A stretch of 64,000 nt of DNA from Longimicrobiales bacterium (GCA_965219445.1 CBDCNQ010000004.1:672001-736000); one strand, 5' to 3'. Shown: positions 1-64,000, counted from the stretch's first letter. Notes: a model not told the origin generated them from the sequence alone. Numbers and translations are program-made.

Positions 1-5903
<5,903 letters not shown>

Positions 5904-6112
5904 GGGAGTTCCCCTTTGCCGGCCTGTGCCCCGATGGGGAGGCCGAACAAGCATGTGGTCGACGACGACAACGGGAACGGACCACGGTAAAACACGAAGG
6001 CGCCACCAGAAGCCCACACGACGTGAGACTGTGTCGGCGGCGTCGCGGTTTCGCGAGTCCGATCCGAGATCTCTCGGCCAAACCGAGAGTGCGAGTCACA
6101 GGGACTGGCCGG

Positions 6113-6490
6113 CTACTTCAGGGCTACCGTCGCGCCCTGCTCCTCCAGCTTGGCCTTTACCTGCTCGGCTTCCTCCTTGCCAACGGCCTCCTTGACTGCG
6201 CTCGGAGCACCGTCGACCAAGTCCTTGGCCTCCTTGAGACCCAGGCTCGTGACCTCTCGGACCACCTTGATCACCTGGATCTTCTTATCACCAACACCCT
6301 CGAGGATGACGTCGAACTCGTCTTGCTCTTCGGCGGCCTCTCCGCCAGGCACGGCGGCACCACCCGCCACCGCCACCGGCGCCGCAGCCGTCACGTTGAA
6401 CTTGTCTTTGAACGCGTCTACGAACTCAGACAGTTCGAGAACGGTCATGTTCCCAATGGTTTCGAGAAGCTCTTCTTGGTTGGTAGCCAT
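6113..6490 (-). CDS. rplL: 50S ribosomal protein L7/L12
   Basis: [34 protein letters not shown]; position in the rif cluster. Confidence 0.98.
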
Positions 6491-6574
6491 GATGGTGGCT
6501 TCCTCCTGGGTTCACCCAGCATAGGGCCGGGGTTGGACTAAGGATTCCTAGTTCTCATACTCACGGTCAGGCGG

Positions 6575-7105
6575 CTACGCCCCTTCACCTTCCTTTTGCT
6601 CCCTCAATGCATCCAGAAGTCCCGACATTTCCTGCAGCTTGGCCTCGAGGGCACTGGCCAAAGCGGCCACCGGCGCCTCCAGCGCCCCAGCCAACTCCGC
6701 CAGGAGCTGCCCACGGGGCGGAAGCTTGGCAAGCCGCTCGATCTCGACGGCGGAGACGACCTTCTCGTCGAGAATGCCCAACTTGAAGACCGGTTTGTCG
6801 TCGTGTTCCTTCGCAAAATCTCTAACTGCCTTTGCGGGTTCGACAGTCCCCGAGTAACCCAGCACCACACCAGTGGGGCCCAGCAATGCGTCGGAGATGT
6901 CCGGTAGATCCAGGTCAGCGAGGGCAAGCTTGACCAGTCGATTCTTCACCACCAGGTACTCGGCCCCGGAGTCCTTGAGCCGTTGGCGGAGGATAGTCAT
7001 GGACTTTACGTCGAGACCGGAAAAGTCCGTCAGATATAGCACCGGAGCTTCTTGAAGCTTCTCGCGGAAGTCGCCTACGAAGGTCTGCTTTTCTGTGCGG
7101 TTCAT
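6575..7105 (-). CDS. rplJ: 50S ribosomal protein L10
   Basis: DFSGLDV...LR...YLVVKNRL...LAKLP; lies between rplA and rplL. Confidence 0.96.
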
Positions 7106-7803
7106 TTAGCGACCCGGCGAAACAGATTCGGATCGATGGCCACCCCCGGTCCCATCGTGCTGGACACGGTGACGCTCTTGACATACGTGCCCTTGGCTGC
7201 CGAGGGCTTGGCCCGGACGATCGAATCCATGATCGCGCCCAGATTCTCGTCGAGCTGCTCCGGAGAAAAAGAGACGCGCCCAAACGGCACATGTACGTTC
7301 CCGGTCTTATCCACCCGGTATTCGATCTTTCCGGCCTTGATTTCGCTTACCGCACGACCGACATCGAACGTCACGGTTCCACCCTTCGGCGTCGGCATCA
7401 AGCCACGAGGCCCCAAGATCCGTCCGAGCGGCCCGACCTTTCCCATGAGGTCGGGAGTGGCCACGCACACGTCGAAGTCCATCCATCCTTCCTGGATCTT
7501 ATCCACGTACTCCGTGCCCACGTAGTCCGCCCCGGCCTCCGAAGCCTCGGTTTCTTTTTCGCCCTGGGCGATGACCAGCACCCGTATGGTTATGCCGGTG
7601 CCGTGAGGCAGCACGACGGTGCCCCTCACGATCTGATCGGCTTTACGGGGATCGACGTTCAGACAGGTGGCCACCTCCACCGTCTCGTCGAACTTAGCGG
7701 AAGCGAGGTCTTTGACCATTTGAACCGCCTCATCCGGCCTGAACTGTACGCCGGGCGGCACCTTGGCCTGGGCCTCACGGAATTTCTTGCCGTGTTTTGG
7801 CAT
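7102..7803 (-). CDS. rplA: 50S ribosomal protein L1
   Basis: [29 protein letters not shown]. Confidence 0.98.
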
Positions 7804-7805
7804 AT

Positions 7806-8285
7806 CTACAACTGACTTGTTTCGTCCTGCTGGCTCTGTTCAAGTAGTTCTTCGGGTGTTGGCTCCCCGACCTGGATGCCCATCGACCGCGCGCTGCCAG
7901 ACAGCATGCGGACTGCGGCATCCATGTCGTTAGTGTTGAGATCCTCCATCTTGATCTGGGCGATCTCCTCGAGCTGCGTGCGGGTCACCCATCCAACCTT
8001 TTCGCGATTCGGCTCGCCGGACGCCTTCTGTACACCTGCGGCCTTCTTGATCAGGAACGACGCCGGTGGCGTCTTCGTGATGAACGAAAAGGAGCGATCC
8101 GCGTAGACCGTGATCTCCACCGGAATCGTGACCCCGGTCTGCTGCTGGGTCTTGGAGTTGAACTGCTTACAGAACTCCATGATGTTCACGCCCTGCTGAC
8201 CCAGTGCAGGGCCTACCGGTGGCGCCGGGTTTGCCTGCCCACCCGTAACATGAAGCTTGATAGAACCGATGACCTTCTTCGCCAT
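7806..8285 (-). CDS. rplK: 50S ribosomal protein L11
   Basis: [26 protein letters not shown]; short acidic C-terminal extension. Confidence 0.98.
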
Positions 8286-8315
8286 TCTCTATCCTGGAAC
8301 CTTGCCTAAAGGATC

Positions 8316-8870
8316 CTAAAATCCTTTCAGCTGCGTGTAATCCAATTCGACCGATGTGGGCCGACCGAAGAGCGACACCTCGACCTTTACCTTGCCCTTC
8401 TCGGGGTATACTTCCTTGATGGTCCCTGAAAAATCGCTGAAAGGACCCTGTATGACCTCCACCACTTGCCCGAGGTGGAACGGAATCTCTTCGTGAGTCT
8501 CGTCGTCGTCTTTCTCAACCTCGATTCCGAGAATCTTGTTGATCTCTTCCTCGTGCAGGGGCTGCGGAGCCTTCCCGCTGCCTACGAACTTAATCACACC
8601 TTGAATATTGTTGACCGTGTGCATGGTCCTTTCGTTCAGGTCCATGTTCACGAGTACGTACCCGGGATAAAGCCGCCGAGTCACGGTAACGCGCTTGCCA
8701 TTTCGAATCTCGACCACGTCTTGGGTCGGGACCACGACGTCGCGGATTTCCTTTTCGTCCCCAGAGCCCCCCTGTTCCTCGATACGCCGCTGAATCAGCT
8801 TCTGGACCTTGTTCTCGTGCCCGGAATAGGTCTGAATCACGTACCATGTGGACTCGGCCATTATTGTCAT
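8316..8870 (-). CDS. nusG: Transcription termination/antitermination factor NusG
   Basis: WYVIQTYSGHENKV, YPGYVLV, KOW domain GPFSDFSG...LFGRPTSVEL; alternative start at 8861. Confidence 0.97.
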   Translation of the reverse strand: MTIMAESTWYVIQTYSGHENKVQKLIQRRIEEQGGSGDEKEIRDVVVPTQDVVEIRNGKRVTVTRRLYPGYVLVNMDLNERTMHTVNNIQGVIKFVGSGKAPQPLHEEEINKILGIEVEKDDDETHEEIPFHLGQVVEVIQGPFSDFSGTIKEVYPEKGKVKVEVSLFGRPTSVELDYTQLKGF

Positions 8871-8883
8871 CGTACCTGCAGGC

Positions 8884-9096
8884 TCACGCGCCGAAGATTC
8901 CCATGATGAAGCCGATGACCGTCCGAGACGCCACGTCCATGATCCAAATGACCGCCGAAATCAGGATCACGAACGCGATTACGACCAACGTCGCGCTCTT
9001 GAGCTGCGCTTGATCCGGCCACGTCACCTTGGAGAGTTCTTCCCAGCACTCCTCGATGAAGTCGCGCGTTGCCGTGATCTTCGATCCGATCGCCAT
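8884..9096 (-). CDS. secE: Preprotein translocase subunit SecE
   Basis: ELSKVTWP motif plus one TM helix; upstream of nusG. Confidence 0.95.
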   Translation of the reverse strand: MAIGSKITATRDFIEECWEELSKVTWPDQAQLKSATLVVIAFVILISAVIWIMDVASRTVIGFIMGIFGA

Positions 9097-9107
9097 CCCC
9101 CGATCCG

Positions 9108-9260
9108 CTACTTGGTCTCTTTGTGCATCGTGTGACGCCTACAGCGACGGCAGTATTTCTTGTACTCGACCCGCTCCGGGTGCAGACGTTTGTTCTTCGT
9201 CTGGTTGTAGTTCCGCTCTTCGCACTCGGAGCAGCCCAGCGTAATCTTGTCGCGCGCCAT
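9108..9260 (-). CDS. rpmG: 50S ribosomal protein L33 (Zn-binding type)
   Basis: Manual translation: [50 protein letters not shown]; too short for the ORF track. Confidence 0.95.
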
Positions 9261-9455
9261 ATCTTCCCCTCATTGCGGGCCGCGTGGGCACCGCGTGCAT
9301 CTTGCTAAGGCCCGCGATGGGCCTCGCGGGGCCAAACTGCGCCCCGTTCTTCGTATCATCTGCGCTTGACGGGCTGCTTTTGCCCGTCGGTACTGCTTCG
9401 TGCCGCCGCCCGCGCGCCCAACAGGGCGTCGCGACGGAGCCCCAACTATATGCAA

Positions 9456-9526
9456 GGATTCAGTTTTTTCTCTCTCTCCTTCGCTACTCTTCGCGACGCT
9501 GCGGGAGAGAGAGAAAAGCTGAATCC
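9456..9526 (-). terminator. Long inverted repeat immediately after the tuf stop
   Basis: GGATTCAGTTTTTTCTCTCTCTCC ... GGAGAGAGAGAAAAGCTGAATCC arms. Confidence 0.55.
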
Positions 9527-9529
9527 GCC

Positions 9530-10720
<1,191 letters not shown>

Positions 10721-10782
10721 CGCTCATCCCTCACCGTGTTGGAAATCGCCTCCTCGTCGCCGATCCCCCTACTTCTTCTCAG

Positions 10783-10854
10783 AGCTCCGACCGGGACTTG
10801 AACCCGGGACCTCCTCCTTACCAAGGAGGCGCTCTACCACTGAGCTATCGGAGC
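10783..10854 (-). tRNA. tRNA-Thr(GGT)
   Basis: Reverse complement GCTCCGATAGCTCAGTGGTAGAGCGCCTCCTTGGTAAGGAGGAGGTCCCGGGTTCAAGTCCCGGTCGGAGCT folds as a cloverleaf; CCA not encoded. Confidence 0.95.
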
Positions 10855-10896
10855 GCCGCCTTGAAGGCTGCACCCCTTCAGCAGCCTTCTTACTAG

Positions 10897-10970
10897 AGCG
10901 GGAGACGGGACTCGAACCCGCGACCCTCAGCTTGGAAGGCTGATGCTCTAGCCAACTGAGCTACTCCCGC
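10897..10970 (-). tRNA. tRNA-Gly(TCC)
   Basis: GCGGGAGTAGCTCAGTTGGCTAGAGCATCAGCCTTCCAAGCTGAGGGTCGCGGGTTCGAGTCCCGTCTCCCGCT. Confidence 0.95.
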
Positions 10971-10989
10971 AAAGCCTTTGTTATTCCAA

Positions 10990-11071
10990 TGGTGGGGGTA
11001 GGATTCGAACCTACGAAGGCTAAGCCAGCAGATTTACAGTCTGCCCCGTTTGACCGCTTCGGTACCCCACC
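10990..11071 (-). tRNA. tRNA-Tyr(GTA)
   Basis: GGTGGGGTACCGAAGCGGTCAAACGGGGCAGACTGTAAATCTGC...GGTTCGAATCCTACCCCCACCA, with a long variable arm. Confidence 0.95.
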
Positions 11072-11164
11072 GGCTATCGATCCGGGGTATCTCAACCCCG
11101 TATCCCACCCTCCCCGGAACAAAGTAAGCCGCCCGTTGGGCGGCCCTTTCCAAGTAAGCGTAAT

Positions 11165-11193
11165 AAGTTAACCGGTGCCCAAAGCCTCATCAA
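11165..11193 (-). promoter_or_regulatory. Candidate sigma70 promoter for the tRNA-tuf operon
   Basis: Minus strand TTGATG-17 bp-TAACTT in an AT-richer intergenic stretch. Confidence 0.4.
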
Positions 11194-11212
11194 GTCCTGA
11201 GTTGAAGCGTTT

Positions 11213-13276
11213 TTAGGGCGCGCGGGGGGCCGATGAACTGCCCTCCAGCGACGGACCAAAATTGCGGTCCAGGAGAGGCTGGAGATCCGGATCCCGTCCC
11301 ATGAATTCGCGAAAAAGATCCTCGGGTTCATCGCTGTCGCCCCTCGTGAGAATCGCACGGAGATAGGCCTCTCCTACTTCGCGGTTGAAGATCCCTTCGA
11401 GGCGAAACCGTCCAAAAGCATCAGCATCGAGTACTTCGGACCACAGATACGAGTAGTAGGCAGCCGCATATGCCCCGGAAAATAGATGCGTAAACGACGT
11501 TGCGGAGTGCATGCGGGCGAACCCGGAGGACGGCGCATACTCCTTCAACAGCCCCTCGATGTAGGACATCAGATCATCGGTCACTTCATCGGGATGATCA
11601 CGGTGGAGCCGCAGATCGAGGTGCCCTAGCGAGAGCTGCCGCATTTGCTTCCAACCGCCCAGGAACGTGCGAGCGCTCCGGAGCTTCTCATAGAGGTCTT
11701 TGGGCAACGGCTCACCGGTCTCATGGTGCCCGGAAAAGAGGGATAAGGCCTCTTCTTCCCAGGTCCAATTTTGCATGATCTGTGAGGGAAGTTCGACGAA
11801 ATCCCAGGCGACGTTGATCCCTGCCATCGGAGCGATCGGGACAGTGGAAGTGAGGTGATGAAGGAGATGTCCGAACTCGTGGAAGACGGTCTCCACTTCT
11901 CTGTGCGTCAGGAGGGACGGGACGTCCCCTTTGGGCGGCGACAAGTTTCCCGCGATGATCCCGACGTGTGGCTCGAACCCTCCGTTACGGGGTCCTCGTG
12001 TCCTCAGATCGTTCATCCAGGCGCCTTGCCTCTTGTCGGATCGAGGATGCCAGTCGGCGTAGAAGAACCCTAGCAACGTGCCATCGTGCTCACGAACCAG
12101 ATCATAGTAATGAACGTCCGGATGCCAGACCTCGGCGATCTTCTGCTCCCGCACGACAAGGCCAAATACTTTGTGCACCACCTCGAACATTCCGTCTAAA
12201 ACCCGATCGAGCGGGAAGTATGGGCGAACGGCTTCGTCGTCGATGTCGAACCTCGCCCGGCGGAGACTTTCACCTACGTAGGCTGCGTCCCATGGCTCCA
12301 GCTCAGACAGGCCCAGCGCAGAAGCGTGTTCCCTTAAATCGGCCAGGTCGCGTTCCCAGTACGGACGCGTCCTCTGTGTCATATCCCCCACAAAGCCGAA
12401 AGCCCGCTCACCCGTCTTAGCCATATGATCTTCGAGGCGGTAGTCTACGAAGTCGGAGTAGCCGAGTACCTCAGCCAACTCCCTCCGAAGACGCAGCAGC
12501 CGGGCCATGATCTCGCCGTTGGCGAACTCACCCTCCGCCCCACGTCGGACAAAGGCGGTATAGATTTCCCGGCGAAGCTCACGATCGTGGGCGTGTTTGA
12601 TGATCGCCTCGACGGAGGGGTAGTCGAGGGTGAGGAGCCAGCCTTCCAATCCCTGCTCGGCCCCTTTGCGCCTCGCTTCCTCCCGGTCCGCTTCCGGAAC
12701 GCCCTCGAGACGGCTCCCGTCCTCGATCAGAAGAGAAAAGGCCTTGGTGGCGTCGATCACATTCTCGGAAAACTTGTGCTCGAGGCGAGAGATTTCGAGC
12801 CGGATGGCACTCAGCTTTTCCTTGTCCGCAGTCGAGAGGTCGGCTCCCGCCCGACGGAAATCCCGGAGGATCGTGTCCAGATGCCGTCTCTCGATCGGGG
12901 GCAAGGCATCGGCCTCATCGGTATCGGCAAGCGCCCTGATTCGAGTCCACAGCCCCTCATTCAATGTGACCCAAGTCCAAAATTCCGTGATCTCAGGCAG
13001 GACCTCGTTGAACGCCTTCCGCAGCTCCGGTGTCTCCGCCACCGACAACAGGTGCGTCACCGGGGCGGTGCGCTCCTTCACGCACTCCAGCGCAGCGTCG
13101 AGCCGCCCGATCGTATCGTCATAAGTGGGCACCGACTCGACGGACAAGAGGTCCCCAATCTCCGATCGCCCGTCTTCCAGAATCTGCCGCACCGCAATGA
13201 CGACGTGGGCGGCCTCGATTTCACCGAAGGGGATACGATCGTAATCGCGAAGCAGGGGATTGGGGGTCGAGGGCAT
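11213..13276 (-). CDS. prlC: Oligopeptidase A, M3 family metallopeptidase
   Basis: FHEFGHLLH Zn motif, WDFVELPSQIMQNW, YYSYLWSEVL. Confidence 0.9.
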   Translation of the reverse strand: MPSTPNPLLRDYDRIPFGEIEAAHVVIAVRQILEDGRSEIGDLLSVESVPTYDDTIGRLDAALECVKERTAPVTHLLSVAETPELRKAFNEVLPEITEFWTWVTLNEGLWTRIRALADTDEADALPPIERRHLDTILRDFRRAGADLSTADKEKLSAIRLEISRLEHKFSENVIDATKAFSLLIEDGSRLEGVPEADREEARRKGAEQGLEGWLLTLDYPSVEAIIKHAHDRELRREIYTAFVRRGAEGEFANGEIMARLLRLRRELAEVLGYSDFVDYRLEDHMAKTGERAFGFVGDMTQRTRPYWERDLADLREHASALGLSELEPWDAAYVGESLRRARFDIDDEAVRPYFPLDRVLDGMFEVVHKVFGLVVREQKIAEVWHPDVHYYDLVREHDGTLLGFFYADWHPRSDKRQGAWMNDLRTRGPRNGGFEPHVGIIAGNLSPPKGDVPSLLTHREVETVFHEFGHLLHHLTSTVPIAPMAGINVAWDFVELPSQIMQNWTWEEEALSLFSGHHETGEPLPKDLYEKLRSARTFLGGWKQMRQLSLGHLDLRLHRDHPDEVTDDLMSYIEGLLKEYAPSSGFARMHSATSFTHLFSGAYAAAYYSYLWSEVLDADAFGRFRLEGIFNREVGEAYLRAILTRGDSDEPEDLFREFMGRDPDLQPLLDRNFGPSLEGSSSAPRAP

Positions 13277-13464
13277 GCGGGGCAGGTGGCATATGAGTAT
13301 GAACCGGACCGCTTCTTATATGCGAGCGGAAAGATAGCGCGTTTCCTCGCCGCTGGCGATTGCCGGACAACGGTCAAAGGGTAGCAGCCGCCCCGCCCAC
13401 GGCTTGCCCCGGGCACCTGCGATCGGCATAGTGGGGGCCATTGCATCCACCCCCGGAGGCAGTC

Positions 13465-14157
13465 TTGACCGAGCCGTACGACCGTCGTGCTTTTCTCCGC
13501 CACCTGGCCGGGGTCGGCCTCGCAACGCCGGCCATCTCCATGGTCGGGTGTAACCTCGAGGAGATCCGGCGTGAAGACGAAGAGGCCCCGGCGTCCGGCC
13601 TAGCCGTCACACGGCCCGTTTTGCTCCCCTGGGCTGAAGATGACGTGCGTATCGCGGCGCCTCTCTCGGCTTCGCCGGTCGCCTATGTCTCCAGGGCATT
13701 GCGGAGGGTCTTCATCGAGTTGGATTCTCGAATCGAGATCCAGGTGATGCTTGCAGCTCACATATCGGTCAGCTCCGGCTTGTGGAGGATTCCCCTTCCG
13801 GGTGATGATCTGGGGATCCCAATCGACGCTGGAGATGAACTCCGGGAGTTCGAGGAGACCCCCGTCGGTGAGTGGAACCCGACCCTGGATCCCACTGAGG
13901 GAGACTTCCGGCTTCGACGCGGGCGGCGCGAAACAGTCGGGGTCGCCTTCGACTGCGTACCCATGGCAGCCAGAGAGGGGTTGTTCAGCGCCGGACCCTG
14001 GGAGATCGCGCAGTGCGTGGAGCCGTGGCCGGGCCTATGCCGAGAGGATTTCATGGAGATCGGTACCGGGTCCCACTATTCACGCAGGGACATCGGAACC
14101 TGCACCGAACCGGTGGGGAGCGTGCGTTATGTGACGTGGGCGTGCCCGGACCGGTAA
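13465..14157 (+). CDS. Hypothetical Tat-exported lipoprotein with Cys-rich C-terminus
   Basis: GGAGG then TTG at 13465; DRRAFL twin-arginine motif, hydrophobic stretch, MVGC lipobox-like. Confidence 0.6.
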   Translation: MTEPYDRRAFLRHLAGVGLATPAISMVGCNLEEIRREDEEAPASGLAVTRPVLLPWAEDDVRIAAPLSASPVAYVSRALRRVFIELDSRIEIQVMLAAHISVSSGLWRIPLPGDDLGIPIDAGDELREFEETPVGEWNPTLDPTEGDFRLRRGRRETVGVAFDCVPMAAREGLFSAGPWEIAQCVEPWPGLCREDFMEIGTGSHYSRRDIGTCTEPVGSVRYVTWACPDR

Positions 14158-14213
14158 TTCCGTACTATCCTCCGCCGCCGTTCGGTCACTGCCGTACACT
14201 GCAACCGCCCCCT

Positions 14214-15347
14214 CTACAGCCCCTCTACCCGCTGAAAAATGTGGACGTGACGGTCCTCGAGATGTTTCAGCACCGCGTCGAAGCAGTCGGCGTTCCGCCC
14301 CACGACCTCGGGCGGCGCCACGCCCGGCTCGTTCCAGAGCCCCCGGGCGAGCAGGTTCACCATCGCCGTGCAGGTGTAGCCGGTGGTGCGGGCCATCGAC
14401 GAGGTCTCGGTGTCGGGGTTGTAGTAGTCGAGCAGGTTGTAGGTGTGGCGGACGGATCCTCCGTTTTGCTGGCCCTCGACGACAATGCGCATGACCGTCA
14501 GGTCCGGCTCGCCCTCGTCGAATTGCCACGCGCTGAAGAGGAGCGCCTCGGTCACGTCCCGGGGGCGGACGACGCCGGAGGCCGCTTGGACCTCCTGGGT
14601 GGAGAAGAAACCTGCTTCCCGCAGGATTCGCATGCGCACTGCGTGACCAGGATAGCGCATGGTCTTTTCGATCATGTCCGGAGCCTTGCAGGTACGAAGC
14701 AGGGAGCGGAGGCCATCCGTGTTGAAAGCCTCCAGTGAGCCGAGCCCCGGGAAGTCCACCAACTCGACTTCGGAGAGCGCCGGCATCGTGATCTCCACTC
14801 CCTCCCGGCGCAGGCGGGCGGGCCGCACATATTCCTCGATCACATCACCCGGCGAAAAGGGCGCCTTGTACTCCCACGGCCATGTCCGCTCGACCGGAAG
14901 GCCACCGACGAGGCAATGGAAGGAGGACGTCTCGTCCAGGTGCTCCTCCATACGCCCGAGGATGAGGTTACTCAGGCCGGGAGCGATTCCGCAGTCGACG
15001 AGGCAGCACACGCCGGCCTCCCTCGCCAGCCGGTCGAGTCCGAACGCATCCTCGGGGAAGAACGAGATGTCGACGATCGGGATTCCTTCATGTAGCACGC
15101 GCTCAACGGTCCGATACCCCATGAATCCGGGCACCGCACCGACGACGAGGTCGGCGTCGGCAACCGCCTTGGACACGTTGCTGAGCTCCGAGAGGTCCGC
15201 GACCATTCCGTCCGCACCGCACTCCGTCATCCGCTCTACCCGCACGGGATCGAGGTCGACCCCACGTACGGAAAAGCCGTCTTCGGCGGTGAGGTCGCGC
15301 ACGATCGCACTCCCGACGCGGCCTCCGCCTAACACCACTATTTTCAG
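14214..15347 (-). CDS. Saccharopine dehydrogenase / lysine 6-dehydrogenase family oxidoreductase
   Basis: Rossmann KIVVLGGGRVG, DCGIAPGLSN, VGGLP, KTMRYPGH; likely start is CTG at 15347. Confidence 0.85.
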   Translation of the reverse strand: MKIVVLGGGRVGSAIVRDLTAEDGFSVRGVDLDPVRVERMTECGADGMVADLSELSNVSKAVADADLVVGAVPGFMGYRTVERVLHEGIPIVDISFFPEDAFGLDRLAREAGVCCLVDCGIAPGLSNLILGRMEEHLDETSSFHCLVGGLPVERTWPWEYKAPFSPGDVIEEYVRPARLRREGVEITMPALSEVELVDFPGLGSLEAFNTDGLRSLLRTCKAPDMIEKTMRYPGHAVRMRILREAGFFSTQEVQAASGVVRPRDVTEALLFSAWQFDEGEPDLTVMRIVVEGQQNGGSVRHTYNLLDYYNPDTETSSMARTTGYTCTAMVNLLARGLWNEPGVAPPEVVGRNADCFDAVLKHLEDRHVHIFQRVEGL

Positions 15348-15377
15348 GATGATTCCTCTATTTTCAGGATGATTCCT
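15338..15377. repeat. Perfect 20-bp tandem duplication CTATTTTCAGGATGATTCCT x2
   Basis: Read directly: 15338-15357 and 15358-15377. Confidence 0.95.
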
Positions 15378-15634
15378 CCAATCTGATGTCTTCCGAACGT
15401 CTCCATGGCTTCGGAACGTCTCCAAATCAGGCCAGAATGGTCCACCCGTGCAAGGGGGCAGCAGGAGAGAGGAACGCCGCCGCCACAACGGCCTCCTCAA
15501 GGGTTTGGCCGTCTTTCAAGCACCCGAGTGATGAATGCTTTGCATCATTCGAAGGCAGGGGGCTATGCTTTCATGTAGAAAACGTGCACCCCGTGGTGGG
15601 AGCGAAGTCGGAATTCTAGGAGGCACAGCCCGGT

Positions 15635-16780
15635 ATGGCTGAGGAAGAACAGAAAGCACATCTAAGGGGCACGATGCGGGACGAGTACCTCAAGCTCCTC
15701 TTCGCGCAGGCGCCCCTGTCTATCATCCTCAGTCCGATAATCGCCGCGGCCCTTGCCTTGGCGATCCTGGAGGTCGTAGACGGGCGCTTCCTGTTCGCTT
15801 GGGTCGGAGTCATCACGTCGGCAGCCTTCATTCGGATGGGCCTGGTCGTCGCGTTCAGAACACAGCAGAACACTCTCGACCTTAAGACCTGGGAGGATCT
15901 CTTCACCGCCAGCATCGTTATGGTCGGACTGTGCTGGGGCGTAGGCGGATGGCTCCTACTACCGGAGGAACTCGCCTTCCGGGCGGTAGTCTTCTTTTTT
16001 CTGATCGGAATGGCGAGCGCGGCCGTGGCCGTCTATGCGATTCATTGGGTGGGAGCCATCCTCACCATACTGGCGCTCGTGCTTCCGATCACATTGGAGT
16101 TTCTGCTCCAAGACACCGTGCCGGAACGACTGATGGGCCTCGCGGCAGTGCTCTACGTGGTCGCCGCCTATCGTTCGTTGAGGATCACGGACCATTTTGT
16201 CCAGAGCTTCCACTCCTTGTCGTTCGAGCTGCGGAAGGCCAAGGAACAGGCCGAGACGCTTGCCCGCACCGACTTCCTGACTGGTATGAACAACCGCCGC
16301 TCCTTCTATGACCTGTGCGAGACCCAGTTCAGGCTCGCACGAAGGCACGGACAAGATTTGGCCGTCATCCTCTTCGATATCGACCAGTTCAAGACGATCA
16401 ACGATGCCCACGGTCATGCGGTCGGGGACGAAGTGCTCAAGAACCTGTCTCGGATCGTGGCCGAAACATGTAGGGAGTCGGATGTCGCGGGACGCGTAGG
16501 CGGAGAAGAGTTCGCCATTCTCGTGCCACAGACGAAGGCGGAGAACGCTCATGAACTCGCGGAGCGCCTACGTGAACAGATGGAGCGGTCCGTTCTCCAT
16601 CTCGACCGCGAGGAAGTCAAATTCACCGCGAGCTTCGGGGTCGCTCAAATATTTCCAGCTTGCGAGTCCCTCGAGGCCCTCGTTGCGGCCGCGGACGGCG
16701 CCATGTACGAGGCCAAACAGAGAGGAAAGAACTTTGTCTTCTCCGCCGCGACGCCCGCGCCGGAAGACGCCTCTTTCTGA
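15635..16780 (+). CDS. Membrane-bound diguanylate cyclase (GGDEF)
   Basis: About 6 TM helices, then TDFLTGMNNRR, DIDQFKTINDAHGHAVGD, RESD I-site, GGEEF. Confidence 0.93.
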   Translation: MAEEEQKAHLRGTMRDEYLKLLFAQAPLSIILSPIIAAALALAILEVVDGRFLFAWVGVITSAAFIRMGLVVAFRTQQNTLDLKTWEDLFTASIVMVGLCWGVGGWLLLPEELAFRAVVFFFLIGMASAAVAVYAIHWVGAILTILALVLPITLEFLLQDTVPERLMGLAAVLYVVAAYRSLRITDHFVQSFHSLSFELRKAKEQAETLARTDFLTGMNNRRSFYDLCETQFRLARRHGQDLAVILFDIDQFKTINDAHGHAVGDEVLKNLSRIVAETCRESDVAGRVGGEEFAILVPQTKAENAHELAERLREQMERSVLHLDREEVKFTASFGVAQIFPACESLEALVAAADGAMYEAKQRGKNFVFSAATPAPEDASF

Positions 16781-16947
16781 CCTAGTGAGGGGTGGCGGAC
16801 TGAAGCTTCTTTCGGTTCATGAAGTTCGCCGACGGCATCCGGCCGCTTTGCGCAGGCAAAGTCGCCGACGTATCATCCCTTCCCCTTGTTTGTTCTTGCT
16901 CGGCTTCCTAGGCTAACCCCATAGGATGGGCCAAGGATGGTGATATA

Positions 16948-17304
16948 GTGGCACGTGTACTCATCGTCGAAGATGAACCGACGGATCTGGCCATCACGAA
17001 AGGTATCGTGGAGCTACTGGGTCACGAGGTCCATCTCGCCTCGGATGGCGAGGAAGCCTTCAAGAAGTACCTGAGGAATGACATCGAGATCGTGGTCACC
17101 GATATTGGGATGCCTCGCGTGGACGGATTGGAGTTCATCGAGTCGTTGCTGGGGTTGTACCCTGATGCGGTAATCATCGCTGTATCCGGTGAAGGCCCGG
17201 ACCGGCTCCACGCTGCGAGGCGCGCGGGTGCCGCCGCGCTCATCAGCAAGCCCGTCGGCCCCGAGGAGCTGGGCAAGGCCTTCACAGCGGCAGGCCTCAG
17301 CTGA
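16948..17304 (+). CDS. Single-domain response regulator (CheY-like)
   Basis: VLIVEDE, VVTDIGMPRVDG, ISKPV. Confidence 0.9.
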   Translation: MARVLIVEDEPTDLAITKGIVELLGHEVHLASDGEEAFKKYLRNDIEIVVTDIGMPRVDGLEFIESLLGLYPDAVIIAVSGEGPDRLHAARRAGAAALISKPVGPEELGKAFTAAGLS

Positions 17305-17351
17305 GTCGCGGTGGCCATGCCAGCCTACCCACATCCGAAGGGAGGAAAGGG

Positions 17352-18563
17352 ATGACGAGCCAGCGTAACATTCGTGTTGGAATCGCCTTGATCACACTCA
17401 TTATCGCGCTCGGAGTCGGTTGGGCCGCCCTCGAGAAGACCATGGCTGCTCAGAGCGGAGCGCAAGCGCCCATGTTCGAGGTGGATCCCCTATGGCCCAA
17501 GCCATTGCCGAACCATTGGGTCCTCGGATCGACCATCGGCGTGGCGGTCGATGGCGAGGACCACGTGTGGATCATCCATCGAGCCCAGTCGCTTGCCGCC
17601 GGCGAACGGCGCCTGGACGCGGACCCGCCGACCGGTGAGTGCTGCGCCGCTGCCCCGCCCGTCCTCGAGTTCGACCAGGCCGGTAACCTGGTCGGACACT
17701 GGGGTGGCCCCGGTAACGGGTACGACTGGCCCACGTCGAACCACGGGATCTTCGTCGATCACCTGGGGAACGTGTGGATCGGCGGGAACGGCGGGGGGGA
17801 CGCCCACGTCCTGAAGTTCACCCAGGACGGCACGTTTCTGGCGCAGTTCGGTCGTCCCGATGCACGCCGTGTCAGCGGTGCCGGCGCGGATGCGACGTAC
17901 ACCGGTAACAGCAACGACCCCGGGAGCTTCGGGCGAGTGGCCAAGATTTTCGTCGACCCGAATACCAACGAAGTCTACCTCGCCGACGGCTACCTGAACA
18001 AACGCGTGGCCGTGCTCGACGGGGAGACGGGCATGATGAAGCGCTACTGGGGTGCGTACGCCAACACGCCCGACGACAGTGACCTCGGGCCATTCGATCC
18101 GGATGCGCCACCGCCCCAGCAGTTCGGTAATCCGGTGCACTGCGCCGATCTGGCGCACGACGGGTTCGTGTATGTCTGCGACCGCCCTAATAATCGGATT
18201 CAGGTGTTCACGAAGGAAGGCGAGTTCGTGAAGGAGGTGTTCATCCAGAGACAGCCAGGCTACGCGTCGGCCTGGGACGTCGCCTTCTCGCAGGATCCGG
18301 ATCAGACGTTCCTCTACCTGGCCGACGCGCCGAACGCGAAGGTGCACATCCTGTTGCGTGAGACGCTCGAGGAACTTACGAGCTTCGGTGACGGCGGGCG
18401 TCAGCCCGGTCAGTTCTACGGCGTGCACAGCATCGTCACCGACTCGCAGGGCAACATCTACACGACCGAGACGTTCGAAGGAAAGCGCGTGCAGAAGTTC
18501 GTCTACAAGGGCCTAGGCCCGGTCACAAGCCGGAACCAGGGCGCGGTGTGGCCGGCACCGTGA
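17352..18563 (+). CDS. Secreted NHL-repeat beta-propeller protein
   Basis: N-terminal TM/signal; FEVDPLWPKPLP, YVCDRPNNRIQVF, DSQGNIYT repeats. Confidence 0.8.
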   Translation: MTSQRNIRVGIALITLIIALGVGWAALEKTMAAQSGAQAPMFEVDPLWPKPLPNHWVLGSTIGVAVDGEDHVWIIHRAQSLAAGERRLDADPPTGECCAAAPPVLEFDQAGNLVGHWGGPGNGYDWPTSNHGIFVDHLGNVWIGGNGGGDAHVLKFTQDGTFLAQFGRPDARRVSGAGADATYTGNSNDPGSFGRVAKIFVDPNTNEVYLADGYLNKRVAVLDGETGMMKRYWGAYANTPDDSDLGPFDPDAPPPQQFGNPVHCADLAHDGFVYVCDRPNNRIQVFTKEGEFVKEVFIQRQPGYASAWDVAFSQDPDQTFLYLADAPNAKVHILLRETLEELTSFGDGGRQPGQFYGVHSIVTDSQGNIYTTETFEGKRVQKFVYKGLGPVTSRNQGAVWPAP

Positions 18564-18811
18564 TCAGCGCGACAGCCAGATGCCGATGGGAATGCCTCAG
18601 AGTTCGCATTGAACATTGAAGCTGAATCACGACGACGAGGACCTTGAGCGATTGTAGGCGAGCGTTGACGTCACGAGCCCCCGAGCGCCCCAGCGGCGTT
18701 CGGGGGGGAGGCATCTTCCATCCCTATCGACAGCTATGGGCCACCGAACGGAAACTCATGGCCGACGTCGGTGTGGCGGCGGCCGGGGGGTGGGACACAG
18801 TCCCTTTTCAC

Positions 18812-18850
18812 AGAAAGCGCCGCAGGCCCGAAAAGCCTTGCGGCGCTTCT
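18812..18850 (-). terminator. Hairpin terminator downstream of tRNA-Thr(TGT)
   Basis: AGAAAGCGCCGCAGG...CCTTGCGGCGCTTCT inverted repeat. Confidence 0.6.
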
Positions 18851-18860
18851 CTTTACACCA

Positions 18861-18933
18861 AGCTGGCGAACGGACTCGAACCGTTAACCTGCTGCTTACA
18901 AGGCAGCTGCTCTACCAGTTGAGCTACGCCAGC
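18861..18933 (-). tRNA. tRNA-Thr(TGT)
   Basis: GCTGGCGTAGCTCAACTGGTAGAGCAGCTGCCTTGTAAGCAGCAGGTTAACGGTTCGAGTCCGTTCGCCAGCT. Confidence 0.95.
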
Positions 18934-18994
18934 AAGTCGTAACTTTCCCGCACGACTCGTAAGATAGTCTCGGTATCTGCCTGTTGGTATGTCG

Positions 18995-19960
18995 TTACTG
19001 GAACGCGGCTCGACTTACGCTTGGCGGGTCCTCATCGGCGAAGTGGGGATGGACTATGTAAATCTGGTCACCCACCACGGCCGCGGTAGTCGCCTGAGTC
19101 TCGTAGGGCGCGACGCCCGCGAGTTGGGCTGTCACCCAATCATCGCTACTCGTCAGAGCGACGACCCGGTTTGAGGAATTGCTGACGATTGCGAGGCTGC
19201 CGTTGGGCATCCAGACCATGCCATCCTGGCCTGGGACAGCTTCGGGGAGCGCCACCGGGGTGGATTCATCGGGGGAGTCGAGCGGCACCTTCCAGAGCGT
19301 CTCACCTGCGGCCACCAGCAGATAGCCATCGGGATGCACTACGATACCGTTGAAGCCGAGAGCCTCGGCGGTGTCAGGCTGGTAAAAGACGGACGCCTGA
19401 TAGTCGGAAGCCACCCGATAAATGACGCCGGCAAAGGTGTCGGTGACGTATGCCGTACCATCCGCCGCGACCGCGACATCGTTCGCAAAGTGACCCACGT
19501 CGGCCGGAGCATCTTCGATGGTCGACGCGAGATCGATCATCTCGATGCGATTCCCGGTCGAGAGATCGTATACGCCGAGCATCGCTTGACCAGTGCCCAC
19601 TCCTTCAAAGACGGACCGGTCCGAGTTCGCGACCAGAAGGCGGTTGCGCTGCGCATCCACCTCGATTCCCACCGAAGAGACGAGATCCGGGTCGCTGACC
19701 ACCGTGGTCACTCTCCCGTCAGGATGGATCTGGAAGATCGAGCCCTCCGAGAGTGAACCTGTAAGGATGCGCCCGTTCGTAGCATCGTATTCGATCCCCT
19801 CCGGAATGAACCCGCTCCTCTGCGCGACGATATTGGCAGGCAGAGAGACCTCTTCCGGCACCATAGCTTCGGTCTGAGCGGAGGGAGGCATATCTGTGGC
19901 GGCATTGCACGCGGCCGCCAAAGTGATCAGGCAAGCGGCGCCTAATACTCGATTCATCAT
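18995..19960 (-). CDS. SMP-30/gluconolactonase-like beta-propeller lipoprotein
   Basis: MMNRVLGAACLITLAAAC lipobox; PEGIEYD, FANDVAVAADGTAYVTD, FNGI, DGM repeats. Confidence 0.75.
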   Translation of the reverse strand: MMNRVLGAACLITLAAACNAATDMPPSAQTEAMVPEEVSLPANIVAQRSGFIPEGIEYDATNGRILTGSLSEGSIFQIHPDGRVTTVVSDPDLVSSVGIEVDAQRNRLLVANSDRSVFEGVGTGQAMLGVYDLSTGNRIEMIDLASTIEDAPADVGHFANDVAVAADGTAYVTDTFAGVIYRVASDYQASVFYQPDTAEALGFNGIVVHPDGYLLVAAGETLWKVPLDSPDESTPVALPEAVPGQDGMVWMPNGSLAIVSNSSNRVVALTSSDDWVTAQLAGVAPYETQATTAAVVGDQIYIVHPHFADEDPPSVSRAAFQ

Positions 19961-20156
19961 AGATAGCTGATCCAGGTTGATTGGGTCGAGAAGGACGAGC
20001 GACTTCGGTGTACCCCCGAACGATCGACGTATCGTCGCGACCCACGTGCTCGGCCAGGACTTCGATCTCGTCCGCGAGCGAACCACTCTTGGAGAGGCTC
20101 GTGTCGAACGAAAGTCTCGCACGCCAACGGATGACCGGCAACCGATGGGGTACTCC

Positions 20157-21602
20157 TTACCTGACCCGCTTCCAGCGCGTGCCGCCCGGGGAATCCTCGA
20201 GCACGATGCCGCGCTCGCCCAGCTCGTCCCGGATGGCATCCGCGCGGGCGAAGTCCCGGTCCGCCCGGGCGGCTTTGCGCTCGGCGATGAGTGACTCGAT
20301 TTCGGACGCAAAGTCGTCATCCACCTCGCGGCTCTCATATGCCACGCTGAGAAGCCCCATCACCTCATCCATCGAGGCGAGCGCCTTCCGCGCGGCTTCC
20401 AGGTCGGACACGGTGACGTCCGTAGCCGCATCCAACTCGCCGTTCACGCGGTTTACGAAGACGAACAACGCGGCGAGGGCCTCGGCTGAGTTGAGGTCGT
20501 CTTCGAGCGCCGCACCAAACGCCTCGATGGCTTCATCGCCCAGACGGGCCAGAGGACCTGGGGAGTCTGGAGGCTCCTCCCCGTCCGCCCCGACGGTCTC
20601 CGCCAACCGCGCCTCGAAGTCGAGGAGGCGTTGAATGGCGGCGGCGGAAGCCGCGAGACCGTCTCGTGTGAAGTTCAGTTCCCTCCGGTACTGGGCACCG
20701 AGCAACTGATGACGGATAGTGGCCGGCCCTAACCCCTCTTCGAGCAGCTCGCGAACCGTAATGGTGTTGCCGAGCGACTTGGACATCTTCCCGCCCTCGA
20801 CGACCAGATGCTTTACGTGGACCCAGTGGCGGACGAAAGGCTTGCCGGTCACGCCCTCGGATTGGGCGATCTCATTCTCGTGATGAGGAAAGACGAGGTC
20901 TTCGCCGCCCATATGGATATCCAGCGTCTCTCCGAGCTCAGTGATGCTCATCACCGAGCACTCCAAATGCCAGCCGGGCCGCCCTCTTCCCCACGGAGAG
21001 TCCCAGGCGGCGCCCACCGCTTCGTCCGCAGGCTTGGTCGCCTTCCAGAGGGCGAAGTCGCGGACATTCTCCTTCTCGTACTCGTCGTCCTGCACGCGCG
21101 CACCCGGGTGGGTGGATTCGGGGTCCAGGCCCTTGAGGCGGCCATAGGCGGGAAACGCACCGATTGAGAAATAGACCGACCCGTCCTCCGCCGAATAGGC
21201 GAGTCCCTTTTCCTCCAGTCGTTCGATCCACGACACCATCTGTGGGATGTACCCTGTGGCCAACGGATAGCTACGAGCCGGAAGAATCCCGAGGGCTCGC
21301 GCGTCGGCCAGGATGTCCTCGGTGAATGGAGCCGTGTACTCCCGCACGTCCTTTCCTGCCTCGGACGCACGATCGATTGTCTTGTCGTCCACATCCGTGA
21401 GGTTCATGACGAAGTCCACGTCGTAGCCGGCCCACTTCAGGTAGCGGTGGAGTAGATCGTAGACCACAAAGCTCCGGTAGTTGCCGATGTGTGCGTGGTC
21501 GTAGACAGTCGGGCCGCATGCGTAAAGCCGGACACCGGGCGGATCGGCCGGCTCGAAATCCCTCACCGAGCGGGTCAACGTGTCGTAGAGTTTCAGGGCC
21601 AT
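20157..21602 (-). CDS. cysS: Cysteine--tRNA ligase
   Basis: CGPTVYDHAHIGN, GRPGWHLEC, FPHHENE, KMSKS. Confidence 0.97.
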   Translation of the reverse strand: MALKLYDTLTRSVRDFEPADPPGVRLYACGPTVYDHAHIGNYRSFVVYDLLHRYLKWAGYDVDFVMNLTDVDDKTIDRASEAGKDVREYTAPFTEDILADARALGILPARSYPLATGYIPQMVSWIERLEEKGLAYSAEDGSVYFSIGAFPAYGRLKGLDPESTHPGARVQDDEYEKENVRDFALWKATKPADEAVGAAWDSPWGRGRPGWHLECSVMSITELGETLDIHMGGEDLVFPHHENEIAQSEGVTGKPFVRHWVHVKHLVVEGGKMSKSLGNTITVRELLEEGLGPATIRHQLLGAQYRRELNFTRDGLAASAAAIQRLLDFEARLAETVGADGEEPPDSPGPLARLGDEAIEAFGAALEDDLNSAEALAALFVFVNRVNGELDAATDVTVSDLEAARKALASMDEVMGLLSVAYESREVDDDFASEIESLIAERKAARADRDFARADAIRDELGERGIVLEDSPGGTRWKRVR

Positions 21603-21686
21603 GTCGTCGTGAGGGTCAGCGTTGGTCAGGGTGGGTTTGGGCTAGCCAGGGTTGATCGCCCCGCCAGCCGGCCGGATAGGATGACG

Positions 21687-22154
21687 TCAAAGCCGCGTCT
21701 GGGGAAGAACCCGAACCTCAGCCACCCGCCACACGCCATCCTCGTATACGAACGCCACGAATACGGTCCGCGTGACCATCTCGGACATCCCCCGGATCCT
21801 CGACTCCCACCGGATTTCGGCGAATCCCTGTGGGGGCTCACCACCCACCTCGCCGGTCCGAGACACGCGTGCCGACGCGGCCTCACGGTTTTCCAGGTAT
21901 TCCCGAATGGAGGCGCCGGCGCGCTGGGGGGAGAGAGCACCGAGAGGCCGCGCCTCCCATTGAATGCGAGCCCCACTCTGGGAAAAACGGCTCTGGAGCT
22001 GAGATACATCGCCGGCGGCCCACTGCGCCGCGAATCGGGCAGCAGCCTCTTCGAGGTCTTGTCCGAAGCACGCGGCGGGCGCACCGGCACCGACCACAAT
22101 ACCAAGCATTCCGACGACCAGCGTGCGCCGGAGAAATGCGGCTAGCGCCCTCAC
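21687..22154 (-). CDS. Hypothetical exported protein
   Basis: Signal-like N-terminus; co-directional between pyrF and cysS. Confidence 0.6.
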   Translation of the reverse strand: MRALAAFLRRTLVVGMLGIVVGAGAPAACFGQDLEEAAARFAAQWAAGDVSQLQSRFSQSGARIQWEARPLGALSPQRAGASIREYLENREAASARVSRTGEVGGEPPQGFAEIRWESRIRGMSEMVTRTVFVAFVYEDGVWRVAEVRVLPQTRL

Positions 22155-22182
22155 AGCCGGATCCTCGTCGGCGCCCCAGCCC

Positions 22183-22890
22183 TCATGCCGTCGGTACCGT
22201 GCTTGGGCCGGCCGCCTGTGCGTAAACCCGCCTCAGCGCCTCGACAGGGTCGAGCGCCTGGGTTACGGAACGCCCGATCACCAGGTAGTCGGCGCCGGCC
22301 GCCACCGCCTCGGCTGGCGTCGAGACACGGGCCTGGTCGTGCGCATCGTCCCCCGCAAGGCGAATCCCCGGGGTGACGACCACAAGATCGGATCCTATGG
22401 CCTCCTTTATCGGAGCCGCCTCCCGCACGGACGCAACCACACCCCCGAGCCCGGACTGCTGCGCGAGCCGCGCCAAGCGCACGACCTCATCCTCGAGCGA
22501 ATCGACCTCCCGCCCCCACGAGTCCCCCACGTCGGACGCCGTCATCGACGTGAGCACGGTGACTCCGAGAAGCATGAGATCGGCGCCCGCCGCCTCGGCC
22601 GCCGCCTCCATCATGGGTCGTCCTCCCGTCGCATGGAGCGTCAGGATATCGACATTGAGATCACGGGCACTGCCAACGGCCCGCGCCACCGTGTTAGGGA
22701 TATCGTGCAGCTTGAGGTCGAGGAAGATGCGTTTGTCCCTCGCCGCGAGCGCTCGGACCAGGGAGGGGCCCTCTCGGGTGAAGAGCTCGAGGCCCACCTT
22801 GTAGAAGTCGGTCTGCTCGCCGAGGCAATCCACCAGGCCCATGGCCTCGTCGAGCGTCGGAACGTCGAGCGCGATGATCACCTGCGCCAT
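22183..22890 (-). CDS. pyrF: Orotidine-5'-phosphate decarboxylase
   Basis: IIALD, KVGLEL, FLDLKLHDIPNTV, VTPGIR, VIGRS. Confidence 0.96.
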   Translation of the reverse strand: MAQVIIALDVPTLDEAMGLVDCLGEQTDFYKVGLELFTREGPSLVRALAARDKRIFLDLKLHDIPNTVARAVGSARDLNVDILTLHATGGRPMMEAAAEAAGADLMLLGVTVLTSMTASDVGDSWGREVDSLEDEVVRLARLAQQSGLGGVVASVREAAPIKEAIGSDLVVVTPGIRLAGDDAHDQARVSTPAEAVAAGADYLVIGRSVTQALDPVEALRRVYAQAAGPSTVPTA

Positions 22891-22891
22891 G

Positions 22892-23845
22892 TTAGCCTGG
22901 CCTTCCCGGAACACTCACGGGGCGGTCCACTCTATCGTACACGCCGATCAAGTCCTGAATTTTCTCGACTCCCATTTTTTCCCCGTACCTGGCGATCCCT
23001 TTTCCTACCCGCTGGGCCGTCCTCGGGTCGGCGAAGGTGGCGGTACCGACCTGAATTAACGATGCGCCCGCCAAAAGATACTGGAGCGCGTCCCCGGCGT
23101 CCGTGATTCCACCGACTCCGACGAGAGGAATCGACGTGCACGCCCTGGCCCGATGCACAGCGTGCACGCCTACGGCCCGCAAGGCCGGTCCGGACAGACC
23201 GCCCGAGCCTGCGCCGAGGGTGGCACTCCGCGAGGTGATGTCGATGACCAGGCCCGGCATCGTGTTCACGAGGGTGAGTCCGTCCGCGCCGGCATCCTCC
23301 GCGGCCTCCGCAACCGGCCCGATATCGGGAACGTTGGGGGCGAGTTTGACGAGGAGCGGACGATCGGTCCTCCCCCGGACTCCTTCAACAACGCTCCTGA
23401 GAGCCTCGGGGTCCAGGGCGAAGGGGAGCCCACCGAGGCGAGTGTCGTTGGGGCAGGAGAGATTGAGCTCGTAGCCCAGAAAACCGCGGACCGGCTCGAG
23501 CCCCTCGACGATGCTCCAATACTCGTCCGGTATGTAGCCGGCCACGCTCACGAACACCTGGATACCCGAGAGGTGTTCCCGCATCCAGGGGAGCTTTTCC
23601 GAGCACACGCGTTCCAAGCCGGGGTTCGCAAGACCGACCGAGTTCAGCATCGCGTTTCCAGCCTCCACGACGCGGGGCGCGGGATTGCCGAGCCGAGGCT
23701 CGAGCGTCACCGATTTCGTCACGATGCCGCCCACAGCGTCGAGGTCGAGGACATTCTCGAGTTCCTCGCCGAATCCGCACGTTCCGGCGGCCAGAAGGAC
23801 AGGGTTGTGAAAGGTCGCTCCGAACAGGGTCTGGCTCAGTCGCAT
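22892..23845 (-). CDS. pyrD: Dihydroorotate dehydrogenase, family 1
   Basis: GNPAPR, NSVGLANPG, ELNLSCPN, VKLAPN, GGLSGPA. Confidence 0.94.
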   Translation of the reverse strand: MRLSQTLFGATFHNPVLLAAGTCGFGEELENVLDLDAVGGIVTKSVTLEPRLGNPAPRVVEAGNAMLNSVGLANPGLERVCSEKLPWMREHLSGIQVFVSVAGYIPDEYWSIVEGLEPVRGFLGYELNLSCPNDTRLGGLPFALDPEALRSVVEGVRGRTDRPLLVKLAPNVPDIGPVAEAAEDAGADGLTLVNTMPGLVIDITSRSATLGAGSGGLSGPALRAVGVHAVHRARACTSIPLVGVGGITDAGDALQYLLAGASLIQVGTATFADPRTAQRVGKGIARYGEKMGVEKIQDLIGVYDRVDRPVSVPGRPG

Positions 23846-23851
23846 CGTCGT

Positions 23852-23880
23852 CTAGAAGGGTGATCGGAAAGGGGGGTGGG
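23852..23880. repeat. Dispersed 29-bp intergenic motif, copy 1
   Basis: CTAGAAGGGTGATCGGAAAGGGGGGTGGG; 28/29 identical to 38501-38529. Confidence 0.85.
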
Positions 23881-23886
23881 TTGCCG

Positions 23887-25289
23887 TCACTCTTTCGGCA
23901 CGCCCGTGAGTTGCCGCCGGGCCGACAGTTCCTCGTCGACGCGCGCCAGCAGCTGGTCGAGCGTCCCCTGAAGCCCGGACTCCAACGCCCCTAGTTCAGG
24001 CCCAGAGTGGCCATCACGAGCATAGCGAACATAGGCATCCCCCGAGAGTGCCTCGATCCGCTGATCGAGCCACCTCCGCTGTGCCGGATCCGTCGTCAGT
24101 TCCCTGGACGCGAGGAGCGCCTTCCCGGACCACAGCGCGTCGGGCGCGGCAGCCGCATAGGCCTGAAAGAGTGCCGCCGAAAGCCGTCGGGCCGCCAAGA
24201 CATCTCGGGAAATCTCAGCAGCGGCGACCAGTGCGATGGGCTCCTCGTCGAGCCCGTACTCGGTGAGAAGCTCTACTCGGCGGATCGCGTTTAATATGGC
24301 CTGAGCTTCTTTAGACGTCACCGCCGGAAAAAGAACGGTCCGAAGCGGCGCGAGCTGTTCCACCGTCTCAGCCTCGGTAAGACTCCACCTCGCCAACGTC
24401 ACTCTGGCGCCTGCGGCCCTCTCCCCCAGGCCCGACCCGACCGAACGCGCGTCTTTCCTCGCACGATCCATATCGCCCGCCTCGTAGGCGAGCCAGGCGC
24501 GCGTCATCAACAAACGGTCCCGTGCATCCCGGGACCAACGGGCGTCCTCGGCGTTGTCCAAGAGGACCAGGGCGCTTCGCGGGCCCCATCGGTCGGCAAA
24601 GCGCCGGGCCAGCGAACTGATGGAGTCGCTGTATGCTTGGGCCCGGCTCATGAGGATCAGCGCCTGGATTCCCTGATGGATACGAGTCAAATCCGGCACC
24701 TCAAATCCCCAGGCGACTCGCTCGAGGTCGGCCGGCACAGCCTGACGGATATGCGCCTCCCCCGCCCGGTCCAGGTCTTGCCACCCCTGCTCCACCATCC
24801 CCTGCTGAAAGAAGGCACGTGCGCGCCAGAGATGGGCCTCCGCTCGGTAGGTGCGGGCATCGATGCCCTCAATCGCATCGTCGAGAAGAGCAAGCCCTCG
24901 GGCCGTCTCTCCAACCGACACGGCAAGGGCGCCGCGGTAGAGGGCCGCCTGGCCCCTCACGTCGGGATCGGTACTGATTTCGAGTACCTGTTCCAGCGCC
25001 CGGTTGGCGTCCGGGATCTCTCCCAAGCGAAGCTGAGCCTTGGCGATGAGGAGGAGTGCATCATCGGCCCTCGGCCGTCCTCGTCGGCCCGGTACCCCTT
25101 GGTGGCCTTGGCGACAGCCTCGTGATAACGGACCGAACCTGCCGAGTCCTGGCCGGCCAAGCGCAAGTTCTCGGCCTCTCCGTACAGGCTCTCCGCGTTA
25201 TGGATCGTGTTGTTGAAGATGCAACCCACCAAGAACCCCGAACCCAAGACCGTAAGGGCGACAACGTGTCTCGGGCGGTGGGTTCTCAC
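23887..25289 (-). pseudogene. TPR lipoprotein split by a 1-nt frameshift near 25070 (real or sequencing error)
   Basis: ORF 24957-25289 (LVGC lipobox) joins ORF 23887-25026 if one base is added: ...DEDGR[W]ADDALLLIAKAQLRLGE... Confidence 0.7.
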
Positions 25290-26680
25290 CGTGGCGGGCC
25301 TTGAAGCGCCACCCCCCGCCCCGGGGGGTATCGTTGGAAGAAATCCCGGACACCCTGGGCCAGGGCCGCGGCAACCCCACGCTGGAATTCGGCACGGGAT
25401 AGGACACGCTCCTCTTCACGGTTGGAGATGAATCCGACCTCCACCAATACCGCCGGCATCAAAGCATTCGTGATCACCGCGAAGGGTCCCTGCTTTACAC
25501 CGCGGTTGGGGCCTGGGTGGACTTCCTCCAGCTCAAACTGAATCCCCTCCGCCAGAAGTGAAGACCAATGCTGGTGGTCGAAGTTGCGCAGTTCCCGCAT
25601 GATGAAGCTCAGATCCACATCTTCCACCTCAGCACCGTCCAATTCGGCCTCGAGTTGGAGAGGCGCATTCTCGAGCGCGGCCACCCTTTGCTCGTGCTCC
25701 GTACGGGCCTCGGACAGGAAGTACGTCTCGAAGCCACGGATGGCGGGGCTCGATGGGGACGAGTTCACATGGATGGAGATGAAGATGCCGGGTCGGTCCC
25801 CCTTCCACAGCGTGGCCTGCGGACCTCGCTCCCAGAGCGGCACGAGCACGTCCCGGTCACGCGTCATGTACACCTCGAGGTCCTCATCTCCCCTGAGTTC
25901 CCGCTCTAGATAGCGCCCGATGGTCAGTGCAATATCCTTTTCTCGGCGCCCACCACGGCCCGTGGTGCCGGGGTCGCTGCCCCCGTGGCCCGGATCGATC
26001 ACGACCACGCGTTTTTCGGGGTTCTGTGCCTCTTCCAAATCCCGCTGTAGTGTGGGTGCGGAGAGGTTGTCCGTCGAGACCGGTTCGTCTCGGGAGAGTT
26101 CGTCTCTAGAGGGTTCGTCGGTCCGCATCCTTCGACCCACGATTTCCACCGGGCGGTATTCGGTGGCTGCTTCCGGCCACAGGGATGGGTCGAGGACCTC
26201 GAGCGACCCCCCACCGGGCGAAAACGCATACGCCTCGCTCGCCCGCGCCGGAAGGAAGTCGACCACGAACTGGAGAGGAATCTGAACGGAGCCGTCCCCT
26301 GAAAAAGGTGCGCTCACGAGTTGGAGCAGCTCTTGGTTCCAGTGGAAGAGGGGGCTGTCCAACGAAAACTCCACCATAGGCCCTTCCAAACCGAGTCGGG
26401 CGCGGAGCTTTGGTACATCCACCTCGATCGCCCAACCCAGCTGACGCAGCGCCTCATGAGACACTGTCGCGTATCCGCGCGACCGTCTGACGCTCAGCGA
26501 TAGAGACGAGTCATCTGGGCCGTGTACGAGGAGAGAATCGCCCGCTTGAGCCGAACTGGGAGTGGGTCCACTGAGGGCCATCACGAGCGCGGCCAGGATG
26601 CCGAGAATACCCGACAACCCGGATCCGCGACTTGCACGGAAGAAACCAACGACGAACGACGGCGCGGCAACACTGATCAT
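25286..26680 (-). CDS. N-acetylmuramoyl-L-alanine amidase (Amidase_3)
   Basis: VVIDPGHGGSDPG, EKDIAL, FISIHVN, AVLVEVGFISN. Confidence 0.92.
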   Translation of the reverse strand: MISVAAPSFVVGFFRASRGSGLSGILGILAALVMALSGPTPSSAQAGDSLLVHGPDDSSLSLSVRRSRGYATVSHEALRQLGWAIEVDVPKLRARLGLEGPMVEFSLDSPLFHWNQELLQLVSAPFSGDGSVQIPLQFVVDFLPARASEAYAFSPGGGSLEVLDPSLWPEAATEYRPVEIVGRRMRTDEPSRDELSRDEPVSTDNLSAPTLQRDLEEAQNPEKRVVVIDPGHGGSDPGTTGRGGRREKDIALTIGRYLERELRGDEDLEVYMTRDRDVLVPLWERGPQATLWKGDRPGIFISIHVNSSPSSPAIRGFETYFLSEARTEHEQRVAALENAPLQLEAELDGAEVEDVDLSFIMRELRNFDHQHWSSLLAEGIQFELEEVHPGPNRGVKQGPFAVITNALMPAVLVEVGFISNREEERVLSRAEFQRGVAAALAQGVRDFFQRYPPGRGVALQGPPR

Positions 26681-27156
26681 CGGTGCTTGCTCATGGCTCG
26701 TTTGGCCTCCCTATCCTGAGTCTGCTTCTTCAGCTTTTCACGCTTGTCATACAGGCGGCGTCCCCTCGCCACCCCAAGAAGCACCTTCGCGTTCCCTTTC
26801 CGGAAGTAGATCTCGAGGGGGATCAGGGTGAGTCCCTTCGCTTCGGTCTTACTCAACAGACGGCGAATCTCCTCACGGTGCAGGAGTAGCTTCCGTACAC
26901 GGTCAGGATCCTGGTTGGCCCGATTCGCCTGTTCGTAGGGTGAAATATGGAGGTTGTAGAGCCAGACTTCTCCCCCCTCAACCCGGGCGAAGGCATCCCG
27001 AAAGGCCAACTGCCCGGCCCGAAGCGACTTCACCTCCGGTCCCTTGAGCACGATCCCAGCCTCATGGGTATCCAGGATCTCGTATTCGTGCCGAGCTTTT
27101 CGATTTCGCCCCACGACCTTGCGGCCGGTTTCACCGCCACCATTCCGGTCGCTCAA
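26677..27156 (-). CDS. smpB: SsrA-binding protein
   Basis: NRKARHEY, EAGIVLKGPEVKSLR, RKLLLHREEI, YDKR; GGAGG upstream of TTG 27156. Confidence 0.96.
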   Translation of the reverse strand: MSDRNGGGETGRKVVGRNRKARHEYEILDTHEAGIVLKGPEVKSLRAGQLAFRDAFARVEGGEVWLYNLHISPYEQANRANQDPDRVRKLLLHREEIRRLLSKTEAKGLTLIPLEIYFRKGNAKVLLGVARGRRLYDKREKLKKQTQDREAKRAMSKHR

Positions 27157-27427
27157 CAGTCCTCCACCATCACGCCGAGGTTCCGAGGGCAGTCCGAATC
27201 TGCACCTTTCGCGCTTTTCGCATGGTGTAAACCTGGTCGATTTCTCCGCTGAGGACAAACACTACCGACGCGTAATAGATCCAGAACAAGAGCACGACTA
27301 CGGTGGTGAGATTCCCGTATGCGGAGCGGTAGTCGGCTACAGACGTGACATACCAATGAGGCCGGCACGACGGGAACTGAGAGGGGAAGCTACGGTGCCG
27401 GCACTCACGAGCGTCCCGACTCGGTCA

Positions 27428-27856
27428 CTATTCGTCTACGTCTTCCTCCGGGGACGGCGTCGCGCCTACGGCCGCCTCCCTCGCCGCAGCGATCCCCGCC
27501 TTGGCGGCGGCCTTGGAACGCTCGAGTTTGTCTTCGAGATCCGTACGGGCCTCCTCGGCCGCCATACGTCCCGATTCTACCGCGTCGCGCACCAACTCGA
27601 CACGAGACTCCACGCCCTCCCGAACGTTCTCCAATCGATCTTCGAGGGTGAGTTGGGCCTCGCGCATGCGCTCCTCAGCTGCAGCGCGGAGCTTCTGGGC
27701 ACGGACCCGTATCTCCTCCTGTGTCTCTTCGCCGGATTGGGGAGCGAAGAGCAGAGCCAGCCCAGCCCCGACCAACGCACCGAGGCAGAACGACCCAAAA
27801 CTCCCGCCACTGTCCCGCTCGACGAGGATGTAAGGGAGGTCATCTTGATTACGCAT
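27428..27856 (-). CDS. YtxH-domain protein
   Basis: FCLGALVGAGLALLFAPQSGEETQ. Confidence 0.85.
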   Translation of the reverse strand: MRNQDDLPYILVERDSGGSFGSFCLGALVGAGLALLFAPQSGEETQEEIRVRAQKLRAAAEERMREAQLTLEDRLENVREGVESRVELVRDAVESGRMAAEEARTDLEDKLERSKAAAKAGIAAAREAAVGATPSPEEDVDE

Positions 27857-27957
27857 GATGTGCACTCCTTCCGCAGCGTCTGGAAGCGGGGCAAGGCACC
27901 CGCAACCATCTCAAAATATACCGCCGAGGGGAGTCAGATCACAGGGAACGTCTTCGC

Positions 27958-29358
27958 CTATCCCTGTCCGAGCCGCCAACGGACATCCGGACCCCATCCT
28001 TTCGGCGGATCGTACCCCTTCCGACCCATCAGCCCATATGTGAGGTGCTTGCCCAGCTCGACTCCCGGTTGATCGAGCGGGTTCACGTCGTACAATGCGC
28101 CGGCGTAGACCGTAGCGACGGACATGAGCATGAAGAGCTCTCCGAGCGTGGACGCATCGAGACACTCCAGCTCGAAAGTCATGTTCGCCCGGCCGCTCCG
28201 GCGGAGTGCCTCGGCCGTCGCCAGTCGTTCGGCATCTATGAGCTGACCCAGCGTGTGTCCTCCGAGATAACCGGTAGCGGGCATCGAGGCTCGATGAGTC
28301 CCAATCTCTGTGTCGGGTCGTGACCCGGTGAGCGCGAGGAAGATGACGACCTTGTCCAGAGGTCCCTCGATGAACAGTTGTAGCTGGGCATGCTGATCGG
28401 TAACCCCCAACGCCGGAAGCGGCGTCGGTCCGGTGTGGACGACGTTGCCGGCACGATCGTGCGCCTTGCCGAGAGACTCGGCCCAGAGCTGCTGAAACCA
28501 GAACGAGAAGGACCGGAGGCGCTCCGAATAGGGCATCATCACGTGGATCGATGCGCCCGATTCGGTATGAGCCATGTGAAGCAGTGTAGCCATGAGTCCT
28601 GCCGGGTTCTCTGACAGCACCGGCGTTCGGCAGTATTCCTCGGCCCGCGCGGCGCCTGCGAGAAGTCCCGCCGCATCCAGGCCAGCGAGGGTGGCCGGAA
28701 AGAGTCCCACCGGCGAAAGCACGGAAAAACGGCCTCCGACGTTTTCCGGAATCGGCAGGCTTTCGATTCCCTCGGCCTCGGCTATCGAGCGCAGGGCTCC
28801 GTTCTGTGGATCGGTGGTGAACACGAAGTGCTCCCCCACCTTTTCCGTGCCTACCTCCTCGATCAGCAGCCCTTCGACGACCAGGTAGAGCGCCATGGTC
28901 TCGGCGGTGGATCCCGACTTGCTGACGACGTTGAACAGCGTACGGCGGAGATCGAGATGCTCTATCGCGTCCAAGACGTCATCAGGATCCACGTTGTCGA
29001 GGATGTACATCCGGGGCCTGCCCTCCCGTTCCTCGTTCGATCGCCCGTTCCACCACGGCCCCAGCAGCGCATCTCGCAGCGTCCGAGCGCCCAAGGCGGA
29101 ACCCCCGATCCCGATGACCACGAGATTCTCGAACCGCCCCTGCAGGCGATCCGCAAGGTCCTGCGCATGGCCCACCCCCCCTGTGTCGTACGGAAGCTCG
29201 AGAAATCCAGTCTCACCGGAACGCCGAGAAGACTCCACCTTTTCATGGGCCGCACGAAAGCGATCTGCGAGGTCTCCCCTGAGACGGTCCGGGTCGACTC
29301 CATCCACGCCGAGGCGCTCCATTACCATGTTCGAAAAATCGAGTGTGATGGGCGTCAT
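27958..29358 (-). CDS. pgi: Glucose-6-phosphate isomerase
   Basis: GIGGSALG, SKSGSTAET, VGGRFSV, QLWAESLGK, DQPGVELGK. Confidence 0.94.
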   Translation of the reverse strand: MTPITLDFSNMVMERLGVDGVDPDRLRGDLADRFRAAHEKVESSRRSGETGFLELPYDTGGVGHAQDLADRLQGRFENLVVIGIGGSALGARTLRDALLGPWWNGRSNEEREGRPRMYILDNVDPDDVLDAIEHLDLRRTLFNVVSKSGSTAETMALYLVVEGLLIEEVGTEKVGEHFVFTTDPQNGALRSIAEAEGIESLPIPENVGGRFSVLSPVGLFPATLAGLDAAGLLAGAARAEEYCRTPVLSENPAGLMATLLHMAHTESGASIHVMMPYSERLRSFSFWFQQLWAESLGKAHDRAGNVVHTGPTPLPALGVTDQHAQLQLFIEGPLDKVVIFLALTGSRPDTEIGTHRASMPATGYLGGHTLGQLIDAERLATAEALRRSGRANMTFELECLDASTLGELFMLMSVATVYAGALYDVNPLDQPGVELGKHLTYGLMGRKGYDPPKGWGPDVRWRLGQG

Positions 29359-30134
29359 GAGATCTCGATACTCAGACCGTCGTAGGCCGGAGTCACGTTT
29401 TCGGGGAGCCTATCTATCAATTCCTGGTGCCGAACTCGATGGGTGAGATGGATGAGGAAGGTGCGCTCCGCTCCCACGGTCCTCGCCGCATCGACGGCCT
29501 CTTCGACGTTGAAATGAGTCGGATGCGGCCGACCGAACCACAGCGCATTGAGTACCAGAACGCTCACACCCCTCAGTGTTTCCAAGGCGGCCACCGGTAG
29601 TTCCTTCGCGTCGGTGACGTAACCCAGGGACCCGACGCGAAAGCCGTATACGGTGACCGGCCCGTGAGGCACCACCACCGGATCGAAGCGGTGGCCAAGG
29701 ATCATCGTGGCCTCGTCGGGCCCGAACGGCTGGAGGCGCACACGGGGCTTGCTCGTTCCCTCGGGGGGTTGAAAATCGTCGTCGAAAATATACGAGAACC
29801 GGGTTCGAAAGAGATCGTCATACTCCTTTGGAACGAAGGCAGGGATATCACGCCTCTGCCGAACCGTGAAGACGCGTAGATCGTCAATGCCGTGTACATG
29901 GTCGGCATGGCCGTGCGTATACCACACCGCATCGACATTTCCGGCACCGGCAGCAAGCAACTGGAGTCGGAGTTCAGGCGGTGTATCGATCAGAACCGTG
30001 CCCTCGTCTAACTCGAGTAAAGCCCCGTGTCGCGTCCGCTTGTCCCGGGCGTCCTCTGAGGTGCAGACGTCGCAGTCGCACCCGACCACCGGCACGCCGA
30101 AAGAGGTTCCTGTCCCGAGGAAGGTGAGTTTCAT
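29355..30134 (-). CDS. MBL-fold metallo-hydrolase (PhnP-like)
   Basis: MKLTFLGTGTSFGVP, CDCDVC, THGHADHVHG. Confidence 0.88.
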   Translation of the reverse strand: MKLTFLGTGTSFGVPVVGCDCDVCTSEDARDKRTRHGALLELDEGTVLIDTPPELRLQLLAAGAGNVDAVWYTHGHADHVHGIDDLRVFTVRQRRDIPAFVPKEYDDLFRTRFSYIFDDDFQPPEGTSKPRVRLQPFGPDEATMILGHRFDPVVVPHGPVTVYGFRVGSLGYVTDAKELPVAALETLRGVSVLVLNALWFGRPHPTHFNVEEAVDAARTVGAERTFLIHLTHRVRHQELIDRLPENVTPAYDGLSIEIS

Positions 30135-30260
30135 AAGTCCCATACAGGCGGAGGGGTCCGTGGAAGCTGCCCTTGGGCGATCTGAAGAGCAAGGCTCTGC
30201 TACGGACCAAACCATGACCCGCTTGCGCGCGGGCGCCTCCGGACCGAAGCTCCCGGCATC

Positions 30261-31385
30261 ATGACGATACGACTGATCTCAGACGCGTCCTCTCTCCCCG
30301 AGTTGGGCGAGGGCCTGACGGGAAAATCCCGGATGGCCGTAGACCTCGAAGCCGCCGGCTTTCATCGGTATTCGGATCGGGTCTGTCTACTTCAGGTGAG
30401 CAGCGGCGACCATAATTTCGTCGTCGATACGCTCGCCGTCGATCCGTCTGACGTCCTCCGGGGCCCGTTGGAAAGCCCGACCGTGACGGTCCTCCTTCAC
30501 GGCGGCGATTATGATCTTCGACTCCTGGACCGGGACTTGGATCTACACCCCGTGAAGCTTTTCGACACGCAGACCGCTGCGGCGCTTGTGGGAGAGACGT
30601 CTCTCGGGCTCGCGGCGCTCCTAGAAAAGTACCTCGATGTCCACGTTTCCAAGAAATACCAGCGCGCAGACTGGGCGAAGCGTCCTCTGCCGGATGATAT
30701 GCTGGACTATGCGGCGTCGGACACGCGCTATCTGCATGATTTGGCTGACGTCCTCACTGAGCGGTTGGAAACACTCGGGAGAAGCTCCTGGGCGGAAGAG
30801 GAATCGACCCTCATGGAAGCGTTACGCTGGAGCGCCGACGGCGACGACGATCCCGTCACCAAGATCAAGGGTACGCGAGATTTCGAGCTCCGTGAGGTGG
30901 CCCTTCTCCGTGAGGCCTGGTTCTGGAGAGATGAGGTGGCCCGCGCCCGGGATCGCGCCCCCTTCCGAGTGGCTGGAGATCCGGCGCTCCTCAAAGTGGT
31001 ACGTGAGCGGCCGCGAGACATTTCAGCCCTTGGGGGCGTAAATGGTTTTTCGCCCCAGCTCGCGGAACGGTCGGGCAAGGAGTTACTCGATCGGCTCGAG
31101 CAGACCGACAGCCTCGACGATTCCAAGCTCGTGGGTTATCCCCCAGGTCCCCTCGCCCCACGCCGGCCCACGCCCGAGGTGGAGGACATCGCCAACCGCC
31201 TCAAAGCGATTCGTAACGAGACGGCTGAGGCCCTGGGGATCGCCCGGGGACTGCTGATGTCCAACACCGTGATCTTGGAGATCGCCCGTACCCAACCGAG
31301 TTCTGTTGATGAGCTCGCTGGGATGACAGGGGTGAGGCGCTGGCAAGCAGAGGCATTGGCGGATCGGATCTTGGCAAACCTCTAG
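30261..31385 (+). CDS. rnd: Ribonuclease D with HRDC domains
   Basis: AVDLE, CLLQ, HGGDYD, FDTQ, DWAKRPL, YAASD. Confidence 0.9.
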   Translation: MTIRLISDASSLPELGEGLTGKSRMAVDLEAAGFHRYSDRVCLLQVSSGDHNFVVDTLAVDPSDVLRGPLESPTVTVLLHGGDYDLRLLDRDLDLHPVKLFDTQTAAALVGETSLGLAALLEKYLDVHVSKKYQRADWAKRPLPDDMLDYAASDTRYLHDLADVLTERLETLGRSSWAEEESTLMEALRWSADGDDDPVTKIKGTRDFELREVALLREAWFWRDEVARARDRAPFRVAGDPALLKVVRERPRDISALGGVNGFSPQLAERSGKELLDRLEQTDSLDDSKLVGYPPGPLAPRRPTPEVEDIANRLKAIRNETAEALGIARGLLMSNTVILEIARTQPSSVDELAGMTGVRRWQAEALADRILANL

Positions 31386-31412
31386 AGTGGGTTCGCAGAA
31401 GGGGACCAGCCC

Positions 31413-31793
31413 CTAGGCCACGTCCTCCTCTTTCCGCTTGCAGTCGATGCAATACCTCGCATGTGGGAGCGCGTCGAGACGCTCATACCCGACCTCGGAG
31501 CCACAGGTGTGGCAGTTTCCGAAGTTCTTAGGATCATCGTACAGCCGGCGTAGCGCCTCCTCGAGGCGATAGATGTAGCGTCCCTCTTTAGTCGCGAAGA
31601 GGGCGGCCTTCTCACGCTCCATCGCTTCGGTCCCCTGGTCCGCCATGTGGTCCGTATAGGCGGATAAGTCGGAGTCCATCGACTCTCGATCGAGCTTGGC
31701 AATGCGGTCGAAGAGCCCCAACGCCTTGAGCGCTCTTGCCCGCTCATCCATGAGCCGACCCTCGATGTGCTGGAGCTGCTTCTTGGTCAACAT
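31413..31793 (-). CDS. dksA: DksA/TraR C4-type zinc-finger protein
   Basis: HMADQGT, FGNCHTCG...RLDALPHARYCIDCK. Confidence 0.85.
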   Translation of the reverse strand: MLTKKQLQHIEGRLMDERARALKALGLFDRIAKLDRESMDSDLSAYTDHMADQGTEAMEREKAALFATKEGRYIYRLEEALRRLYDDPKNFGNCHTCGSEVGYERLDALPHARYCIDCKRKEEDVA

Positions 31794-32073
31794 TCCGAAT
31801 TTGTATCGCGTTCCGATTGTGGAAGAGCGCGGCCAACTCGCCCCAAGGCGAGGACCCCAAGGCGAGGAAATTAATCGAATCGGAAAATGTCGTCTACGTC
31901 AACGCGGCATCTTCACGTGTTAGTGTCCTGAGTCGGCGGTTCAGCAAAAATTCGCGGCAGAATCAGATCGGTCGGATCCCAGCCCCTACGTGAGGGTAGT
32001 CCCGTGTTCCCGGACGAAGAGATCCGCAGGTTCGTCTGGGACTCGGACATCAACGGGAGGTCACGAGGCCAAC

Positions 32074-32352
32074 GTGGAAACCATCGAGTGCAGGCGTTGT
32101 GGACCCGATAAACCGAAGCTGGCCAAGCCCCCGTTTCGGACGGAATTGGGCAACAGCGTCCAGGAGCAGATCTGCTCCCAATGCTGGGCGGACTGGCTAC
32201 AGCATCAGACGCTTCTGATCAACCACTACGGGCTCGACCCGCGTGACGCTAAGGCCCGGGAGTTTCTGTACGGTCAGATCGAAACCGTATTACTGGCAGG
32301 CGGGGAGGGGAAGCAAGTCGATACCTCGCAGCAGGGTGAGATCGAGTGGTAG
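32074..32352 (+). CDS. Fe(II)-trafficking / oxidative damage protection protein (YggX family)
   Basis: PPFRTELG...ICSQCWADWLQHQTLLINHYGL. Confidence 0.85.
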   Translation: METIECRRCGPDKPKLAKPPFRTELGNSVQEQICSQCWADWLQHQTLLINHYGLDPRDAKAREFLYGQIETVLLAGGEGKQVDTSQQGEIEW

Positions 32353-32372
32353 ATTCTAGGGCCGTTGCCGGT

Positions 32373-33995
32373 TTAGGCTCCGGGCAGCACGAGGTTCCGG
32401 CACGCGTCGTCCCAACCCAAACGCACCAGCATGCCTCCGGCCCACGACGCCTGAAGCTGGACAGCACCGGGGCAGCGCGCGTCCAGCTCGTCCAGCGCCT
32501 CCTGGTGAACTAACCCGGCGTTCTCCAACACGACATACTCGATTCCAGAAGCGGACCAGACCGCGAATTGCTCCGAGGGAATACCCCAGATGGGGCCGTC
32601 CCCAGCAAGGCGAAAACGGGCACTGGGTGCGACGCGGCGGCCTGTGTGAAGAGCCAGTCCCGCCCACAGCTCCGGGGCTCCCACGACGCCGGTCTGTGGG
32701 ACGCGCTCCTCGACAGCCGACACGGCCCGGGCAAGCATGAGTTCCCTCACTCGGAGGGGCTCCACATGACGCCCACCTCCGAGGGCAAACACACTCGCTG
32801 AACCCAACGCGAGAATCCAAGCCAGACCCATGACCCCAACCAGGACCGTGCGGGGACTCGGTCGCGCGCCATCGGTGAGGATCCCACGAGTCAGCCTCTC
32901 CGCCTCCGGTCCAAACCCGGCCACCATGACCATCCCCAGGACGGGGATGAGCGGCATCACCAGACGGACCTCCTGATAGGGCCACAACCAGAGCATCACC
33001 GTAAGGAGAGCGGCCGTGAGAATCGGTGTCCACGTCCGGGCGGAGAGCCGGCGTACCCCGACGACGAGCACTGCGCAGGCAACGCCCCCCACCACAATGG
33101 CGTCCCAGCCCTGTGCGCCTAGAAAGAAAACTCCAACGATCCGACCACCCAGCGCGAGCCCTTGCCCAACCATGGCGTCGAAGAATCCGCTTTCCCCACC
33201 GGCCTGGCTGGCGAGCCAGCCGGCATAGGGACCGAGTGTGTCGCGTAGGGGAGCGGGAATCGCGGCCGCCGCCCGGCCTGACCAGATCATCCATGGCGCA
33301 ATGATCAACAGGGCCCCGCCGGCGCTCCGGACCGCCCACACGGCGCTGCCCCGTAGCAGTAGGGCCAACGGCACGGCGATGCCTACGGCTAACCCCATGG
33401 TTCGGGTGTGGTACGCGAACGTGAATACAGCCAAGAATTCCCCGAATCGGCGCCACGTCGGCTCGGCCTCCAGGCGAGAGCCCGTCCAGAGCGCCGCAAC
33501 CAGGGCGACCAGGAAGAGCGGCTCGGACAGAGGCACCAGGGCCAGTCGCCACAGATCGGGAAGCAACCAGAGCAGAACTGCGGTTGCCATCGAACTCCGC
33601 CATGAGAAGTTCAGCGAACGCAGATAGGCCGCGAACAGCCCCCCGCTCGACGCCACGAACAGGAGATTGAAAATAGACGCGAGTGTCCCCTGCCCCGCCG
33701 CCTCGGGCGCGACCCTCCACAATAGGGCGAGGAAGACGGGATATAGCGGGGGGAACTTTGCTCCGGGCGGGGACCCGGCGACCTGGGAGTACCGGAGGCC
33801 TTCGCCATCTGCGAGAGATTTGCCGAGCAGTAGATATGCACCGTCATCGTGCCACACGCCGGGCGGCACAGCGGCCCAGGCCAAGAGGCCGACAACTGCC
33901 AGGCCCACCGTCACGATCAGGGGTACGACGAAGCCGGGTATCCGCCCTGTAGCCGGAAAGATCCCAGGCTCCTCCAGAGCGGTAGGGTGGCTCAT
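32373..33995 (-). CDS. Polytopic GT-C-type glycosyltransferase (ArnT/PMT-like)
   Basis: HDDGAYLLLGKSLA, KFPPLYP, LSEPLF; many TM helices. Confidence 0.7.
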   Translation of the reverse strand: MSHPTALEEPGIFPATGRIPGFVVPLIVTVGLAVVGLLAWAAVPPGVWHDDGAYLLLGKSLADGEGLRYSQVAGSPPGAKFPPLYPVFLALLWRVAPEAAGQGTLASIFNLLFVASSGGLFAAYLRSLNFSWRSSMATAVLLWLLPDLWRLALVPLSEPLFLVALVAALWTGSRLEAEPTWRRFGEFLAVFTFAYHTRTMGLAVGIAVPLALLLRGSAVWAVRSAGGALLIIAPWMIWSGRAAAAIPAPLRDTLGPYAGWLASQAGGESGFFDAMVGQGLALGGRIVGVFFLGAQGWDAIVVGGVACAVLVVGVRRLSARTWTPILTAALLTVMLWLWPYQEVRLVMPLIPVLGMVMVAGFGPEAERLTRGILTDGARPSPRTVLVGVMGLAWILALGSASVFALGGGRHVEPLRVRELMLARAVSAVEERVPQTGVVGAPELWAGLALHTGRRVAPSARFRLAGDGPIWGIPSEQFAVWSASGIEYVVLENAGLVHQEALDELDARCPGAVQLQASWAGGMLVRLGWDDACRNLVLPGA

Positions 33996-34008
33996 CGCAA
34001 TGCCGGAA

Positions 34009-35226
34009 TCAGCCCCGTAAGACTACCTCGATGTCGACGAGCGCATCCTCGAGTGTCGTCTGATCGATCGTAAGAGGAGGCGCGAACCGAATGACCTGGT
34101 GGTGCGTCTCCTTCGCAAGAATCCCCTTGGCCTGAAGGGCCTCGCAGAAGGGCCTTGCGGTACCGGACGACTCCTTGATCACGACACCGATCATGAGACC
34201 GCGCCCACGAACTTCAACTACGTGAGGGGAGCCGATCTCGCGGAGTCGATCGGTAAACCACGTGCCGAGCTCATCGGAGCGCTCCGAAAGTTTCTCATCG
34301 AGGATGACACGTAGAGAAGCACGACCGATGGCCGCCCCCAGTGGATTTCCTCCGAACGTCGAGCCGTGGTCACCCGGCTGGAAAACGTCCATGATTTCGG
34401 CGTCGGCGATGGCCGCCGAGACCGGGTAAACTCCACCGCCCAACGCCTTGCCCACGATGAGCACGTCGGGCCGGACACCCTCCCAATCACAGCAGAAGAG
34501 GCGCCCGGTCCTTCCGAGCCCCGTCTGGATCTCGTCCCCCATGAACGCGATGCGCCGCTCCCGGCAAATCTCGGCAGTCCGACGCAGGTATCCATCCTCC
34601 GGCACGACCACGCCGCCTTCGCCCTGGAGAGGCTCGACCAGGAATCCGACCGTGTTCTCGGTGACGGCCGCCTCGAAGGCATCAGCATCACCGTAGGGGA
34701 CCAGCACGAAGCCGGGGGTGAACGGGCCAAAACCCTCGCGGTACTGGTCCTCGGATGAGAAGCCGACGATGGTCGTCGTCCGCCCGTGGAAGTTGTTTTC
34801 ACAGACGATGATCTCGGCTTTCCCCTCGGGAACGCCCTTCACCTGGTAACCCCATTTCCGGACCGCCTTGATTGCGGTCTCGACGGCTTCCGCGCCTGTG
34901 TTCATGGGAAGGGCCTTCTCGTACCCCGTGGCTTCACAAAGCTCGCGCACAAACGGCCCCATCTGGTCGTTGTGGAACGCCCGTGACGTCAGTGTCAGCT
35001 TCGACATCTGCTCCTCGGCCGCCGCCATGATCACCGGGTGACGGTGTCCCTGATTCAGGGCCGAATAGGCAGAAAGCATGTCGAGATACCGGTTCCCGTC
35101 CACGTCCCAAACCCACGCGCCTTCCCCGCGCTCCAACACGACCGGAAGAGGCTTGTAGTTGTAGGCACTGAACTGCTCGGCCTCTGTGAGATAGGAATCG
35201 GTCGTCGATGCGCTGGCCTGGGTCAT
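34009..35226 (-). CDS. rocD: Ornithine aminotransferase
   Basis: YSALNQGHRHP, LTLTSRAF, MNTGAEAVETA, DEIQTGLGRTG, GKALGGG. Confidence 0.93.
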   Translation of the reverse strand: MTQASASTTDSYLTEAEQFSAYNYKPLPVVLERGEGAWVWDVDGNRYLDMLSAYSALNQGHRHPVIMAAAEEQMSKLTLTSRAFHNDQMGPFVRELCEATGYEKALPMNTGAEAVETAIKAVRKWGYQVKGVPEGKAEIIVCENNFHGRTTTIVGFSSEDQYREGFGPFTPGFVLVPYGDADAFEAAVTENTVGFLVEPLQGEGGVVVPEDGYLRRTAEICRERRIAFMGDEIQTGLGRTGRLFCCDWEGVRPDVLIVGKALGGGVYPVSAAIADAEIMDVFQPGDHGSTFGGNPLGAAIGRASLRVILDEKLSERSDELGTWFTDRLREIGSPHVVEVRGRGLMIGVVIKESSGTARPFCEALQAKGILAKETHHQVIRFAPPLTIDQTTLEDALVDIEVVLRG

Positions 35227-35379
35227 GGCACTACTCGTGTGATAACGTGGTTGCTGCAGAGAGGGTGTGAAGAACGGCTCGCCCGATCATGGTCGCCGCG
35301 TCCGAAGATTTCAAGAGCCGGGGACATCCGTCGATCACGGGACGCACTGAGCGGTCGACGAAGTCCGGCCCGATGTCGC

Positions 35380-36321
35380 TCACCGGTTCCGGTACACGAC
35401 CTCAGCCACCACCTCTCCGACCATGCGGAGCGTCTGGGCGCTCGTGTTTTCCGGAACATCCCGAGGTGTGTGCCAGAAGCCGTTCCCCGGACCGTACTCG
35501 AAATCGATAATGTCGGCCACGGGAATACCTGCTTCGTTGAGTTGGACGTGATCGTCGACCACCCTCACGGTCCGGTCCATAGGAAAAAAACGGCGGTATC
35601 CGAGGTCGGCCGCAATACCCCAAATTCGCTGAACAACCTGACCGGCATCTTCCATGGAGTAGGCCTCTACGGGAAAGCTGGGATCCGCATCCGCCACCAT
35701 ATCGAGGAGGATGCCAAAAGCCGGAGGGTTCTCGCTTCCGATTCCAGCGACGTATTGCCGGGCGCCCAGAAACATGTCCTCCGTGGACGGCCCATAGTCC
35801 TCACCGTCGCTGAAGAGGAGCTCGACGCCCCGGGCTGGGGGCTGGTTGTTGAACATCCGGGCCAACTCCATGAGAACCGCCGTGCCCGAAGCGCCGTCGT
35901 TGGCACCGGGGACCGGCCGGTCCCGGTCGGCCTCCTGAGTACTCTGGTCTGACCTCGGCCGCGTGTCCCAGTGGGTAAGGAGGAGCATCCGGGAGCCGTC
36001 CGCGGGCCCGAACCGGGCGATCACGTTGGTCAGATCGAGTTCGTGGCCCTCCCCCGTCACGTGCTTGAAGGGGTCGAGAAACACCGTATCGGCGAGAGCT
36101 CGCAGTTCAGTCTCCAACCACTCCAGCTGCTGGGCATGCCCCGCCGACCCGGGTATGCGGGGCCCGAATGCGACCTGTCGCTCGAGATCCTGGAAGGCAC
36201 GATCCGCGTCGAATAGCGGCCGCTCGACTCGGACCGTGACGGTACTCTCTCCGGAATCACCCCCACCACACGCGGCGACCGCAAGCGGTATCGCGCCCAC
36301 CAGCATCGCCCATCGCTTCAT
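35380..36321 (-). CDS. M28 family peptidase / glutaminyl cyclase-like lipoprotein
   Basis: AVAAC lipobox, HWDTRP, GANDGASG, DGEDYG, LLDMV, DDH, WHT. Confidence 0.85.
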   Translation of the reverse strand: MKRWAMLVGAIPLAVAACGGGDSGESTVTVRVERPLFDADRAFQDLERQVAFGPRIPGSAGHAQQLEWLETELRALADTVFLDPFKHVTGEGHELDLTNVIARFGPADGSRMLLLTHWDTRPRSDQSTQEADRDRPVPGANDGASGTAVLMELARMFNNQPPARGVELLFSDGEDYGPSTEDMFLGARQYVAGIGSENPPAFGILLDMVADADPSFPVEAYSMEDAGQVVQRIWGIAADLGYRRFFPMDRTVRVVDDHVQLNEAGIPVADIIDFEYGPGNGFWHTPRDVPENTSAQTLRMVGEVVAEVVYRNR

Positions 36322-36331
36322 CACATCGCAC

Positions 36332-36766
36332 TCACACTTCCGGGGGACTTTCCATCTCCGCCGCCACCTGGGCGGCATGTTCTTTCATTCTTAGGGTCAT
36401 CGAGTAAAAGCCGTTCCTTCGGTTGACCGACAGATGCTGCTCCAGCTCCAACCGCTCGAAGAGCCCTTCCACATCGGTCGAAAGGATCTCTTCCGGCGTC
36501 TTGCCATTGTAGATCATCAAAAGCACAGCGATCAGGCCCTTGACGATATGTGCGTCGCTGTCGGCCCGATATACAACTTCGGACCGGTCCGAGCCCTCGA
36601 CGGTCACGAGCCAGACCTGGCTCAGACATCCTGGAACAAGGTGCTGTTGATCCCGGAATTCCTCCGGGTACGGCTCCAGCTTCCGCCCAAGCTGGATGAG
36701 GTATCGATAGCGGTCCTCCGAGGAGCGCAACCTGTTGAAGCGCTCGGCAAATTCGTCGGGGGTCAC
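36332..36766 (-). CDS. sufE: Cysteine desulfuration protein SufE
   Basis: YLIQLGRKL, VPGCLSQVW, ADSDAHIVKG, LSVNRRNG. Confidence 0.92.
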   Translation of the reverse strand: MTPDEFAERFNRLRSSEDRYRYLIQLGRKLEPYPEEFRDQQHLVPGCLSQVWLVTVEGSDRSEVVYRADSDAHIVKGLIAVLLMIYNGKTPEEILSTDVEGLFERLELEQHLSVNRRNGFYSMTLRMKEHAAQVAAEMESPPEV

Positions 36767-36812
36767 GGGTGGCCTCTGTCCTGGACAGGCTCTTGAAGGT
36801 GGCGGTGTCGGG

Positions 36813-38257
36813 TTAACCAGCGGCCGAACGGCTGGATCCGGTGCTCAATGAGATCGCTTTGAGGGCGCTCAGGAGTTCCTCCGCGACGAATGGCTTCTGA
36901 AGGAACGGAATATCATACCGCTGACAGAGAAGTGCTTCCTCTTCATCCAAGGCCGTGCCACTCATGACGACTGCCCGTGAGTCTGGGTATTTCTTGAGGA
37001 GGCTCACCGCGAGATCTACGCCGTCACCGTCCGGCAAGATCTGGTCGATCACCAGCATGTCGGGCACCTCCTCCTCCACCTGGCGCAGGGCGTCCTCGAC
37101 CGTCGAGCCAACTAGAACCCGATGCCCCTCATCGCTCAGAACCCGGTCCAGCCAACCGAGCACGGCATCATTGTCGTCGATCGCGAGCACGGTCGCCGGC
37201 GGAGCGGCTGGAAGAGGCGCCCCACCCACGGCGAGCAGAGTCAGATGAGCTCCGTCTTCGTGGAGGTCGACTCTGACCCGCGCCCCAGGTGTGACCTCGC
37301 CGTTTGCAACCATGGCAGCCAGTGGCTGCGTCAAGTGAAGGTGGATGATCCGCCTCAGCTCCCTCGCTCCGTACTCCATGCTGGTCCCTTTTTCGAGCAT
37401 GAAGAACCGAGCCGCTGGAGCCACCTCGATGTCGAACGATCGGCTACCGAGTCGGCTCTGAACATGCCGCTGTAGCTCGACCACGTGTTGCTCGAGGATT
37501 GCCACCAGAGACTCGTTTCCCAACGGACGATAGGTGATGACGGCGTCGATCCGGTTGACGAATTCGGGGAGAAGTGACGCCGGACCGCCCTCAGCCCTAC
37601 GCGCTCCAGGTGGGCAGAGAGCTCGGCCCCGGGGCGCCTCGCCGGCGTCTCGAAGCCCAGCCCCGGCTGGAGCTCGGACACCATGTCCCTCGCACCAAGG
37701 TTGCTCGTAAGGAAAATCAGAGATCTTTCGAAGTTCACCTCGCCACCGTCTCCGAGCCGTAGCGAGGCCTTGTCGAGCACGCCGAGCAGAAGCTGAGACA
37801 AGGATGGGGCAGCCTTTTCGATTTCGTCGAAAAGAACGAGCGAGAGATCGCACCCGGCGCTCGTCGTGTCGTCGAGCACGAGTTGGTTCAGGCGCGGCTC
37901 CGTCTGGGCGTGCCCCACATACCCAGGGGGAGCTCCAATGAGCTTCGCCACTTCATGCTCGCTCTGGAACTCACCACAGTCGATCTTGACGATCCTACGG
38001 GCATCGCCGTGGAGGACCTCGGCAAGCGCCTCGACGGTCCGGGTCTTCCCCGTCCCGGTCGGTCCGAGCAGAAGGAATACGCCTACCGGGCGGCCCTCCG
38101 GGGCGAGCCCCGACCGGTGAAGTTGGATGCTCGGTACGATGTGCTCCAATGCGTGGGCCTGCCCCACCACCCGGCTGGAGAGGAGTCCGATCAATTCGTC
38201 GGTGCGGTTGATCGGCGCCCGCTCCCGATCCTTTTCCGCTCCCAAAGGCTCACTCAC
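36813..38257 (-). pseudogene. ClpA/B D2-type AAA+ ATPase fused to a C-terminal receiver domain; 1-nt frameshift at ~37567
   Basis: GPTGTGKT, KLIGAPPGYVG, LFDEIEKA in the 5' ORF; EFVNRID, YGARELRR and receiver motifs (IDD, VIDQILPDGDG, QKPF) in the 3' ORF; joined by adding one C in the C-run at FSP/EF. Confidence 0.75.
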
Positions 38258-38500
38258 TTCAAATCTCCTTCGTCGAACCCTTTCCGCAGCCTGTGGCGCC
38301 CGGAATCTCAGTGGAGATGAGACCGACTCGCGAGGATTTCAACGCCCCTGGCCGAGCGTCACCGGACTCGTGTGGCGTCCCAGAAGTTCTCGGACACCAC
38401 ACTAAAATATCGGCAGGCCCCTGTTCCTACGTAAACCCCGAAGGTGGGGAAAAGAAACGGGCCCGCACCGCCTCGGGCGACGCGAACCCGGTCCACGGGG

Positions 38501-38529
38501 CTAGAAGGGTGATCGGAAAGGGGGGCGGG
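38501..38529. repeat. Dispersed 29-bp intergenic motif, copy 2
   Basis: CTAGAAGGGTGATCGGAAAGGGGGGCGGG. Confidence 0.85.
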
Positions 38530-38556
38530 CCGCGTTGCGGATGCCACGGCTCCAGA

Positions 38557-41082
38557 TCATCCACATTGGCTGTATCCACAGATGTGGCACTTCACGCAAC
38601 CCTCCTCGAACGAGAGTTGGCCAGCTCCGCATTCCGGGCAACTGCCGAAGAAATTGGTCTGGGCCCCACCACCCACAGAGAGCTGCGCCTGTGTCCCACC
38701 CGCCTGAACGGAAGCACCGAGCGGAAGCGTCTCCTGCACGCCTTCTTTCTCGGCCATGTACCGTTCGATGGCCTGGCCGATCGCGTCGGGTAGAGAGAGC
38801 ACCTTGTTCGGACCCACTCCGACGGCGCGATCCGAGGAGATTCCCCGGAGTTGGTCTCTCACGGCAGACACGGGGATGCCGGAACGGAGCGCCATGGATA
38901 TGAGCCGCCCCACCGCCTCGGCATCCGCTGTCGCGGCGCCGCCCGCCTTCCCTAACGTACAGAAAACCTCGAAAGGGCGGCCGTTCTCGTCTTCGTTGAT
39001 GGTGACGTAGCAGTCGCCGAGCGGGGAAATCATTTTGAACGTACGGCCCCGCAGCATGGAGGGGCGTTGACGCTTGTGGCGAGCCGCGGCAGCGGTCAGA
39101 TCCGCTTCGTCTCTTTCGCCGTTGACTCGATCCAGCTCCATCTGGAGCACATGGAGAGCCTGCCGGGTGTCCGCGAGCATCTCCTCGAGAGCCACGACGT
39201 CACCCCCCGCCTCACCGGCGTACTCGGCTGATTTTCCAGTCTTTCCGGTCGACAGCACCTGTCCGGATCTCGACCCGTCGCGGTACACCGTCACGCCCTT
39301 GCAGTCGAGTTCATACGCCAGCTGATAGATCTCCCGGACGTCGTCCTCGGTGGCCTGTGTCGGGAAGTTGGTGGTCTTCGAAATGGCGGAATCGGTGTGC
39401 TCCTGGAACGCCGCCTGCATGCGAACGTGCCACTCCGGGGAGATGTCGTGTGCGGTCTTGAAGACGGCCCGCACATCTTCCGGAACCTCCGGGAAGTGAA
39501 TGTGACCCTCCTCCGCGATGCGGGCCATGAGCTCCTCGGAGTACCAATCCTCTGCCCGAGCACGAGCCACGAAGGCAGGGTTCACGTCAGGCATCTTCGC
39601 ACCCGCCTGATTACGCATGAACGCGACGGCGAAAATCGGCTCGATCCCTCCGGAGCACCCCGCGAAGATGGAAATGGTACCCGTTGGAGCCACGGTCGTC
39701 AGGTTGCAGTTTCGTAGCCCGCGCATGGGGCGAATACGATGCCCGGCAGAGTGCCGGGCGCAAAGATCGTCCGGTCCCCAAACGGATTCCTCCCACGCCG
39801 GGAAGGTCCCTCGCGTCTCTGCGAGGTTCTCCGACGCGTTGCGAGCCTCCTCGTTAAGGAAGCCCATCACCTTGCGGCCCATCTCGACCCCCTCGGCGCT
39901 GTCGTAGGGGATCCCAAGCCCGATGAGCATGTCCGCCCATCCCATGACTCCGAGTCCGATCCGACGGATGGTCTGAGCCAGGTCGGTGATTTCCTGCAGA
40001 GGATACTGGTTGGCGTCGATGACGTTGTCCAAGAAGTGCGTGGATAGATGAACCGTCCGGCGGAGCGCGCCCCAATCCACGCCCTCGGCCGGATCGCCAC
40101 CGGGCGCGTGATCCGCCTTCACAAACTCGGCGAGATTGACGCTTCCCAAGTTGCACACATCATACGGCAGAAGTGGTTGCTCGCCGCACGGGTTTGTCGC
40201 CTCGTAGGAGCCGAGCTTGGGGACCGGGTTGAAGGCGTTGGCCCGATCGATGAAAAACGTCCCCGGCTCACCAGTCCTCCATGCTCCGTGGACGATCTTG
40301 TCGAAGATCTCACGGGCATCTTCTTGCCCCACCACTTCCTCGGTTCTGGGGTTCACGAGATCGTAGTTCTCTCCCGCTTCGACCGCCTCCATGAACGCAT
40401 CGCTCAGAGCCACCGAGATGTTGAAATTCGTGATACGGGACGTGTCGTCTTTGCAGGCGATGAATGAACGGATGTCGGGATGATCCACTCTGAGGATCCC
40501 CATGTTCGCCCCTCGCCGAGTCCCACCCTGCTTCACCACTTCCGTGCTGGCGTCATACAATGTCATGAAGGAGACCGGTCCGGACGCGACACCCATCGTC
40601 GATTTGACCTGAGCACCGGTCGGCCGAAGCCGTGAAAAGGAGAACCCCGTTCCACCGCCCGACTGGTGAACGAGCGCCATCGCCTTCAGCGTATCGTAAA
40701 TGCCGCTCTTTCCATTGGAGAGAGCGTCATCGACAGGCAGCACGAAGCAGGCTGAAAGCTGTCCCAGGGGCCGGCCGGCGTTCATCAGCGTGGGCGAATT
40801 CGGCTCGAACTTTCCCGTCGTCATCAGATCGTAGAACTGGCGGGCCAGCTCCCCCACAGCCGCCTCCGATGCTCCGTACTCCATGTCCACGTTCGCCATG
40901 ACCTTGGCCACCCGCCAGAACATGACCTCCGGCTCCTCAACGGGTGTCCCTTCTGCGTCCTTTTTCAGATACCGCTTGGCCAGAACGATCCGGGCATTTT
41001 CGGATAGAGTCGCCTCTGGAATGTCCTCGGGTAGGGGCTCGTCGAAGGTGGGACGCTCAGAGGGTGGGGCCGCCCGCTTCAT
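38557..41082 (-). CDS. nrdJ: Vitamin B12-dependent (class II) ribonucleotide reductase with C-terminal TSCPD/Zn-ribbon
   Basis: PNSPTLMNAG, SACFV, TNPCGEQPL, CNLGS, TVAPTGTIS, KGVTVYRDGSR, C-terminal CPEC...CHICGYSQC. Confidence 0.93.
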   Translation of the reverse strand: MKRAAPPSERPTFDEPLPEDIPEATLSENARIVLAKRYLKKDAEGTPVEEPEVMFWRVAKVMANVDMEYGASEAAVGELARQFYDLMTTGKFEPNSPTLMNAGRPLGQLSACFVLPVDDALSNGKSGIYDTLKAMALVHQSGGGTGFSFSRLRPTGAQVKSTMGVASGPVSFMTLYDASTEVVKQGGTRRGANMGILRVDHPDIRSFIACKDDTSRITNFNISVALSDAFMEAVEAGENYDLVNPRTEEVVGQEDAREIFDKIVHGAWRTGEPGTFFIDRANAFNPVPKLGSYEATNPCGEQPLLPYDVCNLGSVNLAEFVKADHAPGGDPAEGVDWGALRRTVHLSTHFLDNVIDANQYPLQEITDLAQTIRRIGLGVMGWADMLIGLGIPYDSAEGVEMGRKVMGFLNEEARNASENLAETRGTFPAWEESVWGPDDLCARHSAGHRIRPMRGLRNCNLTTVAPTGTISIFAGCSGGIEPIFAVAFMRNQAGAKMPDVNPAFVARARAEDWYSEELMARIAEEGHIHFPEVPEDVRAVFKTAHDISPEWHVRMQAAFQEHTDSAISKTTNFPTQATEDDVREIYQLAYELDCKGVTVYRDGSRSGQVLSTGKTGKSAEYAGEAGGDVVALEEMLADTRQALHVLQMELDRVNGERDEADLTAAAARHKRQRPSMLRGRTFKMISPLGDCYVTINEDENGRPFEVFCTLGKAGGAATADAEAVGRLISMALRSGIPVSAVRDQLRGISSDRAVGVGPNKVLSLPDAIGQAIERYMAEKEGVQETLPLGASVQAGGTQAQLSVGGGAQTNFFGSCPECGAGQLSFEEGCVKCHICGYSQCG

Positions 41083-41168
41083 ACCTGACTACTCCGCGCA
41101 AGAGTGTGGAAAGGCAGTGGAATCTCTGCCTCGGATATGTTGACAACCGACGAAAACCCGCCTCGCCA

Positions 41169-41247
41169 CGGACATCTCTTGTGGGAAAGGACCTCGAGAC
41201 CCACGAAATATTGCGGCCATTCAACGTACGCCCCCCACATCTTGTGG
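41169..41247. promoter_or_regulatory. Tandem NrdR boxes upstream of nrdJ
   Basis: CCACGAAATATTGCGG (41201) and CCCCCACATCTTGTGG (41232), 31 bp apart; weaker CGGACATCTCTTGTGG (41169); consensus acaCwAtATaTwGtg. Confidence 0.7.
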
Positions 41248-41432
41248 TCAAGGGTGTCGATTCCAAGACGGGGGTTGCCGGCACCAAGGCCGGAAATTCC
41301 GCAAGGACCATGAGCCAGAAGGGTGCTCTTCCACAAGAATCTGCTGTACAACCGGCGTTCCCAGAGGTACGATTCGAATGGAGTCCGACGCTCAGGACTC
41401 GGGGGGTTGGCACGCTGTGTGGGAGGTGACGC

Positions 41433-41972
41433 TTGAAAAGGAAAATCCGCCGCGGCCTAGAGATCGCCATGCCCCTCTTGGGCATGGGGATCATCTTCGG
41501 CTCCGTCCTCTTCGGGCCGAACAGCCTTCAGTTACAGGTGTTCTTGGTGCTGATCGGGATCCTGATTCTCGAGGCCGGAGTCTGGGGCCTCACGAACGGG
41601 CTCCTACCAAACGAGCGGCGTTATTTGGCGTTGCGTGCAGAGGGGGACCACTTCCTCGGGCTGATTCGTATTCTCAACCAGGCCGCCGTCGGGCGAGATA
41701 ACGGCGAGGAAAGTGACGAACGGTTTCGCAACACTCGGGCCCAGATGCACACCTCTGTGGAGCGGATGGGCGAACTCGCCGGCAAAGACGCCTTCGCGGA
41801 GAAGAAAGATTTCACGGAGGCGGAAGTGGTGGTGATCGAGGCGGCCGAAGCGACCTTGGCGGAAGTAAGGACGAGGGTGGAGGAAACGACTTCCGTGGAC
41901 GAAACGGCTTCCGTGGAGACACCTGCCGAACCGGCTGGCCGTGAGCTCGACCCCGCGAGGCCGAACGCATAG
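41433..41972 (+). CDS. Hypothetical membrane protein (2 TM, acidic tail)
   Basis: GGAGG upstream of TTG; two hydrophobic segments. Confidence 0.65.
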   Translation: MKRKIRRGLEIAMPLLGMGIIFGSVLFGPNSLQLQVFLVLIGILILEAGVWGLTNGLLPNERRYLALRAEGDHFLGLIRILNQAAVGRDNGEESDERFRNTRAQMHTSVERMGELAGKDAFAEKKDFTEAEVVVIEAAEATLAEVRTRVEETTSVDETASVETPAEPAGRELDPARPNA

Positions 41973-41979
41973 AGTTTCG

Positions 41980-44900
41980 TCAAAAGGCGGTCCCCAACCG
42001 GAGATAAAACGGACTCTCTGTACCGGAGTTCAAACGCAGGGCCACCCCCAGGCGGAAGAACATGCGTGTCGAGAACAATGCCACAATGGAGGTTTGAAGC
42101 TCGGCGCCCACCGACGCCACTGCATTGAGTCTCGGATTTGGTGGATTCCCACCGAACGGAGCTACTCCACCCCACGCGTTTCCCGCGTCGAAGAAGAGGG
42201 CGCCGCTCACTCGATCCATGTGCACGGGCACGAGGCCAATTCCCCGGTGGACGTTGACCAGTGGGAAGCGGTATTCCCCGGATACCGACCAGGCGTACCT
42301 CCCAGTGCGGCGGCCCTCGAAGTACCCCCGGACGGGGAACAGCAGGCGGGAACCTCCGAACAGCTCTGCACCCGTAAGGCTCTCCGGTCGTCCCTGTGCC
42401 CCTCCGACAGAAAAGTGAAAAGCGTCGGCCCCCGGCCCCCCCGCGACGCCGAGGGAGGCCCGCGCCGCCAGAACGTGATTGGAGAAGCCGGGTCCCGAGA
42501 CCGATTGATACGCCCGGAAGACTCCGGTAGCCTCCTTCCAGGAACGGTCGAACCCCGTCGAGCCCCTGAGAGTGTCCGAGAGTGACAGCTCGCGCCGTGC
42601 CCTCCCCCGAACGGACGCCACAACACCCGCCTCGTCACTCGTCGAAAAAGCGAAGCCCCTCGCGGTACTGAACGTGGCTCCCAATTGAGCCTCGCCCAGC
42701 CGACGGCGCGGACGAAAGATCGAAATCGCGCTGGATTCGAGGTCGGTGTCTAAGAACTCACGATCCTCCCAGATGTGGGCCACAGCGAAGGACAGTGATG
42801 TGCTATTTCGGATCCGGCGACGCAGTAGCGTACTGGAGGCCCGAACCGCCCGCTCCTTCTCGGCCACGTACAGCGTGGCGTTGGCACCGGATGGTGCCAC
42901 GACGTCGAAGGGCCCGTCGACGTCGTGACGCTGCGATGCGGACAGGCCCAGAAGAGGGTTTCCAAGGCCCGAGTACGTATAGTTGACGGCCGCGTCGGTC
43001 CGCCCATCCGTTCGGACCCGGGCCACGATTCGGTATCGGTGCTGTCCGACCAAATCGCCGCCGGTGGTGCGTACTCCGAACGCTAGACCGAGAACCTCTT
43101 TGTTGATGGGCCCGCCTACCCGATCCGGCCGACTGACGCCCGACGTATAGGTCGGCTCCCAGTGGTACGGCCGTAGCGTGGAAGACGCATTGTATGGTCC
43201 CACTTCTCCCACGAGCGGGGCGTTCTCCGAATCGACCTCCGGCCCCTCTCCCAGATCGAATCCGGGTTTCACCGGGAAGGGATCGAACCACGCTGCGGGA
43301 TCGAACGGGATTCGCTCAATCGTCCAACCGATCTTGTGATAACTGGAAAAATAGATCCATCGGCCTTCGGGACCGACCGACGGGTAGGCTGTCCCGCCCA
43401 GAACGTTCGTCACCTGCCTCAGTGGCCCCGGCACCGCAGACTCAGGATCGATCTCGATGGCATAGATGTTGGGGATGCCGCTCCGGTCCGACGACCACAA
43501 GAGCCATCTCCCGTCCGGAGACCAGGTCGGGGCCTGATCCACGGACCGGTCGTTGGTGATTCGGCTGACGATGCGCCCTTCGGAGTCCGTCACCACCACG
43601 TTATAGAGGGCCCCCGGGCTCCAACGCGAAGCAGCAATCCAGCGGCCGTCGGGAGACCACGCGGGGAAGGCCCAATGCACATCCTCGAGAAACGGCGTGA
43701 GCCCCCGGACGCCACCGGTTTCCAGGTCGACCTGGACCAAACGGTTCGTCCCGCCCATGGACTGAACGGCCACCACGGTCCGACCGTCAGGCGAAGGCGT
43801 CGGTTGATCCAGGCGAGCGCCCCGTGTGACCCGGCGCTTACGACCGTTGGCACCGATACGAATCAGATCGGATCGGATCCGGAACGGATCGATGAACTCC
43901 ATCTCGGACCCCACGAGAGAACCGTCGGGGAGCCACGCGAAATCAGACAAGTTACTCAACCGTAGGAGCTTATGGTCGCTTGAGCCGTCCGGTTCGCTCA
44001 CGCGCATCTGCACGTCCGTACGTCCGTCCGATTGCACGAACGCCAACTGCGCTCCGTTGGGTGAGACAGACGGAAAGAGAGCCTCTCGCCCCTCCGCCGC
44101 GAGGGACTCCCCCTCGGTGAGTGGAGCGGCCATAGTCAGTGAATCGGACAAGTCGAGGAACCGAGCCTCTAGAACCCCTTGCCAACCTTCCCACGCATCG
44201 GAAAAACTGACCCCGAACGCATCCTTGGCCCCCGAATTCACCCGGTACGGAAACCACTGGCGCGCGATCGCCCCCGCGAACGCGCCCAGACGTTCCTCCC
44301 CGTACGCAGCACTCAGGTGGTCAAAGAACGGTGCCCCGTACGCATAGACCCGGTCTCCTGCTGGCCAGTTCGGCGAACTTCCCGCGACTTGGTCCAATCT
44401 TTCGAAACCGTTCTCCAGCACCGCAGTGCGGAGGACCATATCGACGTAGCTCCCGCGCACCCGGCCCGATCTGGTGAGAGACGATTCGTAATATGTCGCC
44501 AAGCCCTCGGTCGTCCAGCGCGGAAGATCAAAGCTGGGAAAGGTCGGCCACCCCGCTTCCCATCGGCCCATCACACTCCGGATCAGGGATCCGATCGGCC
44601 CTGTGTAGTCCAATTGGAAGACGTGGACGAGCTCATGCGTGATGACGAGTTCCATCCAGTCGTCGAAGTGGGACAGTGCGCTCCCCTCCATCGGCGGACG
44701 CACGTACACGATGATCCGATTGAAGGGAACCGCCGTGGCGAAGCCGTTGCTGGCCTCGGTGTGGTCCGTCAGAAGGAGTTCGATGAGCCCATCCGGCGGA
44801 TCGAGAAAGACCTCGTTGAGCGCCTCGAACGCCCGCTCGGCCCGAGTCGCAGCCCTTCGCGCCAAGGCGTCCATGCCCTCCGGGAACGTGACCCGGAAGT

Positions 44901-45018
44901 GGCTAGTCTCGAGGCTGCGCCAAGGCTCGTCGGGCGGCACCTGGGCCGTCAGCGAGCTGGGCACACCCGCCACACCGGTGGCCAAGAAGCACAACTGAAT
45001 CAGAACGCTCAGGCGCAT
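41980..45018 (-). CDS. Outer-membrane protein: zincin domain + TolB/PD40 propeller + Omp85-type barrel
   Basis: Signal peptide, THELVHVF...TTEGLATY, PxWSPDG repeats, VRGY, EYRFPL, FFDAGNAW, C-terminal F. Confidence 0.8.
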   Translation of the reverse strand: MRLSVLIQLCFLATGVAGVPSSLTAQVPPDEPWRSLETSHFRVTFPEGMDALARRAATRAERAFEALNEVFLDPPDGLIELLLTDHTEASNGFATAVPFNRIIVYVRPPMEGSALSHFDDWMELVITHELVHVFQLDYTGPIGSLIRSVMGRWEAGWPTFPSFDLPRWTTEGLATYYESSLTRSGRVRGSYVDMVLRTAVLENGFERLDQVAGSSPNWPAGDRVYAYGAPFFDHLSAAYGEERLGAFAGAIARQWFPYRVNSGAKDAFGVSFSDAWEGWQGVLEARFLDLSDSLTMAAPLTEGESLAAEGREALFPSVSPNGAQLAFVQSDGRTDVQMRVSEPDGSSDHKLLRLSNLSDFAWLPDGSLVGSEMEFIDPFRIRSDLIRIGANGRKRRVTRGARLDQPTPSPDGRTVVAVQSMGGTNRLVQVDLETGGVRGLTPFLEDVHWAFPAWSPDGRWIAASRWSPGALYNVVVTDSEGRIVSRITNDRSVDQAPTWSPDGRWLLWSSDRSGIPNIYAIEIDPESAVPGPLRQVTNVLGGTAYPSVGPEGRWIYFSSYHKIGWTIERIPFDPAAWFDPFPVKPGFDLGEGPEVDSENAPLVGEVGPYNASSTLRPYHWEPTYTSGVSRPDRVGGPINKEVLGLAFGVRTTGGDLVGQHRYRIVARVRTDGRTDAAVNYTYSGLGNPLLGLSASQRHDVDGPFDVVAPSGANATLYVAEKERAVRASSTLLRRRIRNSTSLSFAVAHIWEDREFLDTDLESSAISIFRPRRRLGEAQLGATFSTARGFAFSTSDEAGVVASVRGRARRELSLSDTLRGSTGFDRSWKEATGVFRAYQSVSGPGFSNHVLAARASLGVAGGPGADAFHFSVGGAQGRPESLTGAELFGGSRLLFPVRGYFEGRRTGRYAWSVSGEYRFPLVNVHRGIGLVPVHMDRVSGALFFDAGNAWGGVAPFGGNPPNPRLNAVASVGAELQTSIVALFSTRMFFRLGVALRLNSGTESPFYLRLGTAF

Positions 45019-45107
45019 CTTTCCTCGTTGACCTTGTCAAATGGGCGCATCGTCCTCACCCTTCGAAGCGTTGGACCATCCATTGGGGTTTCCGAGTGAT
45101 CGAGGGC

Positions 45108-45812
45108 ATGCGCGAACCGTCCAAAAGTATCTGGTACCAGCTGGGTTATGCGCTCGAATCGGCACGCCACGGAGCTCGCTCGGCCCAGGAAGCCCGATCC
45201 GCTAAAGCTCCACGCGTAGCAATAAACAGGTCCGCCGCCGCCGCGCGGTCCGCTCCAAACAAACAGGGTGATGCGACGGATCCCAAACGTACGCCGGTCT
45301 CGTCGACGTTGGATCAACTCATTACGACCGGCGCCGGCATTCTCGGCGATCGACTGTTTTCGATCCTGGCCGGGCGGCACCCCGGAGGGTTGCGCCTGAC
45401 GCGTGCGGCCTTGGCCGGCGCGGGCGCCGCGTTTGCGCTCAGCCTGTTTCGGAACGGGAAAAATGGGACTTCGGGGATCGGACAGAGCCCGCACGACCCG
45501 ACCGCTGAGCTTCTCACGGGAGCCGCTCGTGGCATGCTCTACGGTGCCGTTCTCGAGCCCCGGCTCCCGGGATCGCCGCTCCTTCGCGGGGCCACGTTCG
45601 GTGTCATGGAGTACGTGACATCGCCATTCGGCGGGCTGGACGGCATCCTCGGTGCTTCCAGCCCTCATCGGACCATGCCGATTATCGCGGCGCTCCTGGG
45701 CTCGAGTGATTCGGTGGCGGTGTCCATGGCCGACCACGTCGCATTCGGGGTCACCCTCGGCCTACTCTACGGAGCGGGAAGCGCAAGAAGAGGCAGCCGC
45801 GCGGTCGAGTAG
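45108..45812 (+). CDS. Hypothetical membrane protein
   Basis: Hydrophobic segments, C-terminal HVAFGVTLG; overlaps the convergent gene end by 46 nt. Confidence 0.55.
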   Translation: MREPSKSIWYQLGYALESARHGARSAQEARSAKAPRVAINRSAAAARSAPNKQGDATDPKRTPVSSTLDQLITTGAGILGDRLFSILAGRHPGGLRLTRAALAGAGAAFALSLFRNGKNGTSGIGQSPHDPTAELLTGAARGMLYGAVLEPRLPGSPLLRGATFGVMEYVTSPFGGLDGILGASSPHRTMPIIAALLGSSDSVAVSMADHVAFGVTLGLLYGAGSARRGSRAVE

Positions 45813-47479
45813 GCGGGGAGAGGTCTTGGCTCCACGCGAACCATGCTCTGCGGGCAAGCCGTCAGCGTGATGGTCGATGCGGCGTCCACGCCACCGCCGG
45901 GATCCACCGCGCCTTCGACGATCCCCAGAATCTGAGTACGGATCTCCCCCTCACCTACGCCCGCGAGCCCGCAAAACGCCCATGGACGATCCCGGACCAC
46001 GGCTCCGACATACGCTCCGCCCAAGCGATCTACCCTATCGAGAACGACGTAGGAGACACCCACATCGCGTGCCTCACGGAAGAACCGGTCCGGATCGGCA
46101 CTCAGCGGGTACGTCCGGCTTCGGACGCCTGAAAGCGTATAGAAGATGCGAGGTTTTCGGCTGAAGACGGCTGACTCGTCAGGAACATTTTCGCCGATCC
46201 AACGTGCAGCGGAGACGAACTGCTGGAAGCCTTCACCGTAGCACGCGAAAGGACCCGCCACGCGGACGCCCTCCCGGCACGCTGTGGCCCGGCTCACGGA
46301 CTGTCCCCAGCCCTGCACGGAGGGCACAAGCAACGCCGCGACCGCGATCACCCCTACGGCCAGTGGAAGGCGGCGGTCTATCCGCCTCGTTCCGTGGACA
46401 AGGGCTTCACCCCCGTAGAAGAGCATGAGCGGGTAGAGTGGCAGAGCGAACCGGTCTCCCGACCAGACGGCCGGCCAGAGGAGAATCAGCCCGAAGTACA
46501 GAGGCGTGAACAGCTCGACCACGGTCCAGCGGACCCGAATCCGATCCCACCACCCGGCCAGTGCAAGAGCCATCAGCACCAGACCCAGGCCCGTGAGCGC
46601 ACCGCCCGACCACGGAGACAATCCGGCTGGGATGTGCACGAGGACGTAGCCCTGTAGATTTTCGAGCACGCGGGCTGCGAGGTCTCCAATCCCGGCTTGG
46701 CCCAGATCGGGTTGGTACGGATCGATCATCCAGAACTCGGACACGTACTGGGCCCCACCGTCCGCCCGCGAACGAAGCCACCAAAGCACGTTGGCAACTA
46801 CGAAGACGCCAGCGAACCCGGAGAGCGCCCGCCAACGGCGGGCGAGACCGAGCGCCGCCCCGACCGCCAGCACCAGAGGCAACCCAGCGGTCCGAGTGAA
46901 GGTCGAGAGAATCGCGAAAACGCAGCCGGCCAAGATCCAGCGAGAGGGCACCGCCACATGCTCCGATCTGTGGAAGCTCCAGAGACAAGCGAGGGTCAGC
47001 GCGAGAAAGAGCGGATCCGACAGGATCCAATTGGTGGACCAGACAAAAGCAGGAGAGAACGCCAACACCAGTGCAACGCCAGTCGCCAAAGCCAATCCGT
47101 GTCGGTCACGTACCCAGGCGAAGCAAACCGTCACGCTTAGCGTCACCAACAACAGCGACAGAAGCTTGAAAGTCATCCAAGCCTCCGCGCCAAGTCCCAT
47201 GGCCCCCGCGAGCAGCGCCGGGTAGAGCGGTGGGTATTTCGTGTGGGGCGCCAGAGCCGGATCCCACGCCTCGAGGTACCCCGAACCCGACGACAGAGAA
47301 TGGGCCAGAGACAGATATCCGGCGTTGTCTCCACCGTTGTGCGGCGCCGGACTCAGAGCCGGCAGCGCGATGGCCACGTGGACCAGAGCCACAACGACGA
47401 GAATCATCGCCAGAGGAATCGGTCGTGCGTCCGGCTCCGGATCCATTGCCGGCATCATGTCCCCTCCCCGGGGCGTCAT
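45767..47479 (-). CDS. Polytopic GT-C-type glycosyltransferase (paralog of 32373-33995)
   Basis: GGDNAGYLSLAHSL, KYPPLYP, LSDPLF; many TM helices. Confidence 0.7.
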   Translation of the reverse strand: MTPRGGDMMPAMDPEPDARPIPLAMILVVVALVHVAIALPALSPAPHNGGDNAGYLSLAHSLSSGSGYLEAWDPALAPHTKYPPLYPALLAGAMGLGAEAWMTFKLLSLLLVTLSVTVCFAWVRDRHGLALATGVALVLAFSPAFVWSTNWILSDPLFLALTLACLWSFHRSEHVAVPSRWILAGCVFAILSTFTRTAGLPLVLAVGAALGLARRWRALSGFAGVFVVANVLWWLRSRADGGAQYVSEFWMIDPYQPDLGQAGIGDLAARVLENLQGYVLVHIPAGLSPWSGGALTGLGLVLMALALAGWWDRIRVRWTVVELFTPLYFGLILLWPAVWSGDRFALPLYPLMLFYGGEALVHGTRRIDRRLPLAVGVIAVAALLVPSVQGWGQSVSRATACREGVRVAGPFACYGEGFQQFVSAARWIGENVPDESAVFSRKPRIFYTLSGVRSRTYPLSADPDRFFREARDVGVSYVVLDRVDRLGGAYVGAVVRDRPWAFCGLAGVGEGEIRTQILGIVEGAVDPGGGVDAASTITLTACPQSMVRVEPRPLPAYSTARLPLLALPAP

Positions 47480-47498
47480 GTCTCCGCCTCCGCGGCTG

Positions 47499-48683
47499 TC
47501 ATGTCTCCGCTCCCGACGTCATCGGCCGGCTGCGTGTCATGGACCCCAGAACTCGTGGGGCCTCGGCACCCGTAACCGACGGAATGTTGCCGACGATACC
47601 GTGGAGGTACGCCCACGCCAGGAACGCGAATGCGAGCGCCTCGCGCGCGTCCGGATCGACGCCGAGCTCCATTCCGTTTTTCACCTGGACGGGGTCCAGG
47701 CTCTGTTCGATCGCCTGGACCAACGCCGGATTATTCACACCGCCCCCGACGAGAAAAACCTCATCGAGGCCCCTGGGGATCACCCAAGCCTGATAGGCCG
47801 CGGCGATCGATCGGGCGGTAAACGCCGTGAGCGTGGCGACGAGATCACACCACGCATCCTCGTCGTGACCGGGGTCCGAGCCCGCTACCACGCGATCCAG
47901 GAGTGCCCTTCCGAAGTGCTCCCGGCCCGTCGACTTGGGCGGTGGAGCGCGGAAGTAGGCATCGTCGAGGAGCCCAGTGAGGAGTGATTCGTCCACCTGC
48001 CCGCGGAACGCCATCGCCCCATCCCGATCGAACGGCAAGGCGCCCTCCGTGGCGCGCCGCACGGCTCCGTCGATCAACGCCACACCCGGGCCCGTATCGA
48101 ACGCGATCACCGGCTTCGGCGAGCCGGTGGGCGGCAACCAAGTCACGTTGGCCATCCCCCCCAGGTTCTGGATCGCCCGCCGGCGATCTGCGGCGGAGAA
48201 CAAGAGTTGATCAAGCCAGGGAACGAGCGGAGCGCCATGCCCACCGGCCGCGACATCACGACTCCTGAAATCGCTTATGACCAGCGCCCCCGTACGCTCG
48301 GCGAGCGTAGCCGCGTCCCCCAGTTGGAGCGTGGCTCCCCGTTCACCATCGGTCGGTGGAATGTGCCATACGGTCTGCCCATGCGAACCGATGGCCGCCA
48401 GCTCCTCAGCCTCGACACCCGCGGCCTGACACACTTCCCGAACCGCTGAGGCGAACCACTCACCGAGCGAGGCGTCCAGCCGGCACAGCGTCTCGGGCGT
48501 GCCCTTCTCGAGAGCGTCGAGGATCTTTTTCCGGCGACCCTCGCCGTAAGCGGTGGTGCTGAAGGCGAGCACACTCCACAGGAATTCTTCACGAGATTCT
48601 CCATCGATCTGAACGAGAACGGCGTCGATCCCGTCGATGGACGTCCCAGACATGAGCCCCACGAAAAGATTCCCGGAGCTCAC
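47499..48683 (-). CDS. anmK: Anhydro-N-acetylmuramic acid kinase
   Basis: GLMSGTSIDGID, GSHGQTVWH, DFRSRDVAAGGHGAPLVP, NLGGMAN, FDTGPG. Confidence 0.95.
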   Translation of the reverse strand: MSSGNLFVGLMSGTSIDGIDAVLVQIDGESREEFLWSVLAFSTTAYGEGRRKKILDALEKGTPETLCRLDASLGEWFASAVREVCQAAGVEAEELAAIGSHGQTVWHIPPTDGERGATLQLGDAATLAERTGALVISDFRSRDVAAGGHGAPLVPWLDQLLFSAADRRRAIQNLGGMANVTWLPPTGSPKPVIAFDTGPGVALIDGAVRRATEGALPFDRDGAMAFRGQVDESLLTGLLDDAYFRAPPPKSTGREHFGRALLDRVVAGSDPGHDEDAWCDLVATLTAFTARSIAAAYQAWVIPRGLDEVFLVGGGVNNPALVQAIEQSLDPVQVKNGMELGVDPDAREALAFAFLAWAYLHGIVGNIPSVTGAEAPRVLGSMTRSRPMTSGAET

Positions 48684-49594
48684 GCGGACGGGTCCTCAGT
48701 CAGACTCCCGATCACGTGGGCGAGCACGCCCCCCGCCTCTTCGAGCAAACGCCCCGCTTCCCCTACCCCGGTCCCGCGACGTTCCATGACGAGCGCGGTC
48801 TTCACGTGGCCCTCTGCAGCCTCGAGGAGCTCCGAGGCGCGGGCCCGATCGACGTCGAGGATCGTCATCAGGATGCGTTCGCCCCGATCTTGGAGCTTTT
48901 CACAGGTCGCCTGAAGATCCACCATGAGATTGCCGAAGACCTTCCCGGTCATGACCATCGCGCCGGTCGTGATCGTATTGAGCACCATCTTGGTGGCGCT
49001 CCCCGCCTTCATGCGGGTCGAGCCCGTCACGACCTCCGGACCGACCAGGGGGGCGATGACCACATCGTGAGTCTCCAAGAGTTCGGGTGCGGGTTTCGTG
49101 CAGAGGAGAAAGCCCGTGCGTGCACCGCGTTCGCGGGAGCGGGCCATGGCTCCATGAACGAACGGTGTCGTGCCCGAGGTGGCGATCCCAATCACGAAGT
49201 CCTTGGGACCGACGGCGAGCCCGTCGATCTCGGACGCGCCGTCCTCCGAACGATCTTCGGCGCCCTCCCGGGACCGGACCAGCGCTTCGCTTCCCCCAGC
49301 GATGATACCCTGCACCATTTCGGGTTCGGTTCCAAAAGTCGGTGGCATCTCCGCTGCATCGAGAACACCCAGGCGTCCTGAGGTCCCCGCACCCACATAG
49401 ATCAACCGTCCCCCGCTCCGGAAGGCCTCCACCACCAGCTCGATCGCCCGCGCGATGGCGAGCCGCTGGGATCCAACGGCCTCCGCCACGGTGCGGTCCT
49501 CGGAGTTGATGAGGTCGACCAACTCGAGCGGTGACAACACGTCCATCGCCGAGGAACGCGGATTTCTCTGCTCCGTCAGTCGGTCATCGAGCAT
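48680..49594 (-). CDS. murQ: N-acetylmuramic acid 6-phosphate etherase
   Basis: TEQRNP, GAGTSGRLGVLDAAE, GPEVVTGSTRMKAGSA, GNLMVD. Confidence 0.96.
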   Translation of the reverse strand: MLDDRLTEQRNPRSSAMDVLSPLELVDLINSEDRTVAEAVGSQRLAIARAIELVVEAFRSGGRLIYVGAGTSGRLGVLDAAEMPPTFGTEPEMVQGIIAGGSEALVRSREGAEDRSEDGASEIDGLAVGPKDFVIGIATSGTTPFVHGAMARSRERGARTGFLLCTKPAPELLETHDVVIAPLVGPEVVTGSTRMKAGSATKMVLNTITTGAMVMTGKVFGNLMVDLQATCEKLQDRGERILMTILDVDRARASELLEAAEGHVKTALVMERRGTGVGEAGRLLEEAGGVLAHVIGSLTEDPSA

Positions 49595-49723
49595 GCGGAC
49601 GATTCGTCCCTCAGTTTGGGGGATAAGGAACTCCCACCGGGTTGCGGCGATACTCTCGCTTGAACAAGCTAATCTTGGCTTCTTTTCGCCAGGAACCCAA
49701 GACTTTTACACGCCCGAGGCTCC

Positions 49724-50905
49724 GTGAATCTTCTCGAACATGCCCGATCGCTCGCCGCTGACCTCAGCGCGATACGTAGAGACCTTCATCAGCATCCGGA
49801 GCTTTCGTTCCAAGAAGTCCGAACGGCTGGGATAGCGGCGAAGGAGATGGAGGCGCTTGGCTTCTCCGTCCGTACGGGGATCGGTCGGACCGGGGTGATC
49901 GCCGACCTCGAAAATGGTGAGGGTCCCCTCATCGCGCTCCGTGCGGACATGGACGCCCTCCCCATAGAGGAGGCGAATACGCATGACTTCGTCTCCGAGA
50001 ACCCAGGTGTCATGCATGCCTGTGGGCACGATGGACACGTGGCGGGAATGATCGGAGCTGCCCGGATTCTGGCGAAGGAGCGAGATGCAAAGCGCCTCCC
50101 CTCCGGCACCATTCGCTTCATCTTCCAACCCTCCGAGGAGGCGACCGACGACGAGGGCAAGAGTGGGGCGATGCGAATGGTGGACGAGGGAGTGATGGAG
50201 GGTGTCGACGCCGTCGTTGGGCTGCATCTGGGGGGACCGCTCCCCAGTGGGAAGATCTTCTTCGCAGCGGGACCCATCATGGCTGGCGCCGCGGAGATCC
50301 ACATCGAAGTACATGGGGAAAGCAGCCACGCGGGAATGCCCGAGGCCGGTGTGGATGCGCTCGTGCTGGCGGCTCGGGGTGTGGTCGCGGCCCAAGACGC
50401 AGCGCCCAAGAACCGTTCCCCGGTCGAAGACGGACTCATTTCGTTCGGGCGAATTACGGGAGGCACCGCCACCAACGTCCTGGCAGACCATGTCGAGATC
50501 GAAGGGACCATGCGATTTTTCTCGGAGGAAACTCGGGAACGACTCCGACGCCGGTTGGACGAAGCGTTCGGAGTGCTGGAGGAATCGGGCGCCGGGGTCA
50601 GCATTGACATCGGAACCGGGATTCTTCCTGTGATCAATGACGACCGGGTGACCGAATGGGTACGAGCCGCGGCGGTTGATTTGGTGGGAGAAGACGACGT
50701 GCTACCGATCGAGCCCACGACGCTCGCAGAGGATTTCTCCTTCCTCGCGCACGAGGCACCAGGTACTTTTTTTTGGGTGGGGGCGGCACTACCCAGGCCG
50801 CGCATGCACCATGAAGCCGACTTCGATATCGACGAGTCGGCCCTTCCGGTAGGGGCCGCCACGCTGGCGGCGGGCGCCAGCCGTCTTCTCGACGAAATGG
50901 GGTGA
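49724..50905 (+). CDS. M20D family amidohydrolase
   Basis: RRDLHQHPELSFQE, LRADMDALPI, MHACGHDGH, FQPSEE, AEDF. Confidence 0.92.
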   Translation: MNLLEHARSLAADLSAIRRDLHQHPELSFQEVRTAGIAAKEMEALGFSVRTGIGRTGVIADLENGEGPLIALRADMDALPIEEANTHDFVSENPGVMHACGHDGHVAGMIGAARILAKERDAKRLPSGTIRFIFQPSEEATDDEGKSGAMRMVDEGVMEGVDAVVGLHLGGPLPSGKIFFAAGPIMAGAAEIHIEVHGESSHAGMPEAGVDALVLAARGVVAAQDAAPKNRSPVEDGLISFGRITGGTATNVLADHVEIEGTMRFFSEETRERLRRRLDEAFGVLEESGAGVSIDIGTGILPVINDDRVTEWVRAAAVDLVGEDDVLPIEPTTLAEDFSFLAHEAPGTFFWVGAALPRPRMHHEADFDIDESALPVGAATLAAGASRLLDEMG

Positions 50906-52668
50906 ACACGATGGCGCGTCTTGTGCTCCTGGGTCTTGCGCTGCTGGCAGGGGGCTGCACTGCGGCCGAACCAACCCCAGCCCCGCCCACCGAGGCAGTC
51001 CAGACCCGGCCTCCCGTCGTCTTTCCGGACACGTGGCGATTCCCGGCTGACGATGCCCCGGTGACCGCCGAAAACGCCGTGGCCGTGACCACGGATCGCT
51101 ACGCCAGCGAGGTCGGCGCGGCGATCATGGAGCGGGGTGGAAACGCCGTGGACGCGGCCGTGGCCGTTTCACTCGCGCTCGCCGTCGTGAACCCTGAAGC
51201 CGGCAACATCGGTGGCGGGGGATTCATGGTCGTGAGGATGGCGGACGGTACCACGGCGGCCCTCGACTACCGCGAGAAAGCACCTATGGCGGCCACACGG
51301 GACATGTTCCTGGACGGTGACGGGAACGTGACCGATAAGTCCATAGTCGGTCATCTGGCCTCGGGCGTACCGGGCTCTGTGATGGGTATGTCGGAGGCGC
51401 ACCGACGCTTCGGCACGCTTCCGTGGGCCGACCTCGTGGAGCCAGCCGTGTCACTGGCGGACGGCTTCGAGGTCCATGAGCGTTTCCGCGAAAATATTTT
51501 GAACTCCCAGCGGGGCCTCCGGCGCTTCGAAGCGACCGCCGCCACCTATCTCCCGGAGGGCCGGATCGTGGAGCTGGGCGAGACGTTCCGTCAGCCCCAG
51601 CTGGCGGCCACCTTGCGGCGAATCCGGGAGCAAGGTGTGGAGGGCTTCTACGGGGGAGAAACCGCCGACCTGATCGTGGCGGAGATGGAGCGTGGTGGGG
51701 GGCTCATCACACACCAGGACCTCTCGTCGTACCGCGCCGTGTGGCGTGACCCGATCGAATTTACCTACCGGGGATACACGGTCCTTTCGATGCCACCCTC
51801 GTCGTCCGGGGGAGCAACGATGGCCGAAATGGCCAACATCCTGGAGCGACACGATCTGGGCGGCGTTCCTTGGCACTCAGGCGACATGGTCCATCTGCTC
51901 ACGGAGGCTTGGAAGAGGTCGTACGCCGATCGGAATGCTTACCTGGCCGATACCGACTTCGTGGACATTCCGCTCGAACGCATGACGTCGAAGGCGTACG
52001 CGGCGGACCGCGGAGCCGACATCTCTGAGATCGCGACGCCCTCGACGGACGTCGGGCCCGGCCTGGCACCTCCCCGGGAGGGTGACAACACGACGCACGT
52101 CTCCTTGGTTGACGCTGAAGGGAACGCGGTCGCGTTGACGACGACGCTCAACTCCTTCTTCGGAAGTAAGGTGATGGTGACCGGAGCGGGTTTCGTTCTC
52201 AATAACGAGATGGACGACTTTACGGCCAAGCCGGGGGTACCGAACCAGTACGGGCTGGTCCAGGGGGCCAACAACGCAGTGGCTCCAGGCAAACGGATGC
52301 TCTCTGCGATGACCCCGACGGTGGTGCTCCGTCCCGACGGTGAGTTGTTTTTCGTCGCGGGCTCACCGGGAGGGGCTACGATCATCACGACCGTCTTCCA
52401 GGCGATCGTGAACGTCGTGGACTACGGGATGAACGTCGTTCAGGCGGTGAACGCACCCCGTGTCCACCACCAGCATCTCCCCGACCAGATCCGTTACGAG
52501 CCAGGCGGGTTGCTCCCGGAGGTGGTGTCGGATTTGGAGGCCCGGGGACACACGACGTCGGAGCGCAGTGACATCTCCGGAGACGTAGAGGCCATCATGG
52601 TCATGCCGGACGGGACGCTCGAGGCGGCGGCCGATCCGCGCCGCGGAGGCGCGGCCGTGGGCTGGTGA
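50902..52668 (+). CDS. ggt: Gamma-glutamyltransferase (lipoprotein)
   Basis: LAGGC lipobox, GGNAVDAA, NTTHVS, LNNEMDDF, LSAMTP, GSPGG. Confidence 0.94.
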   Translation: MNTMARLVLLGLALLAGGCTAAEPTPAPPTEAVQTRPPVVFPDTWRFPADDAPVTAENAVAVTTDRYASEVGAAIMERGGNAVDAAVAVSLALAVVNPEAGNIGGGGFMVVRMADGTTAALDYREKAPMAATRDMFLDGDGNVTDKSIVGHLASGVPGSVMGMSEAHRRFGTLPWADLVEPAVSLADGFEVHERFRENILNSQRGLRRFEATAATYLPEGRIVELGETFRQPQLAATLRRIREQGVEGFYGGETADLIVAEMERGGGLITHQDLSSYRAVWRDPIEFTYRGYTVLSMPPSSSGGATMAEMANILERHDLGGVPWHSGDMVHLLTEAWKRSYADRNAYLADTDFVDIPLERMTSKAYAADRGADISEIATPSTDVGPGLAPPREGDNTTHVSLVDAEGNAVALTTTLNSFFGSKVMVTGAGFVLNNEMDDFTAKPGVPNQYGLVQGANNAVAPGKRMLSAMTPTVVLRPDGELFFVAGSPGGATIITTVFQAIVNVVDYGMNVVQAVNAPRVHHQHLPDQIRYEPGGLLPEVVSDLEARGHTTSERSDISGDVEAIMVMPDGTLEAAADPRRGGAAVGW

Positions 52669-52695
52669 CTCAGGACACTAAGATCGATCACCACG

Positions 52696-54537
52696 ATGAA
52701 TGAGATCCGCACCGTCCTCCCCTACTTCCGGCCGTACCGCACTGGCGTCATAGCGGGTCTGACGCTGGTCGTCGTCACCAATCTTTTCACGGTGGCAGGA
52801 CCGTACCTCATCAAGCTGTCCATCGACGGCCTGGGCGATCCGGATGTGACAATGGGCCGTATTTCGACCTACGCGCTCCTCATCGTGGCTGCCGCAGTTC
52901 TCGGAGGTGCCGCAAAGTACGGCATGCGGGAGCTTCTCAACGGTCTCAGCCGACGCATCGAGTGCGACCTCCGGAACGACTTTTTTTCACACCTCCTTCA
53001 GCTGGACGCGAGCTTCTACGGCGGAACGAGGACCGGGGATCTCATGGCCCGTGCCACGAACGACACGCAGGCGGTGCGGATGGCAACCGGGCCTGCCATC
53101 ATGTACTCGGTCAATACGCTCGTGAGCTTCCTGTTCGCTCTCGGATTCATGGTGTGGATCAGCCCGAGGCTCACGCTCTACGCCCTCATGCCAATCGTAT
53201 TCCTACCGCCGGTCGTGTTCGCGTTCGCGCGTGTGATCCACCAACGCTTCGAGAAGATTCAGGAGCAGTTCTCCACGCTCTCGACCATGGTGCAGGAAAA
53301 CCTGACAGGGATGCGCATCGTGCGGGCGTACGTCCAGGAGGAGAGTCAGTCACGGCACTTCGACGGCCTCAACCACCAGTACATGGACCGGAACATGGAC
53401 CTCGTGAAGGTGGCGGGCCTGTTCCACCCGATCCTGGCGCTCTTCTCGGGATCAGCGATGGTCGTCGTGCTTTGGCTCGGCGGTCTCGAAGTCGTTGCCG
53501 GACGCATCACGCTCGGCGACTTCGTCGCATTCGGGATCTACGTCGCGCTGCTCGTCTGGCCGCTCATCGCCCTGGGTTGGGTCGTCAACCTGTTCCAGAG
53601 AGGTGCGGCCAGCATGGGCCGCCTCAACAAGATCTTCGAGACCGAGCCAGCCATCCGCACCCCCGAGAACCCCGTGCGCCTCGCCGAACCGCGTGGCGGC
53701 GTCGAGTTCCGGGGAGTCTCGTTCCGCTATCCGGGCACGGAGAGGCTGGTGCTCGAGGACGTCTCTTTCACCGCCCATCCGGGTCAGACCGTGGCGGTCG
53801 TTGGTCCCACCGGCTCGGGCAAAACCACGCTCGTGGCGTTGATTCCCAGAATTTACGACGTGACGGGCGGCCACGTCCTGGTCGATGGTGTGGATGTGCG
53901 CGATCTGGACCCGGGGGACCTACGCTCGCTCATCGGCGTGGTGCCGCAGGATCCATTCCTCTTCTCGACGACCATCGAGGAGAACATCGGACTGGGACTC
54001 GACCTCGCCTCGGCATCGAGCGCAGAGGATTGGACCCAGGAGGAACGCCGGGCGCACAGCGTGCCGGAGGGCCCCATCGAAGACCCCGACGAAGCCGTCG
54101 TGGAGGCCGCCCGGGTCGCGCAGCTCGACGAGTCGATCCAGGGGTTCGCGAAGGGCTGGGAGACACTGCTCGGCGAGCGGGGAGTCAACCTTTCGGGGGG
54201 GCAGAAGCAACGCACCACGTTGGCCCGCGCCGTGGCGCGCGACCCAAGAATTCTCGTCCTGGACGATGCCCTGAGTGCTGTCGACACGCACACCGAGGCG
54301 CGCATTCTAGACGATCTGGCGCGCGTGATGGAAGGCCGGACTTTCTTCATCATCAGCCACCGCGTGTCAGCCGTGATGAACGCAGATCTCATTCTCGTTT
54401 TGGACGGTGGCCGGATCGTGGAACGGGGCCGGCACGCCGACCTCATCACACTGGGGGGGACCTACGCCCAGCTGTTGCACCGGCAAATGCTCGAGCAGGA
54501 TATCGAGTCCACACCTGTGGGTGCGGCTGGGGACTGA
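52696..54537 (+). CDS. ABC exporter, fused permease/ATPase (MdlA-like)
   Basis: TM domain, GPTGSGKT, LSGGQKQR, LVLDDALSAVD. Confidence 0.92.
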   Translation: MNEIRTVLPYFRPYRTGVIAGLTLVVVTNLFTVAGPYLIKLSIDGLGDPDVTMGRISTYALLIVAAAVLGGAAKYGMRELLNGLSRRIECDLRNDFFSHLLQLDASFYGGTRTGDLMARATNDTQAVRMATGPAIMYSVNTLVSFLFALGFMVWISPRLTLYALMPIVFLPPVVFAFARVIHQRFEKIQEQFSTLSTMVQENLTGMRIVRAYVQEESQSRHFDGLNHQYMDRNMDLVKVAGLFHPILALFSGSAMVVVLWLGGLEVVAGRITLGDFVAFGIYVALLVWPLIALGWVVNLFQRGAASMGRLNKIFETEPAIRTPENPVRLAEPRGGVEFRGVSFRYPGTERLVLEDVSFTAHPGQTVAVVGPTGSGKTTLVALIPRIYDVTGGHVLVDGVDVRDLDPGDLRSLIGVVPQDPFLFSTTIEENIGLGLDLASASSAEDWTQEERRAHSVPEGPIEDPDEAVVEAARVAQLDESIQGFAKGWETLLGERGVNLSGGQKQRTTLARAVARDPRILVLDDALSAVDTHTEARILDDLARVMEGRTFFIISHRVSAVMNADLILVLDGGRIVERGRHADLITLGGTYAQLLHRQMLEQDIESTPVGAAGD

Positions 54538-54650
54538 GACACAGCGGGGACGCGGGGGCAGCAGGCGAAGAAGACACGGCAGGAACTGGAGAGTCGTCGT
54601 GGGCGTTCCTCGGTTGAGAGTCTTGTCCCGAAGCATGCTGGAGCACCCTC

Positions 54651-54980
54651 TTGAGTACCATCCGACTTACGCATGCCCCGAGCGGTACGATCCTGGCTGA
54701 GGGCCCGAAGGGCTTGGGTGGTGTCACGCCGTTCGAGGGCAACTTCTACGTTCGGCGGAAGTACCTCCTCACCGACGCCCTTAAGGCGAACGGCGTGCCC
54801 GGGCTGTGCCCCTACAAGTTCCTGTACGTGTGGCTGGATCTGAAACTCGAGGGTTGGGAGCCCTCGAAGTTCATAGGCTGGCTCTACTGGCTACCGAACC
54901 CGCTCCTGCCGTTCATCTGGTGGAGGGTGGCGCTTCCGGGGAATCACCCCGAGGTACACGTGGAAGTGTTGGAGGACTGA
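54651..54980 (+). CDS. Hypothetical protein (possibly DUF427-like)
   Basis: GGAG upstream of TTG; FEGNFYV and CPYK motifs. Confidence 0.5.
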   Translation: MSTIRLTHAPSGTILAEGPKGLGGVTPFEGNFYVRRKYLLTDALKANGVPGLCPYKFLYVWLDLKLEGWEPSKFIGWLYWLPNPLLPFIWWRVALPGNHPEVHVEVLED

Positions 54981-55083
54981 GGGTCCGCCTTCATCCCCAG
55001 CCACCTGGCCCCAGCCCGGCGGCAGCCCTAATCTCTCCATCGGGGCCCAGGGTTCTTACCACGAAAGATGAACGGAGCCATCC

Positions 55084-55341
55084 ATGATCGATCCGTCGTC
55101 GGCCCGGATTCGGTTGGTGCTCGGAGTGCTATTTCTGGCCGCTCTCGCCCCACCGCTAGCCGGTTCGGCCCAGACTCCGCAGGGGGGCGACTCGGTCCTC
55201 GCCACTCCCCGCCAGAGCTACGACGCAAGTGCGTTTCGAGCGTTCTCATTTCTCAGGCAGCAGACTCCACTGATCTCGGTGACGGTGGCGAAGTCCGACG
55301 AGACCACCAGAACGCTCATTGGCCTGGGCTTCTCCTTCTGA
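55084..55341 (+). pseudogene. Internally deleted remnant of a kinase/Omp85 barrel gene (paralog of 58512-61085)
   Basis: Signal peptide + GDSVLATPRQSYDASAF joined directly to a barrel C-terminus ISVTVAKSDETTRTLIGLGFSF*. Confidence 0.7.
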
Positions 55342-55409
55342 CCGTGGCAGAACGCACGACGCCGGGCGGGATCACGACGAAGGAGGATCCGAGCGAAGTC
55401 AGGCTCGGC

Positions 55410-57527
55410 GTGTCCGCCGTGGAGGAGCGCTACGTCAACCGGGAGCTGAGCTGGCTTTCGTTTAACGAACGGGTGCTCCAGGAGGCCGAGAGTTCTTCGG
55501 TGCCGCTTTTGGAGCGTATCAAGTTCCTCGCCATTTTCTCCTCCAACCTCGATGAGTTCTTCCGTGTACGGGTAGCGTCCCTGAGGAGCCTTCTCCGGCT
55601 CCGCCGGAAGAAGCGGAAGAAGAAGGGGTTGGATCCGACCAAACTGCTTCGTGAGATCCATGCCCTGGCCTTGGCCCAACAGGAGCGCTTCGGCCAAACA
55701 TTCCGTGATGACATCCTTACGGGACTGCAGGACGTGGGTATCCACCTGATCGGCGAGGGAGGGGCCGATGAAGAACATCGGGCAATCGTGGAAGAATACT
55801 TCGTCGAATACGTGGCTGAGTTCCTGGAGCCGGTGATCCTAGGGCGGGAAGACACACCACCCTTCCTCAAGGACCACACATCGTATCTGGTGGCGGAGCT
55901 GCAACCCGGCCCCGGGATCGAAACGCGCAACGCAACCTCTGAGCTGGGAATCGTCGAAGTCCCCAGCCCACCCTTGCCTCGGTTCTTGTCGGCCCCTGTG
56001 CCCGGCGAAGGCCGAAACATCGTATTCTTGGACGATATCATCCGCCTGAATCTTCACCGCGTGTTTCCAGAACGTGTGGTTTCGGGCGCGTACGCGATAA
56101 AGGTTTCGAGAGACGCGGACCTCTACCTGGATGACGAATTCGACACCGGCCTGCGCCAAGCAATCAAGAAGAGCCTGGGGAAGCGGGCCACGGGCACCCC
56201 CATCCGTTTTCTGTACGACATGCGTTCCCCGCACACCGTGGTCACCCGACTTTCGAGCTCCTTCGGACTCGGAGAGGGAGACCTGATCGAGGGAGGCCGC
56301 TACCACAACCTCAACGACCTCACCGGGCTCCCCGTGGGCGATCTTCCGGAGTTGGAGTATGCCCCGCTGGAGCCTCTTCCCCACCCCACACTGGAGGGTG
56401 GCCCATCGTGCCTGGATCTGATCCGGATCAAGGATCGTCTACTCCATTTTCCGTACCAGTCCTACGCGTATGTGGTGCGCCTTCTTCAGGAGGCTGCCGC
56501 GGACCCGGATGTGGAGGAGATCTGGATTTCGCTTTACAGGGTTTCCAGTGACTCCACGGTCGTACAGGCTCTGATCGAGGCAGTTGAAAAAGGCAAGGAA
56601 GTGACGGCTTTCGTCGAGTTTCAGGCCCGGTTCGACGAGGAACTAAATCTGGAATGGGCCGAGCGCATGGAGCTGGCCGGCATCCGCGTGATCCACGGGA
56701 CACGGGGCATCAAGGTCCATGCGAAGCTATGCCTGATCCGTCGCCAAGAGGGTGATGCAGGCCGCTTGTATGCGTTGCTCTCCACGGGCAACTTCAATGA
56801 AAAGACGGCTCGTGTTTACTCCGACCACGGACTCATGACGGCGGACCCACGACTCACGGTAGAGGTTCATCGCGTCTTTCGCCTCTTATTCGGAGAGGAG
56901 GTCGACGGCGGAAAGGAGGTCGAGCCCGAGTTCGAACATCTCTTGGTCGCCCCCCACCATCTTCGAGACGGCTTCAACGCCCTCATCGACGCCGAAATAG
57001 AGGCCGCGCAGCAGGGACGGCCATCGGGTATTACCGCCAAGATGAACAGCCTCCAAGACCGTGGCATCATTGACAAGCTGTACGACGCGAGCGCGGCCGG
57101 CGTGCCGGTTCGACTTGTGATTCGCGGGATCTGCTGCCTGCGTCCCGGGGTCGAGGGACTCAGTGACTCGATTGAGGTCACAAGCATCGTGGACCGGTTC
57201 TTGGAGCACTCTCGGATTTTCGTGTTCCACTCGGGCGGCGCCGAGAAGCTGTACCTCGCATCCGCCGATTGGATGACGCGAAACCTGAACCGACGGGTCG
57301 AAGTAGCATTCCCCATCTACGATCCCGACGTGCGCGAGGAACTTCTCCACGTTCTCGATCTACAGTGTGCCGATAACACCAAGGCACGGATCATCGATGA
57401 GCACCAACGGAATGCCTTCGTCCAGGAAACCGACGGAGCCACGGTACGCAGTCAGTTTGACACGCACCGATATTTGAGAGAACTCTTGGCAGATCATCCA
57501 GCGGTTGATTGGGTACTGAAGGAATGA
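55410..57527 (+). CDS. ppk1: Polyphosphate kinase 1
   Basis: NRELSWLSFNERVL, SSNLDEFFRVRV, LLHFPYQSY, ARFDEE, KVHAK, TGNFN, RFLEHSR, SADWMTRNL; start 55410 or 55344. Confidence 0.96.
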   Translation: MSAVEERYVNRELSWLSFNERVLQEAESSSVPLLERIKFLAIFSSNLDEFFRVRVASLRSLLRLRRKKRKKKGLDPTKLLREIHALALAQQERFGQTFRDDILTGLQDVGIHLIGEGGADEEHRAIVEEYFVEYVAEFLEPVILGREDTPPFLKDHTSYLVAELQPGPGIETRNATSELGIVEVPSPPLPRFLSAPVPGEGRNIVFLDDIIRLNLHRVFPERVVSGAYAIKVSRDADLYLDDEFDTGLRQAIKKSLGKRATGTPIRFLYDMRSPHTVVTRLSSSFGLGEGDLIEGGRYHNLNDLTGLPVGDLPELEYAPLEPLPHPTLEGGPSCLDLIRIKDRLLHFPYQSYAYVVRLLQEAAADPDVEEIWISLYRVSSDSTVVQALIEAVEKGKEVTAFVEFQARFDEELNLEWAERMELAGIRVIHGTRGIKVHAKLCLIRRQEGDAGRLYALLSTGNFNEKTARVYSDHGLMTADPRLTVEVHRVFRLLFGEEVDGGKEVEPEFEHLLVAPHHLRDGFNALIDAEIEAAQQGRPSGITAKMNSLQDRGIIDKLYDASAAGVPVRLVIRGICCLRPGVEGLSDSIEVTSIVDRFLEHSRIFVFHSGGAEKLYLASADWMTRNLNRRVEVAFPIYDPDVREELLHVLDLQCADNTKARIIDEHQRNAFVQETDGATVRSQFDTHRYLRELLADHPAVDWVLKE

Positions 57528-58312
57528 GAAACGACCAAGAGCGGGCAGGCGGCAGGGTGAAATCCGATCAAGTTGACGCAGACCCGGAAGGCGACGCAGG
57601 GGAGACCACCCCAGATGTGGCACCTGACACGGTTCAGGGAGCAGTAGCGACGGCGGCGTCAGACAATGCCGATGCCACGCGGGAGGATGCCGAGGTCGAC
57701 TCGAAGAAGAAGAAAAAAAAGGATTCAGGGCTCGGATCGTCGCGAGGCATCGAGACCATGTTCCGGACCAGCTATCGTGTCCACCAGGATTTGGTCAGCC
57801 TGGCCGACACGAAAGCCAACATCATGATCAGCGTGAACGGGCTGATTATCTCGATCATTCTGGCCGCGGTCTCGCCCCGGATCGGCGGGCTACCCCTTCT
57901 CGTCCTCCCTACGAGCATCCTCCTCATAGGCTGTGTGACCGCGCTCGTATACGCCGTTCTGGCGGCGAGGCCACGCGTGAGCAACACTCCTCTGACCCTG
58001 GAGGATATCGCGCGGAACGATGCCAACATCCTGTTCTTCGGAAATTTCGTGAATCTTTCCGAAGCAGAATTCGTGGAGGGGATGCGCGACCTCATGCTGA
58101 CGCAGGACCACCTTTACGTAAACATGGTGCGAGACCTCTACGGGCTCGGGCAGGTGCTCAAAACCAAGTTCCAGCTCCTGCGGGTCTCCTATACCGTCTT
58201 CATGTTCGCCCTGGTGTTGGGCGTGGGACTGTTCGTCGTGGTGTTCGCTCTCGACGCGACCATCGCCAGGGACTTGCTCGAGCCGCAGGGGGCGCTCCCG
58301 CTTCTCCCGTAG
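57524..58312 (+). CDS. Pycsar-effector-like (PycTM/DUF5706) membrane protein
   Basis: RGIETMFRTSYRVHQDLVSLADTKANIMISVNGLIIS, LAARPRV, NILFFGNF, DLYGLGQVLKTKFQLLRVSYTVFM; 3 TM helices; ATGA overlap with ppk1. Confidence 0.8.
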   Translation: MRNDQERAGGRVKSDQVDADPEGDAGETTPDVAPDTVQGAVATAASDNADATREDAEVDSKKKKKKDSGLGSSRGIETMFRTSYRVHQDLVSLADTKANIMISVNGLIISIILAAVSPRIGGLPLLVLPTSILLIGCVTALVYAVLAARPRVSNTPLTLEDIARNDANILFFGNFVNLSEAEFVEGMRDLMLTQDHLYVNMVRDLYGLGQVLKTKFQLLRVSYTVFMFALVLGVGLFVVVFALDATIARDLLEPQGALPLLP

Positions 58313-58511
58313 TCACGTCGGCGGATTAGGCGGCCAGCCCTTCTTGCGTGGGTTCCATGGCGCTCGCAGGTTAACCCTGATTCAGACATCGGCCGTTTGG
58401 GATGAGCAGCTTCCGGTGACCGCGACAAACAACTTGATGGTTGAATCGTGGCGGGCTTTGGGCGCACGTCGGCTGGAGGCCGACTGCTTCACCGTCGTGG
58501 TGGAGAGGCGT

Positions 58512-61085
58512 ATGCGCCGATTCGTGTCGGTAGTCTTGGCTTGCTCGCTGCTCGCCCCATCGCTCAGCGCCCAGGCAGGTGGGCCTGCCCCGCCCACAAG
58601 CGACTCCGTCACGGTCGTTTCCGGGCAACAATACGAAGCCGGCGGCCTGTTCATGACCTTCATGGGCCGTGGGTACCGCGACCTTTGGACCACACCCATC
58701 CGCGTGCCCGTGGCCGACCTGTCCCTGTGGGGTGGCGGCGGGTTGACGCCCTTCGATGTCGGCGGTGGCTTGACCACACAGACGCTCCACCTCCGCGGAG
58801 CCGACGGCAGACGCTACGTACTACGATCGGTAGACAAGTTTCCCGGAGCGTTGGGCGAGGAACTGCAGGGAACCCCGGTCGAGGCGCTCATTCAGGACCA
58901 GTTGTCCTCATTTCACCCGTCGGGAGCCGTGATCACGGCAAGGCTTCTCGAAGCGGTCGGTGTACTCCATCCGCAACCACAACTCGTCCACGTCCCGGAT
59001 AGCCCGCTGCTAGGGGAGTACCGCGAGCAGTTCGCCGGTATGCTGGCGCTCTTCGAAGAGCGGCCGGACGATCTGCCCGATGGAGAGGCCGGCTTCGCCG
59101 GCTCTCGACGGATCGAGCAGACCCCCGACCTGTTCGATGAGCTCGAAGAGGATCCCGGGGATCGCGTAGACCTCTATGAGCTACTCAAGGCTCGCCTGAT
59201 CGACATCCTGGTAGGTGACCGTGATCGTAGTGAGAACAACTACCTCTGGGCTCGATTCGACGATGTGGACGGCGGATACGTCTGGCGTCCCGTTCCCCGT
59301 GACCGGGATCAGGCATTCGTACGGTTCGATGGCGTCCTGAAGAGTATCGGCCGTTCTTACGACCGGCGTCTCGTCCGTTTCGGCGAAGATTACCCGGATA
59401 TACGGGGGCTCACCCGGAACGCCTGGGACATCGATCGCAATCTCCTGGTCGGGCTCGATCGAGCCACCTGGAATGCCACGGTAGAAGAGGTAGCCGCCTC
59501 GCTCACGGATGACGTGATCAGAGAGGCCGTCTCGCGTATGCCTCCAGAGCACTACGCAATTCTGGGGCCCGACCTCGAGGCAAAACTGAGGAGTCGTCGT
59601 GACGACTTAGCGGAGGCGGCTCGCGAATTCTACGAGATCGTTTTCGAGTGGTCCGATATTCATGCCACAGACGAAGACGAAGTGGCAACGATAGACCATC
59701 TCGAGGACGCAAGCATTCGTGTCTTGCTGCAGGAACGCGGTCCGAACGCGGAGCCACAGGGCTCGCCGCACTTCGAGCGCGTATTCTTCCCGGACGAGAC
59801 CCGAGAGATCCGGATCTACCTTCACGGCGGGGACGACCTGGCCCGAATCCGTGGCGCCGGCAATTCACCGATTGATATCCGCCTCGTTGGTGGCGGTGGC
59901 CGGGACGAGTTCGTCAACTCGTCTGCTGCGCGTGGGATCCGAGTCTTCGATGCCGGCGATGCCACGGTGAGGACCGGTCCAGGCATACGGTTCGCGAATC
60001 GGGGAGCCCCTCGCCCCTGGTCGTGGGCCGGTGAGTCTCTTCGCGTATTGGATTGGGGATCCCAGACTTCCCCCCAGGTCCGGATGGGGTTCGACGTCGA
60101 CCGTGGACTCATGTTAAACGTCGGCCTCAAGCAGACGACCTACGGCTTCCTCACCTACCCCTACTACTTGCGCACCCAGACGAGCGTCGGATGGGCGTTC
60201 GGACGATCGAAACCGTTCGTGGACTATAGGCAGTACTTCCGGGGCCTGTTCCGGGGTAGTGCGGATCTCAGCCTCCGAGCCAGCTACTCGGGAGTGGACG
60301 TGGTCAACTTTTATGGCTTGGGCAACGAGACCATAAAGGACGGGCCTTCAGACTTCTTCAAGGTGGATCAGGGTCAGTTCGTCTTTACCGGAACGCTGAG
60401 CTTCGGCGACGGCGAGAAGACGGAACTGGCCATCGGTCCTGTCTTCAAGCGGACCACATCCGACACGACGGGCACCGACAATTTTGTCGCGGACCGACAG
60501 CCGTATGGATCCGGAACGTTGTTGCAACTCGGAGTTCAGGCTTCACTCGACCAGGACGGGCGAGACCACCCGACATGGCCCACGAGGGGTTACCACCTTA
60601 CAGCGGGTACTGCTTACTACCCCGAAGTCCTCGATCTGGAGAGTTCTGTCGTGGAGGCCCACGGGGAGATTGCGGCCTTCCTGTCTCCCAGTGGCGGGAA
60701 CCCCACTCTGGCTACTCGCGTTGGGGGAAAACGCCTGTGGGGTGCGATGATCCCCTACTATGAGGCCGCCTTCCTCGGAGGGTCCGACAACATACGGGGA
60801 CCCCGCGAACAGCGCTTTGCCGGGCGCTCATCTCTCTACGGCAGTGCCGAGTTGAGAGTCGGCCTCGGGCGTTTCTTCTTCCTTTTCCCTGCCGACTTCG
60901 GGCTCTTCGGGTTCGGCGATGTGGGCCGCGTGTTTGAAGAGGGCACCCGGTTCGACGAATGGCACACCTCGTACGGCGGGGGCATCTGGTTCGCACCGGT
61001 GTTACGGGCGAACACCTTACAGGTATCGATGGCCAGGAGTGGGCAGCGAACGGCCATATACTTTGGGCTCGGCTTCGCCTTTTAG
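58512..61085 (+). CDS. Secreted atypical-kinase-like domain fused to a BamA/TamA (Omp85) barrel
   Basis: Signal peptide; GGGLTTQTLHL...YVLRSVDK; DILVGDRDRSENNYLW; PRDRDQAF; barrel motifs LGGSDNIRG, FGDVGRV, YGGGIWF, terminal GLGFAF. Confidence 0.75.
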   Translation: MRRFVSVVLACSLLAPSLSAQAGGPAPPTSDSVTVVSGQQYEAGGLFMTFMGRGYRDLWTTPIRVPVADLSLWGGGGLTPFDVGGGLTTQTLHLRGADGRRYVLRSVDKFPGALGEELQGTPVEALIQDQLSSFHPSGAVITARLLEAVGVLHPQPQLVHVPDSPLLGEYREQFAGMLALFEERPDDLPDGEAGFAGSRRIEQTPDLFDELEEDPGDRVDLYELLKARLIDILVGDRDRSENNYLWARFDDVDGGYVWRPVPRDRDQAFVRFDGVLKSIGRSYDRRLVRFGEDYPDIRGLTRNAWDIDRNLLVGLDRATWNATVEEVAASLTDDVIREAVSRMPPEHYAILGPDLEAKLRSRRDDLAEAAREFYEIVFEWSDIHATDEDEVATIDHLEDASIRVLLQERGPNAEPQGSPHFERVFFPDETREIRIYLHGGDDLARIRGAGNSPIDIRLVGGGGRDEFVNSSAARGIRVFDAGDATVRTGPGIRFANRGAPRPWSWAGESLRVLDWGSQTSPQVRMGFDVDRGLMLNVGLKQTTYGFLTYPYYLRTQTSVGWAFGRSKPFVDYRQYFRGLFRGSADLSLRASYSGVDVVNFYGLGNETIKDGPSDFFKVDQGQFVFTGTLSFGDGEKTELAIGPVFKRTTSDTTGTDNFVADRQPYGSGTLLQLGVQASLDQDGRDHPTWPTRGYHLTAGTAYYPEVLDLESSVVEAHGEIAAFLSPSGGNPTLATRVGGKRLWGAMIPYYEAAFLGGSDNIRGPREQRFAGRSSLYGSAELRVGLGRFFFLFPADFGLFGFGDVGRVFEEGTRFDEWHTSYGGGIWFAPVLRANTLQVSMARSGQRTAIYFGLGFAF

Positions 61086-61171
61086 TGTGGTGGTCGCGGA
61101 GTCGGCGTGCCGACGAAATTTCTGCGCCAATGCTGACCCTCAACGTGAACTCGACTCGATTCGCAGACGCG

Positions 61172-62044
61172 ATGAGGCAAATCTGGACCTTCACGGTTCT
61201 CTCGGTCGTTGTTTCACCGATTGCCTTGTTTGCCCAGGATTGGGCGCTCGAGGCCGACCTCGAGCTGGCGAGCCACTACGAGTGGCGTGGTTTGCAGTTG
61301 GATCCGGGGCACAACGTCCAGCACGCCGTATATGGGTCTCTAGCCTGGCGTGAGATGATCTTGACGGCGGGGGTTTGGTCGCTAACGGATCTGTCGGCGG
61401 AAGCGGCGGTCGGCCTTCCGCGGCGCTGGGCCTTCGAGACGAACCCTTGGATCGAAGCCTCGTTGGGTGGGAACCGAGGTCACCTAGTGGCGGGGCTTAC
61501 ACGATATGCCTTCCGAAGTCCAGATCCGGGGACGGTCTTCAGGAGAGGGAACACCTGGGAGGTGTACGCCGGGGCACGAGGCGCCATGCCCGGGGCTCCC
61601 CTGCTGGGTGAGGCAACCGTCTTTTGGGACGTCGACCGGGTCGGCGGAGTCTATGGCGAACTCGCCGCCATACTTCAGATCCCGGTTTGGGTTGGACTGG
61701 TCGTGCCCATCGGATCGATGTTTCTGGAGGGCCGGAGTGGTTTCGCCCTGGGACAGGAACGCAGTGTCGACGACACCGACCCTTCCAACTACCTCTTTGA
61801 GGACCGGGGCATCACACACGTCGACGTCTCGCTTCGCACCACGCTTCTGCCGGTCCCCGCCGGTCCGTTCTCCGCGTCACTTACCCTGGATGCCCACTGG
61901 GCCCGGGGCCTGGATCCGGAGACGAAACGACTGGGGGTGCGAGTCGCCGGGAGTCGCGACAGGACCCGGTGGTGGTGGGGCTTTGGGTTACGATTCACCC
62001 TTCCTCGTTGCCGTCCAGAAAGAGAGCTATGTCAAGATCTGTAA
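61172..62044 (+). CDS. Putative outer-membrane beta-barrel (TorF/TIGR02001-like)
   Basis: Signal peptide, LASHYEWRGL N-terminal strand, alternating aromatic strands, WWWGFGLRF. Confidence 0.55.
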   Translation: MRQIWTFTVLSVVVSPIALFAQDWALEADLELASHYEWRGLQLDPGHNVQHAVYGSLAWREMILTAGVWSLTDLSAEAAVGLPRRWAFETNPWIEASLGGNRGHLVAGLTRYAFRSPDPGTVFRRGNTWEVYAGARGAMPGAPLLGEATVFWDVDRVGGVYGELAAILQIPVWVGLVVPIGSMFLEGRSGFALGQERSVDDTDPSNYLFEDRGITHVDVSLRTTLLPVPAGPFSASLTLDAHWARGLDPETKRLGVRVAGSRDRTRWWWGFGLRFTLPRCRPERELCQDL

Positions 62045-64000
62045 GCAGCGGAACGATCAACGGCACCGAAGCCAGGACCCTGTCGCTCATGGGAGCGCTG
62101 GGAATCATCGGAGTGCTGGGACTCAGCGGGTGCGCCTCCATCCAGGAGACGGCGCTTCCCCAGCCGGTCTCTCCGCCCCCCACCGCCCCACCCCCCGCGC
62201 CTGTGCCGGGCGGCCTCCTCGCGGGGTTTGGTGCTCGAGACATCACACCACCGCCGGGCGTGGGGATGAATGCCTTCTCTGCCGACAGCCGGCAGGCGGC
62301 AGGCTTTCGGCAACGGCTGTACGCACGGGCGATCGTCTTAGAGGATGACTCGGGCGAGCGCGTCGCGTTGGTGGTCGCCGATCTCGGAATGGTCTCGCTC
62401 CTCCTCCATCGCAGAGTGGCCGATCGAACTCTTCGGTCAGGGACTGGGATCGGAGCCGACCGTCTGCTCCTCTCCGCGACCCACACGCATTCGGGTCCAG
62501 GGAATTTCTTCGCGGCCGACGGATACAACGCCAACGCCGGACGCTTCGCCGGCTTCGACCCCGTAGTCACGGATTTCCTGATCGATCGGATCGCCGGTGC
62601 GATCGAGGATGCGGCTTTGGATCTGCAACCCGCCCGAGCGGGTTGGCGCTTCGAGCCGGTCTGGGATTTCACGTTCAACCGGAGCTACGAAGCATATGAG
62701 CGGAACACGTCTCCGCGCGTGACAGTCAATCCCGTTGCGGCCCGCCCGTTGGATCAGCAGGCGGTCGACTCCACCTTCGTGCTCCTCCGCATAGATCGCT
62801 GCGACACTCAGTGGCAGAACTGCGCACCCCGCGGCGCTTACGGTGTGTTTCCCATTCACAGTAGTAACATCCCGGCCTCCAACAACCTCTTCGACTCAGA
62901 CATCCATGGCGTAATCGCACGGACGGTCGAGGACCATATCCGGGGGGTCCGGAGCGGTGGGGCAGGCCCGGCGGCGGCAGGTGTGATTGCCGGCGGCGAG
63001 GCTTTTTTCCTCCTCGCCCAGGGCGCCCACGGGGACGTGGGCGCGAACCTGCGGGACCCGGTTCCGTGCAGGTTATACCGCTTCCTACCGGAACGTCGGC
63101 CGGCCGGTCCCAGAACCCTCCCGGCTCCAGAAGCGTGGCGGGCACCGATGTCCGAGGTCGAATCCTGTCTCGACGAGACGCGGCTCGAGGTGGACTCTTT
63201 CGCGTCGGCCCTTGGAGCTCGCGCCACGGGAATCTTCGACCGTGCCGCTCCCGCTCTCTCATCGGACCTGTCTATCGGGCGCGCGTTCGCTTCCGTAGAC
63301 CTTCGAACCTACACCGGGCCGCACCAGACCTGTTGGCCGCCCCGAATGGGTGCCGCCGGGGTTGGTGGTGCGGAGAAGGGCTACATCCGGACATGGAAGC
63401 AGCGCTTGTTCTTCTTCAATATGAACTTCGACGAGGGCGGATCGGCCGCACGGGATACGCCCGACGGCTGCTTCGGGCATAAGAAAGTCCAGCTCCCCAT
63501 GTTGATCAAAGAATACACGCTACCTCAAGTTTTTCAGTTCGGCGTGTACAGGCTGGGTGATGTCCTGATGGGGTCAGTACCGGTAGAGCCGACGACCGAG
63601 GTCGGCGCTCTGATACGGGAAACCCTCCTCGTGAGCGCGCCGGACGGCGTCGAACGCGCCCTAGCGATCAGTCTGGCCAACGGCTACGCAAGCTACGTTG
63701 CCAGTGCCGAGGAATACGAGGCACAACACTACGAGGGAGGCTCGACGCTGTACGGGCCCAACACGGCCGAAATGATCGCGTACGAGTTGGGGCAGTTGGC
63801 CGCCAGCCTAAGTAGCGGGAGTCCGACCGTATCCGTGAACACCGCTCAGGCATTTCATGCGGAAAGCCCCAGTCATTTTTGGGCGCCCCGTCCGATTCCG
63901 GCGGAGTTCCCCCGAGAGGTACTCGACGGGGTCTGCAGTGCGGAGGAGGTTCGAATCCGATGGGCCGACCTCAGACCAGGCACGCTGGTCCCGGCGGACG
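62029..64000 (+). CDS. Neutral/alkaline ceramidase family lipoprotein (runs off window end)
   Basis: Manual translation: LSGC lipobox, AGFGARDITPP, RLYARAIVL, LSATHTHSGPG, SLANGYASYVASAEEYEAQHYEGGSTLYGP; not in ORF track because no stop lies in the window. Confidence 0.85.
   Translation, partial: MSRSVSSGTINGTEARTLSLMGALGIIGVLGLSGCASIQETALPQPVSPPPTAPPPAPVPGGLLAGFGARDITPPPGVGMNAFSADSRQAAGFRQRLYARAIVLEDDSGERVALVVADLGMVSLLLHRRVADRTLRSGTGIGADRLLLSATHTHSGPGNFFAADGYNANAGRFAGFDPVVTDFLIDRIAGAIEDAALDLQPARAGWRFEPVWDFTFNRSYEAYERNTSPRVTVNPVAARPLDQQAVDSTFVLLRIDRCDTQWQNCAPRGAYGVFPIHSSNIPASNNLFDSDIHGVIARTVEDHIRGVRSGGAGPAAAGVIAGGEAFFLLAQGAHGDVGANLRDPVPCRLYRFLPERRPAGPRTLPAPEAWRAPMSEVESCLDETRLEVDSFASALGARATGIFDRAAPALSSDLSIGRAFASVDLRTYTGPHQTCWPPRMGAAGVGGAEKGYIRTWKQRLFFFNMNFDEGGSAARDTPDGCFGHKKVQLPMLIKEYTLPQVFQFGVYRLGDVLMGSVPVEPTTEVGALIRETLLVSAPDGVERALAISLANGYASYVASAEEYEAQHYEGGSTLYGPNTAEMIAYELGQLAASLSSGSPTVSVNTAQAFHAESPSHFWAPRPIPAEFPREVLDGVCSAEEVRIRWADLRPGTLVPAD

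Follow-up and report, generated by a model that had tools for sequence, protein, structure and literature searches.

The window, i.e. the whole 64,000 nucleotide stretch of Longimicrobiales bacterium DNA analyzed here, carries three genes on one strand that encode an accessory polyphosphate kinase 1 (PPK1), a small membrane protein of the PycTM family, and an outer-membrane protein in which a predicted kinase-like domain is fused to an Omp85-type barrel (Table 1). The three genes are co-conserved in two phyla, Gemmatimonadota and Ignavibacteria. The original prediction had made its case depend on their being kept together in other genomes, and in these two phyla they are. We infer, with about an even chance of being right, that the conserved three-gene module hands polyphosphate, or its phosphoryl groups, into the envelope from the cytoplasmic side of the inner membrane.

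Table 1. Features of the locus. Positions are counted from the first nucleotide of the window.
Feature	Position	Strand	Basis or remark
Small ORF, 109 aa, family unassigned, upstream of relic	54651..54980	+	module membership uncertain
Relic ORF, 85 aa	55084..55341	+	remnant of second kinase-Omp85 gene
ppk1, accessory paralogue (polyphosphate kinase 1)	55410..57527	+	start codon probably GTG 55410
PycTM-family gene (PF18967, formerly DUF5706), three-helix inner-membrane protein	57524..58312	+	Pfam, PADLOC, hydropathy
Kinase-Omp85 gene, 857-aa outer-membrane protein	58512..61085	+	AlphaFold2, Foldseek, VIA, family alignment
Signal-peptide protein, no known family, possibly outer-membrane	61127..62044	+	directly after kinase-Omp85 gene
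Neutral ceramidase gene, after the 61127..62044 gene	61969 to window end		Ceramidase_alk 182 bits

The long open reading frame at positions 55068-57527 displays the four PPK1 Pfam domains (N, middle, C1 and C2) in order at aa positions 122-796. Its TIGR03705 score is 750.4 bits, where the curated cut-off is 465.85, which places it in the PPK1 family. The domains begin only at aa position 122, thus the true start is probably near GTG 55410. The start at 55084 that had been proposed earlier belongs to the relic ORF, not to ppk1. The predicted ATGA overlap with the three-helix gene is present at 57524-57527, i.e. the ppk1 stop codon is at 57525-57527 and the ATG of the PycTM gene is at 57524-57526 (ORF coordinates). 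Residues K435, V436, H437, K439, E599 and H600, which belong to the KVHAK and LEH motifs, are invariant in 14 clade members; we take H437 of KVHAK, as phospho-histidine, and H600 of LEH, as second HKD-type histidine, to correspond to the catalytic residues of E. coli PPK1. The accessory PPK1 is predicted from its sequence to synthesize polyphosphate from ATP.

The same genome has a second ppk1 on another contig, where it is beside CHAD and SixA-like genes. In a PPK1 tree of 39 sequences, 12 PycTM-linked PPK1s and two others are on one side of a branch that has a support of 100/100. The window ppk1 sits in this PycTM-linked branch, which groups by lineage, and the other ppk1 of the genome is on the far side.

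The PycTM gene encodes a 262 aa protein which scores 98.0 bits with PF18967 (E-value 5.3e-28; cut-off 27.2) and 65.1 bits with the PADLOC PycTM model, in agreement with the family originally predicted for it. Hydropathy shows three transmembrane segments, at about aa positions 98-116, 125-143 and 225-243, as in other PycTM proteins. The N-terminus is variable and acidic and is followed by a lysine run, K61-K66 (nt positions 57704-57721), and then by a conserved cytoplasmic helix. All 14 members of the PycTM clade have three hydrophobic segments and, directly ahead of the core, a stretch of 12 residues with 6-10 lysines, and an alignment of these 14 gives 40 invariant positions in the three-helix core. 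A cNMP-binding domain is not detected in the window protein by Pfam at E-values up to 0.01, a search that nucleotide binding by the conserved cytoplasmic loop could escape. Judged by profile comparison, the PycTM protein is not homologous to DUF4956 (hhalign probability 0.3%).

The kinase-Omp85 gene lies behind a GGAGAGG ribosome site and its product has a signal peptide at aa positions 1-22. The predicted atypical kinase-fold domain encompasses about aa 30-380 (58599-59651), an all-beta linker domain about aa 381-500 (59652-60011) and, in the model, an Omp85-type barrel of 16 strands about aa 516-857 (60057-61082). A signal-peptide protein with these two principal domains had been predicted, and AlphaFold2, Foldseek and VIA bear it out. 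The AlphaFold2 model has a pLDDT of 84.7 and a pTM of 0.81 for the whole protein, and 89.1 and 0.90 for the N-domain alone. With Foldseek the barrel model matches TamA at an E-value of 7e-13 and BamA at about 1e-10, which assigns it to the Omp85 barrels, and the family profile matches the POTRA-domain Omp85 chain 9ccg (E-value 1.6e-4). The window protein itself has no Pfam match, PF01103 (Omp85) included; PF01103 is matched by 30 of 36 family members. Its score with NCBIfam Omp85_fam is 71.2 bits, which is under the cut-off of 200. No POTRA domain is recognized before the barrel, where the whole-protein and N-domain models have the kinase fold and the all-beta domain.

The N-domain matches PI4KII-alpha (Z 14.9), CotH (Z 14.4), CtkA (Z 13.2) and HipA (Z 11) by VIA, over spans of 210-258 residues, 218-258 for the first three, at 9-18% identity, and matches CtkA (1.1e-6) and CotH (1.4e-5) by Foldseek. 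By these comparisons of models it is predicted to have a protein-kinase-like fold of the PI3/4K-CotH-CtkA-HipA group. Pfam CotH (PF08757) does not match the window protein and matches one of the 36 family members (E-value 3.8e-5). Residues K109, D236, D238, R239, D264 and D266 are invariant across the 36 members; K109, D236, D238, D264 and D266 are putative catalytic residues, in keeping with the Lys, the catalytic-loop Asp and the metal-binding Asp of a bilobal kinase fold, and the invariance of the Lys and Asp residues suggests catalysis rather than binding. At the position of the consensus His of the family, the window domain carries Ser (GDRDRSENN vs GDWDRHxDQ).

A deleted second copy of the kinase-Omp85 gene had been predicted to precede ppk1, and it is found as a relic. 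In the relic, the signal peptide with about 50 residues from the N-terminus runs straight into the last ~28 residues of the gene, roughly 770 residues having been lost by an in-frame deletion, and the C-terminus ends in a beta-signal-like motif. When the family profile was run against every six-frame ORF of 40 aa or longer in the window (953 in all), the ORF at 55072-55338 was the second-best match after the gene itself (E-value 9.9e-5) and aligned as two colinear pieces to profile positions 12-58 and 836-863. BLASTP against the two ends of the intact gene gives E-values of 0.003 and 0.03. In G019, G419 and G195 an intact kinase-Omp85 copy occupies the place of the relic before ppk1, and the relic C-terminus matches the end of the G019 copy (tblastn E-value 1.8e-6). 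In G006 the kinase-barrel gene is 5′-truncated and has no ppk1 or PycTM gene beside it. PycTM is found in 3 of 12 genomes searched within the genus, G000 included. The module is patchy and decaying within the genus.

The 109 aa ORF upstream of the relic has no Pfam or NCBIfam match. A counterpart with 89% identity is in the same place in G008, and a Bacteroidetes-labelled MAG has another (L131:4983-5294, 56% identity) between kinase-Omp85 genes. The protein downstream of the kinase-Omp85 gene likewise has no Pfam or NCBIfam match. The order kinase-Omp85 gene, downstream gene of this type and ceramidase gene is shared with G001, G005 and G006, and the linkage was found within the genus only.

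In the Gemmatimonadota, 14 loci were found by way of PycTM itself, as a clade that scores at least 96 bits. The ppk1 gene is directly adjacent and on the same strand in 8 of the 14 loci and within 3.5 kb in 9, and a kinase-Omp85 gene lies within 5 kb in 10; five have no ppk1 within the available stretch. None of eight lower-scoring PycTM loci has a ppk1 or kinase-Omp85 partner, and the neighbours there are unrelated. A second survey covered the best 79 loci found by way of the kinase-like domain, on contigs of one genome per species and in windows of about 20 kb. These best 79 loci contain PPK1 in 27 cases, DUF4956 in 37, PycTM in 7 (6 of them with PPK1), an SdiA/phytase-like propeller in 36 and a metallophosphoesterase in 24. 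No PPK1 is found within the available stretch in 52 of them, and 24 are without any of the listed partners (18 of the 24 are shorter than 18 kb). The 52 include all eight Latescibacterota and all three Poribacteria loci, which have only DUF4956 and the propeller. In the Ignavibacteria the set is complete, with PycTM as an HD-PycTM fusion. In one of their loci (L146) two kinase-Omp85 genes, PPK1 and the HD-PycTM fusion are accompanied by cyclase-TPR, an SdiA/phytase-like propeller, a metallophosphoesterase and a SixA-like phosphatase. Thus a ppk1, HD-DUF5706 and phosphoesterase-Omp85 neighbourhood of the Bacteroidota type, which the original prediction had mentioned, does exist.

PPK1 and PycTM are also found as natural fusions. 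In P0125 (935 aa) and P0126 (922 aa) a K/E-rich linker joins a complete PPK1 to PycTM. P0138 (973 aa) has the same layout with a PPK1 from the other branch, thus the fusion arose twice independently. The domain order in these fusions is the gene order. PycTM is followed by a C-terminal phytase-like domain in P0129, and HD-PycTM fusions are common, i.e. 15 of 41 longer relatives carry PF01966. Sister clusters in the phylum of the window have DUF4956 in place of PycTM, together with exported phosphoesterases and propeller lipoproteins, and relatives of the same order carry DUF4956, the kinase-barrel gene and PPK1 together. Phosphate-related families that recur in the clusters are Metallophos (with a PhoD-like match in L099), phytase-like/SdiA-regulated, His_Phos_1 and PAP2. 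Export signals or lipoboxes are present in 3 of 4 metallophosphoesterases and 5 of 5 propellers; the SixA-like phosphatase has neither a signal peptide nor a lipobox. In the Latescibacterota locus L083, a patatin-Omp85 gene is directly upstream of a kinase-Omp85 family member.

In the proposed mechanism, the PycTM protein would keep PPK1 at the membrane, with its own N-terminus toward the cytoplasm and a lysine run that could bind polyphosphate. Six PycTM subunits would assemble into a cylinder around a central channel, as in EcPucTM, and through this channel the nascent chain or a signal would reach the periplasm. The kinase-fold domain, either in the periplasm or exported through its own barrel, would use polyphosphate or attach it where ATP is scarce. 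The cyclase-TPR proteins of related clusters may gate the membrane protein via a cyclic nucleotide. A more complete scheme, possible rather than probable, is a trans-envelope polyphosphate conduit that leads from PPK1 through a hexameric PycTM channel to the Omp85-borne kinase-fold enzyme. In the periplasm or at the cell surface, polyphosphate would replace ATP as the phosphoryl donor of this enzyme or be grafted on an envelope acceptor, TPR-cyclases would do the gating, DUF4956 would replace PycTM in the sister clusters, and the PycTM pores of phage defence would be offshoots of, or the source for, a housekeeping polyanion channel. The original prediction had read the locus as a polyphosphate trans-envelope module. 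The gene identities, the co-conservation and the PPK1-PycTM fusions argue for it; however the PycTM gene is not truly cyclase-free, and export or envelope phosphorylation is the part that we infer. Against this reading stand the loci in which no PPK1 is found, the patchiness and decay within the genus, the Ser in place of His and the single Pfam CotH match among 36 family members, and a window locus that has no phosphoesterase with an export signal.

The PycTM gene had been called an orphan, which is correct inside the window, where no cyclase is found. However three cyclase-domain genes are just beyond it, the nearest starting 5,959 bp after the PycTM stop and past three other genes, and relatives keep cyclase-TPR. 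To our knowledge phage defence is the only tested role of the PycTM family; taken with the cyclase genes here, this leaves room for a signalling or pore role without polyphosphate transport. The module might then be a housekeeping, non-defence circuit in which a TPR-cyclase product regulates PycTM as in Pycsar/Pucsar, HD, metallophosphoesterase and MBL proteins are phosphodiesterases, PPK1 is an output or a buffer of energy or phosphate, and no polyphosphate crosses. This is unlikely. A class III cyclase-domain gene is within 6 kb in 8 of the 14 PycTM-clade loci (the genome of the window counted) and cyclase-TPR is the first cluster gene in 7 of 11 Ignavibacteria loci; the HD-PycTM fusions and the MBL-fold genes that adjoin PycTM or ppk1 in L055, L058 and L052 would also fit. 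Known family members respond to cyclase products, according to the accessible part of a preprint (bioRxiv 10.64898/2026.08.12.744502). However the cluster-linked cyclase-TPR proteins of relatives reach just 13-27 bits on PADLOC PycC models, and proximity is weaker evidence because the family is multi-copy in the window genome (26 matching pieces). In the window PycTM, Pfam finds no cNMP-binding domain at E-values up to 0.01. DUF4956-type sister clusters are mostly without cyclase, yet have PPK1, phosphoesterase and the kinase-barrel gene, and the metallophosphoesterases and propellers carry export signals, which puts a messenger in the cytoplasm out of their reach. A Pycsar-type anti-phage system, with PycTM as a suicide pore and PPK1 as a second effector that drains ATP, is very improbable. 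The matches to PycTM models in both Pfam and PADLOC, the nearby cyclase genes and the patchy spread (12 of 41 relatives, 21 of 401 genomes of the phylum) are what such a system might show, but ppk1 and not a cyclase is the overlapping partner, two phyla conserve the synteny with envelope genes, and the PPK1 branch follows lineage. In addition the neighbours in the window are ordinary metabolic genes by Pfam (gamma-glutamyltranspeptidase, ABC exporter, ceramidase), and for the three other proteins of the module region (ppk1, kinase-barrel and 60959-62044 ORFs) no PADLOC model gives more than 18.4 bits, with weak DrmC/PLD matches of PPK1 at the top.

The recurrence of phosphate-related families, mostly with export signals, would agree with phosphate scavenging and storage, in which exported phosphoesterases and phytase-like propellers free phosphate, the barrel binds or admits phosphorylated compounds, and a PycTM-anchored PPK1 stores polyphosphate in the cytoplasm. 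E. coli PPK1 is a peripheral membrane enzyme, thus a plain membrane anchor could by itself explain the fusions. This reading is unlikely. A plain anchor needs no conserved three-helix core with 40 invariant positions in 14 members, the genome already has a ppk1 in the usual storage locus with CHAD and SixA-like neighbours, and exported phosphoesterases are absent from the window locus itself. The invariant Lys and Asp residues of the kinase fold point to catalysis and not binding, and a parallel Gram-positive trio (below) affects a surface polysaccharide phenotype, not phosphate uptake, in the accessible part of PMC12345266. That the three genes are chance neighbours with unrelated functions is scarcely credible. 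The 24 partnerless loci among the best 79 and the eight low-scoring PycTM loci are what chance would give, but two phyla have this gene order, a start codon overlaps a stop codon, the PPK1s form a separate branch, and PPK1-PycTM fusions that arose twice contradict chance. PPK1 is present in only one or two copies per genome, thus its presence in 27 of the best 79 windows of about 20 kb greatly exceeds what chance would give.

The literature search found no paper that links PycTM to polyphosphate, nor a record of PPK1-type systems that export polyphosphate. A secreted CotH-like kinase, a polyphosphate polymerase and DUF4956 are described in the accessible part of PMC7112168 as an accessory gene group beside Gram-positive pel loci. 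Loss of the kinase-like or the membrane gene of this trio lowers Pel-dependent aggregation (PMC12345266, accessible part). As far as these sources describe it, the trio resembles the window genes in combining a small membrane protein with several membrane passes, an enzyme that makes polyphosphate and a secreted protein of atypical kinase fold, and its DUF4956 is the identical family used by the sister clusters. However the synthase is VTC-type (VTC/TTM) there and PPK1 here (PF09359 was not found in the window's genome), and the membrane protein is DUF4956 there and PycTM here; thus the window locus is not a member of the trio. Since the window's cell has an outer membrane, its kinase-fold domain is joined to an Omp85 barrel; there are no pel genes nearby.

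The Pycsar and Pucsar effectors (PycTM, PucTM; pJV1-SpdB3 3TM family) share with the window protein the Pfam family (98 bits) and three transmembrane helices, and cyclase-domain genes are near many of its relatives. EcPucTM, which belongs to the same 3TM family, assembles as a hexamer in which the TM2 helices surround a channel about 15 A wide, and it senses a cyclic nucleotide via a CNBD, as given in the accessible part of the preprint (bioRxiv 10.64898/2026.08.12.744502). This hexamer with a central channel is the shape that the proposed mechanism needs. The window gene differs in being overlapped by ppk1 and not PycC/PucC, in having no detected cNMP-binding domain, in its lysine run, and in having relatives fused to PPK1, HD or phytase-like domains. 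Also, PycTM of the window type is kept with envelope genes across phyla and not in defence islands.

Among the Omp85 superfamily, the predicted barrel is most like TamA and BamA and the loop-6 motif region aligns; it differs in having no recognized POTRA domain. PlpD, a type Vd autotransporter, also has an N-terminal enzyme domain ahead of an Omp85-type barrel, however the enzyme is of the patatin fold there and of the predicted kinase fold here. With the atypical kinases CotH (5JDA), CtkA (3AKJ/3AKK), PI4KII-alpha (4PLA) and HipA the window domain shares the predicted fold (Z 11-14.9), the conserved Lys, a DRH-like putative catalytic loop and the second Asp-x-Asp motif; it differs in being behind a signal peptide and fused to a barrel. 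The eukaryotic VTC complex couples a polyphosphate polymerase to a membrane channel formed by an oligomer of three-helix subunits, with the vacuole as destination. It has no sequence or family relation to the window proteins (TTM vs PPK1, DUF202 vs PF18967, vacuole vs periplasm), but it works in the manner proposed here, i.e. synthesis at the cytoplasmic face would be coupled to passage of the chain.

The ppk1 gene of the window is followed on the same strand by a gene for a small membrane protein (PycTM) and a gene for a large secreted protein with a kinase-like domain and an Omp85-type barrel (kinase-barrel gene). The four PPK1 domains found by Pfam begin only at residue 122 of the long ppk1 open reading frame, thus the real start is placed near the GTG codon. 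The translated product scores 750.4 bits on the NCBIfam equivalog model (cut-off 465.85). The initiation codon of the PycTM gene overlaps the ppk1 stop codon at positions 57525–57527, and the kinase-barrel gene is preceded by the ribosome site GGAGAGG. A promoter and terminator scan of positions 54400–62200 gave sites no commoner than in shuffled sequences (0 vs 1.6; 5 vs 4.9).

Features of the module region and its neighbors
Feature	Position	Strand	Basis or remark
Gamma-glutamyltranspeptidase gene	50902–52668		
ABC exporter gene	52696–54537	+	
109-aa ORF, no family	54651–54980	+	without Pfam or NCBIfam match
85-aa ORF (relic)	55084–55341	+	
ppk1	long ORF 55068–57527; start near GTG 55410	+	Pfam, NCBIfam
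PycTM membrane protein, 262 aa	ATG at 57524	+	PF18967, PADLOC PycTM
Secreted kinase-barrel protein, 857 aa	start 58512	+	signal peptide, AlphaFold2 model
Signal-peptide protein, 305 aa, no family	61127–62044	+	
Neutral/alkaline ceramidase gene	61969–63999	+	

The 109-aa open reading frame is found at the same place in the related genome G008 (89% identity), and in a Bacteroidetes-labelled MAG a relative with 56% identity (L131:4983–5294) has kinase-Omp85 genes on either side. Perhaps it is one more small part of the module. The order kinase-barrel gene, signal-peptide gene, ceramidase gene is shared with G001, G005 and G006 of the genus, and is retained even in the absence of ppk1 and PycTM. 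A gamma-glutamyltranspeptidase gene is found a few kb from the module in three separate lineages, i.e. in the window, at L049:2–1360 and at L129:15787–17745.

The membrane protein displays three hydrophobic segments and is a member of PF18967 (PycTM, formerly DUF5706), with 98.0 bits against a Pfam cut-off of 27.2, and 65.1 bits on the PADLOC PycTM model. All 14 clade members, i.e. every high-scoring Gemmatimonadota PycTM locus fetched, have a lysine run (6–10 Lys within 12 residues) just ahead of an invariant cytoplasmic helix. The run is conspicuous in view of the genome G+C content of about 63% and is a candidate polyphosphate-binding site. EcPucTM, which belongs to the same 3TM family, has been solved in a 2026 preprint; it is hexameric, each protomer contributes three helices, and a central channel of about 15.2 Å is lined by TM2 (bioRxiv 10.64898/2026.08.12.744502).

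A search for longer relatives with the PycTM protein gave 41 proteins. In two of these, P0125 (935 aa) and P0126 (922 aa, from Longimicrobiaceae and named “polyphosphate kinase 1, partial” by NCBI), a Lys/Glu-rich linker joins a complete PPK1 to a PycTM domain, and P0138 (973 aa, found on 3 contigs) displays the same layout. P0125 and P0126 have a PPK1 part of the PycTM-linked branch (52%–55% identity vs 40%), and that of P0138 is nearest to a PPK1 linked to DUF4956, the small membrane protein of the sister clusters (52%). Thus the PPK1-PycTM fusion arose at least twice. In P0129 the PycTM domain is followed by a phytase-like domain of the same family as the propeller lipoproteins of the clusters; given three helices and a cytoplasmic N-terminus, this C-terminal domain would be periplasmic. 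Another match, P0123, is partial. P0124 (800 aa), from a close relative and 93% identical in its PycTM part, resembles such a fusion but was set aside, as its PPK1 is without C2 and is joined to PycTM by a garbled Arg/Pro-rich stretch. This probably represents a frameshift or deletion at the ppk1/PycTM overlap and a further sign of locus decay.

The kinase-barrel protein has a signal peptide. When the full-length chain was modeled with AlphaFold2 from 36 homologs (pLDDT 84.7, pTM 0.81), three parts were seen: an alpha/beta and helical part (approximately aa 30–380), an all-beta part (approximately aa 381–500) and a barrel (aa 516–857) that matches TamA and BamA (Foldseek E-values 7e-13 to about 1e-10). 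Because Foldseek with the full-length model returned barrels only, the N-terminal domain was folded alone (pLDDT 89.1, pTM 0.90). Its model aligns in VIA-align with PI4KII-alpha (Z 14.9), CotH (Z 14.4 over 251 residues, 17% identity), CtkA (Z 13.2), HipA (Z 11) and Fam20 (Z 10.8), and in Foldseek with CtkA (1.1e-6) and CotH (1.4e-5). These are atypical kinases, and the domain has a predicted kinase fold. Residues K109, D236, D238, R239, D264 and D266 are invariant across the family. The family consensus is GDWDRHxDQWRWA ... PIPRDRDxAF, and the protein of the window has Ser in place of the His of this motif.

The kinase-like domain of the window's protein has no name in Pfam, NCBIfam or PADLOC, the whole protein is without a Pfam match, and Pfam CotH is matched by only one of the 36 family members. 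The family profile matched Omp85 barrels only among PDB sequences, leaving the kinase-like domain unmatched, and the nearest ESM Atlas clusters are unnamed (a match to CotH and HipA, scoring 0.76, is a lead only). The family is large. Among 1.84 billion cluster representatives (50% identity), 3,833 are found at E ≤0.001 and 1,933 at E ≤1e-30, most with a chain length of 840–880 aa. On a Latescibacterota chromosome a patatin-Omp85 protein with a PlpD-like layout is directly upstream of a kinase-Omp85 gene (L083:7101–9350). At L120:8533–16439 a kinase-Omp85 gene, whose open reading frame as called apparently continues into a eukaryote-type protein-kinase domain, has on each side an MFS gene that matches TLC ATP/ADP transporters.

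The original prediction held that a deleted second copy of the kinase-barrel gene precedes ppk1, and this reading proved right. The 85-aa open reading frame has a signal peptide at its start and a barrel-protein-like end; it is the second-best match to the family profile (E-value 9.9e-5) among all 953 six-frame open reading frames of the window, and it matches profile positions 12–58 and 836–863 as two colinear pieces. An intact kinase-barrel gene is present at its exact place before ppk1 in G019, G419 and G195. In the genus, G001 and G008 have the trio intact and no relic, G006 has a 5′-truncated barrel gene with ppk1 and PycTM not beside it, and G005 has only a distant barrel at the locus. 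The module is thus patchy and decaying within the genus.

Of 41 related genomes, 22 carry the kinase-barrel family, 12 PycTM and 28 PPK1; PycTM was found in 21 of 401 genomes sampled from the phylum. In the 14 clade loci, ppk1 is directly adjacent to PycTM on the same strand in eight and within 3.5 kb in nine, and a kinase-barrel gene lies within 5 kb in ten. In the genome of the window (G000), PycTM and the kinase-barrel gene are single-copy, and ppk1 occurs twice. The other ppk1 (L158:5290–9791, contig 3) lies between genes for a SixA-like histidine phosphatase and for a CHAD-domain protein, which looks like an ordinary polyphosphate-storage locus. In a maximum likelihood tree of 39 PPK1 sequences, with context labels given after inspection of the loci, a branch supported at 100/100 sets apart the 12 PycTM-linked PPK1s together with those of G003 and L090 (the latter with a cyclase-TPR gene and a barrel gene as neighbors). 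Their side spans both Gemmatimonadota and Ignavibacteriota, and the opposite side holds the DUF4956/CYTH-linked PPK1s and the second ppk1 of G000. A dedicated PPK1 branch accompanies PycTM.

In sister families of the same taxonomic order, the kinase-barrel gene is accompanied by a DUF4956 membrane protein, an exported metallophosphoesterase and a long PPK1 that has a CYTH-like N-terminal extension. Homology between PycTM and DUF4956 was rejected (hhalign probability 0.3%), therefore the same role is filled by two unrelated small membrane proteins. The only DUF4956 gene of G000 (L156:7201–8310, contig 5) has neither ppk1 nor a kinase-barrel gene beside it, and a group II intron reverse transcriptase/maturase (L156:2468–3970) lies about 3 kb away.

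A kinase-domain alignment scan of one-genome-per-species contigs gave at least 590 relatives, and the best 79 loci, which are the closest relatives and not a random sample, were analyzed. They are from Gemmatimonadota (46), Ignavibacteria (11), Latescibacterota (8), Poribacteria (3), Bacteroidota-labelled MAGs (3), Acidobacteriota (2) and KSB1, Chlorobium limicola and Calditrichaceae (1 each), with three unlabelled. Scored by tblastn, DUF4956 is present in 37 of the 79, an SdiA/phytase-like propeller in 36, PPK1 in 27, a metallophosphoesterase in 24, two or more kinase-barrel genes in 13 and PycTM in seven; 24 have no partner, 18 of these being shorter than 18 kb. The seven PycTM loci are from Ignavibacteria (six) and Longimicrobiales (one), and six of the seven carry PPK1 and a SixA-like phosphatase (46–61 bits on NCBIfam sixA, under the cut-off of 74.5). 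The Ignavibacteria PycTM protein is a fusion with an HD domain. Locus L146 has the order cyclase-TPR, kinase-barrel, propeller, metallophosphoesterase, kinase-barrel, PPK1, SixA-like, HD-PycTM; the ppk1/HD-DUF5706/phosphoesterase-Omp85 type of neighborhood, which the original prediction placed in Bacteroidota, is confirmed by this Ignavibacteria cluster. Export signals are found in three of four metallophosphoesterases and five of five propellers, and none in the SixA-like protein.

PycTM had also been described as an orphan, which is too strong, since relatives keep a cyclase-TPR gene and three class III cyclase-domain genes lie just past the window, after the ceramidase gene (L157:3272–8477, i.e. 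contig 4, 736271–741476). The first of these encodes 350 aa with a Guanylate_cyc match of 57.6 bits. The other two are converging cyclase-FlgO-like-TPR genes and are the best matches of G000 (64% and 59%) to the cluster-linked cyclase-TPR. A cyclase-TPR gene heads the cluster in L044, L056, L057, L058 and seven of 11 Ignavibacteria loci, and a class III cyclase-domain gene lies within 6 kb in eight of the 14 clade loci, G000 included. A cyclic nucleotide may plausibly regulate PycTM. A circuit of this kind without transport would account for these neighbors, and is judged unlikely; the cyclase-TPR family is multi-copy in G000 (26 matching pieces), and the cluster cyclase-TPR proteins give weak generic matches to the PADLOC PycC models (13–27 bits).

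We give an even chance to the reading that the module carries polyphosphate chemistry into the envelope. PPK1 would be docked on a PycTM oligomer, a contact suggested by the natural fusions; polyphosphate, or phosphoryl groups from it, would pass into the envelope and there be used by the barrel's kinase-fold domain. Against this are the many kinase-barrel loci in which PPK1 was not seen, the patchiness and decay of the module in the genus, and the fact that phage defense is the only tested role of the PycTM family. A defense system, i.e. that same role, is improbable here. Phosphate scavenging with storage would suit the exported phosphoesterases and propellers, and is quite unlikely, G000 having already a ppk1 at a storage-like locus. 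Chance adjacency would suit the eight lower-scoring PycTM loci, whose neighbors are unrelated, and is hardly credible beside the recurrent same-strand linkage and the fusions.

If polyphosphate chemistry does reach the envelope, the module bears on how bacteria manage phosphoryl chemistry in the ATP-poor space beyond the cytoplasm, and on the route of polyphosphate to the cell surface in species having surface polyphosphate. It unites a dedicated PPK1, a membrane protein of a hexameric-channel family, exported phosphoesterases and a large unannotated outer-membrane family with a predicted kinase fold. The Pycsar/Pucsar effector family would gain a non-defense relative, and the PPK1-PycTM fusions are single polypeptides suited to direct reconstitution tests of polyphosphate translocation.

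Literature searches found no paper with “DUF5706” and none with “PycTM” together with “polyphosphate”. Papers on pel loci were alone relevant for CotH, polyphosphate and kinase, and among the matches listed for DUF4956 a pel paper alone addresses this protein. In the part of that literature available, a Gram-positive trio beside pel loci is described, in which the CotH-like kinase is secreted and the other two members are a polyphosphate polymerase and DUF4956 (PMC7112168), and deletion of the kinase-like or the membrane gene gives less Pel-dependent aggregation, the available portion giving no mechanism (PMC12345266). One experiment could bear on both this unexplained CotH/polyphosphate-polymerase/DUF4956 trio and the module described here, a Gram-negative counterpart to it.
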